Origin: a virus | Taxonomy: Duplodnaviria > Caudoviricetes | DNA length: 64,000 nt | IMG/VR virus record: IMGVR_UViG_2687453119_000006 | Span: 32,001 to 96,000 of that record | Strand: one strand, 5' to 3' | Shown here: positions 1 through 64,000 of the stretch, in pieces | How the letters are laid out: every line of letters begins with the position of its first letter | How positions within the stretch are numbered: the stretch's first letter is position 1 | Translations under genes and position numbers: made by a program | The notes under the pieces: model-generated | Told to the model about the DNA's origin: nothing | The model's database searches: none | The model's input: the letters and a program-made list of their open reading frames with translations, nothing else

Positions 1-166
1 GTCTGTCTCGGGGGTAGTACCAGTGCGTGATGATCATCATCTTCGATTCCTCTGTTATCGTTGTTGATGGTCTTGTTGGTTCCGCCAGTCCAACAATGTC
101 TTCTCAAGTCCGTAGTCCTTTAGTGATGTTGTCCCGTTGAAGAATAGGAACTGAGCCTTCATGCAC

Positions 167-748
167 TCAGTCGCAAACCTCGTCGTAGTAGTGATCTCGC
201 TGGATGCGCGTCAGGACCTCATCGAGCGTCCCTTCAAATCGATCCCAGCGATTGAGCGTGACCTTCGCGCGCTGCGAATCTTTGGTCACCCACAACATGT
301 AGATGCCATTGGCGGATAGCGTGTGCTCGAAGATCGAGAACTTGACCATGCCGTCCTTTTCAGTCAGCAACGGCGCGATCAGTTCTACAGCTCGTTTGGT
401 GATGTCAAAGCTCTCTAGCGATCCCTTCGTCATCGAGATCCGCAGGTTTCGGTCGTAGGTGTCGGACCAATATCCTTCACACCCAAGCCCGATGCTTGCG
501 AATTGCGACTGGACGTACTCGTAATACGTTCGCCCGTCGTCTTCCTGCCGGACCAGAGTCTTCCAGTCCGGACCGTTCTTGCGCCCTTCCTCGTCCATGA
601 TCTCGCCGATCAGCTCGTTGAAGTGCGCAATTCTCTTAGTCACATGTTCGATCTTCCGATCGATCGGAGCACGCTGAGCGAAGAGATCGTCGCGCTGGCG
701 TTCCATGTCCACCAGCTCCGACGTCAGCTCTGCCATTGATCTCTTCAT
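167..748 (-). CDS. Hypothetical phage protein with N-terminal coiled coil
   Basis: 193-aa ORF, high GC3, coupled to the upstream ORF. Confidence 0.75.
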   Translation of the reverse strand: MKRSMAELTSELVDMERQRDDLFAQRAPIDRKIEHVTKRIAHFNELIGEIMDEEGRKNGPDWKTLVRQEDDGRTYYEYVQSQFASIGLGCEGYWSDTYDRNLRISMTKGSLESFDITKRAVELIAPLLTEKDGMVKFSIFEHTLSANGIYMLWVTKDSQRAKVTLNRWDRFEGTLDEVLTRIQRDHYYDEVCD

Positions 749-936
749 CAGTCTTCCTCGGTGACGTAGTCGATGACGAAGGAGGCGAGCCCATCATCGT
801 GGGCAGCGTCGCAGACTTCGTCGATGTTCTTGTACTTGCCGTGCCAGCGTTTGCCGGGCCACTTGGCGCGAAGGGTGTCGCCGTTCAGCCTTGCGCAGAG
901 CACAGGCTTTCCGGTCTGATCATCAGGTTCGGTCAT
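748..936 (-). CDS. Hypothetical protein
   Basis: 62-aa ORF tightly packed in the leftward operon. Confidence 0.6.
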   Translation of the reverse strand: MTEPDDQTGKPVLCARLNGDTLRAKWPGKRWHGKYKNIDEVCDAAHDDGLASFVIDYVTEED

Positions 937-1168
937 CGAGCCTCACCCAGATGTCGTTGTAATGCATCTTGGCCCTGAACTTGTGCCCCTCGACCTCGAA
1001 GTAGATCCAGGTCCGGCGGGGGAAGTCAGCATCCATCATCGCCTGCGCGGCCTTGGTGCGCAGAGTGTCGTAGTTGTTGCCTCGGACGTCGATGTCGTGA
1101 TCCAGCCTCAAGAATGGATTGTCGACACGTCCGATGAGGACCTCCTTGAAGCGGATCTCGGGCATCAC
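923..1168 (-). CDS. Hypothetical protein
   Basis: 81-aa ORF overlapping its neighbours. Confidence 0.6.
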   Translation of the reverse strand: MMPEIRFKEVLIGRVDNPFLRLDHDIDVRGNNYDTLRTKAAQAMMDADFPRRTWIYFEVEGHKFRAKMHYNDIWVRLDDRT

Positions 1169-1345
1169 AGCCCCCGGATGCCGTCGAACCCGAAGATCCG
1201 GGCCTGCTCACGGATGCCGGCGAGGACGATAGCCTCGTCGATCCGGGTGTCCTCGATCATCAGGAGTTGCGCTTCCTTGCGGCGACGCGACAGGTCAGCC
1301 CGTGATCCGCGGTGAGGGAAGATGGGTGTGCGAGTTGATGTCATG

Positions 1346-2071
1346 TTATTCGTCCTTCCAGTCTATGGTGATGGTCCCATCGGGACCGGTTACAAGCTCG
1401 GCGTCGAAGAACTCGATCGCCTTGCGGATGTTCGGCATGTACGGGCCGTAGCCGCGCCTGACGCGAAGGGCCGCGCAGTTGGTGAAGTAGCCCCCGGTGT
1501 TCAGCTCGGCGTCGAGACCGCGCATCGAGAGTCCATCCTCTCTGGCGCGTTGCCGGATGGCATCCGCGAGCGGCTCGCCGACGATGGTGAGAGGCTTGTC
1601 GTGATAGTTGAACAGCTTGATGCCCAGCTCCTGGGCGCGCTTGTTGATCTCCCAGGGGGTCCGGTGCGGCAGGATGTGGGTGATCGCGGTCGCTCCCTTG
1701 GTCGGGGCAGCGCGCCTGATCTCCTCGTCCTCGCCCTGGGTGAACGGTGGCCGGCGGTAGGTGAAGCCGGTGGTCCCACGCTTCTTGGCAATCGACTGCC
1801 GGGACCGACCGGGCAGCAGCTTCTGCAGCTCGTGCGTTGTCAGGTGCCGATTGCGCTTGATGATTGTCAGCTCGGCGTTGGTGTATGCCTTGCCGCACCT
1901 GACCCAGAAGTCGCTACCAGACCTCTCGGCAGTAGAACTTCCGCTGGCAGGACGGGCACTCGATGACCTCGGAGGATTTGTCTCCTTCCTCACTGAAGTC
2001 GAATTCGCAATGAGGGCAGTCGAAGTGGGTGCGGAAATAGCCGCGGATGTGTTCCAGGTCACGGATGTCAC
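1346..2071 (-). CDS. Putative DNA-binding protein (two Myb/SANT-like repeats plus XRE-like HTH); true start probably near 1900
   Basis: YTNAELTIIKRN..LLPGRSRQSIAKK and FTQGEDEEIRR..ILPHRTPWEINKRAQELG repeats; LADAIRQRAREDGLSMRGL. Confidence 0.55.
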   Translation of the reverse strand: MTSVTWNTSAAISAPTSTALIANSTSVRKETNPPRSSSARPASGSSTAERSGSDFWVRCGKAYTNAELTIIKRNRHLTTHELQKLLPGRSRQSIAKKRGTTGFTYRRPPFTQGEDEEIRRAAPTKGATAITHILPHRTPWEINKRAQELGIKLFNYHDKPLTIVGEPLADAIRQRAREDGLSMRGLDAELNTGGYFTNCAALRVRRGYGPYMPNIRKAIEFFDAELVTGPDGTITIDWKDE

Positions 2072-2075
2072 TCAT
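1914..2075 (-). CDS. Small zinc-ribbon protein (53 aa, not in the ORF track)
   Basis: Hand translation MSDIRDLEHIRGYFRTHFDCPHCEFDFSEEGDKSSEVIECPSCQRKFYCREVW with two CxxC motifs. Confidence 0.65.
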   Translation of the reverse strand: MSDIRDLEHIRGYFRTHFDCPHCEFDFSEEGDKSSEVIECPSCQRKFYCREVW

Positions 2076-2225
2076 ACGAAGGCCCGTTTGCTCTCGATGA
2101 CGAAATGCTGCTCGGCCTTCCGCAAGCGACCTCGTCGTGATTTGCTGAACGGAGCGGGGTGGCGCTTCCAGGTGTGACTCTCCAGGAGGAAGCGGAACGC
2201 CGCACCGATCGCGCGTTGTGCCGGC

Positions 2226-2648
2226 TCACCCTTGCAGCATGGGTGTCGGTGCCGGCGCTGCCGGATGAAGGGCCTCAAATGCTTCATGACTCGAGCGGCT
2301 CCTCTCGTGCCGATAGCGCAGTGGCTTCGGCGCCTCGTACCAGAAGGCCACGCGGGGCGGCTCTTCGTAGACGGCGATGACGATGGGGTTGGCGTTGCGG
2401 TACCAGCGGGCTGCCTTGCGCAGCGTCCGACCGCTTTCGCGCGCGGTGTCGATGATCAGCGGCCTGAACTTCTCAGGGCAGAGCTGACCGTAGGGGATGA
2501 AGGGGATGCGCAGGATGTGGGAGGTGTAGACCGACGCAATCGCGCCGGATCTACCCGGGCCGGTGACGCAGCCGACGTCTTCCACGCGGTGCGCTCGAAG
2601 CACAACACGAAGACGCTCAGCAAAGTCGGCTTCAGAGATGATCCTCAC
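2226..2648 (-). CDS. Phosphoribosyltransferase-like protein
   Basis: VTGPGRSGAIA and LIIDTARESGRTL resemble type I PRTase loop and PRPP-binding motifs. Confidence 0.55.
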   Translation of the reverse strand: MRIISEADFAERLRVVLRAHRVEDVGCVTGPGRSGAIASVYTSHILRIPFIPYGQLCPEKFRPLIIDTARESGRTLRKAARWYRNANPIVIAVYEEPPRVAFWYEAPKPLRYRHERSRSSHEAFEALHPAAPAPTPMLQG

Positions 2649-2902
2649 GCCACGGCCCTCCGCATGATGGTGTCAATGATGCAGTTGTGTTCGAGCGGAT
2701 TGTGCTCAGCGAGGAACTGCAGCGCTTTCGCGTGGTAGTCGCTGCCGGCGTTCGCGTAGTCGACGACCAGGCGCCAGGCCTCAAGGTCGTTGCGGAGGCG
2801 AGGGGACTCGTCGAGCTTTTGGAGTTGCCACGGGCCGTTCTGGCTGCCGTGGCATTCGAAGATGCCCCAGCCCTCGTCGAAGGCTCTGTTGTTGTCGAAC
2901 AT
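2645..2902 (-). CDS. Hypothetical protein
   Basis: 85-aa ORF with stop/start overlap. Confidence 0.65.
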   Translation of the reverse strand: MFDNNRAFDEGWGIFECHGSQNGPWQLQKLDESPRLRNDLEAWRLVVDYANAGSDYHAKALQFLAEHNPLEHNCIIDTIMRRAVA

Positions 2903-2958
2903 GTGTTATCCATGGAGGGAGAGCCCGTCCCCCCGAAGAGGACGGGCCGCCATCAGGC

Positions 2959-3975
2959 TCAGTAGTGACGGACGTTTTTGTTGCGGGCCCAGTAGGGCTC
3001 CTCGGTGCCGTTGTCGGCCTGGACGTACAGGCTCTTGAACGGATCGTTGCGCGTCTTGAGGATCGTGCAGCGACGCTCGCCCTTCTCGGTGCGGTAGGTG
3101 GTCACCTTGTCGCCCGGCTTGCGGACGATGCCGTTGACCCAGACCGCACCCTCAGGCAGAGCCTCGGCAGCGTCGTCGCCGTTCTCTTCCTGCTCGGTCT
3201 CGACCACGTCGAGTTCGTCATCGTCATGCTCGATGCCCTCGACGTCGTCGGTCGGCTCCTCGACGACCGGCTCCGGCTCGACAACCTCGGGCTTGGCGTA
3301 GTCGTTGATCGGCTTGAAGTCGTCGGCCGTGACGGTGATCGGCATGATCGCCACCAGGTCGCCGTCCAGATCATCCCCGCCTTCTCCGTTGGTGAGGTGC
3401 TCGACCGCTTCATCGTAGCTGTCGAAGAAGGCCCCGCCGTCGATCATGATCTTGCCGCTTTTGGTCAGGTCGACGAGGACGTAGATGGTGCGCGGATACA
3501 CCGGCAGCTCGACCTGGATGACCTGGGCGTATCCGTTCAGCTCGTCGCCATCGGTGTCGAACTGGTGGATGACCTCCTCGTCGTCGTGGTTCGAGACGAT
3601 GACCACCGGGTACGAATTGCCGGCGAGCACCGCGACGATCCGGGCGTCGGTGTGGACGTCGTCCTCGTCGTTCGCATCGACCACGATGAACGGCTTGTTG
3701 AAGTCGATCGCGCCGGCCGGATACTTCGGCTCCGCGGCGAGGATGACGGCTTCCGAAACGATCGGAGCTTCCTCGACGACTACCGCGAGGGCGACATCGA
3801 ACGTTTCCTGGGGCGCCAGGACTTCGCCTTCGATCACCGGCTCAGCAGCCGGCTCAGTCACAGCCTCGACCGGTTGCTGCGTCTCGACGTAGCCTCCTGC
3901 GAGTGTCTCGACCTCGGGCGCCGGCAGTGCCGCGGGACGACCGAAGAGGGGATTGTTAAAGCCAAACGGGTTCAT
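2959..3975 (-). CDS. Acidic hypothetical protein
   Basis: Long ORF with strong GC3 bias; GGAGAG RBS before ATG 3975. Confidence 0.75.
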   Translation of the reverse strand: MNPFGFNNPLFGRPAALPAPEVETLAGGYVETQQPVEAVTEPAAEPVIEGEVLAPQETFDVALAVVVEEAPIVSEAVILAAEPKYPAGAIDFNKPFIVVDANDEDDVHTDARIVAVLAGNSYPVVIVSNHDDEEVIHQFDTDGDELNGYAQVIQVELPVYPRTIYVLVDLTKSGKIMIDGGAFFDSYDEAVEHLTNGEGGDDLDGDLVAIMPITVTADDFKPINDYAKPEVVEPEPVVEEPTDDVEGIEHDDDELDVVETEQEENGDDAAEALPEGAVWVNGIVRKPGDKVTTYRTEKGERRCTILKTRNDPFKSLYVQADNGTEEPYWARNKNVRHY

Positions 3976-4086
3976 GCAGTCTCTCCTTGTGCGGGCCGTT
4001 GTTGATCCCACCCCGTCAACAGGGGCGGCTCGCTGGGTTCTGATGACGGGGTGTTGCAAACGCTTTGAATTCAAGCGCGTGTCAGG

Positions 4087-4461
4087 TCACGGCTTCTCGC
4101 CCGGTCCATACCGGTGGATGATGCAGGGCTTGCCGTTGTGTTCGAGCAGGTCTTCGCCTTCGATCCCATCCACGTCGTAGTCGATGATGGTGACCTCGAC
4201 GTCGGTCGGGAGGCTGGCGACGTCGGCCATACCGCCTTCCACCGTGATGACGACTTCGCGCTTCACGGCGTAGACGATGTCCCACTGGCTGCTACCCTTC
4301 AGTGGGTAGGCGCCGTCCTCGCGCCGCCAGCCGAGCCGCTCGACGCCATCCTCATAGGTGACAGCGATGAGCAGCGGGCCGTTCTCGTTCTTGAAGTTGT
4401 AGCCGAGAAGGCGGACCGGGAGGCCGGACCTGGTCTGGAGCGGTCTGCTGAAATCAAGCAC
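4087..4461 (-). CDS. Hypothetical protein
   Basis: GTG start overlapping the upstream stop. Confidence 0.6.
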   Translation of the reverse strand: MLDFSRPLQTRSGLPVRLLGYNFKNENGPLLIAVTYEDGVERLGWRREDGAYPLKGSSQWDIVYAVKREVVITVEGGMADVASLPTDVEVTIIDYDVDGIEGEDLLEHNGKPCIIHRYGPGEKP

Positions 4462-4939
4462 AGGCGACCTCGATGTCTTCCAGGTGCAGGACGCGCGGCC
4501 AGTTCGGATCACCGGTCGCGAGGAAGTTGTCCATCGCTTCCAGTGCCTGGGACGGCGCGATGTCGATGTATTCCGGACCGTCGTAGCTGCGGCCATTGGT
4601 GTCGACGATCCACTGACCGCCCATATCCTGTAGCGGGAAGAACAGCGGGATCAGCCTGGGGCTGGCGTGCCGAGTGACATAGCCCGCCGCGGTCGCGCAG
4701 GGAGCAGTGCGGTCGCGCTCCATGGCGCGGAACATCCAACCGCCGATGCAGCAGGTGGTGCCGCAATCCGTCTCGTTGTCGATGGTGTTCATGTTGAAGC
4801 CGTTCGTCTGATCGGCGTTAACTTCGCGATCGTGGGTGATCACGCCATTGGCGAACAGCTCGCGGATCTCCAGGGCGGCCTTCAGCTCTGCCTCCCGGAT
4901 GTTGAGTGCAGTGGCGGACAGGACTCTTCTATCGGTCAT
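4454..4939 (-). CDS. Hypothetical phage protein with CGTxCCIGGW motif
   Basis: AGGAG RBS before ATG; Cys motif of a type common in phage early proteins. Confidence 0.7.
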   Translation of the reverse strand: MTDRRVLSATALNIREAELKAALEIRELFANGVITHDREVNADQTNGFNMNTIDNETDCGTTCCIGGWMFRAMERDRTAPCATAAGYVTRHASPRLIPLFFPLQDMGGQWIVDTNGRSYDGPEYIDIAPSQALEAMDNFLATGDPNWPRVLHLEDIEVACA

Positions 4940-5031
4940 GATGGTCTCCTTTGGACTCGGGGATAATTTGCATTTGCATTGAGCGCAAGCACTAAATTTG
5001 CAGTCGTGCAAATTTCGTGATAGGCTTTGGC

Positions 5032-5475
5032 ATGCAGAAAACTGATGTGTTTGGCCTTCCCTGGCTTTCCTCAAAGCCAGAACGCGCAATCTTCGATGAG
5101 CTTCAGTACGCCTGCGTCTACGCGGTCGGTCCAACAGGGGGCCGGCCGCTCAGGATCGGCTGGGCACGCCAGCTCAAGGACCGGATGCAGGCCCTCCAGC
5201 TCGGGAGCTGGAAGGAACTGCGGATCCATCACATCGCCTGGGTCGCAGGCGACATGCTTGCCATCCGCCTGTTCAACGAGGCGACGGCCACCCTCGACAA
5301 GGCGAAGCGGAGGCTTGCGAACGACTGGTTCGACATCACGCCGGAGTTCGCTCAGCAGGCCATCCGCCTCGCCGCGGACAAGAGCGGGATCCAGACCATC
5401 ACGCACGGCGAGATGCTGCAGAAGGTGAGGAACATCCGGAAGAGCCGGATCGAGGACGTCATCAAGCGGGCCTAG
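5032..5475 (+). CDS. GIY-YIG / T5orf172-like domain protein
   Basis: CVYAVG..LRIGWA..KDRMQALQLG and NDWF motifs. Confidence 0.65.
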   Translation: MQKTDVFGLPWLSSKPERAIFDELQYACVYAVGPTGGRPLRIGWARQLKDRMQALQLGSWKELRIHHIAWVAGDMLAIRLFNEATATLDKAKRRLANDWFDITPEFAQQAIRLAADKSGIQTITHGEMLQKVRNIRKSRIEDVIKRA

Positions 5476-5799
5476 TCCGACTCGCTCCAGTACTTCCAGG
5501 TCGGCGACATGGCGTTCCAGCGGTCGAGCAGCTCCAGGAAGTGCATCCGGGACAGGAAGCGGGCAGAGCCTTCGGTCGTTGCCTCTTCGCCAGGTTGTGC
5601 CGGTAGAACTTGCCGACGTAGTCGCATCCAGGCTGGTCGTGTTCAATCGCCCGCAGGCTTGGTGACGATTCTCGGGCGTTCCGATCGTCATCCAGAAGTG
5701 GCGGCTCGACCGCGCCAACTAGATCGCGGTGCCGGTTGTTATGTCGGACGGTCGCGAAGGGCCGCCGCTGAAGCTGCGGTCGCGCCGTCGCAGGATCCA

Positions 5800-7458
5800 C
5801 TACATCTTGGTCGAAAGGATCTTGCACTTGCCCAAATTCTTGAAAAGGCTAGCTGGATAGGAGTCCGCATAATTGAGCTTTACGGCCGTGAGCAGCTTCG
5901 CAATGGTAGTATCGACTAGGCTTGGGATCTGGCCCTCTACCGAGACGAATGTCTTGCCTGAAGCCACCCCCAAAACGCTTAGGACGGCCCATTCGATGAA
6001 GCGATTTCCATGAACGCAGATGAGACCGTCACGCCCCGTGTACTTCTTCGATTCTGAGCTCAATGCCAGATCAACAGCCCGAAGTCCCTGCACTGCCTGC
6101 CAAACGTGGGGTCCAGTGACCCCGCCGTTGAAGAGCTGCTTGTAGGGCGCTTTTGACAGATCTTCCCAGAGCTTACCAATCTCGCGCTTCGCCTGGACGG
6201 CTAGCGATACGTCGGAGTTTGAGCATGCCAGCGCCACTGTTGCCTCCGTAAGGTCAAACCTCTTTGCGGCAGACCCGCTCGAAGCTCCCGACTTGTATGC
6301 ATACTCGACTCCCTCGATGTGGAGTTCTTGTCGAATTCTCTCCTGCTCGGGATCCAGAGCAACGAAATCACGCTTTTCAATCGCGTTCTGTGTGTTGGTG
6401 AACCTCGTAACCTCAGAGGCAAAGGCCGACGGGCTCTTTTCACTAGAGATTATTCGTAGCGGAACCATCGCTTTCTGAACTGACTCGGGATTTAGTGTCG
6501 CTGCCGCAAAGATCGAACCTACCGTTTGCGCGCCATTCACGACAGAGAAACCGGCGCATTCAAAGATGCCCGATTCGGTCGAGTTTCCGCCTATTGGCTT
6601 CTTCGCCACTCCGGATGCAACAACTGTGATACCGTTGTTGAAGTACCAGAAATCCTCCGGACGCTTCAATAGCGTGTCCACGATGTCCTGATTGACTTGG
6701 CTCGTCCCCAAGAACTGTCGAAGGTTCTTGTCGAACAATCGGCTACCGTTGACTTTCATCCAACTGGCAACGTCAGCGGCGCACACCTGGCCATAGACGC
6801 CGAAATGCGGTTCTTTTACTTGCCCCCATCCATATAGCTGAACTTCAGCCGATACCGGGGCTCCCGCCAACCCAGCCGCAACGGCTTTGTGCAGATCGCC
6901 CTGCTTCAGCACGCGCACGAACATGAGGTCAGACGTGTCATTTTGGGATGTCACGTAACTGTCGAGCGCAGCTTGGACCTCGACACTCAAGTCCTCTTGG
7001 CCGGTATGAGCTATGACGAGCACAAAATTCGCATTTGCGTCGAACAGAGCACTCTCAATGTCCGGCTTCTTAGCCTGTATTCGCGAATTTAGCGACGCGA
7101 TGTCGTTGTCGAGAAGTTTCTTCACGCCGTCGATAAACTTCAGGACCTCGCCGAGTTCAATGGACCCGTGTCCGTCCTCATGCCATTTTGTCTGGACCAG
7201 ATACAGAGTTCGATCGTTCGGACTGAAATGGACCAAATCGATACCGCCATCCTGCGCGCCGTCCGTCACTGACTTCGCCAGTTCTTCGATAGGCTCCTCA
7301 GTCATTTGCGAAACAGCCAGTGCGGCAAGCCCTCGCGTGAGAAAGGCCTTTTTGACCTGCTGCGGATCGGAATGATGAGCGTAGTCACTCATGTCGATCC
7401 GGCTGTCCAATTTGGACTTCAGATACCCCTCAGTTTGGGTAACGTGCAACTTGGACAT
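5800..7458 (-). CDS. AIPR family (abortive infection phage resistance) protein
   Basis: DGAQDGGID, FDKNLRQFLG, FWYFNNGITV, VVNGAQT and TNTQNAI motifs; lower GC than the flanks. Confidence 0.85.
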   Translation of the reverse strand: MSKLHVTQTEGYLKSKLDSRIDMSDYAHHSDPQQVKKAFLTRGLAALAVSQMTEEPIEELAKSVTDGAQDGGIDLVHFSPNDRTLYLVQTKWHEDGHGSIELGEVLKFIDGVKKLLDNDIASLNSRIQAKKPDIESALFDANANFVLVIAHTGQEDLSVEVQAALDSYVTSQNDTSDLMFVRVLKQGDLHKAVAAGLAGAPVSAEVQLYGWGQVKEPHFGVYGQVCAADVASWMKVNGSRLFDKNLRQFLGTSQVNQDIVDTLLKRPEDFWYFNNGITVVASGVAKKPIGGNSTESGIFECAGFSVVNGAQTVGSIFAAATLNPESVQKAMVPLRIISSEKSPSAFASEVTRFTNTQNAIEKRDFVALDPEQERIRQELHIEGVEYAYKSGASSGSAAKRFDLTEATVALACSNSDVSLAVQAKREIGKLWEDLSKAPYKQLFNGGVTGPHVWQAVQGLRAVDLALSSESKKYTGRDGLICVHGNRFIEWAVLSVLGVASGKTFVSVEGQIPSLVDTTIAKLLTAVKLNYADSYPASLFKNLGKCKILSTKM

Positions 7459-7927
7459 GGTTTCGCGCTTTCCATTTTGGTCGAGTTGAGTATGCCGATC
7501 AAGATTCGATGCTGCCACTGATTCTATCGGGTTTGTAGATCCATGCCAACGATCGCGGGGGAATAGCGATTTTTAGCCGGGCGGCCCGGTCGGAAAGCTG
7601 AACGCACCAGCGAAGTGACTCCGGATCGTCGGTCACCTCACTGGCATCCGCAGTCAGATCGGATATTCGTCGACCTCGCAACCGCGGCCAGCGTAATGGC
7701 GCGCTGCACTCACTGGCGCCGACCTCTCTCGCGCTGACCGAATCTGCTCCGCACTCGTCATGCCTTTCCTGGCATACACGGTGACGCGGTATCTCCTCTA
7801 GGGCAGTCGATATATGTTCGAGCAGCTCTACGTTGCTCATGATATTGATGTGGCCTCAACGTCCTCAACCTCCTTGAGGCGGGCGCTGTTGGCGAACCAG
7901 ACGTTCCACATGACATCTCTAGCAACG

Positions 7928-8476
7928 TCACGCCGCGCTCTCCTCGCGCTGGAGCGCCAGCTCTGCCGCTACGACCGAGTCGAAACATGCGTGCCAGAGC
8001 GAATATCTGTACTCCCGGACGCTGTGCAGCACCTCGATCAGTTTGCGCTTCTCGGGGACGTAGACCCGGGCGAAGCCGAGGTCGTGCTCCATGATGTCCC
8101 GGGTGTTGCTCAGCATGTCGGCGCATTTGATCATCTGGCCTTGCCAGGATGCGCCGGCCAGGTACTGCCGATCGAGGCGCTTGCGGAAGGCGCGATTGCC
8201 GTGCTCCTTGACGCTGACATCGGTCACCTGAAGCACCAGGTCAGTGATGATCGGGCCGAACGCCTCGATCAGCTGTGCCGGTTGCGTTGGCGTGTCCTCC
8301 AGGGTGTCGTGCAGCCAGCCGGCGGCGACGACCTCAGCCGATGCTGTGTAGCAGAGCAGGGTGCAGGCGACCTCTTCCAGGTGGTACCAGTATGGCACGC
8401 CCGTATACTTGCGCTTCTGGGTACCGTGGGCCTCGATAGCGAAGTCCTTGGCTCTTCTGATCAGATCGAAGTCCAT
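7928..8476 (-). CDS. HD-domain RelA/SpoT-type hydrolase (small alarmone hydrolase / Mesh1-like)
   Basis: [28 protein letters not shown] and IKCADMLSN. Confidence 0.8.
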
Positions 8477-8477
8477 C

Positions 8478-8693
8478 TCAGGCGGCCTTCTCATTGTCGT
8501 TGTTGGCGGGAACGATCGCATCAAGCCGGAATGCCAGGACGTGAATGTCCAGCGTCATCGGCTCCTTCCAGGTGAAGCCTGCGCGATCGCGGTGGGTATG
8601 GACGAAGTTGATCTGGTGGACGACCGCCGTGCCGAACGGCAGCGTCTCGCCGGGAGGGATGCCAATTGCGAACATTACTCCTCTCCCCAGCAT
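8478..8693 (-). CDS. Hypothetical protein
   Basis: Short ORF packed between neighbours. Confidence 0.5.
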
Positions 8694-8938
8694 TCTTCGT
8701 CGTCGAGGTTCTTCAGCTCATCGGGGAGCGGCTGACCATCGGTGACGGGGAAGAACGGTGCGCCGAAGAAGCCGCAGTCGTACGTCACATCGCCGCAGTC
8801 GACTCCGATCTTGGCCGCGAGGCTCTTCGCCATCACAGTACCGAGCCGTTCGATCACCGCGGTGTAGTGGTTGACCTCGGGCATCTTGGCCCGCTGCATC
8901 GCCTCGACGATCTCGTCGATCTTCAGTTGATAGGACAT
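8675..8938 (-). CDS. Hypothetical protein
   Basis: 87-aa ORF downstream of a TTTGC-N6-GCAAG motif. Confidence 0.65.
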   Translation of the reverse strand: MSYQLKIDEIVEAMQRAKMPEVNHYTAVIERLGTVMAKSLAAKIGVDCGDVTYDCGFFGAPFFPVTDGQPLPDELKNLDDEECWGEE

Positions 8939-9095
8939 GCTGTGTTTCCCGTTTTTGGGTCATTTGCACAACGTTTGCATTCAAGCAAGTATTAATTTGC
9001 GAGTTTGGCCAGGACGCCGACGAACGCAGCGGCCAGGAGCAGGGCGACCGTGAAGTTCCTGGGGTTCAGGAACTCACGGGCCGGAGCCTGCGGCG

Positions 9096-9503
9096 TCACT
9101 TGACCTTCCGCATGAAGCCGACGTTGACCATCACGGCGCCGTACTTGTTGCAGAACTGGCGGTTGCCCTTGTTGATGTCGTCCAGCAGGTAGTTCAGGTC
9201 GGCACGGACCTGCTGTGTCACCTCTGGGATCAGCTTCGTCCGGTCGTACTCGAAGTCCATGATCGCGAAGATCGCGTTCATCACGGCCGGCGCATAGGTG
9301 TCGTAGTCAGCGCCGACCTGGTCGGCAGCCTTCCGCATGGAGCCGTCGACGAACTCGTAGCTGGCGCCGCACTTCTGGCTGACGGCGTAGGCGATAACCC
9401 CCAGACTTATGAAGTCCTTGTTCACCTTGGTTGTTGCCTTGGCGGGAACGGCGAGAGCGAGCGTCAGCGCTACCGCCGACGCACACAGTGCGTGCAGTTT
9501 CAT
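9096..9503 (-). CDS. Secreted hypothetical protein
   Basis: Signal-peptide-like MKLHALCASAVALTLALAVPAKA; AAGGA RBS. Confidence 0.7.
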   Translation of the reverse strand: MKLHALCASAVALTLALAVPAKATTKVNKDFISLGVIAYAVSQKCGASYEFVDGSMRKAADQVGADYDTYAPAVMNAIFAIMDFEYDRTKLIPEVTQQVRADLNYLLDDINKGNRQFCNKYGAVMVNVGFMRKVK

Positions 9504-9529
9504 TGTCGTAGTTCCTTATTTGGGGGCGA

Positions 9530-9874
9530 TTAGTGCTCGCTCGGGAGCAAGATGACGCCGCTCTCGACCCAAAGGGTTATTTCGTCGAGCGGGAAGTCGG
9601 TGAACGTAATGTGCTCGCTGTGCAGGATGACATCGTCATCCTTGCAGGTGAGGGTGGCTGTGTTGTTGGTCACGACCAGCTGCCAGGCTTGGAAGTCCGC
9701 AGCTCGAATTTTCTTTTCGAGCTGCAACGTGGCGATCTTGTCGATCAGCCAGTAGGCCTGCGCGTTCTTCGCGAGGAACTGCACACCATCGGTGTAGCGC
9801 ACGCTCCGCATCAGACGGTGCTGGTAGTGGTTGTCGGTACCGGTGAAGTGGGCGAGGTCGGTCTTGGTGATCAT
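9530..9874 (-). CDS. DUF6876-like hypothetical protein
   Basis: FTGTDNHY..YTDGVQFLA..AYWLID..ITFTDFPL..ILLPSEH pattern. Confidence 0.65.
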   Translation of the reverse strand: MITKTDLAHFTGTDNHYQHRLMRSVRYTDGVQFLAKNAQAYWLIDKIATLQLEKKIRAADFQAWQLVVTNNTATLTCKDDDVILHSEHITFTDFPLDEITLWVESGVILLPSEH

Positions 9875-10040
9875 GTGCTCTCCGGCGTTGAGTCTTCGAT
9901 CTTGATCTTGAAGTTCTGTGAGACGATGCCGGAGGTCTGGCGAAGCACCAGATTGCCGCGGCTGCTGCTCACGATGGTTACGCCAAGCTCTCGCATGGCT
10001 TGCTGCGTGACCTTTGTCAGGTCGGTGACGGAATAGAGCT

Positions 10041-10307
10041 TCATTCGATCACCTCGTGTTCGCTGATGTCGACGTTGGGCGTGACGTATTCATCGTCGTG
10101 GCCCCGGACATCGTTGAGGACCTCTTGGGCCTCTTCGAGTTTGATGGGCCAATCGTCGGCCGTGGTATCCTCCGGAAGATCAGCGTCCTTGCGGATGATG
10201 TTGATCAGGTCGACGGCCTCGAGTTCGGCCAGCTCCTCGGTCGCGCACACCTTGACGATGCGGCCAGGCACGACGTGGTGAACGCCTTCGACAATCCAGA
10301 CCTTCAC
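10041..10307 (-). CDS. Hypothetical protein
   Basis: GTG start overlapping the upstream stop. Confidence 0.55.
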   Translation of the reverse strand: MKVWIVEGVHHVVPGRIVKVCATEELAELEAVDLINIIRKDADLPEDTTADDWPIKLEEAQEVLNDVRGHDDEYVTPNVDISEHEVIE

Positions 10308-10480
10308 TGTTTCTGCTCCTCGACCCAGGCTGTCTGTGCCTTGAGCGGAACTGCATTCCACTCGACGTCATTGCAGTTGCGATCCGCCCATTCGACCGCC
10401 TCGGCGCCGGTCTTGAACGGGCCGACGATGTCGATCCCGTCGAACGGGCTGCCGATCGCGACGACATGCATTCCAGTCAT
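10304..10480 (-). CDS. Hypothetical protein
   Basis: Short ORF, GGGAG RBS. Confidence 0.55.
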   Translation of the reverse strand: MTGMHVVAIGSPFDGIDIVGPFKTGAEAVEWADRNCNDVEWNAVPLKAQTAWVEEQKQ

Positions 10481-10485
10481 TGTTG

Positions 10486-10803
10486 CTACTCCCATGTTGG
10501 GCACCCGTTCTCGTCGACAGCGTCATCGCTGTTGCGCTCAGGCATGTGGTCGATGCTGCCTGGCCGACCGAGATCGAGGGGAGGATGAACATGCTCGACC
10601 GCTTCCTCGCGTCGCACTTCGGCGTCACGGATCTTGAGGATCGCCTGGTCGAGCTGGTCGCGAAGGTTGCGAGCCTGGGTAGGATCGAGCACCTCGCGGC
10701 AGCGCGTCCCGCCTTTCGGTCCCGTCAGGTAGATGACGACGCAGTCGTTCTCGCCATTGTCGTAGGCGGGACCGCTGGAAAATCCGCTGATGAACTCACG
10801 CAT
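10486..10803 (-). CDS. Hypothetical protein
   Basis: 105-aa ORF in the operon. Confidence 0.6.
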   Translation of the reverse strand: MREFISGFSSGPAYDNGENDCVVIYLTGPKGGTRCREVLDPTQARNLRDQLDQAILKIRDAEVRREEAVEHVHPPLDLGRPGSIDHMPERNSDDAVDENGCPTWE

Positions 10804-11047
10804 TGGCTTTCTCCCGGCAGGCCTTGTAGGCCTCGGCGAAGTGATCGTTCCAGTTGCTGTGCGAGAGCGACTCGAACTTGTTGACGAAGAGGCGCACGGC
10901 CGGATCGGCCCATGTCGCCTCGGTGGATTGAGTTTCCTCGGCCGCCTGGTCGACGACCTTGACGAACTCGCGGGCCAAAGCGCGCAGGTTCACCGCGTCC
11001 TGCACATCGAGCGCAACCTTGTGGCGGTTGTATTCAGCAGCCGACAT
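10796..11047 (-). CDS. Hypothetical protein
   Basis: GAGGAGG RBS before ATG 11047. Confidence 0.6.
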   Translation of the reverse strand: MSAAEYNRHKVALDVQDAVNLRALAREFVKVVDQAAEETQSTEATWADPAVRLFVNKFESLSHSNWNDHFAEAYKACREKANA

Positions 11048-11324
11048 CGCCGTCGTCCTCCTCGTCGTCGCCTTCCTCGTCACCTTCCTCGCTGTCGTCA
11101 GCGGGCGTGAGCTGGTCGAACGTCCACTCGGCGCCGTTCTCGTCGAGGAAGATCATCTTGCCGTCCTGCGTGGCGGTGACCTGATCGTCGTAGAAGATCT
11201 CGGTGCCGCCCTGATAGACAGGCTCGCCGTTGTCCTCGATGCCGGTGATCTCGGCGCGGCCGGTTAATCGCTCCAGCGTGCCCAGAATGGGCGAGCCGGT
11301 CGGTGAAACGTATTCCCTTGCCAT
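11034..11324 (-). CDS. Hypothetical protein with acidic tail
   Basis: 96-aa ORF, TAATG coupling. Confidence 0.65.
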   Translation of the reverse strand: MAREYVSPTGSPILGTLERLTGRAEITGIEDNGEPVYQGGTEIFYDDQVTATQDGKMIFLDENGAEWTFDQLTPADDSEEGDEEGDDEEDDGDVGC

Positions 11325-11914
11325 TATGGCCTCTCAGGTTTGGTGATTTCGGTGTCGCGGGTGAGGTCGATCACGAACCGCTGTCCGTAGATCGCCTTAT
11401 CCACGAGAAACCATTTCTCGGTGTGATCGCTGGCGCGCTTGGCAACGACGCCGACCTTGCCTTCCGGCACCCAGTGAGCCCAATCGCCCCACGCCGCGGT
11501 GACCACGTAGTTGCCCCGGTTATCGCGATCGAAAATCTGCTGGTCGCGGACGATGGACTGGCCTGGTTCGATCCGGATGCCGCAGAACGTCTCGAACCAA
11601 TCCGGAAACCAGTTGCGGAGCGTCTCGTGGGCGATCTCCATCTCCGTGCGGTCAGGCTTACCCTCGATCTTGATCGTTCGGGTGAAGCCGATCGGATGGA
11701 CGACAGCAGCGATCGACCACTGACAGTCCTCCTCATACCAGCCGCCTTCGGCTCGCATGTAAGCCGGCACCGCGGCGTTGCGCTCGCGAGACAGCTTGAC
11801 GCCGCCGTGGCCGGCAGTTGAAACCGACCAGATGCCAGGCGCCAGCTCTCGCTTGTCCTGGATGGCGCCCCAAGGTGATGACTTGGGGCAAGGGCACGAC
11901 TTGTACGCGCTCAT
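11324..11914 (-). CDS. DUF7007-like hypothetical protein
   Basis: SPWG..GIWSVSTAGHGG..GGWYEEDC motif; GGAGG RBS. Confidence 0.65.
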   Translation of the reverse strand: MSAYKSCPCPKSSPWGAIQDKRELAPGIWSVSTAGHGGVKLSRERNAAVPAYMRAEGGWYEEDCQWSIAAVVHPIGFTRTIKIEGKPDRTEMEIAHETLRNWFPDWFETFCGIRIEPGQSIVRDQQIFDRDNRGNYVVTAAWGDWAHWVPEGKVGVVAKRASDHTEKWFLVDKAIYGQRFVIDLTRDTEITKPERP

Positions 11915-12189
11915 GCGGACCTCCGATAAGGCTGGTCCAGCCGTATCCCCAGTGGGAACGTGTGGCCGGTGGTGTAACAGTGCTTCTCCCGCTTCCCGAC
12001 GTGACCTTCGCCGGGAAACAGCGTGTTGTCGTACCACTCGCGGTCCGTGCGGAATTGCGGGGCGTAGAACCAGGTCTCGGTCCCGCCTTGATCGCATGGC
12101 CTCAACCGAGACCATGCCGGTACGTGCTCCATCGTGAACCGATGGATGTAGCGGGCCTTCGCCTGCTCGAAGCTGATGACGCGGGCCAT
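11911..12189 (-). CDS. Hypothetical protein
   Basis: ORF with ATGA overlap. Confidence 0.6.
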   Translation of the reverse strand: MARVISFEQAKARYIHRFTMEHVPAWSRLRPCDQGGTETWFYAPQFRTDREWYDNTLFPGEGHVGKREKHCYTTGHTFPLGIRLDQPYRRSA

Positions 12190-12191
12190 GG

Positions 12192-12806
12192 TCACTTCCA
12201 CGGCCCGAAGTCGATCAGCTCCAGTTCCTCGCCGAGCGCCTTGACGAACTCGGCCGGCTTCTCCTTCGCCTCGAAGGCGCGCTGTACCGAGTCGGGGTGA
12301 TCGCTGATCAGGTCGGCGTACTTCCACTGCTTCTCGGCCTCATCCCGGCAGTCCTGGAAAAACACGTCCCGCTCGTGGGTCGATGGCGGCAGCTCGCTCT
12401 TGAAGGCCTCGCAGGTCGCCCGGCCTTCGCGCCATTTCTTGATCAGTTCCTCGGTGTCGTCCGAAACGAACGAGAGATCCTCATCGTTCGGGTCGAAGTC
12501 CACGCAGTACAGCAGGAACTCCGGCACGAACTCCCAGTCCCAGGTGATAGCGCCGTCGCGCTCATCCTCGGTCATGCCGCGCCAGCACTCCTCGATCTTC
12601 GGAGCGATCTGCCAGGACTGGTCGCGGATCGTGGCTGAGCCGAAGTTGTCGCACCATGCGGGCATGGTCAGCTCACGCTGCTTGAGCGGATGATCGTCCG
12701 GCAGCGTGACGTTGGCATGCAGGCGGGTATCCTCCAGCACCTGATAGACCACCATCGCGGTCTCGATGATGAGGTAGTTGGTCTTGATGATCGGGGTCTT
12801 TTTCAT
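12192..12806 (-). CDS. Hypothetical protein
   Basis: 204-aa ORF, high GC3. Confidence 0.7.
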   Translation of the reverse strand: MKKTPIIKTNYLIIETAMVVYQVLEDTRLHANVTLPDDHPLKQRELTMPAWCDNFGSATIRDQSWQIAPKIEECWRGMTEDERDGAITWDWEFVPEFLLYCVDFDPNDEDLSFVSDDTEELIKKWREGRATCEAFKSELPPSTHERDVFFQDCRDEAEKQWKYADLISDHPDSVQRAFEAKEKPAEFVKALGEELELIDFGPWK

Positions 12807-13063
12807 CGGCGTGCATTCCATTGTTCGCTGGCGACGTATTGGTCGTAGAAGGGCTTGAGGGAGGGGGCGATGCTGAGCTTCACCGTCTTGGTGGAGCCGC
12901 AGCACCAGCTGTCGTTCGGGTAGCAGGCGATGCACGCCAGCTTGCCGGTGTCGTTGCCGCGCTTGTCGAGGACTCCGTCCAGAAGGTGGATGTCCTCGGC
13001 GATGCCGCAGTAGGAGCAGGTGCAGCGATCAGCCGGATCGTGCTTCTCAAGATAGCCGGCCAT
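12803..13063 (-). CDS. Cys-rich putative zinc-finger protein
   Basis: CTCSYC and CIAC motifs. Confidence 0.6.
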   Translation of the reverse strand: MAGYLEKHDPADRCTCSYCGIAEDIHLLDGVLDKRGNDTGKLACIACYPNDSWCCGSTKTVKLSIAPSLKPFYDQYVASEQWNARR

Positions 13064-13268
13064 CGATCTTGTCCTTGATCTCCTTGGCGACGCCGACCCA
13101 GGCCTCGCCACTGATCATCGGGGAGTCGACGGCCTGCGGCTCGACGCTCGAGATTTTGTCCGCCCACTTGCTCAGCGCGTCGATTACGAAGAGCTGGGTG
13201 AGGGCGCCGTACCGGCTGTGCGTCATCAAGTCCTTGACGAACGCGACGTTGTCTTTGCGATGTGCCAT
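13047..13268 (-). CDS. Hypothetical protein
   Basis: AAGGAG RBS before ATG 13268. Confidence 0.65.
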   Translation of the reverse strand: MAHRKDNVAFVKDLMTHSRYGALTQLFVIDALSKWADKISSVEPQAVDSPMISGEAWVGVAKEIKDKIDGRLS

Positions 13269-13441
13269 TGTCGGCTCCTTAGTCCTGCGGGAAGAAGAGG
13301 ACTGTCGCTTCGAGCTGCGAGCAGAGGGTGTGGTGGCCGACGAAATGTCCGCACTGCCACCACACCCACGGAAGGGTGAAGGGAAGATGCGGGCATGCAT
13401 CGTTCCCCTCGATGCCGGCGAGGTAACCGGCGTCGTAAAAC

Positions 13442-13834
13442 TCATACGGGTTCATCGAGAGCCTCGATCGGCGTCGCGCGCTTGATCGCCTCGGCGATGA
13501 TTTGGTTGGCTCGCTCGTAGCCGTCCGACCTGTCGTTCATCACGACGTAGTCCGGCTCGTCGAACAGGGTGTCGGATGCCTTGGACAGATAATCGGCTGT
13601 GGTGATGTAGGCGTCCGTCTGGTCGCTCTTGGTCTGCATCAGCAGCGCGCCGTCCAGACAGCAGCGGCTGATCCGGGTGTATTCGTCGAACCAGAGGCCC
13701 GTGAAGTTCTTGACCTGAAGCACGCCGCTCTCGTCGAGAACCTGAAAGTGGTTGTGGCGGCACCAGCGCGCTGGGTCGCTCAGTTGCTTCTGCATGCCTT
13801 CGAGGATGCAGCGGATCGTGCTTCTGTCAGTCAT
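13442..13834 (-). CDS. Hypothetical phage protein
   Basis: 130-aa ORF with RCCLDGAL and VMND motifs. Confidence 0.6.
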   Translation of the reverse strand: MTDRSTIRCILEGMQKQLSDPARWCRHNHFQVLDESGVLQVKNFTGLWFDEYTRISRCCLDGALLMQTKSDQTDAYITTADYLSKASDTLFDEPDYVVMNDRSDGYERANQIIAEAIKRATPIEALDEPV

Positions 13835-13836
13835 TT

Positions 13837-14088
13837 TCAAGTCTCCGGACGTTGCTCGGTCAGCTCGTCGTCGCTGATCCAGATGAAGCGATAGGTCGCG
13901 TCGTGATCGAACAGCGCCTTCGTATTGCTCAGCAGCTCGACGTTGCGTGGATGCACCGCGTAGCTCGCGCCCCATCCGGTGCGCTGCCGCTCGGCCGCGG
14001 TGCCGCGCTTGATGGCCAGGGTGTGGATGTCCTGATAGGTGATGACGAGGTCACGGCTGACGTACTTCCACTGCGGAGGTGTCGGCAT
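13837..14088 (-). CDS. Hypothetical protein
   Basis: ORF in the operon, GGAG RBS. Confidence 0.55.
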   Translation of the reverse strand: MPTPPQWKYVSRDLVITYQDIHTLAIKRGTAAERQRTGWGASYAVHPRNVELLSNTKALFDHDATYRFIWISDDELTEQRPET

Positions 14089-14090
14089 GA

Positions 14091-14339
14091 TCAGAACTCC
14101 GTAATGTGCCGCTCGTAGTAGGCCTTGGTGGCCTCGGCAGCGTCGCAGATGGAGCGGGACGGGAAGCGGAGCGGGCCCTTGATCTGCTTGCGGTAGAGGG
14201 GGACCACGTTCAGATCGAAGTGCTGGTCCCACGCGACGATCGGATCGTGGTTGCGAGCCATCGCGAGGTGCTGCTGGTAGAACGGGCCGGTGTTGATCGC
14301 GAAGAGATGCAGGTCGTTGGCGCTGACGATGTGTGTCAT
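14091..14339 (-). CDS. Hypothetical protein
   Basis: ORF in the operon. Confidence 0.6.
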   Translation of the reverse strand: MTHIVSANDLHLFAINTGPFYQQHLAMARNHDPIVAWDQHFDLNVVPLYRKQIKGPLRFPSRSICDAAEATKAYYERHITEF

Positions 14340-14504
14340 CAGATCACCCCGAACACGAAGTGCAGGAGGATCCAGACGGGCAGGGCGAGGATCAGGCAGG
14401 CCCATGCGATGTTGATCGCCACCGCGAACAGCATCAGGCCGATGCCGACCAGAGTGCCTGCGATCATTCCGAGCGTTTTCATTTGCGTTTGCCTTCAAGC
14501 AAGG

Positions 14505-15105
14505 CCCAAGGCGCACCTCGGGCGTGAAATGGGTTGGTGGGCTGGACGTGCTTCACGGGCAGACGAACCGCCTCCACCGTTTCCAGCTCTCGCTACCACC
14601 ATCGCGACCACATCCGTGGTCCGGGCCTGAGTTTTGCCGAGAGCGCTCGGCTTCCCTTCATAGGGACGGCATCCCTACTAGCCCGGCGCGACCCAGGCTC
14701 GTCTCGCACATCCCCTCACAGCGTCCGCATGTGCGGCGTCCCGTGTGACGCAAGGCAGGCGCTACACTGTGAGGGGACGAAAGGCCCCAGCAGATGGTTT
14801 GTGGGCTGCTGGCCCCACTCTGCGTCCGGTCGCTCGCGGTTCACCGGGTAGTCGAATTGTTGCCGGGAAGCGCCGGCTCGCCACTGCGTTTGGGTCGCAG
14901 CAACCAAATACGCTGCCGATTTCTCCGGCTCGCGAACTTCATCATCATGTCCATGGTGGCCATCATCGCCAGGCGCGGACCGGCACCTATGTGGCTAGGC
15001 CGTTTGAAAGTGAGCGACAGCTAGAAAGATCGCTGCCCTCGGTGGTCCTGCCGTGTTTGCCCCTTGCCTCTGGATGACTGCGGCTTGTGACTCGCATCCG
15101 GGGCT
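14505..15105 (-). ncRNA. Candidate large structured non-coding RNA (~600 nt)
   Basis: Only long gap without a convincing ORF in the packed operon; many helices, e.g. TCCCCTCACAG/CTGTGAGGGGA and CCAGCAG/CTGCTGG; strand inferred from the flanking genes. Confidence 0.45.
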
Positions 15106-15108
15106 CCA

Positions 15109-15282
15109 TCACGCCGCCTTCTTAGGTGCGGGTGAAAGCTCTTCCTCGAAACGCAGCCACCTCACGCGGTCGGCGTCTCGAATGATGTATTGGCCTTGGC
15201 TGTGGCCGATGACCTGCCCGACGAACTTCGGCGCATTGCCGACCCGGGCCGATTGGACCCATTCGCCCTTCGCGTACTTCAT
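15109..15282 (-). CDS. Hypothetical protein (57 aa, not in the ORF track)
   Basis: Hand translation MKYAKGEWVQSARVGNAPKFVGQVIG..., ATGA-coupled to the upstream ORF. Confidence 0.55.
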   Translation of the reverse strand: MKYAKGEWVQSARVGNAPKFVGQVIGHSQGQYIIRDADRVRWLRFEEELSPAPKKAA

Positions 15283-15506
15283 GCGGCCTCGCTCGGCAGC
15301 TTGAAGTGCTCGTAGAGCCAGGTCGGGCCGAACTCGTTGCGGATGGCGTGCAGCGCCGGGTGCTCCTTGCCGGACCGGTCACGCCAGATGCGGGCGTTGT
15401 ACCAGTAGGTCATGGAGAGGGTGTCGCGCCACTTCTTGCCATGCGCCGCGGCGAAGGCCGTGATGGACTCCATTTCATCGGCGAGGAGCCGTCGATACTG
15501 GCTCAT
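15279..15506 (-). CDS. Hypothetical protein
   Basis: 75-aa ORF, ATGA overlaps on both sides. Confidence 0.65.
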   Translation of the reverse strand: MSQYRRLLADEMESITAFAAAHGKKWRDTLSMTYWYNARIWRDRSGKEHPALHAIRNEFGPTWLYEHFKLPSEAA

Positions 15507-15901
15507 GATGCTTGCCCCTCCTCGGCCGCAGCGGGCTGGTCGTCGAGACCTCGCAGCTGGGCGATCAACTCGCGGGTTAGGCGGGCTTCATCGGGGTGGC
15601 CAAGCTCCTCGTCGCTATCCTCCATCGCGATCAAGGCAGCGATGATGCGGTGGAGGCCGCCACGGAAGATCACGTCCCGATCGGCAGCGGTGACAATCGT
15701 CGGGCGCACGTATCCCGTGCCCTCGACGTAGTCGTACTTCTTCTCGATGATCTCATGGACCACCATCTCCGGCTGGTAGATGTTGGAGGTGATGACCGCA
15801 GCGCGGATCAGATCGGTCCAGTCGCTAGGCTTGTCGCCCCAGCCCTTGACCATGTCCAGATCGACCGAGAACGTCATGGTGATGGCGCAGCGCTTCTTCA
15901 T
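15503..15901 (-). CDS. Hypothetical protein
   Basis: 132-aa ORF with RBS. Confidence 0.65.
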   Translation of the reverse strand: MKKRCAITMTFSVDLDMVKGWGDKPSDWTDLIRAAVITSNIYQPEMVVHEIIEKKYDYVEGTGYVRPTIVTAADRDVIFRGGLHRIIAALIAMEDSDEELGHPDEARLTRELIAQLRGLDDQPAAAEEGQAS

Positions 15902-15902
15902 G

Positions 15903-16154
15903 TCAGGCTCTCCCGGGTTTAGCCCAGACGCCGGCCGCCACCTCGTACATGCGAGGGGTGCAGTAGCCGACGAACTTGGCGCCGCAGTCGAGCGCGAAGG
16001 CAGCGTCGCGGCGGTCGGTGGTGACGTAGGCGCGGCCGGCTTCGTCCTCGAAGGTGAAGGTCGGCAGGCCTTGGCGGAGGTAGTGGTCGGCCGCCTTGAG
16101 CGCGCGGACGCGGCTCTCGATGATGACGGGATCGGTGTGTGGCATCAGGTCCAT
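15903..16154 (-). CDS. Hypothetical protein
   Basis: GAGGA RBS; first gene after a TTTGC motif. Confidence 0.6.
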   Translation of the reverse strand: MDLMPHTDPVIIESRVRALKAADHYLRQGLPTFTFEDEAGRAYVTTDRRDAAFALDCGAKFVGYCTPRMYEVAAGVWAKPGRA

Positions 16155-16262
16155 GGCTTCCTCGTGGTCGCTATTTGCACGAAGGCGAACGCAAATGCAA
16201 GTGCAAATGCGCCCTAATTCGAGCAAATTTCTATGAGAGAAAAGAGAGTGCGGGAGGCCCGA

Positions 16263-16538
16263 TCAGGGCCTCGCGGGGGTCTCCAGACCACCCGGGATAA
16301 TTCGCAATTTCGGCCCCCGAAAATGTCCAAAGGCGGAATTATTCGCCACGAGGATTGAATTTTCGAAGGCCGCCTCCAGCTCCTCGACCGTGTTCCTGAT
16401 CACGGAGACGGGGATGCCACGAGAGCCCAGGACGCAGGCCGCCTCGGCCAGCAGAGCGCTCTGACTGGGGGTAATGCCGGACCGGAGAGAGTAGGTCTGG
16501 TAGGCACGCAACAGACGATCGCGCATCGGTTCCTCCAT
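16263..16538 (-). CDS. Hypothetical protein
   Basis: 91-aa ORF. Confidence 0.5.
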   Translation of the reverse strand: MEEPMRDRLLRAYQTYSLRSGITPSQSALLAEAACVLGSRGIPVSVIRNTVEELEAAFENSILVANNSAFGHFRGPKLRIIPGGLETPARP

Positions 16539-17010
16539 GCGTCGAGCAAGCCGGACCAGCCGGCGGTGATTTCAGGAAACCCCTTCAGATCCAGCGTATC
16601 GTGGGCCGTCCGCCAATCGCGGGCCGCCCGACCATCAGCACCTCAGGCTTAAGCAGCCATAGGAGGAGCAAGGGACATGAGAGATGCCAGTAGAGGGTTC
16701 AGGGATGGGGATGAGTCAGGCACGATTGCAGTGGTCGTGACCGGCAGCATCGCCAGTTTGAGGCTCATACGAAGCACAAACAGCCAGCGATTAGCCAACC
16801 TGAGACGGACCAGCCAATTTTTCGCCGCGCCGCCTCTTGCGCATCCCATAAAAGGAAATTGCATTTTCGCGTCCTTCAGGGCACGGATTTGCATCTGTGA
16901 GCACAAGATCTAGTGCCGGACAGGTGCAAATCGGTACTCAGATATGCAAATCACCGGGCTGGTATCGCCCGATGATCTACATCTTGTGCATTCATGCAAA
17001 CGACAGGGCG

Positions 17011-17202
17011 TCAGCGCATGGGTGCGAGGCGCTCGATCCAGTCGTCGACGTAGCGATGGGCCTGCACACCGCGCTCGTCCTTGAGGACAGCTTCGCGGAA
17101 CTGGCGCTTGATCGTGCCGGACTGGTCGAAGAGCTGCGGCCGGGTGTCGAGCAGCTGCTTGAGGCGGGTGTGTGCGCGCCGGATGCCGAACTGCTTAGCC
17201 AT
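17011..17202 (-). CDS. Hypothetical protein
   Basis: GGGAGG RBS, 63 aa. Confidence 0.6.
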   Translation of the reverse strand: MAKQFGIRRAHTRLKQLLDTRPQLFDQSGTIKRQFREAVLKDERGVQAHRYVDDWIERLAPMR

Positions 17203-17295
17203 GGAGGCCTCCCATCATGATGCCGGCGAAGGCGAACAGCATGAGGATGATGCAGCCGGTGGAGAACTCCACCTTGGCGTTGAGGATCTTGCTGA

Positions 17296-17775
17296 TCATG
17301 TGCGTGCCTTCGTGGTCAGGCCGAAGCCGCCGATGGTGATGCGCTTCGAGAACGGGTTGATCTGGATGACACCCCGGGCCCGGCCGGATGCGTCCTCGAC
17401 GGTGATGGTGCGGTTCTGCCGGTAGTCGGGCAGCTCGCAGTCCTTGCCGGTCGCGTACGGGTCACGCGGACGCCGCTTACGGGGCTTCTCGAACGCGATA
17501 CGCGCACGCGGTGCCGGATCGTGGATGGACTTCGGCTCGGCGCGACGCGACACCGGGACGAGGCCAGGCGTGACCGCCTTGCAGTCGGGCAGGTCGAAGG
17601 TCTCGTACTCCGTGATGAAGTCGCTGAACCGCGCGTAGCTCTCCGCATCCTCGTCGACGTGTGCGACGGGGGCAGGGGCTTGGGTGTGCTTCCGCTTGAC
17701 GCGCTGGGCCTTGGCCAGCTCGACGGTGCGGAGGATGGCTGCGATGTTGCGGGACATGGCGCGGTACCTCATCAC
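17296..17775 (-). CDS. Basic hypothetical protein
   Basis: 159-aa ORF, GTGA overlap. Confidence 0.65.
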   Translation of the reverse strand: MMRYRAMSRNIAAILRTVELAKAQRVKRKHTQAPAPVAHVDEDAESYARFSDFITEYETFDLPDCKAVTPGLVPVSRRAEPKSIHDPAPRARIAFEKPRKRRPRDPYATGKDCELPDYRQNRTITVEDASGRARGVIQINPFSKRITIGGFGLTTKART

Positions 17776-17990
17776 ACGAGTTCAAGGGAGAGGTTGCGGG
17801 CGATGACTTGGCCCCAGTCGCCGAGCCGGCCGTATTCCTCGGTGAGGTAGCCGTGCATCTCGTCGCTATCCATGAACGAAAGCTCGTCCCGGAGGCTCAG
17901 GATGAGGTCGTCGGGGACGCTGCGAGGGATGGCGTGGGTACGCCGCAGATTGTCGGCGACGTTGCGCCGCACGGATGCTGTGCGAAACAT
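17772..17990 (-). CDS. Hypothetical protein
   Basis: GGAG RBS before ATG 17990. Confidence 0.55.
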   Translation of the reverse strand: MFRTASVRRNVADNLRRTHAIPRSVPDDLILSLRDELSFMDSDEMHGYLTEEYGRLGDWGQVIARNLSLELV

Positions 17991-18131
17991 TGGGTAGGCT
18001 CCGGACTGGATAGGGGGTGGGGGTCGAGTGACCCGGCGTGGAAAATTGCCAAAATGAAATGGGACGTGTGCATTTCTGTCCGTCCGGAAGGCTCCGGACC
18101 CCCGGAGAAAATCCGGGTGCAAGGCAGCACC

Positions 18132-18159
18132 AAAACCCCACCCGATCGCTCGGGTGAGG
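18132..18159 (-). terminator. Intrinsic terminator after the 18195-18962 gene
   Basis: Minus strand CCTCACCCGA-GCGA-TCGGGTGGGG-TTTT. Confidence 0.55.
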
Positions 18160-18194
18160 CTAGGTCTACTCCGCGGGTTTTGTGGGGGCGGCGC

Positions 18195-18962
18195 TTAGGC
18201 CGCGATCAGTTCCGGCGTTGCGTCCGCGATCGCTTCCGCGTCGTCGCTGGCGAAAGCCTCCGTAACAGCGGCCTCCGTTGCGACCCGTTCGAGGTAGAGC
18301 GCCTGAATACGCTCCGCCAGAATGGCCAAGTCAGTCATGGTCATGTCGCCAGCGCGCTTAAGCATGGCGTCAATCGGGTTGACTTCCTGCTTTTGCTTTG
18401 GCGTCGGCGCCAAGGCGGACTCCAGCGCGGCATAGGTCGTGCCGTAGGTTTCCGCGACGAACGAATGGAAATGTTCCATCTGCCCGTTAGCGTCGGCGCC
18501 GGCCTCTTTCAGCGCGCGAAGGTTTCGCAGCGTGTCCGCGTGATTGGTGACGACGTCCGCCATCAAGCGCATGGATTGCGTCTTGAGCCGGGCGAGACCA
18601 TCGATAAGGCGCGACCCCTTGACCTTCTTATCGATATACTCCGCCGCCGCCTTGCGCCGCGTTTCCGGCTTCATTGCCGCGAAGGCGTCGACAATGTGCG
18701 CGGTATCGCGCCAAACCGGGTTGCCCTTGAAAGCGAACTCTTTCAGGAAGGCGCGGAACGTGGCCTTATTGGCCTTAATGGAAGCGTCCGACTCGAGCGT
18801 TTCGCCCGTTTCCATCCGTTCCAGCTGCTTAGCAGCCAGCACAAGGCCAAGGGCCACGGTTGCGTCATAGCAGGCGGAGTCGACGTTCCCGACGCTCTTA
18901 ACAGCGGCGTTAAGGGCAATCTGCCCCAGCGTCTTAGGGTTGTTTGCGGGCGAGTTGGTCAT
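18195..18962 (-). CDS. Ala-rich helical hypothetical protein, first gene of the leftward arm
   Basis: 255-aa ORF, AAAGGA RBS, own terminator. Confidence 0.7.
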   Translation of the reverse strand: MTNSPANNPKTLGQIALNAAVKSVGNVDSACYDATVALGLVLAAKQLERMETGETLESDASIKANKATFRAFLKEFAFKGNPVWRDTAHIVDAFAAMKPETRRKAAAEYIDKKVKGSRLIDGLARLKTQSMRLMADVVTNHADTLRNLRALKEAGADANGQMEHFHSFVAETYGTTYAALESALAPTPKQKQEVNPIDAMLKRAGDMTMTDLAILAERIQALYLERVATEAAVTEAFASDDAEAIADATPELIAA

Positions 18963-19759
18963 GGTCTCTAGTCCTTTGCGTTTGTCCGGAGGCCCGGAGG
19001 AAATTTGCCGTTTTGACAAACCTCCCCCGTTCCAAGAAACGTATGTTTCTCAGTCGGTTGCGCGTCTTGCGCGGGAGGCCCGGGCGCCGCGTTGCGTCCG
19101 TAGATCAACCATAGGACTCAACTCGATTTGATCCAATGGAAAAAATCGCACCATCTAACATATTGAAAACACAACGTTATTTCAGCTTTCCATTTCGAAC
19201 AATGCAAATGAAAACCAATGATTTGCGCAAGAATTCTACAGTGATATCAGAGACTTATCGGCATGGTTTGCACGATTCGAAATAGCCTTTGCAATTCGAC
19301 GTCTTGACACTGTCAAGATTGAGCACAAAGAAAGAACATTTCGGAATTTCATATTAGACTTTGGTCTAGTCTCAACAAAGAAAGAAAATTCCACGGAGGC
19401 CCGGTCAAGTAGAAGGATTTTTTTATTTGAGCATGCCCCTGTGTGGAGCGTCACCCCGAAACTTTCGACCGCTAAAAGGCCATTTTCCAAGTCCACGCAG
19501 CATCTTCGCCAATCCCCCTCCAGGAGCATCAGCCGAGCCCGTCCATGAGCCTGGCGGCCCCGGTCCGATACTCTGGACCCCGAGCTGGAGCCACTCTGGG
19601 CGGCCCCCGCAGCGCGTCGCCGCGGCGACCCCCATTGGCGTTTGCATTAGCGCAAACGTCCGAGCAAATCAAGAGGGGGATGGCCTGAAAAAAGACCCCC
19701 TCGATCGGGAGGTTCACCCGCGCGCCGCCACCCCTAAAAGGCCATTTGCGCCTTGGGCT

Positions 19760-20460
19760 CACGGCGGGCGTGGGTAGCGAGCGCTTCGCGCTACCGGAAG
19801 GACGCATCAATGGCCGCGTGGCCCCTGGTGGAAGGGGACCACATCGCCGTCCGCTGCGCGGATCACGGCCCTGGCCATCGGCGTCGGGTCGAACCCGAGA
19901 TCTGCGACCGCCTCGGCCACGCCCTGGCGCTGCAGCTCGGCGACGATCGCCTCGGTCACCTTCATCAGCCTGGCCGTCTCGGCGGCGCTGTCGGTCATGG
20001 TCGTGCCCTCGGTAGAGCCGAGATCATAGCACCACGCCGGCCGTGGGTAGCGAGCGCTCCGCGCTACCGGAAAGACTCTCCCCGGAACGCGGCGGCGATC
20101 TCGTAACCCTCTCCGGGCGCACCTATATGGCCGGCACGTTTCACGGCAGGAGGAGAACGAGATGTCGCTGAGCAACGAGTGGACCGAATGGCACCTGACG
20201 CCTGAGGGGTGGGTTCGCGGGACCGAGAAGGAAGACTTCCGAACGATCAACCGCGAGCCTCCGCCCGATCGGGTGAAGACTGTCGTCTACAAGCAGCGCC
20301 TCGCCTCGGTCTATTCGAAGCTGGAAGAGGGCCACAGCGTCACCTGGACCGCCAACGACAGCGCCGCGACATCCCGCCTTGAGACCAAATTCGGCCCCCG
20401 CCGCGCAATCTGTAGACCGTCGTCGTCGTCGAGCGCTTCGCGCTACTGGAAGAGACTCCC
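19760..20460 (+). repeat. Three copies of a palindromic repeat (19760-19803, 20033-20076, partial 20430-20460)
   Basis: CACGnCGGnCGTGGGTAGCGAGCGCTnCGCGCTACCGGAAnGAC, 40/44 identity between copies 1 and 2. Confidence 0.85.
19807..19998 (-). CDS. Small hypothetical protein
   Basis: MTDSAAETARLMKVTEAIVAEL..., GAGGG RBS, lies between repeat copies 1 and 2. Confidence 0.65.
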   Translation of the reverse strand: MTDSAAETARLMKVTEAIVAELQRQGVAEAVADLGFDPTPMARAVIRAADGDVVPFHQGPRGH

Positions 20461-20506
20461 GGGCCGAGGCGGCCTCCGCGGAACCGAATCGGCTCTTTGG
20501 GCGTAA
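20162..20506 (+). CDS. Hypothetical protein
   Basis: AGGAGGAG RBS; MSLSNEWTEWHLTPEGW. Confidence 0.65.
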   Translation: MSLSNEWTEWHLTPEGWVRGTEKEDFRTINREPPPDRVKTVVYKQRLASVYSKLEEGHSVTWTANDSAATSRLETKFGPRRAICRPSSSSSASRYWKRLPGRGGLRGTESALWA

Positions 20507-20540
20507 TGTGTTTCGCGGGGGCATCCATCGGGGGAGAGCA

Positions 20541-20729
20541 GTGCCGAGTAAGGACTATCTCATCAGGCAGGTGGCCACGCTTCTCAAGTTTGCGAGGCTG
20601 ACCAGCGACCCTAGCGTCGCCGCCGTGCTTCTCGACAAGGCTGCCGATCTTAACGAGAAGGTGGATGAGTTGCCGTCACTCCAGGCCGACATGAGCCCCA
20701 GTCCCCCAGACGTCCTGCCAACGGAATAG
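20541..20729 (+). CDS. Small hypothetical protein
   Basis: GGGGAG RBS, GTG start. Confidence 0.55.
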   Translation: MPSKDYLIRQVATLLKFARLTSDPSVAAVLLDKAADLNEKVDELPSLQADMSPSPPDVLPTE

Positions 20730-20731
20730 CG

Positions 20732-20935
20732 ATGGCGCGTTTCTTCTTTAACCTTGAGGGTGGGCAAAATACGGAGGATCCAGGCGGGTTCGCATTCGAG
20801 ACCGAGATTGATGCTTTCCGTGCGGCGGAAAGATTCGCGACGGAGTTGGGCAGTAGGCGGCCCACCTTGCGGGGCAATACCTGCGTGGTGGTCACCCGCA
20901 ATGACCGGCGCGAGGTCTACTACGTCGGCGTGTGA
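20732..20935 (+). CDS. DUF6894-like small protein
   Basis: MARFFFNL..DPGG..A...A pattern. Confidence 0.6.
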   Translation: MARFFFNLEGGQNTEDPGGFAFETEIDAFRAAERFATELGSRRPTLRGNTCVVVTRNDRREVYYVGV

Positions 20936-21051
20936 GGGCAGCCACCGGTCGCTTGCGTTACAGAATCCTTCACGACGACTCCAGAATGACGCCCGACTTT
21001 CGAGAACGGGGTTCATTGATTTATTAGAGTTTGGGCTTAGTGAACTCGCTC

Positions 21052-21123
21052 ATGGAAAAGCGAGCTGCAGAGCGCAGGCGGGTGCTGAAGACCGGCGTGA
21101 TAGAATTTCCCGGCGGTGCGTTT
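21052..21123 (+). pseudogene. Truncated PilZ-domain gene remnant
   Basis: MEKRAAERRRVLKTGVIEFPGGAF has the RxxxR motif; the downstream NxSxxG half is absent. Confidence 0.5.
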
Positions 21124-21250
21124 CGGCAGGGGGTCAAGCGCCGATGGCCCGCTGTCATGAGCCACGAGTCAGCCGGCTCGATTGCGGGACGTGATGCCGC
21201 CACGTGATCGGCGAAGATGTGCCGATCACAGTCGCTGCAAGCAGCCGATC

Positions 21251-22297
21251 TTACCTTCGACGAGACCGACCTGAAGCTTTTGGAGCGGGCGTAGCGGTAG
21301 GAACAAGTGCCGCCGTCGGAGGAGGAACCGGTGTATACCGCTCTGTTGCGGCGACTCGACCACTAATGCGAATCTCAACGTCGCAATCGCCCGTCGCCGC
21401 CCAAACCTCAACGCATATTTCCTCAGGTGTATCTCTCGTTACACTCCAGCCGCTCCGGCCTCCTGTAGAAAGATCGACCAAATGACCGCTACCTGGCTCC
21501 AGATAAGCTTCAGGCTTGCTGGGATGTATACAACCTGAGCTCGTGCGCCGCTGACACCAACCGTCTTCTCTGCCACTTCCGCCCGACGATATCGCAATGG
21601 GCTTACTTTCCGAAATTGCCACCTTGCGAGGTTCGGGGACATCACCCAGCAGATAGAGCGTCTTTTCCTTTTTGCCGACTTCTAGCGTCACAACGGTGTC
21701 ATCATAGGGAGAGTTCTTCTTAACATCGATCGGTTGGGGGTCGCCTTTTGTCCAAGATCCGGGGTCTGGCTTTCTGATCAATGTGCCGCCCGTGATATTC
21801 CAGTAAGTCTCTCTCGCTTTCGCTTCTCCAGCATTATCGCCGATCCAGAAGGCATTGAGCGTGTAGAAGGTTTTCACGCGCTTCGCGACCCACATTCGAA
21901 GACCTGCGCCCTGCTTGTCTGCGTTCAGGCAATTCGAATACATTTCAGCAGCCTTCTCTGACAGCTGCTGTGAGCTGTATTGGAGATACTGAGATCGTTC
22001 GTAGTCAAGCTTGCGGGTCTGAGCTTCCTTCAATGCAGCCTGCTTCGCTTCGTCATAGTTGAGAGAGCCGTTATATAGCCCGTATCCGCCGGCCACTCCC
22101 CAAGACTTCCTCGCGGCTTCATATTGCTCCTTGGTGGCTGTCAGCAGGAAGGAGATCTTCAACTGCTCGCTCCAAGTGATGTTAGTGATGTCCTTGACCA
22201 TAAACTCTGCCGGGACGCACTCCGAGCGAGCGCCCGCAGTTGAAAGAAGAAGAAAACCGACGGCCGAAGCGGACTTAAATAGAGACCTCATTGCCAA
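21251..22297 (-). CDS. Secreted hypothetical protein (lower GC)
   Basis: Signal-peptide-like N-terminus, several Cys, 348 aa. Confidence 0.7.
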   Translation of the reverse strand: MAMRSLFKSASAVGFLLLSTAGARSECVPAEFMVKDITNITWSEQLKISFLLTATKEQYEAARKSWGVAGGYGLYNGSLNYDEAKQAALKEAQTRKLDYERSQYLQYSSQQLSEKAAEMYSNCLNADKQGAGLRMWVAKRVKTFYTLNAFWIGDNAGEAKARETYWNITGGTLIRKPDPGSWTKGDPQPIDVKKNSPYDDTVVTLEVGKKEKTLYLLGDVPEPRKVAISESKPIAISSGGSGREDGWCQRRTSSGCIHPSKPEAYLEPGSGHLVDLSTGGRSGWSVTRDTPEEICVEVWAATGDCDVEIRISGRVAATERYTPVPPPTAALVPTATPAPKASGRSRRR

Positions 22298-22455
22298 CCT
22301 CCATTTTGCAAATGCACAAGGTTACGCCGATAAGAGCGATCGTAGCACGTCGTGCATCCAGCAATAGACTGGTTGCAGAAAATAATTCGTACATCCATAT
22401 GGTGCGCTGCAAATGCAATCCATAGAGCTGCCGTCGTCCGTATCAAGGAGGACGG

Positions 22456-22574
22456 ATGGTCGATCACGTCATGAAGATGGAAGATGCCGTTGCGCTGATC
22501 GATGCCCGCGCTCCGGCTCAGGTTCGCGGCTCCTACAAGAAGCGCGAAGCGGTCGAAAATTCAAACTGAGACAC
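22456..22574 (+). mobile_element. IS1-family-like transposase 3' end remnant with partial terminal repeat
   Basis: DHVMKMEDAVALIDARAP..RGSYKKR..ENSN* followed by TTCAAACTGAGACAC, resembling alphaproteobacterial IS1-family ends (recalled pattern). Confidence 0.5.
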
Positions 22575-22597
22575 CTGCGTCGAGCGTCTCAAGAAGC

Positions 22598-23194
22598 TCA
22601 GAATTGATCTTGGACGCGACTGAAGGCTGGGTGCTGGCGGTTCTTCACCTTGATCCACTCGCAGGTCCGCGGCCGGTAGCGCCGCTCACGGTGCTTGCTC
22701 ACCAAACCCTCGAGACCCATGCGGCAGGCCGCCCAGAATAGATCTGGCCCGATCTCACCCTGCTCGAACGGCGCCACGAAGATGCCCTCGGGTCGGCGGT
22801 GCAGGAGCTTTGCCAGCCGGCTCTTGCGCTCGAACAGCGGCAGGTCCCGCAGGTCGTCGCCATCGAGCACGACCAGGTCGAAGGCATAGAGCTGGGCGTC
22901 GTCGTTGTAGTGGCCGGAGTGCAGCCAGTCGAACTGCGAGATGCCGCGCACGTCGAGCACGCAGATCTCGCCATCAATGACGAAACGCTGCTGCTTCATC
23001 TTCAGAGCCGCCTCGACGATCATCGGATAGCGCCAGGTCCAGTCGAGGCCAGCCTTCGAGAGCACCTTCACATCCTTGCCATCGCGGACCACGCGCCCGC
23101 GGTAGCCGTCGTACTTCACCTCATGGATCCAATCGGGGCCGGCCGGGACCACCTTCTTGGCCGCCGGCCGGCAGAACTCGAACTTTGTGGGCAT
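22598..23194 (-). CDS. ATP-dependent DNA ligase, adenylation domain only (LigD/LigC-like)
   Basis: WIHEVKYDGYR, IDGEI, YAFDL, EGLVSK and WIKVK motifs; no OB domain. Confidence 0.88.
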   Translation of the reverse strand: MPTKFEFCRPAAKKVVPAGPDWIHEVKYDGYRGRVVRDGKDVKVLSKAGLDWTWRYPMIVEAALKMKQQRFVIDGEICVLDVRGISQFDWLHSGHYNDDAQLYAFDLVVLDGDDLRDLPLFERKSRLAKLLHRRPEGIFVAPFEQGEIGPDLFWAACRMGLEGLVSKHRERRYRPRTCEWIKVKNRQHPAFSRVQDQF

Positions 23195-23241
23195 GGCCGG
23201 TATCTATGCATTGAGCGGCAAGAAAAAAGCTATTCTCTGCA

Positions 23242-23952
23242 TTAGTCACGCGCCATCGGCTCCGTCTCCCCCCAGTCGTTTGGATCGTGTAGTTTGGGTT
23301 CGCATAATTCTCCACCAAAGCATGACTGATTGACCTCGGAGAGGTGCTTAATGTTCTCCCAACGTTGCAGTAGGCAATCAATCTGGAAGAGTTCGAATTT
23401 CGAGAAGGGTATCTCCATCACTCCCTTCTCCTCGGTTCTGATGGCCACTCTCACGATTTTCCAGCCTCCTTTTGGGTCAATACATTCGGTCCACCGCTCC
23501 GAAATCACACTCACAAGCCCGCTGAACGCCGCATCGAATGCTCTCTTCAGGGCCCACGAGGACGCTGCTGCGGTCACTACTGGATGATTTTGGGCCAAGT
23601 GCCGCGCGAAGTCCGCGTAGTAGTGGAGATCGGGAATGAACACCTCTAGTCCGGTCTCATGCGTCAGAAGCACGAACTTCAGGCCGATCTCTTTTCCCGC
23701 ATCATCCAGGCATGGCACTTGCAGGAAATAAGACCACGATGGCAGTGTACGATATTCATCCCAAAGCGTTATTTTCTCAGAAAGCTTTCTCATTTTTGCG
23801 CCGAGTTCTTGCTCTATTTCGGCAACAAGCTTTGCGTAGTTAGACTTCTCTACGACATGAAAATCGGGAATGAACTTAATTGCAATCTTGTAATCTTTGT
23901 AGATTTCTCGCTTCGAACTGTAGATCTTGGGTTCGGTCTGATCGGTCACCAT
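23242..23952 (-). CDS. Hypothetical protein (lower GC)
   Basis: GGGAGG RBS, 236 aa. Confidence 0.65.
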   Translation of the reverse strand: MVTDQTEPKIYSSKREIYKDYKIAIKFIPDFHVVEKSNYAKLVAEIEQELGAKMRKLSEKITLWDEYRTLPSWSYFLQVPCLDDAGKEIGLKFVLLTHETGLEVFIPDLHYYADFARHLAQNHPVVTAAASSWALKRAFDAAFSGLVSVISERWTECIDPKGGWKIVRVAIRTEEKGVMEIPFSKFELFQIDCLLQRWENIKHLSEVNQSCFGGELCEPKLHDPNDWGETEPMARD

Positions 23953-24020
23953 AGCAACCTCCCTAGGTTGAACCTTTGGCAAAACCTACCCGGAGCCGCG
24001 GTCCGGGTTGACCAACTGTA

Positions 24021-24368
24021 TCAGAACTCCCTCAGGGGCAGCAGCAGCTGCACGCCGATTGGCCGGCCGGTGAAGCGCTCGATGAACTCCCGCACCGTCT
24101 CTGTGACCTCATGCCCTTCGGCGACCCGCTGCTCCAGCTCCTTGGCGACATCTTCGGAGGCGTCGCGCGACCAGCCTTCAAGCGGATTGAACGCCACCAC
24201 GCGCAGCGGATGCTCGTATTGGCCGGTGAGGAGGTCGCTGATCAGGGTCCGGTAGTCAGTCCGGTCCTCGTCCGTCTCACGCCACGCCGGGCCGCTGCTG
24301 AAATCCTCCAGCACCAGGTACATGTCCCGGTCGAGCCGGTCTGCTGGGATGATCGAGGGCGAGGCCAT
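24021..24368 (-). CDS. Hypothetical protein
   Basis: YLVLEDF..AWRETDE..LLTGQY..PLRVVAFN..EGWSRDASED. Confidence 0.7.
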   Translation of the reverse strand: MASPSIIPADRLDRDMYLVLEDFSSGPAWRETDEDRTDYRTLISDLLTGQYEHPLRVVAFNPLEGWSRDASEDVAKELEQRVAEGHEVTETVREFIERFTGRPIGVQLLLPLREF

Positions 24369-24408
24369 ACGCTGAACTCCACTGACCGGAGTCCAAGGTA
24401 TGGCGCTG

Positions 24409-24675
24409 TTAACCCAAATGCGAGCCGCTTCCGTCGAGAATCCTGACGTAGGTGCCGCTCTCGTGCAGGAACAGGATCTTGCGATCGACGAGGAGGTCGA
24501 GGCCGGCCTTGTACTCGGCCGCCGTGCCCTTGTCGCGGAAGAGGAATGGGTAGTTGATCTTCTCGATGTGCAGCCGGCCGTCCTGCACCGGCTCGACCTC
24601 CCGGCAAATCTCCAGGAGCCGCCTGGCAGCAGCCTCTGGCTTCGCATAAGGCCGTTCCTCGATCATCTTCTTCAT
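24409..24675 (-). CDS. Hypothetical protein
   Basis: ATGA-coupled; PEAAARRLLEI..QDGRLHIEKIN..LHESGTYV. Confidence 0.7.
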   Translation of the reverse strand: MKKMIEERPYAKPEAAARRLLEICREVEPVQDGRLHIEKINYPFLFRDKGTAAEYKAGLDLLVDRKILFLHESGTYVRILDGSGSHLG

Positions 24676-25115
24676 GCGCCAATTCCCCGGTGGTTGGTGC
24701 GGACGTGGTCCGGAATGCCGGCATCCGTGATTTCGGCGCCGCAGAAGCATCTCGACCGGCCTGAAGTCCGCTGCGTCGGCAGCTGCAGGTGCTCGTCGTG
24801 CATCCGGCCCTTCCAGGCTTGGAAGTCGCGGTTCTGCCGCCACAGCTCGTAGTGCGCCTCGGTACGGGTTGCTGACAGCTGCCGCCAGGCCTCCTCGAAG
24901 CCGGCGCGCGCGTCATCGAAGGTCTCGCCGGTTCCGTGGGTCTGCTGGCCGGGATCGCAGCCAGGATAGAACCCACAGCTCCAGCCCCATTGCGTGGCGT
25001 GCGTGGGCACGCCAGCTCTCCGGCCGATGTGGCCGACCCGGACGTCCCCGAAGTAGACGAACCAGCCACCCTGGTGGTGTGGATCATTGTCCGGCCGACG
25101 TGTGAGCTGAGGCAT
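24672..25115 (-). CDS. Hypothetical protein
   Basis: 147-aa ORF; WGWSCGFYPG, C-terminal CFCG..H...H. Confidence 0.7.
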   Translation of the reverse strand: MPQLTRRPDNDPHHQGGWFVYFGDVRVGHIGRRAGVPTHATQWGWSCGFYPGCDPGQQTHGTGETFDDARAGFEEAWRQLSATRTEAHYELWRQNRDFQAWKGRMHDEHLQLPTQRTSGRSRCFCGAEITDAGIPDHVRTNHRGIGA

Positions 25116-25223
25116 AGTGCAGAGATCCGAAGATCCGATGATCCGATGGGGCGGGGGCGCTTCGCGCCCAGGACCGTACCGTAACAGGGCCGGCGCGCGC
25201 GGTGGTTTTCGTTCGATTGACCG

Positions 25224-25284
25224 TGTCGGCCTCGCCGACAGGGTATGTCGGTTATCCCGACACGCCGTGTCGGCCTCGCCGACA
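25224..25284. repeat. Three tandem TGTCGG-N5-CCGACA palindromes with 22-bp period (candidate origin or operator)
   Basis: Copies at 25224-25240, 25246-25262 and 25268-25284, followed by an AT-rich tract. Confidence 0.85.
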
Positions 25285-25445
25285 TCTTGAACCGTGTATA
25301 TTACTATCCGTAGATATTAGACTCCTATGGTTCAGTAGACTCTACTTAAGAACCAAGAGTGTAATGCGCGCTGCGCGCGTTTGCATTTCCTCCTCTGTCA
25401 GAAAAAGCCGTAACCTTTTTGCAACAGTCGGCCTGGGTGCCCGCA

Positions 25446-25600
25446 TTTGCATGACTGCAAAGGTGCTCTTGACAAAACCGGGGGATGGCCGTAGGAAAGG
25501 GGCTACATTGGCATTCGTGCAAACGAGAATGGGACCAGCAGGTCGGCATCCATAACCCCCGGGCAGGGAACTCGTGTCCGGACGTTTGCACGAATGCAAG
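25446..25600 (+). promoter_or_regulatory. Probable rightward promoter region with three TTTGC-N6-GCAAA boxes
   Basis: Boxes at 25446, 25508 and 25585; CTTGACAAAACCG -35-like element at ~25468, repeated at ~40650. Confidence 0.55.
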
Positions 25601-25828
25601 TATTTCGAAGGGAGCGCTCCGACCATGATGACCGATCTCATGTTCGTAGCCGCACTAGGCCAACTGACGATCCAGCTTCTGACGCTGTGCTTCGGCGCGA
25701 TGCTGATCCTGGCCGGAGCGCTCCTGCTGACGAGATGGATGGCCTCGGCCTCCGCCGATCTCGAAGACTGAGTTTCACAGAGCCCGTAGCAATGCCCTCG
25801 GCAGCTCGGGTCACCATTTGGGGGCGTC

Positions 25829-26101
25829 ATGGCCGACGACAAGGAACAGATCAGACTGCTCGACCTCGCGCTTGATGCGCTGGAGGACGAGCTGAAGAGC
25901 TGGACCCGTCTCGGCACTTGGAAGACCGGCGTCACCCGCCTTGTGCGCAATCCGCTGCGCGCCGCGCCGATCGGCGCACCGGTCGACAAGGACGCCGAGA
26001 TCTCGTTCATCGACGTGCCGGACAGCGAGGTCAACGGCATCCTGACCCGCGTCGCCATGGACAAGGTCGTCACTGTGCTCCGCAAGGAGCTGCTGGGATG
26101 A
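25829..26101 (+). CDS. Hypothetical protein
   Basis: 90-aa ORF, high GC3. Confidence 0.65.
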   Translation: MADDKEQIRLLDLALDALEDELKSWTRLGTWKTGVTRLVRNPLRAAPIGAPVDKDAEISFIDVPDSEVNGILTRVAMDKVVTVLRKELLG

Positions 26102-26337
26102 ACGTCGGCGAGTTTCTGCTGATCGCCGGCTGCTCGATCATCATCGCGGCCGGCATCACTGCCTGGCGCTTCAGACCGAAGCCTCGGGTCTCGGGCTGGT
26201 CCGCCGAGGACGTCGAGCTGCTGACCATGCCGGCGCACGAGCGTGTCGCTCGCCAGCTCTGCTGCTTCCACGGCCAGCCCGAATGGCGCCGATACACGGC
26301 GCTCGCCGTCGCCACGATCTTGCAGAGGAAGCCATGA
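26098..26337 (+). CDS. Small membrane-anchored hypothetical protein
   Basis: ATGA coupling; hydrophobic N-terminus. Confidence 0.55.
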   Translation: MNVGEFLLIAGCSIIIAAGITAWRFRPKPRVSGWSAEDVELLTMPAHERVARQLCCFHGQPEWRRYTALAVATILQRKP

Positions 26338-26531
26338 CCCGTCGCCGCCAGTTGCAGTTCATCCGCGCGCAAATCCGCGCAGAGTTTCACGACCGCCTGA
26401 CCCGCACGGTGCTCATCGCCTTCAGCATCTGCGCCGCCGCCAACCTCCTGTTCGGCGGCATCCACTGATTACCAAGAGCCCGCTGACTGCCCCGAGCAGC
26501 GCGGGTCCACCCTTCACCAAGAGGTCTGACG

Positions 26532-26714
26532 ATGGCGAGATCGACATACATCTACACCGTCATGACCAACGGCGCTCCTGAGGCGGCGTTCACCGTCAAG
26601 CACGAGCTGGTCACCTATCTGGGCAAGCGAGACCCAATCCGGCCGCCGTACGTCCTCTACCAGCTCCGAGACGGCGGCAAGCAACCCGAACTCACGAGGA
26701 TCATCGAGCTGTGA
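26532..26714 (+). CDS. Hypothetical protein
   Basis: GAGG RBS, 60 aa. Confidence 0.6.
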   Translation: MARSTYIYTVMTNGAPEAAFTVKHELVTYLGKRDPIRPPYVLYQLRDGGKQPELTRIIEL

Positions 26715-26944
26715 CCAAGGCCGGTGCCGATCCGATCTCGACATCACCGCTCGCCGCGATCGCGCTGCAAGCCATCACCCAGCTCGACAAGCTCGTCGGG
26801 CCGGTCGAGGCGCAGTTCTGGATGCAGCGGTCCAACGACTTTCTCGGCGGTGTCACACCGATCACCGCCATCAAGGAACGACGCACCGCCGACGTCATGT
26901 CCGCGGTGCGCCTCGTCGCCCTCGAAAAGGGGCTCTTCGAGTAG
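26711..26944 (+). CDS. MbcA/ParS/Xre antitoxin C-terminal (DUF2384)-like protein
   Basis: EAQFWMQRSNDFLGGVTPITAI matches the A..W...N..LGG.TP pattern. Confidence 0.6.
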   Translation: MTKAGADPISTSPLAAIALQAITQLDKLVGPVEAQFWMQRSNDFLGGVTPITAIKERRTADVMSAVRLVALEKGLFE

Positions 26945-26958
26945 CCCCGCAAGGGGAG

Positions 26959-27213
26959 ATGAACTTGAAGGACCGCTACGCACTCGTCGCTGCGACCGAG
27001 CATACCGCCCGGCAATACCTCAGCGCCTTCGATCTCAAGGATTGGGAAGCCTACGGCTACACCGCCGCGGTGACCGGCGCCCGCTTCGAGCGCCTCGTCA
27101 TCATGCGCCCGCACTGGAACGCAACCGGCGCAGAGCTGGCGAAGTTCGAGACCGAGTTCGTGCCCAACTGGGCCACGCGCGTACCGCCCGAGGGCGTCTA
27201 CAGGGTGATCTGA
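26959..27213 (+). CDS. Hypothetical protein (paralog of 28455-28721)
   Basis: GGGGAG RBS; shared motifs. Confidence 0.65.
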   Translation: MNLKDRYALVAATEHTARQYLSAFDLKDWEAYGYTAAVTGARFERLVIMRPHWNATGAELAKFETEFVPNWATRVPPEGVYRVI

Positions 27214-27598
27214 TGAACCAGAACATCGTCAGCATCGTCTGTGCTGCCGTCCTGGTCTTCGCGACCGCCATCAACATCTTCGCCGCGGTCAAGCTGACGC
27301 GCGCCGAGGACAAGGTCAGCAACATCTTCTGTGTCGAGGCGCCGCAAGGGCGCTGAGGAGCGCTCATGCCGTTTCCGTTTTCCGTATTCCTTTTCAGCTA
27401 CGTCATCTGGCAGGCCTCGATCGAGCGGGCTTTCCTCTACACCCCCGTCGAGGTGCGCCAGTGAGATGCTTCAAGACATTTGACCGTCTTCTCCTCCTCG
27501 CGCCCCTAATGCTCGTCATTGCAGCCGTCGTGGCGCTGCACCTGATCTGCCTGTTGTTCGGCTAGAGCACCCCCGGCGCGCAACCGAGCCACGCCAAA

Positions 27599-28105
27599 AT
27601 GAAAGCTCTGATCAACGCCCTCGCGGGCGCGCTGATGCTGTGCGCCCTGACGCCAGCGTCGGCCAAAGACGTGCCTGTCCAGTTCACTTCTGGCCGGGCC
27701 GCGACGTTCATCACCGACGACCAAGGTGGCATCATCACCGAGTTCGTCAAGAAGTACTCCGACATGCGCGACGCCGGCACCAACGTGGTGATCGACGGCG
27801 ACTGCGCATCAGCCTGCACCATCGTGCTTGGCATTCTGCGCCCCGAGAAGGTCTGCGCAACGCCCGATGCCTCTCTCGGCTTCCACTCCGCCACGGCCAT
27901 CACCCGTGAGGACGGCAAGGCGCCAGTCTTCGAGCACGCCGCCGAGATCTCCAAGCTCATCTTCAACAGCTACCCGGGCAAGGTCCGGGCCTGGCTGACG
28001 AAGCAGGGCTGGAACGGCAACAACCCCCATCCGGAAGTCATCTGGGCGAGGGGAGGTCAGGTCCGGAAGTTCATCCGGCCTTGCACCGCGGCGGACCTGT
28101 CGTGA
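27599..28105 (+). CDS. Secreted ClpP/crotonase-fold-like protein
   Basis: Signal peptide; DQGG..VIDGDCASACT..ASLGFH. Confidence 0.65.
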   Translation: MKALINALAGALMLCALTPASAKDVPVQFTSGRAATFITDDQGGIITEFVKKYSDMRDAGTNVVIDGDCASACTIVLGILRPEKVCATPDASLGFHSATAITREDGKAPVFEHAAEISKLIFNSYPGKVRAWLTKQGWNGNNPHPEVIWARGGQVRKFIRPCTAADLS

Positions 28106-28452
28106 GCCGCCGCCCTCTGCCTGATCGGCGCAAGCTCCCGAAGGTCATCAAGGTCGGGATCACGGAATTCGAGCTGATCCACTGGGATCCCGTCGAGGCG
28201 GAAGCCGAGGGATGCCGTGGGCTCTGCAACGTCTTCGAATACCACATCAAGGTCCGGACCGATCTTGCGGACTCACATTTCGCGGAAGTGCTTGAGCACG
28301 AGATCAACCACGCCTGCTGGGCGGCGGCGAAGCTCAAGTTAAGAGCCAGTGAGGAGACGGTCGTCAATCGCTTGACGCCGGTCCTGATCATGGCCCGCCG
28401 CGACAACCCCGAGATCTATGCCTGGATCGATCGGGCGATCGCGAAAGCCTGA
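28102..28452 (+). CDS. HExxH metallopeptidase-like phage protein
   Basis: VLEHEINHA..EETVV. Confidence 0.6.
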   Translation: MSRRPLPDRRKLPKVIKVGITEFELIHWDPVEAEAEGCRGLCNVFEYHIKVRTDLADSHFAEVLEHEINHACWAAAKLKLRASEETVVNRLTPVLIMARRDNPEIYAWIDRAIAKA

Positions 28453-28454
28453 CC

Positions 28455-28721
28455 ATGTACAAGAACGTGATGGTCGCCTCTTCCAAGAGGCAGGCCTCGG
28501 CGATGATCGCCTGGATGAAGCTCGACGCCGACGTGTGGGAGCCGCTCGCATATGGCGACCCCGTCACCAAGCTCTACGCGCACGCCAAGCTCGTGCGGCC
28601 GAGCGAGGGCGTCGACCAAGCCCATTCCGACTGGGTGTTCGAGAAGCTCGTCCCCAACCTGTGCCTGACGGCGACCACAGTTCCTCCGAACTGGAAGATC
28701 CCGCAGGAGCACGTCGAATAA
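28455..28721 (+). CDS. Hypothetical protein (paralog of 26959-27213)
   Basis: 88-aa ORF. Confidence 0.65.
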   Translation: MYKNVMVASSKRQASAMIAWMKLDADVWEPLAYGDPVTKLYAHAKLVRPSEGVDQAHSDWVFEKLVPNLCLTATTVPPNWKIPQEHVE

Positions 28722-28764
28722 GCCAGCCGGATCACGTCCGGCCAACAACAAGAACAACAAGCCT

Positions 28765-28938
28765 ATGGCAAAATCAGCGAAGGCGCATTGGACGCGACGT
28801 CGTCTCATCGCCTACCTCGAAAATCGTGACGACAAGAGAAAGCAGGCAACGCCGCCGAGCGGCGAAGTGTTTCTGACCGATGTCGACGGTGCGATCCTGG
28901 TCGATCCGGAAGGCTACTACCTTACGGAAAAGCAATGA
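28765..28938 (+). CDS. Hypothetical protein (57 aa, not in the ORF track)
   Basis: Hand translation MAKSAKAHWTRRRL..FLTDVDGAILVDPEGYYLTEKQ; ATGA overlap with the SGNH gene. Confidence 0.55.
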   Translation: MAKSAKAHWTRRRLIAYLENRDDKRKQATPPSGEVFLTDVDGAILVDPEGYYLTEKQ

Positions 28939-30197
28939 CCGCAAAGACGCGCCTTCTTACTTCGAGCAAGCTCTACCGTCATCCCAACACTGTCGTTGCC
29001 CTTGGCGACTCTCGAGTTGCTCAGATCCATGCGGACGGCGCCTACCGCAATAAGTCCGCCAACAACCACTTCGGCGTCGGCAACGCTCTCGCCGGACAAC
29101 GCGCCATTCTCGTCCAGAACCTCGGCTGGAGTGGAGACCGAACCGACCAGGCGCTGGTGCGTCTACAGGCCGCGATCGATAGCGGCGCCTACGTCCTCTA
29201 CATCCACCTGGGCGTCAACGACATCGCGCAGGCGTATCCGACTGCGACGACCTCTGGCATCACCGCCTGGAACAACATCAAGACGATGATCGACGCCGGC
29301 ATCGCCAACGGCATGCTGCCGCTCGTCGTCCTCGATCCTGGCGCGAACAACTTCTCGGCTGCCCAGATCACGCAGCTCATCATCCTGAACGAGAACATCC
29401 GCGAATATGCGGAGAAGGTTCGGATGGTGCTCTTCGATCTGGCGGCGGCGATCTACAATCCGGCGGCGACGTCGACGACCGCGATCTCGATCCTCGGAGC
29501 GATCGACGGCGTCCACGAGGCCAACCTCGGCGGCTATCTCGGCGGCAAGGCGTTCGCCCAGGTGCTGACGGCAATCATGCCGCCCCGGGCGCACGGCGTT
29601 CGCGGCGCGTTCGAGGTGCCGAGCAACTCGCTGATCAACCTGCTGACCAACCCGATGTTCACGGGCGGCACCACTGGTACGGTTGGCGCCGGCCTCACCG
29701 GCCAGGTCGGAACCAGTTGGATCGGCTCTCGCGCGGGCGGCGCAACAGCGACCGCTTCTGTGGCCGATGCATCGGACGGATCTGGCCTCAAGGAACAGAT
29801 CCTGGCTTGTACATTCACGGCGCTCAACGACGAGGTCAATGTCCATCAGGACGTCGCCCTTGCCAACTGGTCTCCGGGAGACATCCTCCAGGCCAGCGCC
29901 GAAGTCGTCGTCGACAACGCATCGTCGAACCTGGCTGGCGTGTATCTCTACCTTCAGGCCAACGGCACCGGCAACGGCTTCGGCGCCGTTACCGCGATGG
30001 ATGGCTACTGCCAAGGCACCGGGTGGGGCGCAGGCCCGACCGAGGGGCGCAAGTATCTCTTCGAGACCGAGAAGCTGATCGTGCCGAACTACACCACCAA
30101 GAGCTGGGTTACTGCTCACGTCAAGGCGATCGGCGCAGGCGTCGGCTCTGCGACCATGCGCGTTCGTCGCTTCCAGGTCCGCAAGCGGCTCTACTGA
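28935..30197 (+). CDS. SGNH/GDSL hydrolase with C-terminal beta-sandwich
   Basis: Blocks LGDSR, NLGWSG, LGVND and DGVH. Confidence 0.85.
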   Translation: MTAKTRLLTSSKLYRHPNTVVALGDSRVAQIHADGAYRNKSANNHFGVGNALAGQRAILVQNLGWSGDRTDQALVRLQAAIDSGAYVLYIHLGVNDIAQAYPTATTSGITAWNNIKTMIDAGIANGMLPLVVLDPGANNFSAAQITQLIILNENIREYAEKVRMVLFDLAAAIYNPAATSTTAISILGAIDGVHEANLGGYLGGKAFAQVLTAIMPPRAHGVRGAFEVPSNSLINLLTNPMFTGGTTGTVGAGLTGQVGTSWIGSRAGGATATASVADASDGSGLKEQILACTFTALNDEVNVHQDVALANWSPGDILQASAEVVVDNASSNLAGVYLYLQANGTGNGFGAVTAMDGYCQGTGWGAGPTEGRKYLFETEKLIVPNYTTKSWVTAHVKAIGAGVGSATMRVRRFQVRKRLY

Positions 30198-30892
30198 GAC
30201 AACACCATCCCCGGAGCACAGAACAGGGAGTAGGGACATCGATCCCTGACCGACTGCTAAGACCCGGCCTGCGGCGGGGGTTTCCTCCTCCTTTACCCCG
30301 CCGCGCCCGATGACAAATCAGCTCTGCTGCAAAACATCGGGCACCCAACGTTTCAACTCTAACCAGATAGGTGGACTGCCGCCCCGGTAACGGGTGTCGC
30401 CTCTAACGGGTAAGCCAGTATTCCCGTAGCCCTCGTAATTCTTCAAAGCGGCCTCTGAGGAGGAACGGCTGATCCCCGTCAACGCGATGCAGTTGAGGCA
30501 CCAGGTCGGTCGACTTCTGGATTGGACCGCCCCCACCTAATGGCTCGTGATGTCGCGCGGCGGCGTCATAGCGCACAGCCAATCGGCGAAGAGGTCCATG
30601 GTAAGTCGCCGACGACCGTTGTTACTATTCTGCCAGAATGGTGACAGAAGATCAGCGTGATGCAGATCGAGGTCGAAAGGATCAGAGTCGTCGTCCTGCG
30701 GGGCGGTGACGGTCACGAGCCAACTATTACTCCCCAAGAGCGGTGACGCGACATGCGTCCAGCGCAGGAACTGCGCGATGGCGATGGTGCCCCACGAGCC
30801 CTGAGATCCGACACGAGGCGCTCCGCTCTTGCTATCTTTCCCTCGCGGATATTTGATGCTGGCCTGCTGGTCATTGAGAAAGCGAGACCGAA

Positions 30893-31531
30893 ATGGGTTG
30901 GGTCGAAGAGATGTTCAAAGCCGGACAGAGCCCATCCGTCTGGCTGTCAAGTGCCGAAAGCCTACAGGCTGCGGCCGAAACTATATTGGAGCGCGAAGAA
31001 GCGGGCGCGCCTGCCTATTTCAACGCGCTTGAGGCCGCGGGGCGTGAGGCGGTCGAGAAGTCCTATTCTTCAGAAGATAAAACGGGCGTGGCGGAGGTGC
31101 GCTGCGAACCTCCAAATTATTTGCCGGCGCAATTGCTTTACGCATTCGCGCTTGAGAACGTTTTCAAGGGGATGATGGTCGCCAACGATCCGACCCTAGC
31201 GAACGAGACGAAGCTCAATAGTGAGCTGAAGTCGCATGAGCTAGATGGACTAGCCGCCAAAGCTGGCTTCGCCCTGTCAAACGAGGAGCAGTCGTTACTA
31301 AGAACACTGAGTGAGATCGCAATTTGGGCCGGGAGATACCCAGTGGCATCGAGATTGCGCGATCACACGTCGCCCCCAATGAGCGATCCGCACGACCTTC
31401 TAAATTTTGGAAGACAGCACCCGACGCTGCGGTCGGTTTTCCAGAGAGCCAAGGAAACACTTGTTTCCAAAATACCCCATGAGATTGCGCGGTTTGGCGT
31501 AGTCGTGGCGCTACCCTCGGAACCGCAATGA
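30893..31531 (+). CDS. HEPN-like hypothetical protein (lower GC)
   Basis: LLYAFALENVFKG..KSHEL..WAGRYP. Confidence 0.55.
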   Translation: MGWVEEMFKAGQSPSVWLSSAESLQAAAETILEREEAGAPAYFNALEAAGREAVEKSYSSEDKTGVAEVRCEPPNYLPAQLLYAFALENVFKGMMVANDPTLANETKLNSELKSHELDGLAAKAGFALSNEEQSLLRTLSEIAIWAGRYPVASRLRDHTSPPMSDPHDLLNFGRQHPTLRSVFQRAKETLVSKIPHEIARFGVVVALPSEPQ

Positions 31532-31805
31532 AGTCACCCATTGGCGCGCGCAAACGACCGTCTTAGGATTCGCCATGTGTCAAGCCGAGCGTTCGCTGTT
31601 GCGAGCACAGCCCGTCACCGATTGAGTGACGGGCACCAATGGAGCCCCAGACGCGCCTCTCACGGCAAGCGCCGGCACAAGACCAGTGTCCGCGTGTGAT
31701 GCTTCTGGGCCACCCGGGCCGCGGCTGGTCTCGCGGTCACGCGAGAGGGTGGGCGCTGTTGAGGAGCAGCAGGCAAGGCCCTGAGAAGGTCGTCCTCACC
31801 CATTC

Positions 31806-31880
31806 GTCAGTGTAGCTCAATGGTAGAGCAGCGGCTTCATAAGCCGCAGGTCGTTGGTTCAACTCCTCCCGCTGGCACCA
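31806..31880 (+). tRNA. tRNA with CAT anticodon (Met or Ile2), imperfect T-stem
   Basis: GTCAGTG/CGCTGGC acceptor, TAGCTCAATGGTAGAGC D-arm, GCGGC-TTCATAA-GCCGC, GGTTCAACT, encoded CCA. Confidence 0.8.
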
Positions 31881-32118
31881 ATTCGATCGAGGACGGAACG
31901 GCCTCCCGTCGCGCCATGATGACGATGGCAAAGTAGCTGACGCCGCCGCATTGCGGGTAGCGAAGAGATGCGGGACAGGGCACCCCGCCGATCGAACGAA
32001 ATTCACGCCATTCTAAATTCATGCATCGGGGTCCTCTGGCGTAGGCGGCCGGTCTCCAAAACTGTGCTGCGAGAGTTGTTCAAGTCTCTCCCCCGGTGCC
32101 AAACAAAAAAGAAGAACG

Positions 32119-34002
32119 ATGGGCACGTTACGCTACCAGGTGCTGTCCCCGAGCGGCATCACCATTGGCACGGACTTCTATGCGCAGAACTCGATCGTCA
32201 CGCTGACGGCAGAGGGCGCGAAGTACCTCCTCCTCAACAAGCAGATCGGTCTTGCGACTGGTCAGCAGGCGCCGGCCGGCGAACCTCCAGCTCCCAACGA
32301 GGACGACGTCTACCTCGACGTTCGATACAACGGCGTCATCGAGACGATGTCGCTTACGAAGCTGCGCTCGATGTTTCCGAGCATCAAGGGCGATGCCGGT
32401 CCGCTTGGTCCGAAGGGGCCCGCCGGCCCGCAGGGCGAGAAGGGGCTCAAGGGCGACACCGGGCGCGGCATCGCGCTGAAGGGCATCGTCGCGACCAATC
32501 TCGATCTGCCGGCCAGCGCCGGGGAGGGGGATGTCTGGCTCGCTGAAGAGACCGGCCGCGGTTACGCCTGGTCTGACGGCAACTGGAAAGACATCGGCGC
32601 CTTCCGCGGCCCGCAAGGCGGCCCGGGTCCTGCTGGTCCTGCCGGCCCACGCGGTCTGAAAGGTGATCAGGGTATCGCTGGCCCGAAGGGCGAGCCTGGG
32701 CTGAAGGGTGATCCCGGCGATCCCGGCGATCCGACCTACGCCTATCGGGCGGAAGCCGGCATGACGGCAGCCGAAGCATCGGCGACGTCGGCTGCTGCCA
32801 GCAACGCAGCAGCGGCGGGTCACGAGGCCAACGCGCGGTCCTACAAGCAGGCGGCCGAGACCGCGGCAACCAACGCCGCCGCGAGCGAAACGTCAGCGAA
32901 CCAGCACATGGTTGACGCAGCGGCGTCGCGAGATGCGGCTGCTGGTAGCGCGCTCAGCGCCGGCACTTCGGCAGGCGTGGCGACGACGGCGGCCAGTAAT
33001 GCGCAGGGCTACGCGACCTCCGCGCAGACATTCGCTGAAAACGCGGCAAGCGCTCAGGGCGCCGCGGCCGACGCCGTGACCAAGATCAACGAGTTCAAGG
33101 GCATCTACTACGGTGGTCTAACCGTTGACCCGGCGACCGATCCGCTTGGCGCCGCGCCGAACGCTGGGGACTTCTACTTCAACACCGTGTCTAAGAAGTT
33201 CCGCACCTACGACGGCGCGGCCTGGAACGACATGGTATCCGTTGGCACGCTGAAGCGCTTCATCTTCTCTGCGACCGCCGGGCAGACGACCTTCACGGGC
33301 GCCGACGCCTTCGCCAAGACTCTGGCTTACACGGCTGGTGCCGTCGAGGTCGTGGTCAACGGCATGTGGTTGCCCTACAGCGACTACACGGCCAGCAACG
33401 GCACCTCGATCGTGCTGAACAGCGCCTGCGTTGGCGGCGACGTCGTCTACGTGTTCGCCATGAGCGCCTACAGCGCGTCCGACACACTCCAGAAGTCGAC
33501 CAACGGTTCGGACATCCTCGACAAGGCCGCGTTCCGCACCAACCTTGGGCTCACCTCCATCGCAACAGCGGCAGTCGGTCAGATCCCGGGCACCACTGGG
33601 ACGACGCAGCCTGCGAGCGGCATGCGCGGAGAGCGCATCTCGGTCAGCGGCAGCTTGAACTTTGCTGGCTCTGGCACGCCGGGCAACATCTGCTTCATCG
33701 ATGTGCCGGCCGGCGTTTGGGACCTCGACTTCTTCAGCATCTTCGGCGGTCCCGGCGCGACCACTTCGTCCGATTGGATCACAGCCATCAGCACGGTGAG
33801 TGCTTCGGTCGGCTCCGGCGCAATTGGGTTCACGCCGCATACCCGACACCCGTCGGGAGCTGATTACTCCATCTGCCATACGGCGCCTCGCATTCGCGTC
33901 ACGCCAGCCGCCACCACCCGCTACTACCTGAACGCGCAGGCCAGCTGGTCGGGCGCCGGATACTCGGTGAGCGGGACGCTGCAAGCCACGCGGGTCAGCT
34001 AA
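32119..34002 (+). CDS. Collagen-like virion fibre protein
   Basis: Two Gly-X-Y tracts, Ala/Ser-rich stalk, ATAGQTTF module, C-terminal beta domain. Confidence 0.8.
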   Translation: MGTLRYQVLSPSGITIGTDFYAQNSIVTLTAEGAKYLLLNKQIGLATGQQAPAGEPPAPNEDDVYLDVRYNGVIETMSLTKLRSMFPSIKGDAGPLGPKGPAGPQGEKGLKGDTGRGIALKGIVATNLDLPASAGEGDVWLAEETGRGYAWSDGNWKDIGAFRGPQGGPGPAGPAGPRGLKGDQGIAGPKGEPGLKGDPGDPGDPTYAYRAEAGMTAAEASATSAAASNAAAAGHEANARSYKQAAETAATNAAASETSANQHMVDAAASRDAAAGSALSAGTSAGVATTAASNAQGYATSAQTFAENAASAQGAAADAVTKINEFKGIYYGGLTVDPATDPLGAAPNAGDFYFNTVSKKFRTYDGAAWNDMVSVGTLKRFIFSATAGQTTFTGADAFAKTLAYTAGAVEVVVNGMWLPYSDYTASNGTSIVLNSACVGGDVVYVFAMSAYSASDTLQKSTNGSDILDKAAFRTNLGLTSIATAAVGQIPGTTGTTQPASGMRGERISVSGSLNFAGSGTPGNICFIDVPAGVWDLDFFSIFGGPGATTSSDWITAISTVSASVGSGAIGFTPHTRHPSGADYSICHTAPRIRVTPAATTRYYLNAQASWSGAGYSVSGTLQATRVS

Positions 34003-34011
34003 GGATCAACC

Positions 34012-34794
34012 ATGCCATTTAATGTTCTCGCGACGGCGCAAGCTCGCGCCTTCGCCCATGGCCAGGTGAAGCTGGTCTACAGTAGCGCAACGCAGCTGAT
34101 CCTCACCTACGGCAACGGCGATCTGATTAAGATCAATGGAGTGTGGAGACGCCTTCCAAGCGGAGGCGTCGCCATCTCCAATGCCGGCCTCTCGGCCAGT
34201 ACGGTCTACTACGTCTATGCGTACTGGACTGGCAGCGCCGTCGCGGTGGAGTTCAGCACGACGGCTCGCGCCACCAGCACCGCTGCTGGCAACGAAGGGG
34301 TTATGTCCAAGAGCGGCGACGACAGTCGTTCGCTAGTGGGCATGGTGTACACCAATGCGTCCGGTCAGTTCGCTGATCAACAAAATGCGCGCCACACGCG
34401 CTCGTGGTTCAACGAAAGTGGACTGCTTGCAGCTGCTAATAGTGGCACCACCGTGTCCACTTCAAGCACATCGCCTATCGAGTTGGACGCTGGCGCTCGC
34501 TGCTTCGTCCTTATGTGGACCAACGAGATATGCTCTCAAACCATCCAAGCGAACTCGTCCCATAATACGGGCGGGCAGGCCACGTATACGTCATGCTCAA
34601 TAAATGGATCAGTCGTAGGAAATCCGTTCGCGTACCACGAAACGACAGTCAACTACTACAACATCGTTGGCAACGAGTGGCTTACTGCTTCGGCCGGCGA
34701 CGGACTGGCTACGTTCTCCATGTTTGGTTGGGTAAGCGCAGGAACAGCCTCTTGGTTCAACAAAATGAACATCATCAGCACGCAGCGGAGATAA
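34012..34794 (+). CDS. Fibre-associated / receptor-binding-like protein
   Basis: Ser/Thr/Gly-rich beta protein; STVYYVYAY, RSLVGMVYT. Confidence 0.6.
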   Translation: MPFNVLATAQARAFAHGQVKLVYSSATQLILTYGNGDLIKINGVWRRLPSGGVAISNAGLSASTVYYVYAYWTGSAVAVEFSTTARATSTAAGNEGVMSKSGDDSRSLVGMVYTNASGQFADQQNARHTRSWFNESGLLAAANSGTTVSTSSTSPIELDAGARCFVLMWTNEICSQTIQANSSHNTGGQATYTSCSINGSVVGNPFAYHETTVNYYNIVGNEWLTASAGDGLATFSMFGWVSAGTASWFNKMNIISTQRR

Positions 34795-35193
34795 ATGATG
34801 ATTCACTACGATCTTGTTCAGGCGATCGAGTCCATCCGGCCCGGCGCCAAGTTCACGCTCCGCGGTGACGATATCAGCGGGCTTGAGTGGCAGGATGCCA
34901 CTCAATCTGCGCCGACATCGGATGAAATCCTGACGGCGCTCACTGCTCTCCCGAAGCTGGTGCTTCCGCAGGATCTGATGGCGCAGTTCACCACGGACGA
35001 CGCCGCAAAGATCCAGACGTTCATCGCCGGCAACACCCAGGCCTGGTTGCTCTGGATGTCCTTCACCACCCAGAAGGACGCCATGCTCACCACCAACGAC
35101 CGCTTCAAGGCGGGTTGGAGCGCGCTCGTAACGATCCTCGGCGCGGAACGAACGAATGAAATCGCATCAGCACTCGGCATTACAGTAACCTGA
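34795..35193 (+). CDS. XkdW-like / fibre assembly protein
   Basis: AIESIRPGAKFTLRGD..LEW..APT pattern following the fibre genes. Confidence 0.55.
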   Translation: MMIHYDLVQAIESIRPGAKFTLRGDDISGLEWQDATQSAPTSDEILTALTALPKLVLPQDLMAQFTTDDAAKIQTFIAGNTQAWLLWMSFTTQKDAMLTTNDRFKAGWSALVTILGAERTNEIASALGITVT

Positions 35194-35227
35194 GGCCCCG
35201 CATGGTGGCCTCCTCTTTGAGGTCACC

Positions 35228-35638
35228 ATGTTCACGCTCCTGTCCCTCATCCCCGGGCTCGCGTCCGGCTTTCTGAGCTGGCTCAACAAAAAGTCCGACG
35301 CGGACTTGGAGAAGTTCAAGACCGCTGTAGGCGGCGACGTCACACTCAACGTGGCCGAGCTGCGCTACAAAGTCGAGGTCGCCCGAATGGCGGCCGACAT
35401 GCGCAAGGGCGACCGCGAGCACTGGTTCACTGCCTGGATGGTTCCGGTCGCCTTCGCTGTCCTCTTCTTTCACGTCGCGGCGGTCGTCTTCGACTCCATG
35501 CCTCTGCTCGGTCACGAGATCGGCAGCTGGAAGATCGCCGCGCTCCCCGCTCCCTACAACACCATGCAGGAACAGATCGTCCTGACGATCTGCGGTGTCG
35601 CGGGCATCTCCTCACTCAAGAAGATCTTCTCCCGATGA
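35228..35638 (+). CDS. Holin-like membrane protein
   Basis: Two to three hydrophobic segments, basic C-terminus. Confidence 0.5.
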   Translation: MFTLLSLIPGLASGFLSWLNKKSDADLEKFKTAVGGDVTLNVAELRYKVEVARMAADMRKGDREHWFTAWMVPVAFAVLFFHVAAVVFDSMPLLGHEIGSWKIAALPAPYNTMQEQIVLTICGVAGISSLKKIFSR

Positions 35639-35967
35639 AATCCATCACCGATGCGACCCCGATCTCGGACGTCCTCGCCGCGCCGACACCCGTCCTCATC
35701 AAGTTCGAGGCGAGGTGGTGCCAGCCCTGCAAGGCGATGACGCCGATCATCCAGGAGATCGAGAAGGATCTCGACGGCAAGGTGGCGGTCTTCACTGCCA
35801 ACGTCGAGCACTGCTCGCTCCTGGCGCAGCGCTTCAAAATCAACCAGATCCCGGCGCTTGTCGCGATCGACAATGGAATGGTCACCGCGGTCACGACCGG
35901 CGCGGCCAAGAAGTCGGATATCCTCTCATGGATCGAGCTGGCGCTGCCAAGCCTTCAGAAGTCCTGA
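35635..35967 (+). CDS. trxA: Thioredoxin
   Basis: IKFEARWCQPCK and IP cis-Pro motif. Confidence 0.88.
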   Translation: MKSITDATPISDVLAAPTPVLIKFEARWCQPCKAMTPIIQEIEKDLDGKVAVFTANVEHCSLLAQRFKINQIPALVAIDNGMVTAVTTGAAKKSDILSWIELALPSLQKS

Positions 35968-36200
35968 CCTACGACCCCGCCGAGGACTTCGGCTTCGAGA
36001 TCAATCTCGCTGAAGGCACCATGACCTTCGAGGGCGGGTTCAAGGCCAACATCACCGAGATCCTCGACCGCTACGGCGATGAGACCGAGGATCCGGAGGA
36101 GGCCAGATACATCATCGTCGAGATGCCGCCTGACGGGCTCTGGGTGACGATCGACCTCAGCCAGGTCGGTCCCCAGCATGTGCAGGCCGCACCTCACTAA
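35928..36200 (+). CDS. Acidic hypothetical protein
   Basis: High-GC3 ORF; start uncertain. Confidence 0.55.
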   Translation: MDRAGAAKPSEVLTYDPAEDFGFEINLAEGTMTFEGGFKANITEILDRYGDETEDPEEARYIIVEMPPDGLWVTIDLSQVGPQHVQAAPH

Positions 36201-36224
36201 CAGTCGCAAGAAAGAACAAGAACA

Positions 36225-36767
36225 ATGACTGATCTACCGCCGCGTCGCCGGGGACGGCCGACGAACGAGGAGAAAGCCGCGCGCGAGGCCGCCGCGAAAG
36301 CCGCCGCCGAGAAGGATGCGGAGGAGGGCGCCTTTCTCGACGAGATCCTTTCGGCTCCCGTCCAGGCGCGCAAGACCAAGCTCCAGCCCGACGAAGACAC
36401 GCTGCGCGCTCTCTCCGAGCTGGCGAAGCTGTTCTGCACTCAAGAGGAGGCCGCAGGCGTTCTCGGCGTCAGCCGGCGCACGCTGGTCAGCTTTCTGAGT
36501 GAGCACGAGGTCGCCAGGGATGCCTGGGACGACGGGCAGCAGCGCGCGAAGGTTTCGCTGCGCCGGAAGCAGATGGCGCTGGCCGACAAGAACGCGCCGG
36601 CCTCGATCTTCCTCGGCAAGAACTATCTCGGCCAGAAGGACGAGAACCACACCAACCTCAACGTCAAGACTGAGGCGGCTCAGATGACCGAGGAGCAGCT
36701 GCTGGAGATCGCAGCTCGAGCCCCGGCCGCACCTCGCACGCCGCCGAAGAAGGAAAGCGTCCACTGA
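36225..36767 (+). CDS. terS: Terminase small subunit
   Basis: HTH (CTQEEAAGVLGVSRRTL), SLRRKQ..ASIFLGKNYLGQKD; upstream of TerL. Confidence 0.8.
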   Translation: MTDLPPRRRGRPTNEEKAAREAAAKAAAEKDAEEGAFLDEILSAPVQARKTKLQPDEDTLRALSELAKLFCTQEEAAGVLGVSRRTLVSFLSEHEVARDAWDDGQQRAKVSLRRKQMALADKNAPASIFLGKNYLGQKDENHTNLNVKTEAAQMTEEQLLEIAARAPAAPRTPPKKESVH

Positions 36768-36905
36768 CGCCAACCCAACAAGACCCCTGACGGGATCGAT
36801 CGTGGCAGCCGGAGCTTCCGTTACCCGGTGACGATCGACCGCAATACTAAGTCCTGAACTAACAGGACGATCCTCTTGGCCAGAGGGCGTGGGGTCCTCC
36901 TTTTC

Positions 36906-36979
36906 GACGCGGTGGCCGAGCGGCCAGGCAGCGGACTGCAACTCCGCGGAGGCTGGTTCGACTCCAGCCCGCGTCTCCA
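36906..36979 (+). tRNA. tRNA-Cys (GCA)
   Basis: GACGCGG/CCGCGTC acceptor, GCGGA-CTGCAAC-TCCGC, GCTGG-TTCGACT-CCAGC, U discriminator, CCA. Confidence 0.93.
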
Positions 36980-37056
36980 TTCACTCTGACCGAGTTGCCG
37001 CTTCGGGGGCATCTGCGCTCGCGCCTCGGTCGGAGTCTAAACCTTCCGAGAAAATC

Positions 37057-38520
37057 GTGAACAGCATAACCGAGGTCTCCCCCGAGGAGGCCGCGGCCGA
37101 AATCCTGCGTCGTAGGAGAGGCCGCGAACGCCTCATCGACTTCACCGAGTACACGCTCCACAAATACTACGCCGACCCATTCCACCACATCGTGGCGGAT
37201 GCGCTTGAGCGCGTCGAGCGAGGCGAATGCAAGCGCCTCATGATCTTCGCGCCGCCGCGGCACGGCAAGAGCGAGCTGTCGACCCGCCGCTTCCCGGCGT
37301 GGTTCCTTGGACGCAATCCCGACAAGAACATCATCTCGGCGTCCTACAACGGCGACTTCGCCACCACCTTCGGCCGCGAAGTCCGCGGCATCGTCCGCAG
37401 CGCCGAGTACAATCGGCTATTCCCATCCGTCGCGATCCGGTCCGACAACCGCGCAGCAGACGAGTGGGAGCTGGAAGCCGGCGGCAAATACTTCGCAGTG
37501 GGCGTCGGCACCGGTACCACCGGTAAGGGCGCCAACCTCTTCCTGATCGACGACCCGATTAAGGATCGCAAAGAGGTCAAGTCGGCCAACTTCCGCCAGG
37601 ACCAGTGGGACTGGTACCGAGACGTCGTCTACACCCGTCTTGAAGAGGATGCTGCAATCGTCCTCACGCTGACGCGGTGGCACTACGACGACATCGCCGG
37701 CCGCCTCATCGACATGATGAACGACGGCAAAGGTCTCCCGTGGGAGATCCTGCTGCTGCCGGCGCTCCCCGAGGTCAAATGGGCTGAGGGTGAGGACGGC
37801 GTCAAGCGCATGATCCTCAACGAGGACGGCACGGTCCCGGGCGACCCGCTGCGGCGCAAGCCCAAGGAGCCGCTGGCGCCGAACCGCTTCTCCTACAACG
37901 CGCTGATGGACCGCTCCGAGGTTCTCGGCGAGCGCTCGTTCTCCGCGCTTTATCAGCAGAAGCCGATGGCCGACGACGGCGGCTTGTTCCGAGCCGAGTG
38001 GTTCGAGGCTCCGACCGAGCTTCCGGCCAAGCGCGTGCGCGTGCGCGCGTGGGACTTGGCGGCATCATCTGACGGCGACTGGACGGTCGGCGTCCTGATG
38101 TCGAAGGACAGCCAAGGCATTTTCTACATCGAGAACGTCATCCGCTTCCGCGGCTCGCCGCTGGAGGTCGAGAAGAAGATCTTCGAGACGGCCAGAAACG
38201 ACGGCCGATCGGTCTCGATCGTAATCCCCCAAGACCCGGGCCAGGCCGGCAAGAGCCAGGCCCAGAACTTCATCCGCCGGCTCGCCGGCTACATCGTCAA
38301 GACACCGCGCCCCACTGGTTCGAAAGAGACCCGGGCTGCCGCATTCGCTGCGCAGGCCGAGGGGAGAAACGTGAAGATGGTGGTGGGCAGTTGGAATGAC
38401 TGCTTCACCGACGAATTGGAGACCTTCCCCCTTGGCGTCCATGACGACCAGGTGGACGCGGCTTCCGATGCCTTCAACGAACTCCTCGGTCCACGCAAGG
38501 CGGCGATCCTTGACTGGTAA
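37057..38520 (+). CDS. terL: Terminase large subunit
   Basis: Walker A PPRHGKS, Walker B FLIDDP, TRWH, RAWDLA, HDDQVDA; GTG start chosen downstream of the tRNA. Confidence 0.95.
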   Translation: MNSITEVSPEEAAAEILRRRRGRERLIDFTEYTLHKYYADPFHHIVADALERVERGECKRLMIFAPPRHGKSELSTRRFPAWFLGRNPDKNIISASYNGDFATTFGREVRGIVRSAEYNRLFPSVAIRSDNRAADEWELEAGGKYFAVGVGTGTTGKGANLFLIDDPIKDRKEVKSANFRQDQWDWYRDVVYTRLEEDAAIVLTLTRWHYDDIAGRLIDMMNDGKGLPWEILLLPALPEVKWAEGEDGVKRMILNEDGTVPGDPLRRKPKEPLAPNRFSYNALMDRSEVLGERSFSALYQQKPMADDGGLFRAEWFEAPTELPAKRVRVRAWDLAASSDGDWTVGVLMSKDSQGIFYIENVIRFRGSPLEVEKKIFETARNDGRSVSIVIPQDPGQAGKSQAQNFIRRLAGYIVKTPRPTGSKETRAAAFAAQAEGRNVKMVVGSWNDCFTDELETFPLGVHDDQVDAASDAFNELLGPRKAAILDW

Positions 38521-38538
38521 CGTCAGGACCCATTTGAA

Positions 38539-40137
38539 ATGGCCGATACCCAACTGAAATACACCCCGTCTCCGAAGACGGGTAACCCCGGTGAATTGTC
38601 GTCCGCGGCAGTCACCATGCAGCAGCGCACGCGCATGCTGCGCGCGGTCTACGGCGGCACCGAAACGATGCGCGCCATGGACAAGGAGTTCCTTCCGCAA
38701 TACGAAAAGGAGTCCGACGCCCGCTACAAGTCGCGCCTGGCCTCCACGTTCGCTCTCAACAAGCTCAGGGAGGCCGTGGATGCGGCTTCCGCAAAACCCT
38801 TCCGGACGCTGCTGAAGGTCAACAACGGCGATCCTGACCTCGATACGTGGGTCCAGGACATCGATTTGCAGGGCAACCACCTGCACGTCTTCGCCCACCA
38901 GTTTTTCAACAACGCCATGCTCGACGGCATGTGCCACATCCTCGTCGATCATCCCGACACCTACAACATGAAGAGCCTGGCGCAGCAGAAGGCATCCGGC
39001 GCCCGGCCGTTCATGAAGATGTTCAAGGTCAACGACGTCGCCGCGGCCTACGACCAGTATGTCGGTGGCGACACCAAGACCGTCCACGTCCGCATCCGCA
39101 GCCAGCGCGCCGAGCGCGACGGCTTCAAGGAGGTGCTCTACAACCAGATGCGGGTCATCGAGATCGACCCAACCAAGACCTCCGGCATCGTTCAACTCTG
39201 GGAGCAGAAGGCGACGTCGGGCGGCTCGAACTGGGACTTCATCGAAGAGGCGCCGCTCCAGAACATGGCCGAGGTTCCGTTCGTCACCATGTATGCCGGC
39301 GAAAAGGAAGCCGACTATCTGGTGCGCCCGGTCTTCATCGATCTCGCCTACAAGCAGATCGAGCACTGGATCTCCAGCTCTGATCAGCGGTCGATCCTGT
39401 CGGCCGCCCGGTTCCCGATGCTGGCGTGCTCCGGCGTCGTGATCGATCCGGAAGACGAGAAGCAGTTCGCGATCGGCCCGTACAAGGTGCTCTACGCGCC
39501 TGAGGCAAATGGTCGCTGGTACTACGTCGAGCCGAAAGGCACGGCGATCGAGTCCGGCGCCAAGGATCTGAACACCCTCGAAATGCAGATGGACATGATG
39601 GCGCTCAACCCGGTCACGGGCACGCACCGTCAGTACGTTCCGCAGAACGAGCGCGACATCCAGGAGACGCGCGTCCACTCGGTCGTCCACGACATGGCCA
39701 TCAACTGCCAGGACTCGATCGAGAAGGCGATCCTGTTCATGGGGCAGTGGACCAACAAGGACTACACCAAGGTCCAGGCGCTCCTGAACACCGAGTTCTC
39801 GAACACGAAGGACCGGCTCGCCGAGGTCGCGCAGCTGGTAAAGATGTGGGAAGAGCGCGGTCTGTCGCGTCAGGCCCTGTTGACCGAGGTGAAGAACCGG
39901 AACCTGCTGGGTGACGACTTCGACATGACGCAGGAGCTGGCGCTGTGGGCCAAGGTTGACGAGCTGATGCAGTCCAACGACGGCATGATGCCGGGCCGCT
40001 GGACTCAGGCCGATCCTGCGAAGGCGCCGGCCGGCGGAGGTCAGACGAGCGGTGCGCCGGCTGCAAACAGCAACACCCCGTCACAGCCTTTGCCGGATTT
40101 CGGTCCGGGCCAGCTTCGGCCGAAAAAGCAAATCTGA
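38539..40137 (+). CDS. Portal protein (DUF4055-like)
   Basis: Follows TerL; GGTETMR..FLPQ..ESDARYKSRL..DIDLQGN. Confidence 0.88.
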   Translation: MADTQLKYTPSPKTGNPGELSSAAVTMQQRTRMLRAVYGGTETMRAMDKEFLPQYEKESDARYKSRLASTFALNKLREAVDAASAKPFRTLLKVNNGDPDLDTWVQDIDLQGNHLHVFAHQFFNNAMLDGMCHILVDHPDTYNMKSLAQQKASGARPFMKMFKVNDVAAAYDQYVGGDTKTVHVRIRSQRAERDGFKEVLYNQMRVIEIDPTKTSGIVQLWEQKATSGGSNWDFIEEAPLQNMAEVPFVTMYAGEKEADYLVRPVFIDLAYKQIEHWISSSDQRSILSAARFPMLACSGVVIDPEDEKQFAIGPYKVLYAPEANGRWYYVEPKGTAIESGAKDLNTLEMQMDMMALNPVTGTHRQYVPQNERDIQETRVHSVVHDMAINCQDSIEKAILFMGQWTNKDYTKVQALLNTEFSNTKDRLAEVAQLVKMWEERGLSRQALLTEVKNRNLLGDDFDMTQELALWAKVDELMQSNDGMMPGRWTQADPAKAPAGGGQTSGAPAANSNTPSQPLPDFGPGQLRPKKQI

Positions 40138-40175
40138 TTGACTTGCGCAAATGCGCATGATAGCAGCGACGCCCC

Positions 40176-40484
40176 ATGGCCGAGATCCGTTTGGAACTGA
40201 AAGCTGAGACCTACTACTGCGAGCCCTGCTCACTGAAGCAAGGCACGCTGGTGCAGGAACTCGTCCGGATGATCCCTCGGTCCGTGGTGCTGTTCGATAA
40301 GCTGGTGGGTGACGAGTACTACTGCTGCCCGATCTGCTTCGAGCCGAAGTTTAACGTTCGTGGCAAAACCCGGGTAAAACATGGGAAATCTAGGGGAGAA
40401 GATCGACCGGTGGCTGCAGATCAGCCCGGAGAACCAGAGGCCGGCCCCCGAAAGCCCACCGGCCCAACCCTCGTCAAAGGCTGA
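40176..40484 (+). CDS. Small zinc-finger protein
   Basis: CEPC and CPIC motifs. Confidence 0.55.
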   Translation: MAEIRLELKAETYYCEPCSLKQGTLVQELVRMIPRSVVLFDKLVGDEYYCCPICFEPKFNVRGKTRVKHGKSRGEDRPVAADQPGEPEAGPRKPTGPTLVKG

Positions 40485-40611
40485 GGAGAACCTGGAGCGG
40501 ATCGCCAAGCATACGGCGGACATCCGCTACCTCGGCCTCCTCGACGCCTTCATGCCCGTAATTGCCCTGGGCCTCATCTGGCTCGGGCTGCGCTGGCTCT
40601 TCAGCCACTGA
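40381..40611 (+). CDS. Small protein with C-terminal transmembrane helix
   Basis: 76 aa; hydrophobic C-terminus; overlaps the previous ORF. Confidence 0.45.
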   Translation: MGNLGEKIDRWLQISPENQRPAPESPPAQPSSKAEENLERIAKHTADIRYLGLLDAFMPVIALGLIWLGLRWLFSH

Positions 40612-40649
40612 CCCGTTTGCAGACCGTTTGCATGCCCGGACAAGGTGGG

Positions 40650-40696
40650 CTTGACAAAACCGCGGTACCGTGCTTATTCATTTGCTTGAATGCAAA
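40650..40696 (+). promoter_or_regulatory. Sigma70-like promoter followed by a TTTGC-N6-GCAAA box
   Basis: CTTGAC-N17-CTTATT, then TTTGCTTGAATGCAAA at 40681. Confidence 0.5.
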
Positions 40697-40700
40697 TGGA

Positions 40701-41024
40701 GTGACCGTGCGGCTCTTCGAACGCAAAACCCTCGTCCAAGCCTTCAAATTGCCCCTCTGGGGCCAGTTTGCTGAGGAGGTTCCGCCCGCCTGGCTGGTCA
40801 AGCGCCTGCAATCGGGCGAGCTGACTATGAACAGCCTCGGCGGCATCACCATGGCGAACCGATGGGGGCACCAGCAGTGCGCTGCTGGCGACGTCGTCCT
40901 GCTCACCGAGCACGACACGATCGAGTTCTCGACACCCGAGGAGTTCGGGCTTCTCAGCGAGCCCAAGCCTCATCGCGATGAAGATGGCGCCTGCTCCCAG
41001 TGCGGCTTCGGCATCGACGACTGA
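40701..41024 (+). CDS. Hypothetical protein
   Basis: ORF followed by a terminator. Confidence 0.55.
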   Translation: MTVRLFERKTLVQAFKLPLWGQFAEEVPPAWLVKRLQSGELTMNSLGGITMANRWGHQQCAAGDVVLLTEHDTIEFSTPEEFGLLSEPKPHRDEDGACSQCGFGIDD

Positions 41025-41048
41025 CCACCGACATTTCGTCCGTACGTC

Positions 41049-41083
41049 ACCCGCTCAGGTTTGCCTGGGCGGGTTTTTGTTTT
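41049..41083 (+). terminator. Intrinsic terminator
   Basis: ACCCGCTCAGG/CCTGGGCGGGT stem plus T-tract. Confidence 0.75.
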
Positions 41084-41262
41084 CCTCACTCCAACTTGCT
41101 CCCCGCCGGGACCAACATCTTGGCGGGGCTTTTTGCGACACGGGTTCGCGCTCCCGTCATTGGTCGAGCGCGATTTCGGCGGTCTCAGCTCGCATCCCGC
41201 ACAAGACGAGCAGGGATACCCAAGAGCGCGCCGCACGCCCGCGCCGCCGCCGAACACTTTCT

Positions 41263-41339
41263 TGGCAAGTAGCTCAGATCGGTAGAGCGCCTCGCTGTTA
41301 ACGAGGATGTCGCAGGTTCGAGTCCTGCCTTGCCAGCCA
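41263..41339 (+). tRNA. tRNA-Asn (GTT)
   Basis: TGGCAAG/CTTGCCA acceptor, CCTCG-CTGTTAA-CGAGG, GCAGG-TTCGAGT-CCTGC, G discriminator, CCA. Confidence 0.93.
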
Positions 41340-41486
41340 GTCTCTCCTGCCACGAGTAGGCAGAGCATACAGGGCCGCTCAGCGGTCCCAGCCAATTCGC
41401 CAGCACTGATCAACCGAGCGCCGGGACGGCCTCGAACGACGATCTGTGCCGGCAAACCTGATTCCCCGGTCCTCGGGGATATCGCC

Positions 41487-41562
41487 GGCCCATCGAGCGG
41501 GATGCTTGACGGGCCTTTTATCACGAGGGGCGGGATGCCCCGCATTTCCGGGATGGATATGC
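41487..41562 (+). promoter_or_regulatory. Three GGGAT-loop hairpins in the scaffold gene leader (candidate translational operator)
   Basis: TCGAGC-GGGAT-GCTTGA, GGGGC-GGGAT-GCCCC, GCATTTCC-GGGAT-GGATATGC. Confidence 0.6.
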
Positions 41563-42446
41563 TTAAAGCAGTCGTAACTGATCTCAATGAACTCGATGAG
41601 GGCCTCCGCGGCTACTACGTGCAGAAGGACGGCAAGTTCTTCCTGAACGTGACGCCGGTCGACGGTTTCCAACTCGACAACACCCAGGGCCTGAAGACGG
41701 CGCTCGGTGCGGAACGCAACAACGTTTCCGTGCTCCAGGCGCAGCTCAAGCCCTACGAAGGCCTCGACGTCGCCGCGGCTCGCACCGCGCTCGAACGCAT
41801 CACCGCCTTCGGAGACATCACGCCGGAAGCCGCGAAGACCGCGGTCGAAACGGCGGCTCGACTGACTGCACTCGATCCCGAGAAGCAGGCCGAGCAGATC
41901 GCCAACACCAAGCTCGAAACCATCAAGGGCCAACTCTCCGCTCAGTACGGACTGAAGGAGACCGAGTGGACCACGAAGGTCAAGGGTCTGGAGGACGCGA
42001 ATGCCAGCCTGGTGGGGCAGCTGAAGACCATCATGGGCGAAAGCCTGATCAAGTCGGAAGTCGCCAAAGCCAACCCCCTGGACGACGCGCGGGATGCCGT
42101 TGAACTCCTGGTGGGCAAGTTCGTCCGCACGTCCATGAAGGACGGCAAGGTCGTCACCGAAGTGATCGACACGAACGGCAACCCCCGCATCAAGGACGTG
42201 AACGGCACCCCGTTCACGGTCGCCGATCTCGTCGCCGAGATCCGCGAGAAATCCGCGTCGCTCTTCAAGCCCGAAGAGAAGCGTGGACTGGGGACCAACC
42301 CCGGAAGCCACAGCGCTGCGCCGGCCGGCGGGGTCGTGAACCCCTGGGCCGCGGAGACGCGCAACATCACCCAGCAAATGGTGCTGGAAAACACCAAACC
42401 TGAACTGGCCAAGCAGCTCAAGGCTGCAGCCGGCGTCAAGGACTAA
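41559..42446 (+). CDS. Head scaffolding protein
   Basis: Coiled-coil protein upstream of the capsid gene; C-terminal NPW..NITQQ motif. Confidence 0.8.
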   Translation: MLKAVVTDLNELDEGLRGYYVQKDGKFFLNVTPVDGFQLDNTQGLKTALGAERNNVSVLQAQLKPYEGLDVAAARTALERITAFGDITPEAAKTAVETAARLTALDPEKQAEQIANTKLETIKGQLSAQYGLKETEWTTKVKGLEDANASLVGQLKTIMGESLIKSEVAKANPLDDARDAVELLVGKFVRTSMKDGKVVTEVIDTNGNPRIKDVNGTPFTVADLVAEIREKSASLFKPEEKRGLGTNPGSHSAAPAGGVVNPWAAETRNITQQMVLENTKPELAKQLKAAAGVKD

Positions 42447-42563
42447 ACACCCAAAACGCTCATTCATTCCGACGCCGGGACGTTCTGCGCCCCCGGCGTT
42501 TGCGTGAATGCAAAAAGCTGCTCCCAAGAGAGCAAAGGCCAGTCATAACCTCAAGAGTGAGAA

Positions 42564-43544
42564 ATGACTGAGACTCGTCTCGCGGACATGATCGTCCCGA
42601 CCAAGTTCAACAAGTACGTTCAGACGCTTTCGACCCAGAAGTCGGAGCTGTTCACGTCGGGCATCATCACCGACCTGACCAGCGTCATCGACTCGGAGAT
42701 CGAGGGCAAGACGGTCAACATGCCGTTCTTCAACGACCTCGACGCGAGCGACTCCGAGCAGGTGCTCGACGACTCGACCGACCTCACCGTTGGCAAGATG
42801 ACGACCGGCCAGGACGTGGCCGTGAAGCTTCTGCGCGGTAAGGCGTTCGGTACGTCCGACCTCGCTGCGGACCTGTCGGGCGCGGACCCGATCGACGCGA
42901 TCGCCAACCGTTTCGCCGACTGGTGGAACAAGCGTATGCAGACCGCTCTGCTCTCGACCCTCTCGGGCGCGATGGGCGCGGCCTCCATGGCGGCCAACGT
43001 CAACGACATCTCCGGCCTGACCGGCGGTGCGCAGTACTTCGACGCCGACTCCTTCATCGACTCGGCCTTCTTGCTCGGTGACGAGCAGGGCGGTCTGACC
43101 GGTGTCGCGGTCCACTCGCTGACCCTGAAGGCGATGGTCAAGGCTGACCTGATCGACTTCGTGCCCGACAGCCAGGGCAAGCTGACCATCCCGACCTACC
43201 TCGGCAAGTCCGTGCTGGTCGACGACAGCATGCCGGTGAGCGGCGCGGGCGCGACCCGCATCTTCACCACCTACATCTTCGGCCCCGGCGCCATCGGCTT
43301 CGGCGAGAAGTCGCCCAAGGTGCCGGTGGAAGTCGAGCGCCAGGCTCTGAAGGGCATGGGCCAGGAGTACATCGTCAACCGCCGGCAGTGGGTCATGCAT
43401 CCCCGCGGCGTGAAGTGGCTGGGCGGCACCCAGGCCGGCGTGACGCCGTCCAACGCCGAGCTGGCGACCGCGACGAACTGGCAGCGCGTCTATGACGCGA
43501 AGCTCGTCCGCATCGTGGCCTTCAAGCACATGCTGGCCTCCTAA
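42564..43544 (+). CDS. Major capsid protein
   Basis: TRLADMIVP, TVNMPFFNDL, DLAADLSGADP, MHPRGVKW; strong codon bias. Confidence 0.92.
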   Translation: MTETRLADMIVPTKFNKYVQTLSTQKSELFTSGIITDLTSVIDSEIEGKTVNMPFFNDLDASDSEQVLDDSTDLTVGKMTTGQDVAVKLLRGKAFGTSDLAADLSGADPIDAIANRFADWWNKRMQTALLSTLSGAMGAASMAANVNDISGLTGGAQYFDADSFIDSAFLLGDEQGGLTGVAVHSLTLKAMVKADLIDFVPDSQGKLTIPTYLGKSVLVDDSMPVSGAGATRIFTTYIFGPGAIGFGEKSPKVPVEVERQALKGMGQEYIVNRRQWVMHPRGVKWLGGTQAGVTPSNAELATATNWQRVYDAKLVRIVAFKHMLAS

Positions 43545-43576
43545 TCGTCTGACGACGGTTAGAGCCTGAAACACAA

Positions 43577-43610
43577 GACCCTCCTCGGGAAACCGGGGAG
43601 GGCTCTTTGT
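43577..43610 (+). terminator. Probable terminator after the capsid gene
   Basis: CCCTCCTCGG-GAAA-CCGGGGAGGG then CTCTTTGT. Confidence 0.6.
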
Positions 43611-43626
43611 GACTCTGGAGACAATC

Positions 43627-44091
43627 ATGTTTGGAACGAAAGGCTACAAAGTGCGCGAAGCAGCTGCGTACCGCAAGAACCGCGTACAGCGACTGGTCTC
43701 GGAAGAGGTCAGGGCCGCTCGTTTCGCCAACTTGCACGGCAATGCCGAGCCGAAGGCGGCGGAGCACGATCGCAAGGATCATGCCCATAAGCCGCGTGTT
43801 CACGCGCACGGCGAAGTGACCGCTCAGGTGGAGCCGGTCGAGACGCCGGCTGGTGAGCCGGAAGTGCAGGCTCAGCAGGGCGAACAGTCGGAGCAGGCCG
43901 AACCGGCCGCTGGCGAGAATTCCGACGCTGGCGATCAGCCCGTCGAGCCGGAAGCCGACGCTGACGAAGAGGCGAAGGAAGCTGCCGCCAAGGAAGCCGA
44001 GCGGGTCGCTGCCGAGAAGGCCGCTGCCAAGGAAGCCGCCAAGGCTGCTGCGAAGGCTGCCGCCAAGGCCAAGGCCGCTGCCAAGAAGTAA
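43627..44091 (+). CDS. Hypothetical protein with Ala/Lys-rich tail
   Basis: GGAG RBS; AAK repeats. Confidence 0.65.
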   Translation: MFGTKGYKVREAAAYRKNRVQRLVSEEVRAARFANLHGNAEPKAAEHDRKDHAHKPRVHAHGEVTAQVEPVETPAGEPEVQAQQGEQSEQAEPAAGENSDAGDQPVEPEADADEEAKEAAAKEAERVAAEKAAAKEAAKAAAKAAAKAKAAAKK

Positions 44092-44100
44092 GGAATTGTG

Positions 44101-44517
44101 ATGGGCTACGCCAGCAAGGAAGACATCGACAAGCTGTACGGCACCGATCTCCTAGTTCGCGTGGCCGATTACAACAAGGACGGCACCCCGGACCCCGACG
44201 TCATCGAGCGCGGTCTGGAGGCTGCCGACGAGATCTGCGACGCCTATCTGTCGGCTCAGTACACCATACCGGTCGTGCCGACGCCGGGTGTTGTGAAGAA
44301 CTGCGCGATCGACATCGCCGTCTACAAGATGGCGCTCGGCCGCGGCAGCCGCACCGACGAAATGCGGCTCCGGTACGAAGATGCTCTGGCGCTGCTGGAG
44401 AAGATCTCGACCGGCAAGGTCGGTCTCGGCCTTCCTCCTGTTACCGGAGAGGACGGAACGACGATTGACCCGAACACGAAGCGGAGCGGACGGTCGTTCG
44501 ACTGCGGGCGGGCGTAA
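44101..44517 (+). CDS. Head-tail adaptor (Mu gp36 / DUF1320-like)
   Basis: YAS..I..LYG, DAYLSAQY.IP, DIAVY, RYEDALALL..ISTGK. Confidence 0.85.
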   Translation: MGYASKEDIDKLYGTDLLVRVADYNKDGTPDPDVIERGLEAADEICDAYLSAQYTIPVVPTPGVVKNCAIDIAVYKMALGRGSRTDEMRLRYEDALALLEKISTGKVGLGLPPVTGEDGTTIDPNTKRSGRSFDCGRA

Positions 44518-44999
44518 TGCCAAGCCTCAGCGTTCGCGTCGACCAGGCGACACTCGCGCGGGTCCACAAGCGTCTCGCCACACTGCTGCAGCAGGCGACA
44601 AATCTCGAGCCCGTGATGCGCGAAGCCGCGCAGTACATGCTCAATTCGACGGTCAACCGCATCAAGCGCACCCGGACCGCTCCGGACGGCGAACGATGGG
44701 CTGCCCTGTCAGACATCACCGCCCAGCTCAAGGGCCACGACCGGCCACTGTTTCAGTCCGGCGGGCTGCTCGGCGGCATCCGGATCGCCGACATCAGCAG
44801 CGACGGCTTCATGATCACCTCGGACGCCCCGCATTCGTCCTACATGCAGCGCGGCGTCAAGAAAATGAGAGGCGCCTTCAAGTCAAAGCGCCCATTCCCA
44901 CAAGTTCCAGCCCGTCCGTTCATGGGCTTTTCGGACGAGAACGTCCGGCGCATCGGCAAGATGCTGCGTGACCACATCAAGAAGGGAGGCGGCGAATGA
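44517..44999 (+). CDS. Virion morphogenesis protein (Mu gpG / P2 gpS-like)
   Basis: APDGERWAALS, PARPFMGFS. Confidence 0.85.
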   Translation: MPSLSVRVDQATLARVHKRLATLLQQATNLEPVMREAAQYMLNSTVNRIKRTRTAPDGERWAALSDITAQLKGHDRPLFQSGGLLGGIRIADISSDGFMITSDAPHSSYMQRGVKKMRGAFKSKRPFPQVPARPFMGFSDENVRRIGKMLRDHIKKGGGE

Positions 45000-45577
45000 G
45001 CAAGATCGTCGCTTTCCGCGACAACATCATCGACGCGATCAAGGAGCTGATCCCTGATCTGGACGTCGAATGGTACGACGGCCTGTTCGACGAACACGAT
45101 ATCGCGGACTGGGTGCTCAAGACGCCCTGCGCGCGCGTGGCCGTGATGAACGTGCCAACCAACCATCTCTCGACCGGCGAGCTGAACGCGCACCTCCGGG
45201 TGGTCGTTGTCATCGTCGACGAGAACCGAGCTGTCGATCGCGACGGGGACGCCCGTGCCTGGGAGTTCGTCGAGCAGATCGCTGTCTGGGCTAACCTCAA
45301 TCAGTTCGGCAACCCCGACGCTGCGCCGGCCACGAATGTCAAGTTCCAGCGGCTCAGCCAGCCGGTCCTGCGGCGCGAAGGCGTCTCGGTCGGCGTGGTC
45401 GAGTGGCTGAGCAACCTCACGATCGGCGTGAACCGTGCGCGGCAGCGCGACATGGCGTTCCACCTCGGCCTCCCGGTCGAGAAGATGCCGCTCACCACGG
45501 TCGTCACCAGCAGCGACATCCACCAAGGGGATCGTCACCTGTTCGAGAGCGAGGACGTAACACCGGAAGAAGAATAA
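44996..45577 (+). CDS. Tail completion protein (Mu gp37-like)
   Basis: Position in the neck module; sequence character. Confidence 0.6.
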   Translation: MSKIVAFRDNIIDAIKELIPDLDVEWYDGLFDEHDIADWVLKTPCARVAVMNVPTNHLSTGELNAHLRVVVVIVDENRAVDRDGDARAWEFVEQIAVWANLNQFGNPDAAPATNVKFQRLSQPVLRREGVSVGVVEWLSNLTIGVNRARQRDMAFHLGLPVEKMPLTTVVTSSDIHQGDRHLFESEDVTPEEE

Positions 45578-46794
45578 TGCGCGCACTGCACGCCATTGAG
45601 CGACGACTCCAGGACATGGAGCGCAAGTTCCAGAACAAGGAGCGCCTCGGCAGGATTGTCGACGTCAAGTTCGAGAACCAGCGCTGGTTCGTGAAGATGA
45701 ACGACGGCGAGGATCAAACGCCGAGTGGATCTGGCGGGCAGGGCGGCAGCGGTCGCACCTTCAAGAGCGACTGGATGCCGTGGAAGAGCTTCTCCCACGG
45801 CACCATCAAGATGTCGGTCCCACCGAAGAAGGGCATGCAAGTCCTGATGCGGTCGGTCGCCGGCATGCCCGAGCTGGCCACCGTCGAGCCTCACCACTAC
45901 GGGCCGGACACTCCTTCGCCTCACGGCAAGGAGGACGAGGTCGTCAAGCTGATCGAAGACGAAGATCAGCAGAACGGAGGGCAGGACGGAGAGGGCGATG
46001 GCGCTGAGGCCGGCGGAGAGTCCGGCGGCGAAGAAGGCGGCGACAAGAGGTGGAATCACTGGCTGCGTGAGACCAAAGACACGCACCACCTGATCATCCG
46101 CAAGAAGGATGATCAGCAGCAGGACGACAGCCAAGACCAGACCTCGCCGGAAGCCGGCGGAGGTGGTGGCGGCGAACTGGACGCCATGAACTCGAAAGGC
46201 GGCCAGCGCAAACAGAAGTCCCGCAAGATCCCGGAGGTCGAGGAGGATGGCGACGACGACACCACGCAGGTGAAGTCAACGAAGGAATACATCCTCAAAA
46301 CGGTCGGCAAGAAGAAGTCCTACTACCGGCAGGACGGCGAGAAGGTCCACATCCGCTACGGCGATCAGGACGAGAAAGCCGACATCCTGATGGATGAGAA
46401 CCAGGTCAAGATCCAGTTCAAGGACAAAAAGGCCATGGTGAAGTGGACCGAGGAAGACCTCACGGTCCAGTTCGGCGAGGACGAGAACGCCAAGATGGTG
46501 ATGACCGACGAGGACATCACGATCACTCAGGGCGGCGAAGACGCCTCGAAGATCTTCATCACCGACCACGAGATCGTCGTTTCGCAAGGCGACGACGCTT
46601 CGCGCGTCACGATCCAGCAAGACTACGTCGAAGTGAAGGGCGCCACTGAGTGCTCCTGCGGCGTGGATGGTCGCTGGGTCTACATCAACCAAGGCCGGGT
46701 CAACCTCGGCGTCTCTGGTCCCAAGGAAATGGCCGACAAACGAGTGATGACCGAGGCCGGTCCCTCGCAGGTGGTCTGGGCCAAGATCGGATAA
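45577..46794 (+). CDS. Baseplate spike (gpV-like) with acidic insertions
   Basis: SDWMPW..PPKKGMQV OB-fold motif; C-terminal beta repeats. Confidence 0.75.
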   Translation: MRALHAIERRLQDMERKFQNKERLGRIVDVKFENQRWFVKMNDGEDQTPSGSGGQGGSGRTFKSDWMPWKSFSHGTIKMSVPPKKGMQVLMRSVAGMPELATVEPHHYGPDTPSPHGKEDEVVKLIEDEDQQNGGQDGEGDGAEAGGESGGEEGGDKRWNHWLRETKDTHHLIIRKKDDQQQDDSQDQTSPEAGGGGGGELDAMNSKGGQRKQKSRKIPEVEEDGDDDTTQVKSTKEYILKTVGKKKSYYRQDGEKVHIRYGDQDEKADILMDENQVKIQFKDKKAMVKWTEEDLTVQFGEDENAKMVMTDEDITITQGGEDASKIFITDHEIVVSQGDDASRVTIQQDYVEVKGATECSCGVDGRWVYINQGRVNLGVSGPKEMADKRVMTEAGPSQVVWAKIG

Positions 46795-46805
46795 GAGAGA
46801 GAACA

Positions 46806-47081
46806 ATGCCGAAATACACCGCTGACGTCGCCTTCTGGCACAAGGGCAACCTTGTCCCGGTCGGCGGCACGGTCTCGATGACGAAGGTCGAGGCGAAGTA
46901 TCTCAAGGGCAAGGTGACCGAAGTCGTTCGGACCGCGCCCGCAACTCCTGCGCCGGCGGTGGAAGAGCCCAAGGCCGAGGCGCCGGCGCTCGGCGCCGCT
47001 GTCGTCGAGCATCCCAATCCGCGTCCCCACAAGAAGCGCAAGGCTGAAGTGAAGGACGGCGATAATGGCGACGTCAACTGA
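46806..47081 (+). CDS. Hypothetical protein
   Basis: GAGAG RBS; between gpV-like and gpW-like genes. Confidence 0.6.
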   Translation: MPKYTADVAFWHKGNLVPVGGTVSMTKVEAKYLKGKVTEVVRTAPATPAPAVEEPKAEAPALGAAVVEHPNPRPHKKRKAEVKDGDNGDVN

Positions 47082-47421
47082 GCATCTGATTGATATCGAC
47101 CGCTACGCCGGGGAGTTGATCCAAGGCTGGGAGCGGATCAAGCAGAGCATCTTCGTGATCCTCACCACCAGGCTGCGCACTCGTCTGATGCGCCTGTGGT
47201 GGGGCTCCAAGTTCAACGAGATGCAGGACAAGCCCGGCAACGAGGAAGTCCTGATGAGCAGCATGATGGCTGCCATCTCGGCCATCAACACATACGAGCC
47301 GGAGTTCAAGGTGACGCGCGTCGTCATCGAGGACATGGGTCCTGACGGCCAAATCACCATCACGGTCGAAGGCGTCGATCTGGTGGACGAGGCGCTGCGC
47401 CGGCTCAAAACCACCATTTAA
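47065..47421 (+). CDS. Baseplate wedge protein gpW/gp25-like
   Basis: IKQSIFVILTT..TRLMR..WGS, YEP. Confidence 0.88.
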   Translation: MATSTEHLIDIDRYAGELIQGWERIKQSIFVILTTRLRTRLMRLWWGSKFNEMQDKPGNEEVLMSSMMAAISAINTYEPEFKVTRVVIEDMGPDGQITITVEGVDLVDEALRRLKTTI

Positions 47422-47431
47422 GCGAGGGTCA

Positions 47432-48301
47432 ATGCCGAGTTTCGAGTCACCCGCGCTGTACATCGACTTCGCGCGGCTGCCGCCGCCGCAGGTGATCGAG
47501 GAGATCGATTACGAGGTGCTCCTGAAGCGCTACCAGGCCAAGGTCCTGGAGCTGCGGCCGGAGCTGGCCGCCGCGATCGCGCTGGAGCAGTCGCCGACCA
47601 ACGTCATTCTCGAAGCCGAGTCCTACGGCGAGATGATCGTCCGCGAGCGCATCAATGCCGCGGCTCGAGCCTGCATGCTGCCGTTCGCTACGGGGTCTGA
47701 CCTCGAAGTGATCGGCGCCCGCTTCAATGTGCAGCGAATGGAAGGCGAGCTGGATCCTCGCCTCCGCCGACGAATTCAGCTCTCAATGGAGAGCTTCTCG
47801 ACCGCGGGTAGCCCCGGGTCGTACATCTTCCACGCCCTGAGCGTTTCGACCCAGGTCAAGGACGTCTCTGCCGTCGCCGAGCGCGGAACGGGCAGGGTGA
47901 CCGTCACGATCATGGCCGATGGCACCAACCCGGTGCCGAGTTCGACGCTTGTCGATGCCGTCTACGACCGATTGATGTCGGATGGCATCAAGCCGCTCAC
48001 GGACGACATTAGGGTCCTACCGGTCACCAAGATCCCGGTGGACCTTTCCGCCAACCTCACGCTCTACCCTGGCCCCGACGCTTCGCTGGTGATCGCCGAC
48101 GTCAACAAGTCGCTCACCTCGCTGCGCAACCGCGTCAGTCAGATCGGCATGGACCTGAAACGGTCCGCCGTCATCGCCGCCCTCACGCAGGAAGGCGTCC
48201 AGAACGTCGACATCGACTTCCTGGACGTCAACGTCGGGACGGGTGGTGTGGTCTGGATCAACTCGGCCAGCGTGAACGTGTCCAGCATCCGCGAGGAGTA
48301 A
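47432..48301 (+). CDS. Baseplate J-like protein
   Basis: LPPPQVIEEIDYE, FSTAGS.GSY.FHAL, KPLTD. Confidence 0.92.
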   Translation: MPSFESPALYIDFARLPPPQVIEEIDYEVLLKRYQAKVLELRPELAAAIALEQSPTNVILEAESYGEMIVRERINAAARACMLPFATGSDLEVIGARFNVQRMEGELDPRLRRRIQLSMESFSTAGSPGSYIFHALSVSTQVKDVSAVAERGTGRVTVTIMADGTNPVPSSTLVDAVYDRLMSDGIKPLTDDIRVLPVTKIPVDLSANLTLYPGPDASLVIADVNKSLTSLRNRVSQIGMDLKRSAVIAALTQEGVQNVDIDFLDVNVGTGGVVWINSASVNVSSIREE

Positions 48302-48304
48302 TCC

Positions 48305-49537
48305 ATGGCCGAGCGCCTTATGGAACATGTCCTGGCGCCGAACGCGACGATTTACGAGCGCGTCCTGGCCTCCCAGGTTGATCGGCTCCTGGCACTCGAT
48401 ACCGATCGGCTCCGCCGGCTCTGGGATCCTTACCGCTGTCACGTCGACGACCTGCCGTACCTGGCGTGGTCGTTCTCGGCGGACATCTGGGACACGAACT
48501 GGCCGGAGGCGAAGAAGCGCAAGGCTGTCGCCGATGCGATCGCGCACCACCGCCTGAAGGGTACGAAGGCCGGCATGGCCACGTACCTCGACCTGGTTGA
48601 CTGTAATCTCGATGACCTGATCGTCCCGCCTGCGCGTGGCTATCGGATTCCGGCCATGACGAACGACGAGTTCATGTCGTGGCTGGTGCATCTGCCGCAG
48701 ATCAGGATTTACCCCTTCGTGATCCGCGATCCGGCCGGGCCGCGTGACTTCCGGATGCCGACTTACACCTTCCGGAACGATAACTTCCGCGAGAAGAGCA
48801 TCGGCCCGAACATCTACGGCCGGAAGGCGTCGATCTACAAGAGCGGTGTCGAGGCCTTCGTCAAGCTGGAAGCGATGACCGAGTTCGGCGGCCAAGCCGT
48901 GGAGCGGGTCTACTTCGGCGATTTTGCAAGGCGGGACTATCACACCGATGGCTTCCGTGGTCACAAGTTCTACGAACTGACCGACGCGACCGACAACATC
49001 GTCACCGTTCGCATCAGCCAGGCCGCCTCCGACCTCGTGTCGCTGACGCCCGGTCTGACGCCGCAGGATGTCAAGCCGGTCCAGATCGCCGAGAAGCATA
49101 TCGTCCAGCCGGCGACGACGTTCCGCGCTTACAACGCCTCGTTCCGCGGCAACGGCAATTTCCGTCGTGAGACGGACGCGGCGCACTGGATCTACGATCG
49201 AGTGGCGCTGCACAACAAGGCCGACCTGCCGTCAGGTCTGTCAGCCAAGTCTTATCGCGGTCACATGCGGTACGGCATCCCGGCCTACACGGCTCAGGCG
49301 ACTGTTAGCGTTCCTCTGGTCCGCTCGAATGCCCAGGGCTTCGGTGGCCGCTTCCGCAACGGTTTCCGCGTCCCCACCGACATGAAGAAGCTCGACGACG
49401 CCTGCGGGGCGATCGTCACCGCCAAGCCACTCCGCGACACCGTCCTGGTCGACACGGTCACTCACCGCGTCGTCCGACTGAAGGACCGGCGAAAGCTGGG
49501 GACGTTCAAGCTCGGCGAAATCAGAAAGGTCGCCTGA
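48305..49537 (+). CDS. Tail protein I (P2 gpI-like), extended
   Basis: LWDP..C..LPYLAWSFS.D.W, HRLKGT. Confidence 0.88.
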   Translation: MAERLMEHVLAPNATIYERVLASQVDRLLALDTDRLRRLWDPYRCHVDDLPYLAWSFSADIWDTNWPEAKKRKAVADAIAHHRLKGTKAGMATYLDLVDCNLDDLIVPPARGYRIPAMTNDEFMSWLVHLPQIRIYPFVIRDPAGPRDFRMPTYTFRNDNFREKSIGPNIYGRKASIYKSGVEAFVKLEAMTEFGGQAVERVYFGDFARRDYHTDGFRGHKFYELTDATDNIVTVRISQAASDLVSLTPGLTPQDVKPVQIAEKHIVQPATTFRAYNASFRGNGNFRRETDAAHWIYDRVALHNKADLPSGLSAKSYRGHMRYGIPAYTAQATVSVPLVRSNAQGFGGRFRNGFRVPTDMKKLDDACGAIVTAKPLRDTVLVDTVTHRVVRLKDRRKLGTFKLGEIRKVA

Positions 49538-49557
49538 GGCGGCTCCCAGGAGAAAAT

Positions 49558-51816
49558 ATGGAAAACAAGATCATCTTTCATGCGAACATCGATGATGATC
49601 CTACGGACTTCACCCGTCTGCAGGACTTCGCCGAGGCCTCGCTCGACCACGTCGTCCTCGACGGCATCAGCGACCTGACGAAGTACACCGGCTTCGGTGT
49701 GACCAAGTCCGCGGTCACCCAGATTTCGGTTGCTCCGGGTCGCCTCTATTCGGCCGGCAAGGTCTACAGTTCGGGCTCGACCGCGTGGTCCAAGGACTTC
49801 ATCACCCAGCTCCCCGTTGCCGGCAAGAAGATCGCCTGCATCGTGTCCTGGGGTTCGGAGTCGGACACGGACGTGCGTCCGCGTCAGTTCCTGATCAACG
49901 CTGAGACCCGTCAGGCCGAGCCGCAGGCTGTGCCACTGGTTCACGCCCGCGTGGCGAACCTGAACGTGGTCATCGGCAACGAAGCGCCCGATCCGGTCGC
50001 TCCGCTGGTCGACGTCGGCTACACGGTCATCGCGCAGGTCGTCCTGACGCCGACCGGTGTCGACACGATCAAGATGATCGAGGACAACAAGCTTCCGAGC
50101 GTTCAGCGCCATGAAGAGCGCATCATCGACCTCGAGACGTTCGAGGAGACCGCCGGCCTCCAGATCAAGACCCTGTCAACGGACATCGCCGCGCTCAAGC
50201 AGGCGGCGAACCGCGGCGAGGTCGACCAGGCCACCATGGGTCGCACCCTGACCCGATTGGCGGTGCTCGAGTCCAAGAACGGCGTCCTCTACACGGCGAT
50301 CGATTCAAGCGCGAACTTCTTCCTCGACCATTCGAAGTCGAAGCTCGACGACCCGCTGTCGCACGCGAAGGTCGAAGAGGGTATCCGTATGCCAGCGGCG
50401 GCCGAAGGGGTGTCCGCGCTCAGCATCTTCAATCCGCTGGATCCGAACGCCACGATCAAGAATGGCCTCATGCTCCCGTCCTACACCCGGGAAGCCTGGC
50501 TGCAGTCTGGCAGCATCAGCGGCGAGGTGCAGGTTGCCGCATATTCCGTGTCGTCCTTCGACATGGTGCAGAAGACGATCGCGCGTCAGCGCATCCGTTA
50601 CGGCAACGAGTTCATCGTCTGTACGAACAGCCTTTGGTGGCAGACCGGACAGTTCGACGGCGTCAGCCGCTTCTTCCGTGCCGGTGAGATCTACGAGGTC
50701 CTGAACCCTGGCGAGGCTTGGGGTCACAGCTGGATGCGCGTGCGCCAGATCTGGATCGACACTTACGACGAAGCGTACTGGGACAAGATCACGACCACCA
50801 CCACGGTGACCGGCACCCAGATCGCTGAGACTTGGCTCCAAGGCCAGAACATGTGGCTCGACGCTGTAGGCGTCTGCTTCACCCGTCTGGCGGCGTCCGG
50901 CTCAGCGCACATCGCAATCGTCGAGGTGTCTGACTATGGCTTGCCGAACCTGAAGCAGTGTATCGCCCAGACCACGCTGCTCCGCGAGAACATGAAGCTC
51001 AATGCGGAGACGGTGGTTCCGCTGCAACCGACCTATCTCTCGGCTGGTAAGCGGTACGCGCTGGTCATCACCACTGCGGCCGACCACTGGGTCGCTGTCG
51101 TTCCTGGCCAGCAGTTCACGCAGGGCACGTTCTTCTACGTTCTCGACGGCGCCTATGCGCAGGGCGATGCGTTCAAGGACCTCTGGATGCGTCTGTACCG
51201 CTGCAAATTCAACACGGCCCGTGCGGTCATCACGTTGAACCCGTTGCAGCTGCCTGGTGGCATCCTGGCGATCGATCTGATCGCCGGCACGATCATCCCG
51301 GATGGCACGTCGCTGACGTACGAGATCCAGGTTGGCTCACAATGGTTCAACCTGATCGACGTCGACAAGTACATGCTTGGACAGGGCGGCACGATCCCGC
51401 CGCTGCTGCCTCTGCGGGCCGTCTACATGGGCTCGGTCGACTGTATGCCGGGGCTCAACCTCATCGATAGCTCGGTCCATGTGTCTCGGCCGGACGTCTA
51501 CGCACAGCACGTCACCACGACGCGCACGCTGCCGGCTCCGTCGACGCAGATCCGGGTCATCGAGCGGTATGAGGGCTTCGATCCGATCTACCACACCGCG
51601 AGCTGCAAGCTGCTCACGGGTGCGCCTGGCTTCGGAACGCAGGTCTCTCCGTCCAGCGTGTCGACCTTCATCGACCCCAACGACGGCGCATACGAGCGAA
51701 CCTACGTGTTCAACCTCGGCGCTGCGGTCACGCAGTACCGAGTCCTGACGCGAACCGACACCTCGACCAACCAGCGTGTGTTCCACGTCGGTTGGCAGAA
51801 GGACTACGCGCTGTAA
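49558..51816 (+). CDS. Baseplate / proximal tail fibre structural protein
   Basis: 752-aa beta-rich ORF after gpI; AGGAG RBS. Confidence 0.7.
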   Translation: MENKIIFHANIDDDPTDFTRLQDFAEASLDHVVLDGISDLTKYTGFGVTKSAVTQISVAPGRLYSAGKVYSSGSTAWSKDFITQLPVAGKKIACIVSWGSESDTDVRPRQFLINAETRQAEPQAVPLVHARVANLNVVIGNEAPDPVAPLVDVGYTVIAQVVLTPTGVDTIKMIEDNKLPSVQRHEERIIDLETFEETAGLQIKTLSTDIAALKQAANRGEVDQATMGRTLTRLAVLESKNGVLYTAIDSSANFFLDHSKSKLDDPLSHAKVEEGIRMPAAAEGVSALSIFNPLDPNATIKNGLMLPSYTREAWLQSGSISGEVQVAAYSVSSFDMVQKTIARQRIRYGNEFIVCTNSLWWQTGQFDGVSRFFRAGEIYEVLNPGEAWGHSWMRVRQIWIDTYDEAYWDKITTTTTVTGTQIAETWLQGQNMWLDAVGVCFTRLAASGSAHIAIVEVSDYGLPNLKQCIAQTTLLRENMKLNAETVVPLQPTYLSAGKRYALVITTAADHWVAVVPGQQFTQGTFFYVLDGAYAQGDAFKDLWMRLYRCKFNTARAVITLNPLQLPGGILAIDLIAGTIIPDGTSLTYEIQVGSQWFNLIDVDKYMLGQGGTIPPLLPLRAVYMGSVDCMPGLNLIDSSVHVSRPDVYAQHVTTTRTLPAPSTQIRVIERYEGFDPIYHTASCKLLTGAPGFGTQVSPSSVSTFIDPNDGAYERTYVFNLGAAVTQYRVLTRTDTSTNQRVFHVGWQKDYAL

Positions 51817-51834
51817 GCGCAGAAAGAACCGTCA

Positions 51835-52050
51835 ATGGCAAAAGCAAAGAACGCGGCCACCGAAGAGGTGGTCGCGGTGGAGCCGCAGGCTCCCGAACCG
51901 GCTCCGATCATGTATGAGGTGACCCTGAACGGTCGCTTCACTCACATGGACTTTCCCTACCTGCCTTCGCATCACCACATCGTCGACAAGGCGATCTACG
52001 ATGCGATGGTCGAAGCGGGGGTAGTTGCCGATGTCAAGCAACTTTCCTGA
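51835..52050 (+). CDS. Hypothetical protein
   Basis: 71-aa ORF in the tail operon. Confidence 0.6.
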   Translation: MAKAKNAATEEVVAVEPQAPEPAPIMYEVTLNGRFTHMDFPYLPSHHHIVDKAIYDAMVEAGVVADVKQLS

Positions 52051-53725
52051 GCTTGTATTCAGCGACGACGAAGACTTCACGGCAGATCGATTGAACTTGG
52101 CGATGCAGGTGCTTGATCAGCGCCTGCGTTCGCTGGAGCCTTTTTCTCCGAGCTGGGAGCAGGCAGTCAACGATCTGCGTCTGGTCGGACTCTCTCGACT
52201 GAACGACGCCATCCTGCCGGCGTATCAGCGCATCCAGCTGCTGTCCACGCTCGGCTTCCTGTTCGCTGGCTCGTCCAGCGAAGTCGCTCTTACCCAGGAC
52301 ATGACCGCGACGTTTGTCATTGACGACGAGACGGAAAAGTCCCTGTTCACCCCGACGCCATTCCTGGCGCTGACCCGCTCCTCGACGATAGATGACTATG
52401 CGATTGCGCAGTTGATCTCGTATGAGCAGGCGACCGGCACCTTGATGGTGAAGGTCAAATCGATCACCGGCAGCCCTGGTCCTTTCACGGACTGGCAGAT
52501 CGGCGCCTGTGCGGCGTCAACCATCGCAGCGATGGCCTACTTCACGCAGATCGATGCGGCCCGCAACGCAGCCAACGTTGCAAAGGCAGCAACAGCTGCC
52601 GACCGCGTACAGACCGGTCTCGACCGCATCCAGACGGGTGTGGATCGGAATGCCGCGGCGCAGTCGGCTGTAGCAGCGTCTGCCTCTGCTGACCGAGCCG
52701 GCACCTGGGATCCGACCAACTACGCCCTCAAGTCGTATGTGGACGGCAAGATCCAAGCGCTGGTCGGCACCGCGCCGGCCACCCTCGACACGCTCGCGGA
52801 AATCGCGGCGCAGATGCAGGCGGACGAGAGCGGCTTTGCCGCGCTGTCCACCACGGTCTCCGGCAAGCTGACGGCAACGCAGAACCTGAACGACCTGACC
52901 GACAAGGCACAGGCTCGCATCAATCTGGGCGTCACTTTCGCCAACCCGACCAGCAAGTCGGGCCTAACGGCGGCGAACGGGTCGGCCGTTACCTACATGC
53001 GGTCTGATGCTGCTCCTGCGATCGACGTTTCGATCGCGCCGACCTGGACCAACAAGCACATCTTCCAGTGGAACTCTGGAGCGACATACTGCATCAACGT
53101 CCAGACCTATGGCGGCTTGACCATCTACGCGCCGGACCAGGGCTCGGCGTTCATGACGTTCCATCGCGGCGCATACGCGAGCCAGTTTGGGCTCGACGGT
53201 GACAACTACTACCGATGGGGTGGTTGGTCGGATGGTGCTGGCGGAGTCCGTATGTACCTGAGCCCTGGTGGCTTGTTGTACAGTGCAGGTTACGGCGCCT
53301 CGACGACGCCTGTTGGTGGTCAGGTGCGCGCGGCCGGCGACATCATCTACGGCCTGTCGGATCAACGTCTGAAGGACGACATCCAGATCATTGAAGATGC
53401 TCTGGAGAAGATCGACCAGCTCGATGGCGTCACCTGGGTTCAGAGCGATCTGGCCCGCGAGGTTGGTGCACCGGTTCAAGACCGTCGCAAGGCCGGTCTG
53501 TTGGCGCAGCAGCTGGAGAAGGTTCTGCCCGAAGCGGTCGGCCTGGCTCCGTTCGACACGAACAAGCTGATGAAGAGCCGTACGGGCTTGAACCTGCTGA
53601 ACATCCAGTACGAGCAGGTTTCTGGTCTGCTGGTGGAAGGCATCAAGGCGCTGAAGCGCAAGAACGAGGCGCTCGAAGACCGAGTCGCACGACTCGAAGC
53701 GATCATCGAGAAGCTGGGGGTGTAA
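52031..53725 (+). CDS. Tail fibre with C-terminal intramolecular chaperone (peptidase S74)
   Basis: APATLDTLAEIA, NLNDLTDK, SDQRLKDDI..ALEKI..GLLAQ and a terminal coiled coil. Confidence 0.9.
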   Translation: MSSNFPELVFSDDEDFTADRLNLAMQVLDQRLRSLEPFSPSWEQAVNDLRLVGLSRLNDAILPAYQRIQLLSTLGFLFAGSSSEVALTQDMTATFVIDDETEKSLFTPTPFLALTRSSTIDDYAIAQLISYEQATGTLMVKVKSITGSPGPFTDWQIGACAASTIAAMAYFTQIDAARNAANVAKAATAADRVQTGLDRIQTGVDRNAAAQSAVAASASADRAGTWDPTNYALKSYVDGKIQALVGTAPATLDTLAEIAAQMQADESGFAALSTTVSGKLTATQNLNDLTDKAQARINLGVTFANPTSKSGLTAANGSAVTYMRSDAAPAIDVSIAPTWTNKHIFQWNSGATYCINVQTYGGLTIYAPDQGSAFMTFHRGAYASQFGLDGDNYYRWGGWSDGAGGVRMYLSPGGLLYSAGYGASTTPVGGQVRAAGDIIYGLSDQRLKDDIQIIEDALEKIDQLDGVTWVQSDLAREVGAPVQDRRKAGLLAQQLEKVLPEAVGLAPFDTNKLMKSRTGLNLLNIQYEQVSGLLVEGIKALKRKNEALEDRVARLEAIIEKLGV

Positions 53726-53726
53726 G

Positions 53727-53960
53727 ATGGCTGTTCCGTCATCTGGCGCTGTCGGCTTCTCGACCGTCAACTCCGTCTTCGGCTACGGCATCGCGATGAG
53801 CAGCTACGTCGGCCGGCCCTACTACTACTACGAAGTGAACTGGGGCGTTAGGTCCGGCACCTTCCCAGGCTCCAACTTCCCGATGTCTCTCTTCTACGGG
53901 AAATCCAACCACGACGAATGGAACTGCGCCTGCGCCTGCGCCTGCGCGTGCGGCAAGTGA
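53727..53960 (+). CDS. Cys-rich fibre-tip-like protein / putative radical SAM substrate
   Basis: Starts 1 nt after the fibre stop; MAVPSSG..MSLFYGKS..WNCACACACACGK. Confidence 0.75.
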   Translation: MAVPSSGAVGFSTVNSVFGYGIAMSSYVGRPYYYYEVNWGVRSGTFPGSNFPMSLFYGKSNHDEWNCACACACACGK

Positions 53961-53966
53961 GGATCA

Positions 53967-54287
53967 ATGACCAAGCCACCGAGCACCACCTTCAGCTACC
54001 GGATCAATCACTGGAGCAAGGACGGCTGGGCTCGAGTCGAGTATCGGCACGAGACGCTCGGTAGCTTGGTCAAGCAGGTCTTCATCCCGCTGAACCATTC
54101 GGAAGAGGAGCAGCGTGGCGCCGTCATCATGCAGTTCCCCTGGCAATCCTTCCACGCCAGGTATCTTGAAATGTTGGCGCAGGCGGCTGCTCCGGCCCCC
54201 GCGGCAATGGAAGGACAATTCACGCACCGCATCGATCGTCCCATGGAGGATCCGGTCGGTTTGCCCATGGAAACCCAAAAGGTGTAG
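53967..54287 (+). CDS. Hypothetical protein (possible fibre chaperone or peptide-binding protein)
   Basis: GAGGA RBS, 106 aa. Confidence 0.65.
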   Translation: MTKPPSTTFSYRINHWSKDGWARVEYRHETLGSLVKQVFIPLNHSEEEQRGAVIMQFPWQSFHARYLEMLAQAAAPAPAAMEGQFTHRIDRPMEDPVGLPMETQKV

Positions 54288-54289
54288 CG

Positions 54290-54835
54290 ATGCAGTTCAG
54301 GCGCATCCGTTTCGAGAACTTCACGATCACGATCTTCACGGCGCATGCCGGCGAAGAGAGGGTCTGTCCTCCGTCTGAACTAACCCGCGGCCTGACCGCG
54401 TCAGACGCTCCGGCCATCGCTCACCTGCTCGAAGGCAAGGATGATGCTCGGCCGCTCCACACCATTCCGGTGTACACCAAGGGCGGCTTCGAGGCTCTCG
54501 GCGGCGATCACGCGCCGGACCCTCGCCCGGCTGGTAGCGGCGCCACTCAGTTCGTGAGGGGCATCGACAACTACAAGCTCCGCGCCACAGCGCCGGATAG
54601 CGAATATCACTGCATCACCCCGAAGAGCAAAGAGCCGGTGTTCTGGCAGCGCTCATTCGTCGGCGGGAAGGCCGGCGACACGTTCGAGGTTCTGCCCAAC
54701 AGCTACCTCTACATCGCAGAGGGCAAGATCGAGCTGGCTCACCAGACGTTCGTCGGCCCCACGATGCTTGAGATCACCAAGCCGCACACGGCCAAGATCA
54801 CCGATCCGGTGATGGGCGCCAAGCTCTGGCGCTGA
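54290..54835 (+). CDS. Hypothetical protein, possibly cupin-like
   Basis: Beta-rich; YLYIAEGKIEL resembles a cupin/pirin strand. Confidence 0.55.
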   Translation: MQFRRIRFENFTITIFTAHAGEERVCPPSELTRGLTASDAPAIAHLLEGKDDARPLHTIPVYTKGGFEALGGDHAPDPRPAGSGATQFVRGIDNYKLRATAPDSEYHCITPKSKEPVFWQRSFVGGKAGDTFEVLPNSYLYIAEGKIELAHQTFVGPTMLEITKPHTAKITDPVMGAKLWR

Positions 54836-54845
54836 AAGGAGCCCC

Positions 54846-55475
54846 ATGCCCACGATCCGCTTCCTGACGCCTGCCGACTTTGGCGATATGTGCGACATCA
54901 TCGACAAGCACAGCAGCGGCATGGGCGCATGGTGCAACGATCCGACCGCCCCGGTGAAACCGAACTTCCGCCAGCTCGCGAAGGACCATGTGGACCTTTG
55001 CTTCGAGCAGGCTATGTCGAACTTCTGGGGCTATTTTGACGACTCCGGCAAGCTCGTCGCCTGGGTCAACTTCACCCGATGGGCTGATCCGATCAACATC
55101 ACCATCCGCTCCGTAATCGAAGATCCGGACGCCGACCTGCCGCGCCGCGATGGCGCTGTCTGGTCGGAAGCCGCGGTCGATCTGGCGAACTGGGGCATGG
55201 GGTACTTCTGGTCGGAGGGCGTCGAGAATTTCTGGTGCCGCATGTATGCCGGCAAAGAGGATCGGCACATCTCGGATCACCCCAACTGCATGCTGACTCA
55301 ATACCAGCGCGAAAGGGTCAAGTTCATCCGGGCCGGCGAGCAACCGCCGCCCGAGTATCGCAGGGTCAGCTGGTCGCCGTTTGACGACGACACAGCGATC
55401 TATCGGTTCTCCGACACATTGCCGCTGCTGGCGTATCTCGAAAGTGCAAATGATCCGACTGGAAATGCTGAGTGA
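54846..55475 (+). CDS. GNAT-fold-like protein
   Basis: TIRFLTPAD N-terminus and FWGYFDDSGKLVAWV; AAGGAG RBS. Confidence 0.55.
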   Translation: MPTIRFLTPADFGDMCDIIDKHSSGMGAWCNDPTAPVKPNFRQLAKDHVDLCFEQAMSNFWGYFDDSGKLVAWVNFTRWADPINITIRSVIEDPDADLPRRDGAVWSEAAVDLANWGMGYFWSEGVENFWCRMYAGKEDRHISDHPNCMLTQYQRERVKFIRAGEQPPPEYRRVSWSPFDDDTAIYRFSDTLPLLAYLESANDPTGNAE

Positions 55476-56748
55476 GAACGGAGAGGTCGTGCCTCTGTTC
55501 TACGATCAGCACACCTCACGTCTGCTCGACAAGGACGGCTTCAAGGCCGTCGACTACACCAACAACCCGATGTATGACCCGGAGCCATCGCAGCGCCGGC
55601 CGTTCATCGCGGTGGACTACGATCAGCCAGGGCGCAAGGTCCGCGAGGTCCGGAAGCTGAAGATCCAGCTCGGCCTCGGCTGCAACAAGTCCTGCTCATA
55701 CTGCCTCCAGGCGATACAGGTTCAGAAGGCCGCGGCGACAAGCACGCGGGATGCGTCGGTATTTCTGGCGAACATCGACGGCTGGATCGTCAACCCGGAG
55801 GGGATGGAGAAGGTCGAGCTGTGGGGTGGCGAGCCGCTGCTCTACTGGAAGAAGATCGAGATCCTCGCCCCGGCGTTGATCGCGAAGTTCCCGAACGCTC
55901 AGTTCTCGATCATCACGAACGGCGAGCTGCTCACTCGAGAGATCGTCGATCAGCTCAAGGCCTGGAATTTCTCTCTGACCATCAGCCATGATGGCCCGGG
56001 GCAGGCGGTAAGGGGAGACGACCCGTTCGAAGACCCTCACAAATTTGCCATGATCCAGTACGCGCAGAAGACGTTTCATCCGCGCTTCTCGTTCAACGCT
56101 GTGCTCACCCCTAAGAGCCACGACGTCAACGCCATCATCGACTGGTTCCACGATTACTTCCCGGGCTGCAACGTCGGCTTCGAGGGAGTCGTTCACAGCT
56201 ACGCCAGCGACCCGGCATCGATCTTCTCGATCGAGCAGCTGGCGCAGTTCAGCGACACGCTGTCCCGACAGCTGGCCGATGGATCGGCTCTCCGATCCCC
56301 CGCGATCATGGACAAGCTGCGCAGGTCGGTGAACTCGTTCGTCAATGAGCAGTCCTCGGAGACGCTGTTCCAGAAGTGCGGCATGGACATGCCGGAGTAT
56401 CTGGCGGTCGACCTGAAGGGCAACGTCATGACCTGCCAGAACGTGGGCGCCAACGGCAACCACAAGATCGGGCACGTCAGCGACTTCGAGAACATCGCGC
56501 TCAACACCTCCAAGCACTGGAGCAAGCGCCCAGAGTGCCAGAGCTGCCCCGTGCTGCAGCTTTGCCAAGGCGCCTGCATGTACCAGGGAGGGGACAACTG
56601 GACGCACAGCTGCAACGCTGAGTTCTTCTACAACCTGGCCTTCTTCAGGGCCGCGCTCTTCATCCTCACGGGACGATGGCTGGTTGGTTTCAGCGGCGAT
56701 ATCGTGCGTCCGAAACTGAAGAAGGATCGCGATGTCGAAGTTCGCTGA
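55450..56748 (+). CDS. Radical SAM enzyme with SPASM domain
   Basis: CNKSCSYC, WGGEPL, ITNG, SHDG; SPASM KCG..GNVMTC..CQSCPVLQLCQGAC..C. Confidence 0.95.
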   Translation: MIRLEMLSENGEVVPLFYDQHTSRLLDKDGFKAVDYTNNPMYDPEPSQRRPFIAVDYDQPGRKVREVRKLKIQLGLGCNKSCSYCLQAIQVQKAAATSTRDASVFLANIDGWIVNPEGMEKVELWGGEPLLYWKKIEILAPALIAKFPNAQFSIITNGELLTREIVDQLKAWNFSLTISHDGPGQAVRGDDPFEDPHKFAMIQYAQKTFHPRFSFNAVLTPKSHDVNAIIDWFHDYFPGCNVGFEGVVHSYASDPASIFSIEQLAQFSDTLSRQLADGSALRSPAIMDKLRRSVNSFVNEQSSETLFQKCGMDMPEYLAVDLKGNVMTCQNVGANGNHKIGHVSDFENIALNTSKHWSKRPECQSCPVLQLCQGACMYQGGDNWTHSCNAEFFYNLAFFRAALFILTGRWLVGFSGDIVRPKLKKDRDVEVR

Positions 56749-57463
56749 ACTGGTGGGGATTCTTGACAAAATACCCCACCTGTTCTTAGAAAAGGCCTAC
56801 GATGCGACACGTCTACAAACTGAGTTAGACGCCATCGATCCGGCACTTTTCGTGCCCTTCCGTTCCAAGAGCAGAAACGCTGACCACATCGCCGAGTTCT
56901 GGCGAGGTCTTTCGCTGGTCGCTCCGAGCGGATCTCTCCATGACGATTTGACCGAGGTTCCATACGAAGGCCGCACAGGCTACGTCTGGACCCCGGTCGC
57001 CGAGAGCAGCCCCTACATCAAGCAGCTCGTGACCGAGCTTGGCGGGGAGGGGCAGCGCGCGCGGCTCATGTGCGTGAAGGCAGGCGGCAGTCTGACCTGG
57101 CACCGCCATGGATCAGAGCTTTCGATGATCGTCGGCGCCCACGGCCGGCGGCCGAACTGGTACGAGCTGATCGTCCACGTCCCCATCCGCACCAACCCGG
57201 ACTTCAGCTACGAGGTCATCGACACTCGGGTCTACGAGCTGGCGGACTACTCGGCCGGGAAGCTGGAGATCCACCGGAAGAACTACCCGAAGGGCGAGGC
57301 CTGGGCGTTCAACGGTGCTCACTACCACAACGTCTTCAACCGCTCCGAGACCGAAGACCGCTACGCCATCATGCTGACCCTCGACATCAGGATGAGGAAG
57401 ACGTTCGACATCGTGTCGAAGGCGGTCGAGAGCTACGAGGGGCCACTCCTGACAGGGCTCTGA
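56732..57463 (+). CDS. Asp/Asn beta-hydroxylase-like Fe(II) oxygenase
   Basis: RARLM..GGSLTWHRH, HVPIRTNP, GEAWAFN..HNVFN..EDR. Confidence 0.8.
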   Translation: MSKFAELVGILDKIPHLFLEKAYDATRLQTELDAIDPALFVPFRSKSRNADHIAEFWRGLSLVAPSGSLHDDLTEVPYEGRTGYVWTPVAESSPYIKQLVTELGGEGQRARLMCVKAGGSLTWHRHGSELSMIVGAHGRRPNWYELIVHVPIRTNPDFSYEVIDTRVYELADYSAGKLEIHRKNYPKGEAWAFNGAHYHNVFNRSETEDRYAIMLTLDIRMRKTFDIVSKAVESYEGPLLTGL

Positions 57464-57464
57464 A

Positions 57465-57887
57465 ATGGAAACCATCATCTCCGCGAAGCCGCCCGACGTG
57501 CTCGCGGACAACTTCATTGTCGCCACGAACGAAGACTGGGTTCGTGAGTGGCAAATCAAGAACAGCGGCGTGATCGTCCCGATCCAGCCCGACTGGAAGC
57601 TGTACATGCAGCTGCAGCGGACATCGACCGGCGATCTCGGCGTGACGTGCTCTACCGACAATGGCCGCCTCGTGGTCGTCGATCAGGGCGCCGGCAAGTT
57701 CGGTCTCAGGCTGAAGCAGGCGGACGCCGCCCAGATCAGCCCTGCGGGCTACCAATATGACATCGTCCTCGTTGCTGGCGATGGCATCTACCGCCTGGTG
57801 ACAGGCACCATCACGGTCGACCAGGGGATCACCAACATCCCCGGCCAGGAGAAGTGGATTCACTATCCGCTGATCCTTCGACCGTAA
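57465..57887 (+). CDS. BppU/LtfC-like beta-sandwich tail adaptor
   Basis: YQYDIVL..YRLVTGTITVDQGIT. Confidence 0.65.
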   Translation: METIISAKPPDVLADNFIVATNEDWVREWQIKNSGVIVPIQPDWKLYMQLQRTSTGDLGVTCSTDNGRLVVVDQGAGKFGLRLKQADAAQISPAGYQYDIVLVAGDGIYRLVTGTITVDQGITNIPGQEKWIHYPLILRP

Positions 57888-57915
57888 CTCATCGCCAACA
57901 ACCTTCACCTCCACG

Positions 57916-57940
57916 CCGCCCCCTTCCGGGCGGTTTTTTT
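57916..57940 (+). terminator. Intrinsic terminator ending the baseplate-fibre-radical SAM unit
   Basis: CCGCCC/GGGCGG stem plus T7. Confidence 0.75.
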
Positions 57941-57954
57941 GTTTGGGAGAACCC

Positions 57955-59382
57955 ATGACTCTGCAATACCTGCACGGCATCGAGACGATCGAACTCGACA
58001 GCCCCTCCGGTCCGGTTGAGACCGTCAAGTCGAACGTGATCGGCTTGGTCGGTACCGCCCCGGACGCCGACCCGGACCTCTTCCCGCTCAACACCCCGGT
58101 TCCGGTGTTCGCTGACGCGCTTAAGGCGGGCCAGCTCAAGTCGACCGGCACGCTGCTCGACGGCGTCGACGCCATCTACAGCCAGAAGTCGGCTGTGATC
58201 GTGGTCGTCCGCGTCGCCGAAGGTGAGTCCCAGGAAGAGACCTGGTCCAACGCGGTCGGCTCGCCCTCCGGCAAGACCGGCGTCTGGTCGCTGCTCAAAT
58301 CGCGCCCGATGCTCAAGGTCATTCCGAAGCTCCTGGTCGCCCCCGGCATGACCTCGGGTCGTCCGACCAACGGCGTCAAGAACCTCGTCATCGGCGACGA
58401 CGGTGAGGACTACGTGCTCGCCAGCACGACCCTGACGATCGCTCCTCCTCCGGCCGGCGGCCGACAGGCGAAGGCGGTCCCGCAGGTTGTCGGCGGCAAG
58501 CTGACCGGCGCAATCATCACCGATCCTGGCTTCGGCTACCTCACGCCCCCGGCTGTGACGATCGGCGGCGTTGGCACTGGCGCAGCCGTGACGGCCACCC
58601 TCGGCCACGTCGCCAACCCGGTCGGCGTCTCGCTCGCCTCGATCGTTGACCGCCTGCGCGCGGTGGCGATCCTCGATGGCCCCGGCACGACCTACGAAGA
58701 TGCGATCGAGTATCGCAACGACTACGGCAGCCAGCGCATCTCGATCGTCGACCCCGGCGTCCTGAGCTGGAACACCGAGAACTCCGTCTACGTGACCAAG
58801 CCTGCCTCGGCCTACGCGGCCGGTATCCAGGCGCGCGTCGATGAGGAGAAGGGCTTCTGGTACTCGTTCTCGAACGAGCTGATCCAGAACATCGGTGGAC
58901 CCGCCCGTCCGGTCGACTTCATGCCGAACGACCGCGACTGCGAGGCGAACATCCTCAACATGAACCAGGTCACCACCATCATCCACGATGATGGCTTCCG
59001 GTTCTGGGGTCTGCGCAACACCGGGCAGGAGGCTCTCTGGGCTCAGCTGTCAGTGCGTCGCACCGCGGACATGATCTACGAGAGCCTGGAGCGCGCTGAG
59101 CGTCCGCGCCTCGACAAGCCGTTCAGCTACGCGCTGCTCGACGGCATCACCGAGGACGTGAACGCCTACCTCCGCTTGCTCAAGTCTCGCGGCGCCCTGA
59201 TCGGCGGCGAGTGCTGGATCGACAAGAACGTCAACACCCCGGCGACCTTCGCCGCTGGTGAGCTGACGGTCGACTTCGATCTGGAGCCCCCGGCCTGCTT
59301 GGAGCACCTCCAGTTCCGCGCCCGTCGCAACCCGAAATACTACAACGACTTCATCGAAGAGTTCAGCCGTCAGCTGGCGTAA
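57955..59382 (+). CDS. Tail sheath protein
   Basis: YLHGIETIE, VIGLVGTAP, GFRFWG.R, VRRTAD. Confidence 0.95.
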   Translation: MTLQYLHGIETIELDSPSGPVETVKSNVIGLVGTAPDADPDLFPLNTPVPVFADALKAGQLKSTGTLLDGVDAIYSQKSAVIVVVRVAEGESQEETWSNAVGSPSGKTGVWSLLKSRPMLKVIPKLLVAPGMTSGRPTNGVKNLVIGDDGEDYVLASTTLTIAPPPAGGRQAKAVPQVVGGKLTGAIITDPGFGYLTPPAVTIGGVGTGAAVTATLGHVANPVGVSLASIVDRLRAVAILDGPGTTYEDAIEYRNDYGSQRISIVDPGVLSWNTENSVYVTKPASAYAAGIQARVDEEKGFWYSFSNELIQNIGGPARPVDFMPNDRDCEANILNMNQVTTIIHDDGFRFWGLRNTGQEALWAQLSVRRTADMIYESLERAERPRLDKPFSYALLDGITEDVNAYLRLLKSRGALIGGECWIDKNVNTPATFAAGELTVDFDLEPPACLEHLQFRARRNPKYYNDFIEEFSRQLA

Positions 59383-59480
59383 GCGCTCTCGACGAAATCG
59401 CCCAAGCACCAACCCACAAGCCCAAGCAAGCCGATCCGGACTCCGGTCTGGGTCGGCTCTGTTTTTGGCCGGAGAATTAA

Positions 59481-60026
59481 ATGCCCACCACGACTCTGCG
59501 TGACTCCAACATCCTCCAGGACTTCACCGTCTGGATCGGTGACAACGGCAAAATCGGTGAAGCTCCCAACTTCCAGCCCCCGGAAATCAACATCAACACG
59601 GAAGAGTTCCGTGGCGGCGGCATGGACGTCACCATCGAAATCCCGATGGGTGTCGAGAAGATCGAGTTCGACTTCGAACTGCACACCTGGGACGTGGACG
59701 TCTGGAACAACCTCGGCTACGGCCCCGGTTCGATCGACGTTCCCGTCAAGTTCTACGGCTACATGCTCACTCCGGGCGGCGCCGAGAAGGGCGTGCAGAT
59801 CTACACGCGCAGCCTGATCAAGTCGATCAAGCCCAGCAAGGTCGAGCCCGGCAAGAAGGTGACGCTGAGCGTCCATCTCGTGGCGAACTACTACCGCCAG
59901 GTGGTCGACGGCCGGAAGGTCACCGAGATCGACGTCTTCAACAAGGTCACCATCATCGGTGGTGAAGACAAGACCGCGCGTGCCCGCACTCTGCTTGGCA
60001 TCGGCGGCATCTCCAGCTCGCTCTAA
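59481..60026 (+). CDS. Major tail tube protein (P2 FII-like)
   Basis: EEFRGGGMD..MGVEK, EIDVFN. Confidence 0.92.
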   Translation: MPTTTLRDSNILQDFTVWIGDNGKIGEAPNFQPPEININTEEFRGGGMDVTIEIPMGVEKIEFDFELHTWDVDVWNNLGYGPGSIDVPVKFYGYMLTPGGAEKGVQIYTRSLIKSIKPSKVEPGKKVTLSVHLVANYYRQVVDGRKVTEIDVFNKVTIIGGEDKTARARTLLGIGGISSSL

Positions 60027-60046
60027 GAGCCTGAGCTGAACTACCG

Positions 60047-60081
60047 AGGCCTCGCCAATCCCGGCGGGGCCTTTTCTTTTT
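60047..60081 (+). terminator. Intrinsic terminator
   Basis: AGGCCTCGCC/GGCGGGGCCT stem plus T-tract. Confidence 0.7.
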
Positions 60082-60106
60082 CTGACAACACAAGGTGTGC
60101 AATACC

Positions 60107-60391
60107 ATGTCTACCCCCACCCTCCAGGTTTTCAATCTCCAGTTCCCGTTCGAGTACCGCGGCGCGCAGTACATCGAGTTCAAGGCTCGCCGGCCCCGTG
60201 TGCGCGACCTCCGCAACTTCATCAAGAACGTGGACAAGGACGGCGTCGCCGCCATGGAGAAGGTTCTCGCTGACCTGTGCGAGGTCGACGAGAAGATCAT
60301 CTCCGAAATCGACATCGAGGACTTCGCTCCGATGAAGGCATGGTTCGAAGGTTTTTTGAAGCCCATGCTGAACGAATCGACCGAATCCTAA
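60107..60391 (+). CDS. Tail assembly chaperone (gpE-like)
   Basis: LQFP..RRPRVRD..EIDIEDF; between the tube and tape measure genes. Confidence 0.85.
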   Translation: MSTPTLQVFNLQFPFEYRGAQYIEFKARRPRVRDLRNFIKNVDKDGVAAMEKVLADLCEVDEKIISEIDIEDFAPMKAWFEGFLKPMLNESTES

Positions 60392-60540
60392 ACGACTCGT
60401 TCCCCATCTTCGAGCGTTTCGGTTGGACGCTCGGAGATGTCGAGGCACTGGATTGGTTCGACTTCATGCTGGTCGCTGACGGCGTCCAGGAACTGAACAA
60501 GCGCGACGCTGAGGCTCGCGCCAGAGCGGCTCAGGGCTAA
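60350..60540 (+). CDS. -1 frameshift extension of the tail chaperone (gpE'-like)
   Basis: Slippery GGTTTTTTG at 60350-60358; the -1 frame encodes FGWTLGDVEALDW. Confidence 0.75.
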
Positions 60541-60587
60541 CGCCCTGGGCCTTTTCTTTTTGATTCTACTCACCACCGGAGCGGTTG

Positions 60588-63500
60588 ATGTCGACTGAAC
60601 AGGAAATTCTCGATCTTAAGCTGAGACTATCGGCTGAAGAGCGGGATATGCAGCCGATCAAGCGCTACATGCGCGATCTGGAGCGCATGAACGAGCAGGC
60701 GAAGAAGCTCGCCAACGTCAAGCTCAGCACCAATTTTATTGACGAGGGAACGCGCCGGAAGATTCTGGGCGCGAACCAGGCGGTCGACACCCTGTCCCGC
60801 TCGATGATGGACACAGCGCGGGCGGCAAAGGCTGCCGGCAAGATGTCGCATTCTGCGTACACCACGCTGACCAACGACATCCTGGCCAACGCGGACAAGC
60901 TGTCCAGAGCCACCTCCAAGAAAGAAGAAAAGGACCTCACGACCAGGCTCCGCCGGCAGATCAAGTACGCTGACGCCTACGCGGCAGTGTTCAACTCCGC
61001 CGCCGAGAGGCGTGAACAGATCGAGACCCGTATCCGTGACCGGATCGCAAGGGCAGACGATGCGGCGGAACGCCAGCGCGAGAGGAACGTCGAGCGGACC
61101 GAGAGGGAAATCCTACGGCACCGCCAGCGCACCCAGCGCGAGCTGCTTCGAAGCCTGAAGGGCGGCTATGATGGCATGGTCGGCTTCGGCCGGAATGCCG
61201 CGCTGTATGGCGCAGCTGCTGCGGCCGGCACCGGCTACGCGGCCAAGAGCGCTCTTTCCACCCGCATGCGGATGGATACGGCCGAGACGAACATGCAGAT
61301 CTTCGGCGGCCTGACGAAAGAGCAGGTCGAGAAGATGCGCTCGTCCTGGGGTGACGCCTCGGCCATCAAGTTTGGCCTTTCGCCCGACAAGATGATGGAT
61401 GCCTTCACCGAAGTGGCGAAGGCAGGTATTCCTGACAGGATCGCCAAGGAAGTCACCGAGTCCATCATGAAGGCCTCGGTCGGCCTCGAAATGGATTCGG
61501 TCCAGACCACCAAGCTGGCCGGCGGCGCTGCCACCCTTCTGGGTGACATGAAGAACCTCGACCCGGCCAAGCTGACCTCGATCATGACGGCCATCGCGAT
61601 CGCCGCTCGAGACTCGCGTGCGGACGCGAACGAAATCGTCGCGGCCAACCGTCGCGGTAGCTCCGTGATGAGCTTGGGCATGACCATGGAGGATCTGTCG
61701 GCATTCACAGCCGGCGGCATCTCGGCGGGCTTGCAGTCCAGCAAGACCGGCACCTTCATGGACTACATGGTCTCCGAACTCGTCAACGCGAAGTTCAAGA
61801 AGGGCGCCCGCGGTACCGCTCTCGGTGCTGCGGCTACCAAGCTCGGAATGGGCGGCAAGGCCGGTCTCTCGGCCGCCGCGGTTGCGAACCCGACCGAAAC
61901 GCTCATGACCATCTTGGACAAGATGGGCGAGATGTCCGAGCAGGACCGCTCGAAGGTCGCCTACCAGATCGGCCAGCGTGAGTGGAGCGGCGAGCTGATG
62001 CAGTTCGTCCAGGTTCGCGAGAAGATCCGCGAGCTGCTCGGCGCCATCAAGGACCCGAAGAACAAGAACTACCTCGACGAAGCTTCGGAGAAGAAGCTCA
62101 AGTCGCTGAAGGGCCGCTGGAACTCGCTGATCGCTTCCTGGACTCTGCTCTGGGAAACGATGGGCGCCGGCCTCGAACAGTCCTTCAATGAGATCGTTCC
62201 GTGGCTGACGAACTGGATCGCGAAGCTCGACAAAAGCAAGATCCGCAAGGCCGTCGAGAAGGCCATGGAGGGCATCGTCAAGGGTCTCGGCTTCGACAGC
62301 TGGACCGACCTGCTGGAGAAGACTCTCGGCGATCCGGAAAAGCTCAAGGTCAACGCGGAGCTGTTCTTCAAGGTGGCCAAGGGGTTCACCGAGGGCCTGA
62401 CGAACGTCTTCACCGCCGTTGGAAAGGTGTTCACCTTCCTCGGCAAGATGTTCGGAGTCGACACCGCTGATCCGGAGGCGATGGCTCGGTTTGTCGCTGA
62501 GTTCCTCGGCTTCACGATCGCGCTGCGCTTCATTGCGCCGGTTCTCGGCACGCTGTGGACGTTGGCGGAGATCATCATCAAGATCGGCAAGGCGCTCGGC
62601 GCCGCCAAGCTCGCAAAGGGCGCGGTGGGCGCGATCGCCGGCAAGATTGGTGATGCTGGGTCTGGAGTGCTCGGCGGCGCCGGTAAGGTGCTCGGTGGCC
62701 TCGGTATCCTTCAGCTGCTGGAAGATACATTCGGCCAGGGCCAATCCAACAGCTCCGACCAGATGAAAGGTCTGATCGAAGAGCTGAAGAAGGCTCGTGA
62801 GCAGAAGGAGAAGGAGAGGGCTGGCAAGCTCGAAAAGCAGTCGAGCATCGGCGAAGAGGTGAAGCAGCTAGGCAAGAACATCGAGAAGGTCGCCTTCCGG
62901 GGCGGCCTGACCGATTTCAGTTCCGTCAACCGCGGTGGCGGCATCATGAACGCTTCCTACACCACCAGCTCAGGTGGCGGCGGAGGCGGGCTGTCTGGCA
63001 ATGTCCTTTCGGGCGCCGGCACTCCCAACGCGCTGCTAGGCAGCACGCCGGGCCAGGCTCTTCCGAACTTCGGAGTCGGGTCTGGTGGCATCATCAAACG
63101 TGATGGCATCCCGTCGTTCAGCGGCGGTGGTGGCAGCTCGACGAGCGGCAGCGTGCCGAGCGTTGGCAGCAGCGTGCCGAGCATTGGTGGAGCACCGGCC
63201 GGCGGGCCCGCCGATATGAGTGTCGGCCAGGGTCTCAGTGGCAATGCGTTCCTCCAAGCGCGCCGCGCCAGGTTCGCTGAGGAACTCAAGAACGATCCGA
63301 ACCTGAGGCTTCACCTTGCGGCTATGCAGGCCACCGAGGGCGCCAGCAGGGGCGGTACGATCGAAAGCCTCATGAACCGTGCAGACATGCAGGGCAAGAC
63401 GATGCGGCAGATGCTCGGCTTCTCCGCCGATGGCGTTCGCAGCACCGACAAGTACGGTAGGCAGAACAGCTTCTACGGTCCCATCCGTCGAGGTGAGATC

Positions 63501-64000
63501 TATGGGGCAATCCGCAGGTTGCAGGCCAACCCGGCGGAGTTCGCGAAGTACGACGCCCTTACCAACCGCGCTCTCGCAGGCAGCCACACCATCGGTGGAT
63601 ATACCGACCAAGGATTGCCTACCGATCCCAACGGATCGGCGAGAACCGGTATCCCTGGGCTCAGGCTCAGAGGTCCGAACGGCAAGTTGGACGGCAACGA
63701 GTTCACCGACTGGGTTGGTCCCGGATCGAGCTGGGGTCGCGGTCGTGCTGGCGCGATCAACTACCGCAGGTTCATCGAGCAGGGCATCGCCGGCAGCGGC
63801 GACGCTCCGATCGGCTCAGTTCCGACGCCCAGCTCGATCACGAGTAAGGTGCCTGAGGTGCCGGCCGGTCAGACGCTCGGACCCGGAATGATGCGAGGCG
63901 GCTTCGGTCCCGCGACCATCAACATCAATGGCAACAGCCACGATCCGGAATCTCTGGCGAACCTCGTGCAGCGTCGCATCGACGAGTCGATGCAGTGGCG
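60588..64000 (+). CDS. Tape measure protein (runs off the window end)
   Basis: ATG 60588 after GGAG; MSTEQEILDLKLRL.., long helical Ala/Gly/Lys-rich frame; absent from the ORF track, consistent with no stop in the window. Confidence 0.88.
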   Translation, partial: MSTEQEILDLKLRLSAEERDMQPIKRYMRDLERMNEQAKKLANVKLSTNFIDEGTRRKILGANQAVDTLSRSMMDTARAAKAAGKMSHSAYTTLTNDILANADKLSRATSKKEEKDLTTRLRRQIKYADAYAAVFNSAAERREQIETRIRDRIARADDAAERQRERNVERTEREILRHRQRTQRELLRSLKGGYDGMVGFGRNAALYGAAAAAGTGYAAKSALSTRMRMDTAETNMQIFGGLTKEQVEKMRSSWGDASAIKFGLSPDKMMDAFTEVAKAGIPDRIAKEVTESIMKASVGLEMDSVQTTKLAGGAATLLGDMKNLDPAKLTSIMTAIAIAARDSRADANEIVAANRRGSSVMSLGMTMEDLSAFTAGGISAGLQSSKTGTFMDYMVSELVNAKFKKGARGTALGAAATKLGMGGKAGLSAAAVANPTETLMTILDKMGEMSEQDRSKVAYQIGQREWSGELMQFVQVREKIRELLGAIKDPKNKNYLDEASEKKLKSLKGRWNSLIASWTLLWETMGAGLEQSFNEIVPWLTNWIAKLDKSKIRKAVEKAMEGIVKGLGFDSWTDLLEKTLGDPEKLKVNAELFFKVAKGFTEGLTNVFTAVGKVFTFLGKMFGVDTADPEAMARFVAEFLGFTIALRFIAPVLGTLWTLAEIIIKIGKALGAAKLAKGAVGAIAGKIGDAGSGVLGGAGKVLGGLGILQLLEDTFGQGQSNSSDQMKGLIEELKKAREQKEKERAGKLEKQSSIGEEVKQLGKNIEKVAFRGGLTDFSSVNRGGGIMNASYTTSSGGGGGGLSGNVLSGAGTPNALLGSTPGQALPNFGVGSGGIIKRDGIPSFSGGGGSSTSGSVPSVGSSVPSIGGAPAGGPADMSVGQGLSGNAFLQARRARFAEELKNDPNLRLHLAAMQATEGASRGGTIESLMNRADMQGKTMRQMLGFSADGVRSTDKYGRQNSFYGPIRRGEIYGAIRRLQANPAEFAKYDALTNRALAGSHTIGGYTDQGLPTDPNGSARTGIPGLRLRGPNGKLDGNEFTDWVGPGSSWGRGRAGAINYRRFIEQGIAGSGDAPIGSVPTPSSITSKVPEVPAGQTLGPGMMRGGFGPATININGNSHDPESLANLVQRRIDESMQW

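What the first reader, a model, noticed from the sequence alone, without database searches (positions are those of the whole stretch)
52031..57940. RiPP-like radical SAM/SPASM modification cassette built into the tail-fibre operon
Seen: between the S74-chaperone tail fibre and the sheath gene are seven co-oriented genes with gaps of 10 nt or less, or overlaps. They encode a 77-aa protein ending NCACACACACGK, a 106-aa unknown, a cupin-like protein, a GNAT-like protein, a radical SAM enzyme (CxxxCxxC plus a SPASM Cys set), an Asp/Asn-hydroxylase-like oxygenase and a tail adaptor. The first clear terminator follows them at 57916. Known: radical SAM/SPASM enzymes next to short Cys-rich ORFs mature sactipeptides and ranthipeptides (thioether crosslinks), and P2/Mu-type tail modules do not normally contain such enzymes. 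Inference: the phage post-translationally modifies a virion receptor-binding component using RiPP-type chemistry, possibly affecting host range or stability. I know of no characterised system with this layout.
Basis: partly seen in the sequence, partly recalled or inferred. Interest (0 to 1): 0.93.

Follow-up and report, generated by a model that had tools for sequence, protein, structure and literature searches.

The report
Radical-SAM cassette for cysteine-tailed fibre-tip protein
A prophage of a soil Bradyrhizobium-like bacterium encodes, right behind its tail-fibre gene, a tiny fibre-accessory protein ending in alternating cysteines plus an iron-sulfur (radical SAM) enzyme and three helper enzymes, a pairing that recurs in many unrelated phages and suggests that phages chemically finish the tip of the fibre that recognises the host.

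Summary
Seven tightly packed co-oriented genes lie between an S74-type tail fibre and the sheath gene. They include a 77-aa protein ending NCACACACACGK and a radical SAM/SPASM enzyme. In 43 of 58 non-redundant phage loci carrying a homologous enzyme, a sense-strand ladder of at least 4 alternating Cys lies within 3 kb; the antisense figure is 2 of 58. New here: residues 1-60 of the small protein match the N-terminal module of proteins encoded directly after tail-fibre genes, one of which continues into a Pfam GP38 adhesin domain. Those ladder-less loci hold no such enzyme (0 in 80 loci). The neighbours model as cupin and GNAT folds, and the last enzyme is Asp/Asn-hydroxylase-like. Most likely the enzyme cross-links the Cys tail of a fibre-tip accessory protein. 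Neither the chemistry nor virion incorporation is shown. This scan noted the same enzyme-ladder pairing before on other DNA. My six paper searches on the pairing found no description of it. It is a new variant of radical SAM protein cross-linking.

The parts
52025..53725 (+). Tail fibre, 566 aa. It has a C-terminal S74 intramolecular-chaperone domain (residues 445-566 = nt 53357-53722; the SDQRLK motif starts at residue 445).
   Evidence: Pfam PF13884 E 9.9e-14. 28 PHROG tail-fibre families. Motif position.
53727..53960 (+). cys77: 77-aa fibre-accessory protein. Residues 1-60 (53727-53906) are the N-terminal 'post-fibre' module. Then comes an invariant E64-W65 and the Cys-X ladder. It starts 1 nt after the fibre's stop codon.
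   Evidence: 45 distinct family members, all with EW before the ladder. hhalign to P0225 97%, to MinM2 MM2_12 94.8%, to JC1 gp60 81%.
53925..53951 (+). Cys ladder C67-A-C-A-C-A-C-A-C75, preceded by N66 and followed by G-K-stop. It is encoded by (TGCGCC)3 TGCGCG TGC.
   Evidence: The ladder is the only part that matches the ladder proteins of other phages (hhalign 90%, 11 columns).
53967..54287 (+). u106: 106-aa protein of no known family. It is conserved only in this sub-family and always lies just upstream of u181. A role as recognition or chaperone partner is my guess, not tested.
   Evidence: No Pfam, PHROG or NCBIfam hit. Homologues in 13 of 91 loci. Alignment A7.
54290..54835 (+). u181: two-barrel cupin-fold protein. 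The classical metal ligand set is not conserved: H107 (in E105-Y106-H107-C108) is the only invariant histidine.
   Evidence: AF2 pLDDT 79.1, pTM 0.74 from 8 sequences. Foldseek PDB top hits are cupins. VIA Z about 10 to the pirin YhhW, PA5104 and HutD, 148-155 residues aligned; nearly all of the 50 listed rows are annotated as cupin-fold (double-stranded beta-helix) proteins. Invariant columns.
54846..55475 (+). u209: GNAT-fold protein, a putative acyl or acetyl transferase.
   Evidence: AF2 pLDDT 82.6, pTM 0.80 from 6 sequences. 490 PDB chains with E<=0.001, the top ones GNAT acetyltransferases including RimI. Only 58 relatives among 1.84 billion representatives.
55450..56748 (+). Radical SAM/SPASM enzyme, 432 aa, with CxxxCxxC and a 7-Cys SPASM motif. 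The N-terminal extension before the core is only about 60 residues.
   Evidence: phrog_1802 E 4.6e-55. Closest solved chains are 8vpo_A (2.9e-21), anSME 4k36 and 5wgg_A.
56732..57463 (+). oxy243: cupin-type oxygenase related to Asp/Asn beta-hydroxylases. H124, H126 and H199 are invariant.
   Evidence: Pfam PF05118 E 0.0026, below cut-off. hhalign 94.5%, E 8e-08 over 131 columns, to a phage family whose member hits PF05118 at 5.4e-10. Invariant columns.
57465..57887 (+). u140: fibre-module protein of unknown role. It is not an obligate part of the cassette: it is absent from L003 and L004, and in other phages it lies upstream of the fibres.
   Evidence: phrog_1084 1.8e-09 and phrog_3304 5.4e-06. 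Gene maps.
57915..57944 (+). Terminator-like hairpin plus T-run that closes the fibre/cassette transcription unit before the sheath gene.

Best explanation
The cassette matures a small fibre-associated protein. cys77 is translated right after the S74-type fibre. Its first ~60 residues are a module that many phages place at the start of the gene following a tail-fibre gene. In other members a variable 'head' follows, often glycine-rich and in one case a Pfam GP38 adhesin domain. In cys77 the head is replaced by a 12-residue tail, N-(C-A)4-C-G-K. The radical SAM/SPASM enzyme acts on this tail. Most likely it makes thioether (sactionine or ranthionine type) cross-links between the Cys sulfurs and carbons of the intervening or neighbouring Ala/Asn/Asp residues, producing a rigid, protease- and redox-resistant knot. 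The Asp/Asn-hydroxylase-like oxygenase, the GNAT-fold protein, the cupin-fold protein and u106 are tailoring or recognition partners specific to this Bradyrhizobium-type sub-family. The finished protein is proposed to sit on the distal end of the fibre after the fibre's S74 chaperone domain has cut itself off, and to contribute to binding or stability. What is shown: gene layout, enzyme motifs, folds, module homology, and the statistical pairing of enzyme with ladder. What is inferred: that the enzyme's substrate is cys77 (my odds 0.8); that the reaction is thioether cross-linking (0.5); that cys77 ends up on the virion fibre tip (0.55).
For: (1) Enzyme-ladder pairing. 43 of 58 non-redundant (90% identity) enzyme groups have a sense-strand run of at least 4 alternating Cys within 3 kb, against 2 of 58 on the antisense strand. 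The density is 55 hits in 315 kb near the enzyme, against 4 in 518 kb further away on the same strand. Most ladders lie 0-3 residues before a stop codon.
(2) Negative control. 80 loci (580 kb) hold the same N-terminal module. 69 module ORFs were found there, none with a ladder. These loci contain no homologue of the enzyme, by hmmsearch or by tblastn. The enzyme therefore tracks the ladder, not the module or the fibre.
(3) Fibre context. The enzyme lies in the tail-fibre modules of Ralstonia phage RSP15 and Achromobacter phages JWF and 2-1. An S74-like ORF is present in 32 of 58 representative loci.
(4) Module homology. cys77 residues 1-60 match P0225 residues 1-59 (hhalign 97%, E 1.1e-10), and P0225 residues 75-199 hit Pfam GP38 above its cut-off (26 vs 25 bits). 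The same module heads MinM2 MM2_12 and Burkholderia phage JC1 gp60, each starting within 4 nt of the end of an annotated tail-fibre gene. Of 55 distinct module ORFs in viral contigs, 30 directly follow an ORF that ends in an S74-like domain. Of 6 upstream ORFs scanned, 5 hit tail PHROGs.
(5) A fused relative. P0224 has a cys77-like body, a CACACDCVCAC ladder and then a weak Hint-like domain, as seen in fibre-type ladder proteins of other phages (JWF gp028).
(6) Enzyme type. The best NCBIfam scores are to Cys-thioether maturases (PapB 1e-20, QhpD 3.7e-18, CcpM 1e-16). The full SPASM Cys set is invariant.
(7) Tail composition. In 45 distinct family members the residues between the ladder cysteines are A 68, N 40, D 31 and others 9 (of 148), and the residue before the first Cys is N in 42 of 45. 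A review states that Asn is the native acceptor of the beta-thioether synthase NxxcB and that Ala, Gln and Asp are tolerated (PMC9389541, passages read).
(8) Precedent for protein substrates. CrpC/CrpA (PMC13692751, abstract and Discussion read) and QhpD/QhpC (PMC7876137, abstract read).
Against: No tool shows a modification, an interaction or virion incorporation. The enzyme scores far below every equivalog cut-off (PapB 74 vs 340; QhpD 65 vs 453; anSME 43 vs 349), so no chemistry can be transferred by homology. Its pre-core N-terminus is about 60 residues, against about 107 in the closest solved relative, so a canonical recognition domain may be missing.
Fifteen of 58 groups lack a ladder of at least 4 Cys within 3 kb. 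Of these, 3 have under 1.1 kb of upstream sequence. Three have weaker, interrupted ladders (L003 and L016; L019). Three have very long (Cys-Lys)n ladders about 5.5-10.5 kb upstream of the enzyme. Six, including phage RSP15, have none found.
The cys77 body is not homologous to the other phages' ladder carriers; only the ladder matches. Typical module proteins work without any such enzyme. A module protein could also be an assembly chaperone rather than a virion part. In the JC1 virion proteomics table gp60 is not among the 16 listed proteins, but neither are fibres gp57 and gp59 (PMC9144972, passages and table read).
The AF2 models rest on 8 and 6 sequences. u181 lacks a conserved metal triad. 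In L004 my coordinates for the u209 homologue translated with one in-frame stop, both with and without the last codon; I did not place the stop, and a coordinate slip is not excluded. The cassette is rare: 1 of 301 genomes of the genus sample.
Confidence: 0.55

Rival explanations
1. The Cys-X tail is a metal-binding site (Fe, Zn, Cu or an Fe-S cluster) of the fibre tip. The radical SAM enzyme makes a different change, for example Cys to formylglycine as anaerobic sulfatase-maturing enzymes do, or has another substrate.
For: Alternating Cys are good metal ligands (my knowledge). The JWF homologue was deposited as 'anaerobic sulfatase-maturating enzyme'. anSME 4k36 is the second-best solved relative (1.5e-15). 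The CrpA authors also consider metal binding (PMC13692751 Discussion).
Against: anSME family score is 43 against a cut-off of 349, lower than PapB or QhpD. The tail has no C/S-x-P/A-x-R sulfatase motif (the motif is recalled). Metal binding alone would not explain why the enzyme is absent wherever the ladder is absent.
Confidence: 0.13
2. cys77 is the precursor of a diffusible RiPP (bacteriocin, metallophore or signal) carried as prophage cargo. It is released at lysis and is not part of the virion.
For: Small size, Cys-rich C-terminus and RiPP-type enzymes. An N-terminal body could act as a leader. Phage-borne biosynthetic clusters are reported (bioRxiv 10.1101/2020.10.01.322628, search listing only).
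Against: No protease, exporter or immunity gene lies in the unit. The unit sits inside the late fibre operon, closed by one terminator. The start codon is 1 nt after the fibre's stop. The 'leader' is a module shared with proteins that follow fibre genes and carry adhesin-like heads. In other phages the ladder is part of fibre-length or Hint-capped proteins.
Confidence: 0.1
3. cys77 is a tail-fibre assembly chaperone (Tfa-like) that binds the fibre tip only during folding and is discarded. The ladder and its enzymes tune that transient role.
For: It occupies the position held by fibre-assembly genes in P2-like modules (gene order; the P2 map is recalled). The neighbour u140 hits a 'tail fibre assembly' PHROG. 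JC1 gp60 was not detected in virions.
Against: The fibre already carries its own S74 intramolecular chaperone. One module protein has a GP38 adhesin domain and another hits a 'host specificity' PHROG (phrog_2056, 1.4e-06). Four dedicated enzymes are a high cost for a discarded helper (inference).
Confidence: 0.12
4. The enzymes modify the large fibre (or another virion protein), not cys77. The ladder protein is an unrelated neighbour.
For: Adjacency alone does not identify the substrate. 6 of 58 enzyme groups show no ladder at all.
Against: The window's fibre has no Cys run. Across phages whose fibres are unrelated, the ladder is the feature that co-varies with the enzyme.
Confidence: 0.05

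Closest known systems
PapB/PapA (freyrasin ranthipeptide; NCBIfam NF047865) and NxxcB/NxxcA (streptococcal Cys-to-Asn beta-thioether)
   Same: A radical SAM/SPASM enzyme next to a Cys-rich substrate. It is the best-scoring named family (1e-20). The acceptor set Asn/Ala/Asp reported for NxxcB (PMC9389541) equals the residues between the ladder cysteines.
   Different: The score is 74 bits against a cut-off of 340. There is no full N-terminal recognition domain. The substrate spacing is C-x-C, not C-x3-D or N-x-x-C. The substrate is a fibre-module protein in a phage late operon, not a leader-core peptide with protease and exporter.
QhpD/QhpC/QhpG maturation of the quinohemoprotein amine dehydrogenase gamma subunit (TIGR03906; PMC7876137, abstract read)
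   Same: A radical SAM enzyme installs several thioether links inside a small protein that stays part of a larger assembly. An oxygenase then acts on a Trp of the same substrate. cys77 has an invariant Trp next to the ladder and oxygenase-like neighbours.
   Different: 65 bits against a cut-off of 453. There is no dehydrogenase partner, no flavoprotein and no signal peptide. The context is a virion module.
CrpC/CrpA of Methanococcus voltae (PMC13692751, abstract and Discussion read)
   Same: A SPASM radical SAM enzyme shown to put ranthionine cross-links on a Cys-rich protein rather than a peptide. Enzyme-substrate contact goes through N-terminal protein domains.
   Different: It is archaeal and cellular, with a 28.8-kDa substrate whose function is unknown. 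I did not test homology to the window's enzyme.
T2/S16-type gp38 tail-fibre adhesins (Pfam PF05268)
   Same: The gene lies directly after the distal fibre gene. An N-terminal part is followed by a variable head. One relative of the cys77 module (P0225) carries the GP38 domain, and many others have glycine-rich heads (G fraction 0.23-0.39).
   Different: cys77 itself has no GP38 match. Its head is a 12-residue Cys ladder. That gp38's N-terminus attaches it to the fibre is recalled knowledge, and attachment was not tested for this module.
Cyanophage tandem dioxygenase arrays (Iyer et al. 2010, PMC2938197, passages read) and radical SAM cassettes in pelagimyophage host-recognition clusters (PMC7029224, passages read)
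   Same: Several 2OG/cupin oxygenases, and radical SAM cassettes, lie in or beside phage structural or host-recognition regions. I see the same enzyme families beside the enzyme's homologues.
   Different: In the passages I read, those papers interpret the arrays as secondary-metabolite genes, or only note that the cassettes are present. Those passages do not mention a Cys ladder or fibre substrates.

Membership tests
Radical SAM superfamily (PF04055) | CxxxCxxC cluster motif and a family score above the cut-off | tested here: met
   41 bits against 29.5. C78, C82 and C85 are invariant in 22 sequences.
SPASM-domain radical SAM enzymes (TIGR04085) | C-terminal 7-Cys motif for two auxiliary 4Fe-4S clusters | tested here: met
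   39.7 bits against 27. C310, C329, C363, C366, C372, C376 and C388 are invariant. Cluster binding itself was not tested.
PapB-family ranthipeptide maturase (NF047865) | Equivalog score of at least 340 bits | tested here: not met
   74.3 bits. It is the best-scoring family but not a member.
QhpD (TIGR03906) | Equivalog score of at least 453 bits; a qhp operon partner | tested here: not met
   65.4 bits. No dehydrogenase genes in the unit.
Anaerobic sulfatase-maturing enzyme (TIGR03942) | Equivalog score of at least 349 bits; a sulfatase-motif substrate | tested here: not met
   43.1 bits. No sulfatase gene and no such motif in cys77 (the motif is recalled).
RiPP biosynthetic gene cluster (classical) | Precursor with a removable leader, a recognition element (RRE), and a leader protease and/or exporter | tested here: inconclusive
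   No protease or transporter family was found in the seven genes. The enzyme's pre-core region is about 60 aa, against about 107 in 8vpo_A.
Peptidase_S74 fibre (PF13884) | C-terminal intramolecular chaperone domain | tested here: met
   51.8 bits against 22, residues 445-505.
GP38 tail-fibre adhesin (PF05268) | Match to the GP38 model | tested here: not met
   cys77 has no hit even at E<=10. Only its N-terminal module is shared with P0225, which does match GP38 (26 bits against 25).
'Post-fibre' N-terminal module family (unnamed; alignment A8) | A module of about 57 aa at residue 1 of the ORF, with the ORF starting within a few nt of the end of a fibre gene | tested here: met
   hhalign 97%, 94.8% and 81%. 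The window gap is 1 nt. 30 of 55 distinct members follow an S74-ended ORF.
GNAT acyltransferases | GNAT fold; an acyl-CoA binding motif | tested here: inconclusive
   The fold is met (490 PDB chains with E<=0.001). No Pfam or NCBIfam GNAT model matches. The CoA motif was not examined.
Cupin superfamily | Double-stranded beta-helix fold; His/Glu metal site | tested here: inconclusive
   The fold is met (Z about 10, 148-155 residues aligned). The only invariant histidine is H107, so no conserved set of metal-binding histidines is seen.
Asp/Asn beta-hydroxylase (PF05118) | Family score of at least 22.6 bits; metal-binding His residues | tested here: inconclusive
   18 bits, below the cut-off. Profile-profile 94.5% to a phage family that passes. 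H124, H126 and H199 are invariant.

The most novel reading that the evidence does not exclude
The matured Cys ladder is itself the host-recognition or anchoring head of a fibre-tip adhesin. A conserved attachment module can carry either a glycine-rich GP38-like head or a 12-residue peptide. Radical SAM cross-linking, hydroxylation and acylation would turn that peptide into a rigid, non-proteinogenic knot. Phage host recognition would then depend partly on a RiPP-like structure built after translation. The ladder is encoded by a hexanucleotide repeat, which could let its length change quickly. A bolder sub-reading, at about 5% on its own: the invariant Glu-Trp before the ladder, together with the oxygenases, gives a Cys-Trp quinone-like cross-link as in QhpC.
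Probability: 0.3. Interest if true: 0.9.

Novelty: new variant of a known kind. Interest (0 to 1): 0.78.

Why it matters
Tail-fibre tips decide which bacteria a phage can infect, and they are treated as plain folded protein. If a large set of phages finish these tips with radical SAM chemistry, three things follow. At least 587 homologous stretches lie in one viral collection, and the enzyme occurs in myo-, sipho- and jumbo-type contexts. First, sequence-based host-range prediction and fibre engineering would miss an essential enzymatic step. Second, radical SAM cross-linking would gain a new class of substrates: virion proteins that must survive outside the cell. Third, the many orphan oxygenase and radical SAM genes in phage 'host-recognition' regions would get a testable role. 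This window offers a compact test case: a 77-aa substrate and four candidate tailoring genes, in a prophage of a non-pathogenic soil bacterium.

Tried and rejected
Profile comparison of the cys77 family with the common ladder proteins of other phages matched only the 11-column ladder. I therefore dropped the idea that they are one family. PHROG scans of 15 such proteins gave nothing useful.

u181, u209 and u106 have no profile relation to the recurrent accessory families of other loci. They occur only in the Bradyrhizobium-type loci and L016 (one search found 8 loci, the same set plus one fragment).

The Atlas gave only weak leads (Cupin_7 in 22% of one cluster; Acetyltransf_1 in 20%; DUF1999). 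I did not use them as evidence.

Single queries P0174 and P0176 found nothing.

tblastn of cys77 against cultured phages gave no match. PDB sequence searches with the module (A8) and with P0225 gave nothing meaningful.

A genus-wide co-occurrence table was not possible, because only 1 of 301 genomes holds the enzyme. The window's own provirus record holds one copy each of cys77 and the enzyme.

Sequencing runs: no RNA holder is listed. Contigs of four DNA runs cover the cassette at about 99.4% identity (38 differences in 5916 nt), but the ladder repeat was skipped by the tool, so ladder-length variation could not be assessed.

The JC1 virion proteomics are uninformative: neither gp60 nor fibres gp57 and gp59 are listed. 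Two papers on JWF relatives held nothing on the enzyme. An eLife 2020 paper and a 2025 cyanophage paper mention radical SAM enzymes in other contexts only.

Nine paper searches returned listings. Six of them bear on the pairing; none returned a paper describing it. Supplements were closed. The Iyer 2010 and Dieter 2026 supplements might bear on this.

Equal 'longest contig' lengths link 12 cys77-family proteins to enzyme homologues on 10 contigs. That is only an inference from matching lengths.

Full report
**Layout.** The window is part of a 114.5-kb provirus record. Its closest relatives are Bradyrhizobium contigs (81-86% identity for the enzyme). PHROG matches give a P2-like late order: baseplate wedge (47432-48301), tail protein (48305-49537), a 752-aa protein (phrog_17470), a 71-aa ORF, the fibre, the cassette, then sheath (phrog_23), tube and tail chaperone.

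The fibre (52025-53725) ends in a Peptidase_S74 chaperone domain. Seven co-oriented ORFs follow, with spacings of 1, 6, 2 and 10 nt, overlaps of 26 and 17 nt, then 1 nt. A terminator-like hairpin at 57915-57934 closes the unit. G+C is not distinctive.

**The enzyme.** ORF 55450-56748 has the radical SAM motif and a complete 7-Cys SPASM motif, all invariant in 22 homologues of 40-78% identity. It passes the Pfam Radical_SAM and NCBIfam SPASM cut-offs.

Its best named families are Cys-thioether maturases (PapB 1e-20, QhpD 3.7e-18, CcpM 1e-16). Every one is far below its equivalog cut-off. The closest solved chains are 8vpo_A, the anaerobic sulfatase maturase 4k36 and 5wgg_A. In 8vpo_A the aligned core begins at residue 107; here it begins near residue 60.

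The family is large and phage-associated. phrog_1802 matches at 4.6e-55. There are 2170 proteins with E<=1e-10 among 5937 candidates. At least 594 stretches in IMG/VR matched the search patterns, and 587 were confirmed by tblastn.

In cultured phages the homologue lies in the fibre module. In JWF the order is central fibre J, gp027, a 483-aa Hint-annotated fibre-type protein, gp029, the enzyme, gp031, terminator. RSP15 has a comparable arrangement.

I called + strand ORFs in 91 loci and clustered them. Small proteins of 55-111 aa recur between an S74-type fibre and the enzyme, often in 2-3 tandem copies. They end in NCNCNCNCRC, NCNCACYC, NCDCNCDCFC and similar tails. 2OG/cupin oxygenases and a roughly 300-aa protein recur beside them.

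I collapsed the enzymes at 90% identity into 58 groups. 43 groups have a sense-strand run of at least 4 alternating Cys within 3 kb, against 2 on the antisense strand. That is 55 hits in 315 kb near the enzyme, against 4 in 518 kb further away.

Of the 15 groups without such a ladder:
- 3 lack upstream sequence;
- 3 have interrupted ladders in homologous small ORFs;
- 3 have very long (Cys-Lys)n ladders about 5.5-10.5 kb upstream of the enzyme;
- 6, including RSP15, show none.

An S74-like ORF is present in 32 of 58 representative loci.

**The small protein of this window.** cys77 has 45 distinct relatives, mostly labelled Bradyrhizobium where a name is given. All keep Glu-Trp before the ladder. 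The next residue is Asn in 42 of 45. The residues between the cysteines are Ala 68, Asn 40, Asp 31 and others 9. Twenty-five of 45 have five ladder Cys. The end is GK in 32 and SK in 10. The ladder DNA is a hexanucleotide repeat, (TGCGCC)3 TGCGCG TGC.

The body of cys77 is not related to the ladder carriers of other phages; only the ladder aligns. A search among longer proteins gave two informative relatives.
- P0224 is a cys77-like body with a CACACDCVCAC ladder followed by a weak Hint-like domain.
- P0225 begins with the cys77 module (hhalign 97%, E 1.1e-10, residues 1-59) and continues into a region that passes Pfam GP38, the tail-fibre adhesin model (26 bits against 25).

The same module starts MinM2 MM2_12 (94.8%) and Burkholderia phage JC1 gp60 (81%; glycine-rich C-terminus). 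Each begins within 4 nt of the end of an annotated tail-fibre gene.

In viral contigs, 126 stretches encode the module and 80 loci were kept. Of the 69 module ORFs detected there, 63 carry the module from residue 1 and 5 more within the first 11 residues. They are 50-679 aa long, and their C-terminal parts are often 23-39% glycine. Of 55 distinct ones, 30 directly follow an ORF ending in an S74-like domain. Of 6 upstream ORFs scanned, 5 hit tail or tail-fibre PHROGs.

None of these 69 ORFs has a ladder, and none of the 80 loci (580 kb) contains a homologue of the enzyme. So the module marks a fibre-accessory or adhesin-like protein, and the enzyme appears only when the head is a Cys ladder.

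**The other genes.**
- oxy243 is related to Asp/Asn beta-hydroxylases. Pfam is sub-threshold. hhalign gives 94.5% to a phage family that passes PF05118. Three histidines are invariant.
- u181 models as a two-barrel cupin: pLDDT 79; Z about 10 to pirin-like proteins and HutD; nearly all of the 50 listed rows are annotated as cupin-fold proteins. It has no conserved metal triad.
- u209 models as a GNAT fold: pLDDT 83; 490 PDB chains with E<=0.001, with RimI among the top hits. It has only 58 relatives among 1.84 billion representatives.
- u106 has no match anywhere.
- u140 is a fibre-module protein that other phages place upstream of their fibres. It is missing in L003 and L004. I do not count it as part of the cassette.

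cys77, u106, u181, u209, the enzyme and oxy243 are all kept in L016, where the enzyme is only 52% identical.

**Mechanism.** I propose that the enzyme cross-links the ladder of cys77. NxxcB-type chemistry accepts exactly the Asn/Ala/Asp set found between the cysteines (PMC9389541). Protein-sized substrates have precedents in QhpC and CrpA. Hydroxylation and acylation would follow. The finished protein would sit on the fibre end that the S74 domain's self-cleavage exposes.

None of these steps is shown. Rival readings are listed with their odds: a metal site or other chemistry; a diffusible RiPP; a discarded assembly chaperone; the fibre as the substrate.

**Prior knowledge.** Six of my paper searches bear on the pairing. 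None returned a paper describing a radical SAM enzyme paired with Cys ladders on phage fibre proteins. Iyer et al. 2010 describe cyanophage dioxygenase arrays as metabolite genes. A pelagimyophage paper notes radical SAM cassettes in host-recognition clusters. Supplements were closed.

This scan's earlier notes describe the same pairing on other DNA. I re-derived the pairing independently. What I add for this window is the module homology, the ladder-less negative control, and the fold assignments of the sub-family's accessory genes.

Noticed in passing
L005 (= L009, L014) 5348-5812 and 9283-10769: The Bradyrhizobium hipponense locus has two tandem cys77 paralogues and two tandem oxy243 paralogues, plus a membrane protein that hits Pfam FA_desaturase in its L016 homologue. 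Matching contig lengths suggest that two other lineages also carry two cys77 paralogues (P0132/P0148 and P0135/P0153). Co-duplication of the ladder protein and the hydroxylase hints that they pair.
   Followed up: partly
L056 2428, L062/L063 1910, L064 3240 (+ strand): Very long ladders of about 25 Cys-Lys repeats (CNCKCKCQCKCK...) lie about 5.5-10.5 kb upstream of the enzyme homologue, with about 105-116 residues before the stop codon.
   Followed up: no
L065, L067, L074, L079, L081, L084-L090 (ORF just downstream of the enzyme): In this clade a roughly 290-330-aa protein (cluster 17) encoded after the enzyme carries an internal CNCACNC about 165-180 residues before its stop. It is followed by several oxygenase-like genes, including a bona fide PF05118 member.
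   Followed up: no
L032 7370-8224; L054 7094-7921; JWF gp028 (L002 5679-7130): Ladder proteins continue into a domain starting C-F-L-(A/G)-G-S, which looks like a self-cleaving Hint domain. JWF gp028 is annotated as a Hint family protein and holds CNCDCNCNCSC 175 residues before its stop.
   Followed up: partly
L015, L019, L026, L030, L032 (cluster 36): Proteins of about 320-375 aa beside the enzyme carry an S-G-G-(I/L)-D-S motif. I recall this as the PP-loop ATP-pyrophosphatase signature. Pfam gave no hit for the one member scanned.
   Followed up: no
L068 6663-7518; L080 6649-7529; L035 7598-8393; L019 1904-2565: Three tandem paralogous small fibre-type proteins per locus, most ending in a ladder. 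Three different chains might form a heterotrimer; this is speculation.
   Followed up: no
L004 7397-8026: With my coordinates the u209 homologue of Bradyrhizobium sp. SZCCHNR1093 translated with one in-frame stop, though tblastn aligns all 209 residues at 80% identity. It may be a pseudogene, a sequencing error or a coordinate slip.
   Followed up: no
window 59429-59458, 60046-60073, 60528-60551: Strong terminator-like hairpins (10-13 pairs) follow the sheath gene, the tube gene and the overlapping ORF downstream of the tail-chaperone gene (60277-60540).
   Followed up: no
window 52025-57940: Near-identical copies (38 differences in 5916 nt) occur in contigs of an isolate run and of soil and root metagenome runs; 20 runs from 14 studies hold the stretch. 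The single difference listed in cys77 (53732 T>C) is in the third base of codon 2.
   Followed up: partly
L033, L036, L039, L041-L044, L046: Many IMG/VR provirus contigs end within about 150 nt after the enzyme gene, as if the cassette marks the edge of the predicted prophage.
   Followed up: no

What the first reader, a model, noticed from the sequence alone, without database searches (positions are those of the whole stretch)
53727..53960. 77-aa protein that looks like a fibre-tip adaptor fused to a (Cys-Ala)n core
Seen: the ORF starts 1 nt after the fibre stop and ends in five Cys in CxCxCxCxC register, encoded by TGCGCC x3 + TGCGCG + TGC. Recalled pattern: MxxPSSG..S...FG...S.FYGKS resembles small proteins found directly after S74-chaperone fibres, by analogy with T-even gp38 adhesins. 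Inference: the 'leader' is a structural docking domain, so the modified or metal-binding Cys core would be displayed at the fibre tip. The in-frame hexamer repeat could vary the Cys number by slippage. Alternatively the Cys array binds metal or an Fe-S cluster without crosslinking.
Basis: partly seen in the sequence, partly recalled or inferred. Interest (0 to 1): 0.8.

Follow-up and report, generated by a model that had tools for sequence, protein, structure and literature searches.

The report
Cysteine-tailed tail-fibre protein with radical SAM partner
This small phage gene encodes a tail-fibre add-on protein whose tail of alternating cysteines is very probably modified by a radical SAM enzyme encoded nearby, a pairing that recurs across many unrelated phages and that I could not find described.

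Summary
In detail: 53727-53960(+) starts 1 nt after the stop of an S74-chaperone tail fibre and ends ...HDEWNCACACACACGK.

- **Conservation.** All 22 close homologues keep the Cys register, while the residues between the cysteines vary (A/D/N). The conserved unit is therefore (x-Cys)n, not (Cys-Ala)n.
- **N-terminal part.** The first ~60 aa form a widespread phage domain. It heads proteins encoded directly after tail-fibre genes, including isolates JC1, MinM2 and Pasto. Some of these proteins are Gly-rich and weakly gp38-like.
- **Link to the enzyme.** Relatives of the radical SAM/SPASM enzyme 1.5 kb downstream were found in 51 viral loci. In 40 of them a same-strand gene ends in an (Asn/x-Cys)n tail, or carries that tail just before a self-cleaving Hint or S74 module. 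These genes belong to at least ten unrelated carrier proteins.
- **Reverse search.** Searching for NCNCNCxC gave 37 C-terminal tails, 28 of them with the enzyme in the fetched DNA.

Best reading: a fibre-tip docking domain carrying an enzyme-modified Cys tail. The chemistry is probably thioether cross-links, but this is unproven. Slippage-driven variation is not supported.

Ten literature searches found no description of the pairing. Earlier notes of this scan flagged the cassette on this same genome only.

The parts
52025..53725 (+). Tail fibre (566 aa) with a C-terminal S74 intramolecular chaperone. The conserved cleavage Ser445 lies in YGL|SDQRLK, so the mature fibre is probably residues 1-444.
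   Evidence: Pfam Peptidase_S74 9.9e-14; tail-fibre PHROGs; alignment A5 with S445 invariant.
53727..53906 (+). N-terminal domain of the 77-aa protein (residues 1-60). It is a small alpha/beta domain shared with proteins encoded right after tail-fibre genes, and is the presumed fibre-docking module.
   Evidence: Profile search, 79 hits; AF2 with a 57-sequence alignment gives pLDDT 69-83 over residues 1-60; gene order in JC1, MinM2, Pasto and L307.
53910..53924 (+). Conserved H-D-E-W-N junction motif (residues 62-66) directly before the Cys tail.
   Evidence: D63, E64, W65 and N66 are invariant in 23 sequences. (D/N)EWN is kept in remote small relatives at 30-50% identity.
53925..53960 (+). Cys tail C-A-C-A-C-A-C-A-C (residues 67-75), then G-K and the stop. 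This is the presumed target of the radical SAM/SPASM enzyme.
   Evidence: (x-Cys)n tails co-occur with relatives of the enzyme.
53967..54287 (+). 106-aa protein of unknown function. It was detected only in the close Bradyrhizobium-type relatives.
   Evidence: No Pfam, NCBIfam or PHROG hit; synteny.
54290..54835 (+). 181-aa protein of unknown function, part of the cassette in close relatives.
   Evidence: hhalign finds no link to accessory families of other cassettes.
54846..55475 (+). 209-aa protein of unknown function, part of the cassette. By eye, a similar-looking ORF follows the small gene in remote locus L307.
   Evidence: The L307 likeness was judged by eye and not scored.
55450..56748 (+). 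Radical SAM/SPASM enzyme (432 aa from the ATG at 55450; the longer TTG frame starts at 55381). It has CX3CX2C and the seven SPASM cysteines.
   Evidence: Pfam Radical_SAM 3.2e-10; NCBIfam SPASM domain TIGR04085 at 39.8 bits against a cut-off of 27; phrog_1802 5.1e-55; invariant Cys in A4.
56732..57463 (+). 243-aa protein with a weak likeness to Asp/Asn beta-hydroxylases. It is a possible second tailoring enzyme.
   Evidence: Pfam Asp_Arg_Hydrox E 0.0026, 18 bits, below the 22.6 cut-off; conserved next to the enzyme in close relatives.
57465..57887 (+). 140-aa protein resembling a tail-fibre assembly protein. It closes the fibre module before the sheath gene (57943-59382).
   Evidence: phrog_1084 1.8e-9; phrog_3304 'L-shaped tail fiber protein assembly' 5.4e-6.

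Best explanation
The 77-aa gene encodes a two-part tail-fibre accessory protein of a Bradyrhizobium-type provirus.

Residues 1-60 are a small folded domain that docks the protein on the fibre encoded just upstream. This is inferred from homology and gene order.

Residues 62-77, (D/N)EW-N-(C-x)4-C-G-K, are the substrate of the radical SAM/SPASM enzyme encoded 1.5 kb downstream. This is inferred from a conserved gene pairing across many unrelated phages.

The enzyme most likely uses the cysteine thiols to make thioether cross-links, within one chain or between chains. The result would be a covalently stapled, protease-resistant tip that stays on the virion. This chemistry is assumed by analogy with other Cys-rich SPASM substrates and is not shown.

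In other phages the same kind of tail sits in cis at the end of the fibre itself. In some it is exposed only after a Hint or S74 module cuts itself off. Here it is supplied in trans by a small adaptor protein.
For: **Real and conserved gene**
-.

**N-terminal domain**
- It is a family: 79 hits.
- It folds with moderate confidence (pLDDT 73.8 overall, 69-83 for residues 1-60), while the tail is disordered in the monomer model.
- Genes with this domain begin at the stop of a tail-fibre gene in JC1, MinM2, Pasto and L307. The JC1 and MinM2 fibres carry S74 chaperones.

**The enzyme**
- It is a full SPASM radical SAM belonging to a mainly viral group (phrog_1802; atlas clusters 70-100% viral).

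**Forward test**
- 51 viral loci hold a relative of the enzyme at 33-84% identity.
- 36 of them have a same-strand ORF of at least 50 aa ending in CxCxC. The opposite strand, used as control, gives 6.
- 4 more carry the tail just before a Hint or S74 domain.
- Of the remaining 11, 5 lack upstream DNA, 3 have variant Cys-x tails, and 3 have none.

**Reverse test**
- 80 loci were fetched with the DNA pattern for NCNCNCxC. 37 have the motif at the C-terminus of an ORF of at least 60 aa, and 28 of those hold the enzyme.
- 8 of the 9 without it have under 2.5 kb of downstream DNA.
- Only 2 of the 43 other hits hold the enzyme.

**Chance controls**
- 0 of 52 chance pattern hits in genomes and 0 of 76 in metagenomes have the enzyme.

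**Carriers**
- The carriers are unrelated to one another: 77-96-aa proteins, 616-aa collagen-like fibres (phrog_5073 1.8e-48), and the JWF gp028 fibre with a Hint domain (Pfam 3e-12). The tail is the only feature they share.

**Nearest named families**
- These are Cys thioether formers: PapB 1.2e-20, QhpD 4.3e-18, CcpM 1.2e-16. All are below their cut-offs.

**No sign of a released peptide**
- Pfam, NCBIfam and PHROGs name no protease or exporter among the cassette genes.
Against: - There is no direct evidence that the protein is in virions or is modified.
- The complex predictor was not available, so docking on the fibre is untested.
- The N-domain model has no significant match to any solved structure, including gp38.
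- 3 of the 46 enzyme loci that could be assessed (L046, L051, L060) show no Cys-x tail. The enzyme family may therefore have other substrates.
- Many loci are near-duplicates, and the reverse set was selected by the motif itself.
- The chemistry is open. All NCBIfam hits lie far below their cut-offs. The closest solved relative by sequence (8vpo, 3.2e-9) appears in a paper on cyclopropyl synthases, judged from the search listing only. CteB is weaker (2.4e-5).
- Most tails have Asn between the cysteines (167 of 298 positions), whereas this one has Ala.
- The accessory genes of this cassette have no detectable relatives in the other cassettes.
Confidence: 0.6

Rival explanations
1. The pairing is the same but the chemistry differs. 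The radical SAM/SPASM enzyme would modify the tail without making thioethers. Candidates are oxidation of Cys to formylglycine (as anaerobic sulfatase maturases do), epimerisation of alternate residues, or a carbon-carbon cross-link involving the conserved Trp. The 2OG-oxygenase-like neighbour might act as well.
For: - The best solved relative by sequence (8vpo) is cited in a paper on cyclopropyl synthases (listing only).
- NCBIfam also lists the anaerobic sulfatase maturase (3.2e-11) and the cyclophane formers YhhB and AmcB (2.1e-10, 1.5e-8).
- JWF's depositors named its homologue an anaerobic sulfatase-maturating enzyme.
- W65 is invariant.
- The strict alternation of the tail would suit an enzyme that acts on every second residue (my own inference).
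Against: - The strongest family likenesses are to Cys thioether formers.
- The cysteines, not Trp or the x residues, are the only feature shared by all tails.
- Trp is absent before most tails in other phages.
Confidence: 0.22
2. The alternating cysteines bind metal ions or an iron-sulfur cluster at the fibre tip, or form disulfides after lysis, with no enzymatic cross-linking. The radical SAM enzyme would then have another job.
For: - CxC repeats are typical of metal-thiolate proteins, and T4 gp37 uses HxH repeats to bind iron along its needle (both recalled, no call).
- The tail is disordered in the monomer model.
- 3 enzyme loci have no tail nearby.
Against: - The two-way co-occurrence of tail and enzyme across unrelated carriers is hard to explain without an enzyme-substrate relation.
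- SPASM enzymes are, as far as is known, peptide or protein modifiers (established knowledge of the family).
Confidence: 0.12
3. The protein is a free RiPP precursor carried by the prophage as a moron. The N-terminal part would be a leader, and the modified Cys core would be released as a bacteriocin or signal rather than built into the virion.
For: The architecture (leader-like N-terminus, Cys-rich C-terminus, SPASM enzyme, extra tailoring-like genes) looks like a RiPP cluster.
Against: - The family searches name no protease or exporter in the cassette.
- The cassette lies between the fibre gene and a fibre-assembly-like gene, inside the tail operon.
- The 'leader' is a folded domain shared with 150-535-aa tail-associated proteins.
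- The same tails sit on genuine fibres.
Confidence: 0.05
4. The TGCGCC hexamer repeat is a slippage-prone tract that varies the number of cysteines between virions (phase variation).
For: Three perfect hexamer copies are present. Relatives with six Cys exist, for example NCACACDCACACSK.
Against: - Contigs from 4 runs of 4 studies carry the identical repeat with no indel. Contigs can hide rare variants.
- In 22 homologues the tail varies by substitution at the x positions, and the DNA repeat is not conserved.
Confidence: 0.03

Closest known systems
Radical SAM/SPASM thioether systems acting on Cys-rich peptides: SCIFF/CteB, PapB ranthipeptides, QhpD acting on QhpC
   Same: A SPASM radical SAM enzyme is encoded beside a short Cys-rich target. 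The best NCBIfam likenesses are PapB 1.2e-20, QhpD 4.3e-18 and CcpM 1.2e-16, and CteB (5wgg) is matched at 2.4e-5.
   Different: - All scores lie far below the family cut-offs.
- The target motif is a strict x-Cys alternation at a protein's C-terminus.
- The carriers are tail-fibre proteins or fibre add-ons.
- No protease or exporter was found.
- The N-terminal parts of the carriers are unrelated, so a common leader is unlikely.
T-even gp38 adhesin on the gp37 fibre tip (phage S16; recalled)
   Same: A separate gene directly after the distal fibre gene. Long members of the N-domain family are Gly-rich and hit phrog_2056 'tail fiber protein; host specificity' (7.2e-8, 5.4e-7) and Pfam GP38 below its cut-off (4.8e-4, 20.5 bits against 25).
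   Different: - The 77-aa protein has no Gly-rich receptor-binding domain.
- It has no Pfam or PHROG hit itself.
- Its model has no significant structural match.
- The upstream fibre is an S74-chaperone fibre.
HxH iron-binding needle of the T4 gp37 fibre tip (recalled)
   Same: An alternating ligand-type residue (His there, Cys here) at the far end of a fibre.
   Different: The T4 needle is not known to have an associated modifying enzyme, and the residue differs. Metal binding here is untested.
NxxC peptides and NxxcB, which makes a beta-thioether between Cys and Asn (recalled)
   Same: Asn and Cys form the recurring pair. N precedes the first Cys in 59 of 73 tails, and N is the commonest x residue.
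   Different: The spacing differs (N-C directly adjacent), the setting is a phage structural protein, and this window's tail has only one Asn.
Radical SAM gene cassettes in the host-recognition cluster of pelagimyophages (PMC7029224), and dioxygenase/tail-collar gene neighbourhoods (PMC2938197). I read matching passages only.
   Same: Radical SAM cassettes, and Asp/Asn beta-hydroxylase-type genes, have been noticed beside tail-fibre genes.
   Different: The passages I read name no substrate, no Cys-x tail and no function.

Membership tests
Radical SAM/SPASM enzyme (the partner at 55450-56748) | CX3CX2C radical SAM motif | tested here: met
   C101-x3-C105-x2-C108 (numbered from the TTG frame) is invariant in the window, JWF and RSP15; Pfam Radical_SAM 3.2e-10.
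Radical SAM/SPASM enzyme (the partner at 55450-56748) | SPASM domain with seven cysteines for two auxiliary clusters | tested here: met
   TIGR04085 at 39.8 bits against a cut-off of 27. C333, C352, C386, C389, C395, C399 and C411 are invariant.
Ranthipeptide / sactipeptide RiPP system | Cys-rich core peptide encoded beside the maturase | tested here: met
   Five Cys within the last 11 residues, about 1.5 kb upstream of the enzyme gene on the same strand.
Ranthipeptide / sactipeptide RiPP system | The enzyme scores above the cut-off of a named maturase family | tested here: not met
   Best is PapB at 74.1 bits against a cut-off of 340. All 25 families shown (of 40 matched) are far below their cut-offs.
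Ranthipeptide / sactipeptide RiPP system | Leader peptide that is removed and a product that is exported (protease or transporter in the cluster) | tested here: not met
   Pfam, NCBIfam and PHROGs report no protease or transporter family for the genes from 53967 to 57887. The N-terminal part is a folded domain shared with long tail-associated proteins.
Ranthipeptide / sactipeptide RiPP system | Thioether cross-links in the product | not testable with these tools
   This needs mass spectrometry.
SCIFF (six cysteines in forty-five residues) precursor | Match to the precursor family model | tested here: not met
   The 77-aa protein has no NCBIfam hit at E up to 0.01.
T-even gp38 adhesin | Gene directly downstream of the distal fibre gene | tested here: met
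   It starts 1 nt after the fibre stop.
T-even gp38 adhesin | Sequence or fold match to gp38 | tested here: not met
   The 77-aa protein has no Pfam or PHROG hit. Foldseek against the PDB gives 0 hits at E up to 0.001. Only long relatives give sub-threshold GP38 hits.
T-even gp38 adhesin | Glycine-rich receptor-binding domain | tested here: not met
   It is absent from the 77-aa protein. It is present in long relatives such as P0035, P0045, P0053 and JC1 gp60.
N-terminal 'after-the-fibre' domain family (unnamed, defined here) | Profile match over the first ~56-60 residues and a position right after a tail-fibre gene | tested here: met
   The profile was built from this protein's own relatives, so its own match is by construction. 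Independent members are JC1 gp60 (1.1e-9), the L042 carrier (4e-6) and MinM2 gp12 (tblastn 8e-10). For gene order.
Phage (x-Cys)n fibre tail paired with a phrog_1802 enzyme (unnamed, defined here) | At least three alternating Cys at the mature C-terminus, with the enzyme on the same strand within 7 kb | tested here: met
   The window has five alternating Cys, with 2 residues before the stop and the enzyme gene about 1.5 kb downstream. The same pattern holds in 40 of 51 enzyme loci.

The most novel reading that the evidence does not exclude
Many unrelated phages display an (Asn/x-Cys)n tail at the far end of their tail fibres. The tail may be in cis, in cis but unmasked by a self-cleaving Hint or S74 module, or in trans on a small adaptor as in this window. 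In each case a dedicated, mainly viral radical SAM/SPASM enzyme cross-links or otherwise rewrites it. This would be a RiPP-type modification of a virion receptor-binding structure, and a new substrate class for SPASM enzymes.
Probability: 0.5. Interest if true: 0.9.

Novelty: new variant of a known kind. Interest (0 to 1): 0.8.

Why it matters
Radical SAM/SPASM enzymes are known as makers of small secreted peptides. Here the target appears to be part of a virus particle, at the point where the phage touches its host.

If confirmed, this would add a chemical layer to host recognition or to tip stability. It would explain the radical SAM cassettes that have been noted, without explanation, in phage host-recognition regions. 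It would also provide a very short, portable tag, (x-Cys)n, together with its enzyme. The question can be tested directly by co-expression and mass spectrometry.

Tried and rejected
- **Profile too divergent.** The search for related loci with the diverse small-protein alignment A3 failed because no stretch was conserved enough. I used degenerate DNA patterns instead.
- **Narrow strict motif.** The strict (D/N)EWNCxCxC pattern found only Bradyrhizobium-type relatives plus chance hits: viral 6 real of 10, genomes 2 of 54, metagenomes 4 of the 80 fetched. The gene neighbourhoods of most of the ~17 remote small homologues therefore remain unseen. L264 and L307 have only about 400 nt downstream.
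- **First structure model.** The AF2 model from the 23-sequence alignment was poor (pLDDT 49.5).
- **Fold searches.** Foldseek against the PDB and BFVD gave nothing significant. The best BFVD row was a 'phage tail protein' at E 0.88.
- **Accessory genes.** Pairwise BLASTP and hhalign found no link between the window's 106-, 181-, 209- and 243-aa proteins and the accessory genes of JWF, RSP15 or other cassettes.
- **Accessory genes of other cassettes.** PHROGs gave nothing for the small carriers tested and, for the ~250-300-aa accessory family tested, only one weak pectate-lyase hit (3.9e-5) in one of three members.
- **Protein atlas.** It gave only unnamed viral clusters for the 77-aa protein (scores 0.89, a lead only).
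- **Expression.** No RNA holder is listed for this stretch.
- **Literature.** None returned a paper describing alternating Asn/x-Cys tails on fibres or a role for this enzyme. The library lacks most subscription journals, and supplements are closed, so a description elsewhere cannot be excluded.
- **Papers checked.** In each paper I looked at passages matching my search terms only. PMC12801897 and PMC7159879 were irrelevant. PMC9959647 and PMC9228384 had no match. PMC2938197 and PMC7029224 were partly relevant. For PMC10878394 I saw the search listing only.

Full report
**What is in the sequence.** The fibre ORF 52025..53725 ends in TAA. One base later, the ATG at 53727 opens a 77-aa ORF that ends at 53960. 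Its end reads N-C-A-C-A-C-A-C-A-C-G-K, encoded by TGCGCC x3, TGCGCG, TGC. The upstream protein is a tail fibre with an S74 intramolecular chaperone (Pfam 9.9e-14; PHROG tail-fibre families). The conserved cleavage serine is S445. The window lies in a 114.5-kb virus record classed as a provirus, estimated 94% complete. Close relatives are named Bradyrhizobium.

**The gene is real, and the cysteines are what is conserved.** A search of 5.8 billion proteins returned 23 candidates.
- 22 are full-length homologues of 72-82 aa at 62-83% identity.
- One (P0023) shares only the first ~25 residues, and I dropped it as a chimera.
- In the 23-row alignment, D63, E64, W65, N66, C67, C69, C73, C75 and K77 are invariant, and C71 is nearly so.
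- The residues between the cysteines change (A, D, N, M, T).
- Most tails have five Cys. Some have six (NCACxCDCACACSK), and two have an interrupted array.

The conserved unit is therefore (x-Cys)n after a DEWN junction. The Cys-Ala hexamer repeat is a local peculiarity.

**A two-part protein.** A profile of the family, scored against 1.84 billion representatives, gave 79 proteins at E up to 0.001. I read 57 of the 77 new ones. They fall into two classes.
- About 17 are small proteins (69-111 aa, 30-50% identical) that keep both the N-terminal part and a (D/N)EW-N-C-x-C... tail with 2-5 Cys.
- The others are 116-535 aa long and share only their first ~56 residues with the profile. Many then continue into Gly-rich sequence.

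Other observations on these relatives:
- P0038 joins the N-domain, a DEWNCACACDCVCAC tail and a weakly Hint-like region whose Pfam hits are below their cut-offs.
- Two small relatives carry a Gly-rich tail in place of the Cys tail.
- Long members hit phrog_2056 'tail fiber protein; host specificity' (7.2e-8, 5.4e-7) and Pfam GP38 below its cut-off.

**The N-domain goes with fibres.** The gene carrying this domain starts at or just after the stop of a tail-fibre gene in three isolated phages.
- In Burkholderia phage JC1, gp59 is an S74 fibre, and gp60 (N-domain plus Gly-rich region) starts 2 nt after it.
- Synechococcus phage MinM2 also has an S74 fibre upstream.
- In Bradyrhizobium phage Pasto the fibre has no S74 match. 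Its N-domain was seen only by tblastn at 2e-3.
- In metagenome locus L307, a remote Cys-tailed relative overlaps the end of an S74-type ORF.

With a 57-sequence alignment, AlphaFold gives a moderately confident small alpha/beta fold for residues 1-60 (pLDDT 69-83). The tail is of low confidence (64, then 47). Foldseek finds nothing significant in the PDB or BFVD, so membership of the gp38 family is not supported. The position and the partner genes do fit a fibre-tip add-on.

**The enzyme.** The ORF at 55450-56748 has the radical SAM motif and a full seven-Cys SPASM domain. It belongs to phrog_1802 (5.1e-55). Its nearest atlas clusters are mostly viral. Its best named likenesses are Cys thioether formers (PapB, QhpD, CcpM), all far below their cut-offs. 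By sequence, its closest solved chains are 8vpo (3.2e-9) and CteB (2.4e-5).

**The key result is a conserved pairing.** Homologues of the enzyme in the isolated phages JWF and RSP15 also sit beside fibre genes.
- The JWF fibre gp028 reads ...NCNCDCNCNCS followed by a Hint domain.
- The RSP15 side fibre ends in NCQCGN.

*Forward test.* An alignment of the three enzymes retrieved 51 viral loci at 33-84% identity.
- 36 have a same-strand ORF of at least 50 aa ending in CxCxC. The opposite strand, as control, gives 6.
- 4 more (L023, L055, L062, L045) carry the tail directly before a Hint or an S74 chaperone, so self-cleavage would leave it at the new C-terminus.
- Of the other 11:
  - 5 lack upstream DNA.
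  - 3 have variant Cys-x tails (L042, L054, and L061, which is RSP15).
  - 3 have none (L046, L051, L060).

*Reverse test.* The DNA pattern for NCNCNCxC hit at least 120 viral stretches, and 80 loci were fetched.
- 37 have the motif at the C-terminus of an ORF of at least 60 aa, and 28 of these contain the enzyme.
- 8 of the 9 without it have under 2.5 kb of downstream DNA.
- Of the 43 other hits (short AT-rich frames, and an unrelated small Cys-rich family), 2 contain the enzyme.

*Chance controls.* None of the 52 chance hits in genomes or the 76 in metagenomes has the enzyme.

*Caveats.* Many loci are near-duplicates. The reverse set was chosen by the motif.

**The carriers are diverse.** This diversity is the stronger argument, because the tail is the only feature the carriers share.
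- The 77-aa type described here.
- 85-96-aa proteins.
- Three tandem ~90-aa genes.
- Four tandem 170-200-aa genes.
- 616-aa collagen-like fibres (phrog_5073 1.8e-48).
- Fibres of about 310-330 aa.
- Fibres fused to a Hint domain.

**Anatomy of the tails.** Across 73 distinct tails found next to an enzyme (a count that includes the motif-selected loci):
- The longest alternating run has 3-9 Cys, most often 5.
- The residues between the cysteines are N 167, A 40, D 39, R 18, with others rare.
- The residue before the first Cys is N in 59 of 73.

The tail is always at, or one cleavage away from, the C-terminus.

**Other cassette genes.** The 106-, 181-, 209- and 243-aa genes of this window were detected only in the close relatives. 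Other cassettes carry different accessory genes.
- One is a ~250-300-aa family present in 30 loci.
- Others are proteins weakly like 2OG-Fe(II) oxygenases (PF13759, below its cut-off).
- The window's 243-aa protein is weakly like Asp/Asn beta-hydroxylases.

Oxygenase-like partners therefore recur, but the conserved core is the tail plus the enzyme.

**How it most likely works.**
- Shown: the gene, its conservation, the domain family, the gene order, and the tail-enzyme pairing.
- Inferred: the N-domain docks on the mature fibre, the enzyme recognises the tail itself (because the carriers share nothing else), and the modified protein stays on the virion (no protease or exporter was found).
- Assumed by analogy: the cysteines act as thioether donors.

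Formylglycine formation, epimerisation of alternate residues, Trp cross-linking, or plain metal binding are not excluded.

**Slippage.** Contigs from 4 runs of 4 studies carry the same repeat with no indel. Contigs can hide rare variants. Five- and six-Cys forms exist among relatives, but nothing points to rapid variation.

**Prior knowledge.** Ten full-text searches found no description of the tail or of the enzyme's role. Two papers, of which I read matching passages only, note radical SAM cassettes in pelagimyophage host-recognition clusters and dioxygenase neighbourhoods that include tail-collar proteins. Neither names a substrate in those passages. Earlier first-stage notes of this scan flagged the same cassette on this genome, and I used them only as leads.

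**Limits.** The complex predictor, the contig look-up and one fold library were unavailable. No experiment bears on any of this.

Noticed in passing
window 36906-36979 and 41263-41339 (also 31806-31880): The provirus carries three tRNA genes: Met(CAT), Cys(GCA) and Asn(GTT). Cys and Asn are the two residues that make up most (Asn-Cys)n fibre tails in related systems. This may be coincidence.
   Followed up: partly
L006 1454-1918 / L017 4405-4869: One close relative has two tandem copies of the small gene. The second (72 aa) ends ...NNEWACACDCNCNCGK.
   Followed up: partly
L015 390-1121 and L238 (minus strand, between the 181-aa and 209-aa homologues): Some close relatives have an extra ~243-aa gene with His-box motifs (HKLHH), reminiscent of membrane desaturases or hydroxylases. 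This suggests variable oxidative tailoring. No family search was run on it.
   Followed up: no
L045 5654-6379: A fibre-like ORF placed after the enzyme reads ...NCNCNCNCDCLF followed by SDDRLKDKI, an S74 chaperone start. Auto-cleavage would therefore expose the Cys tail as the new C-terminus.
   Followed up: partly
L054 6253-6759: A distant relative of this phage (752-aa protein 35% identical, sheath 31%) has a 169-aa gene right after the enzyme, with ...CQCDCVCACECQCDCLC... followed by a Gly-rich region.
   Followed up: no
L071-L074, L081, L097, L115, L136: A separate family of small viral proteins begins ...KCKNCNCNCHC... and holds further Cys motifs. No radical SAM gene is present in the fetched DNA. 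It seems unrelated to the fibre tails.
   Followed up: no
L024 4339-5244 and 29 other loci, including RSP15 gp047: A ~250-300-aa protein family with no Pfam hit accompanies the enzyme in 30 loci but is absent from this window. Among the PHROG searches, only one weak hit (pectate lyase, 3.9e-5) appeared, in one of three members tested.
   Followed up: partly
window 53918-54064: A 48-aa ORF in another frame (MELRLRLRLRVRQ...) is produced by the same hexamer repeat. It is most likely an artefact of the repeat.
   Followed up: no
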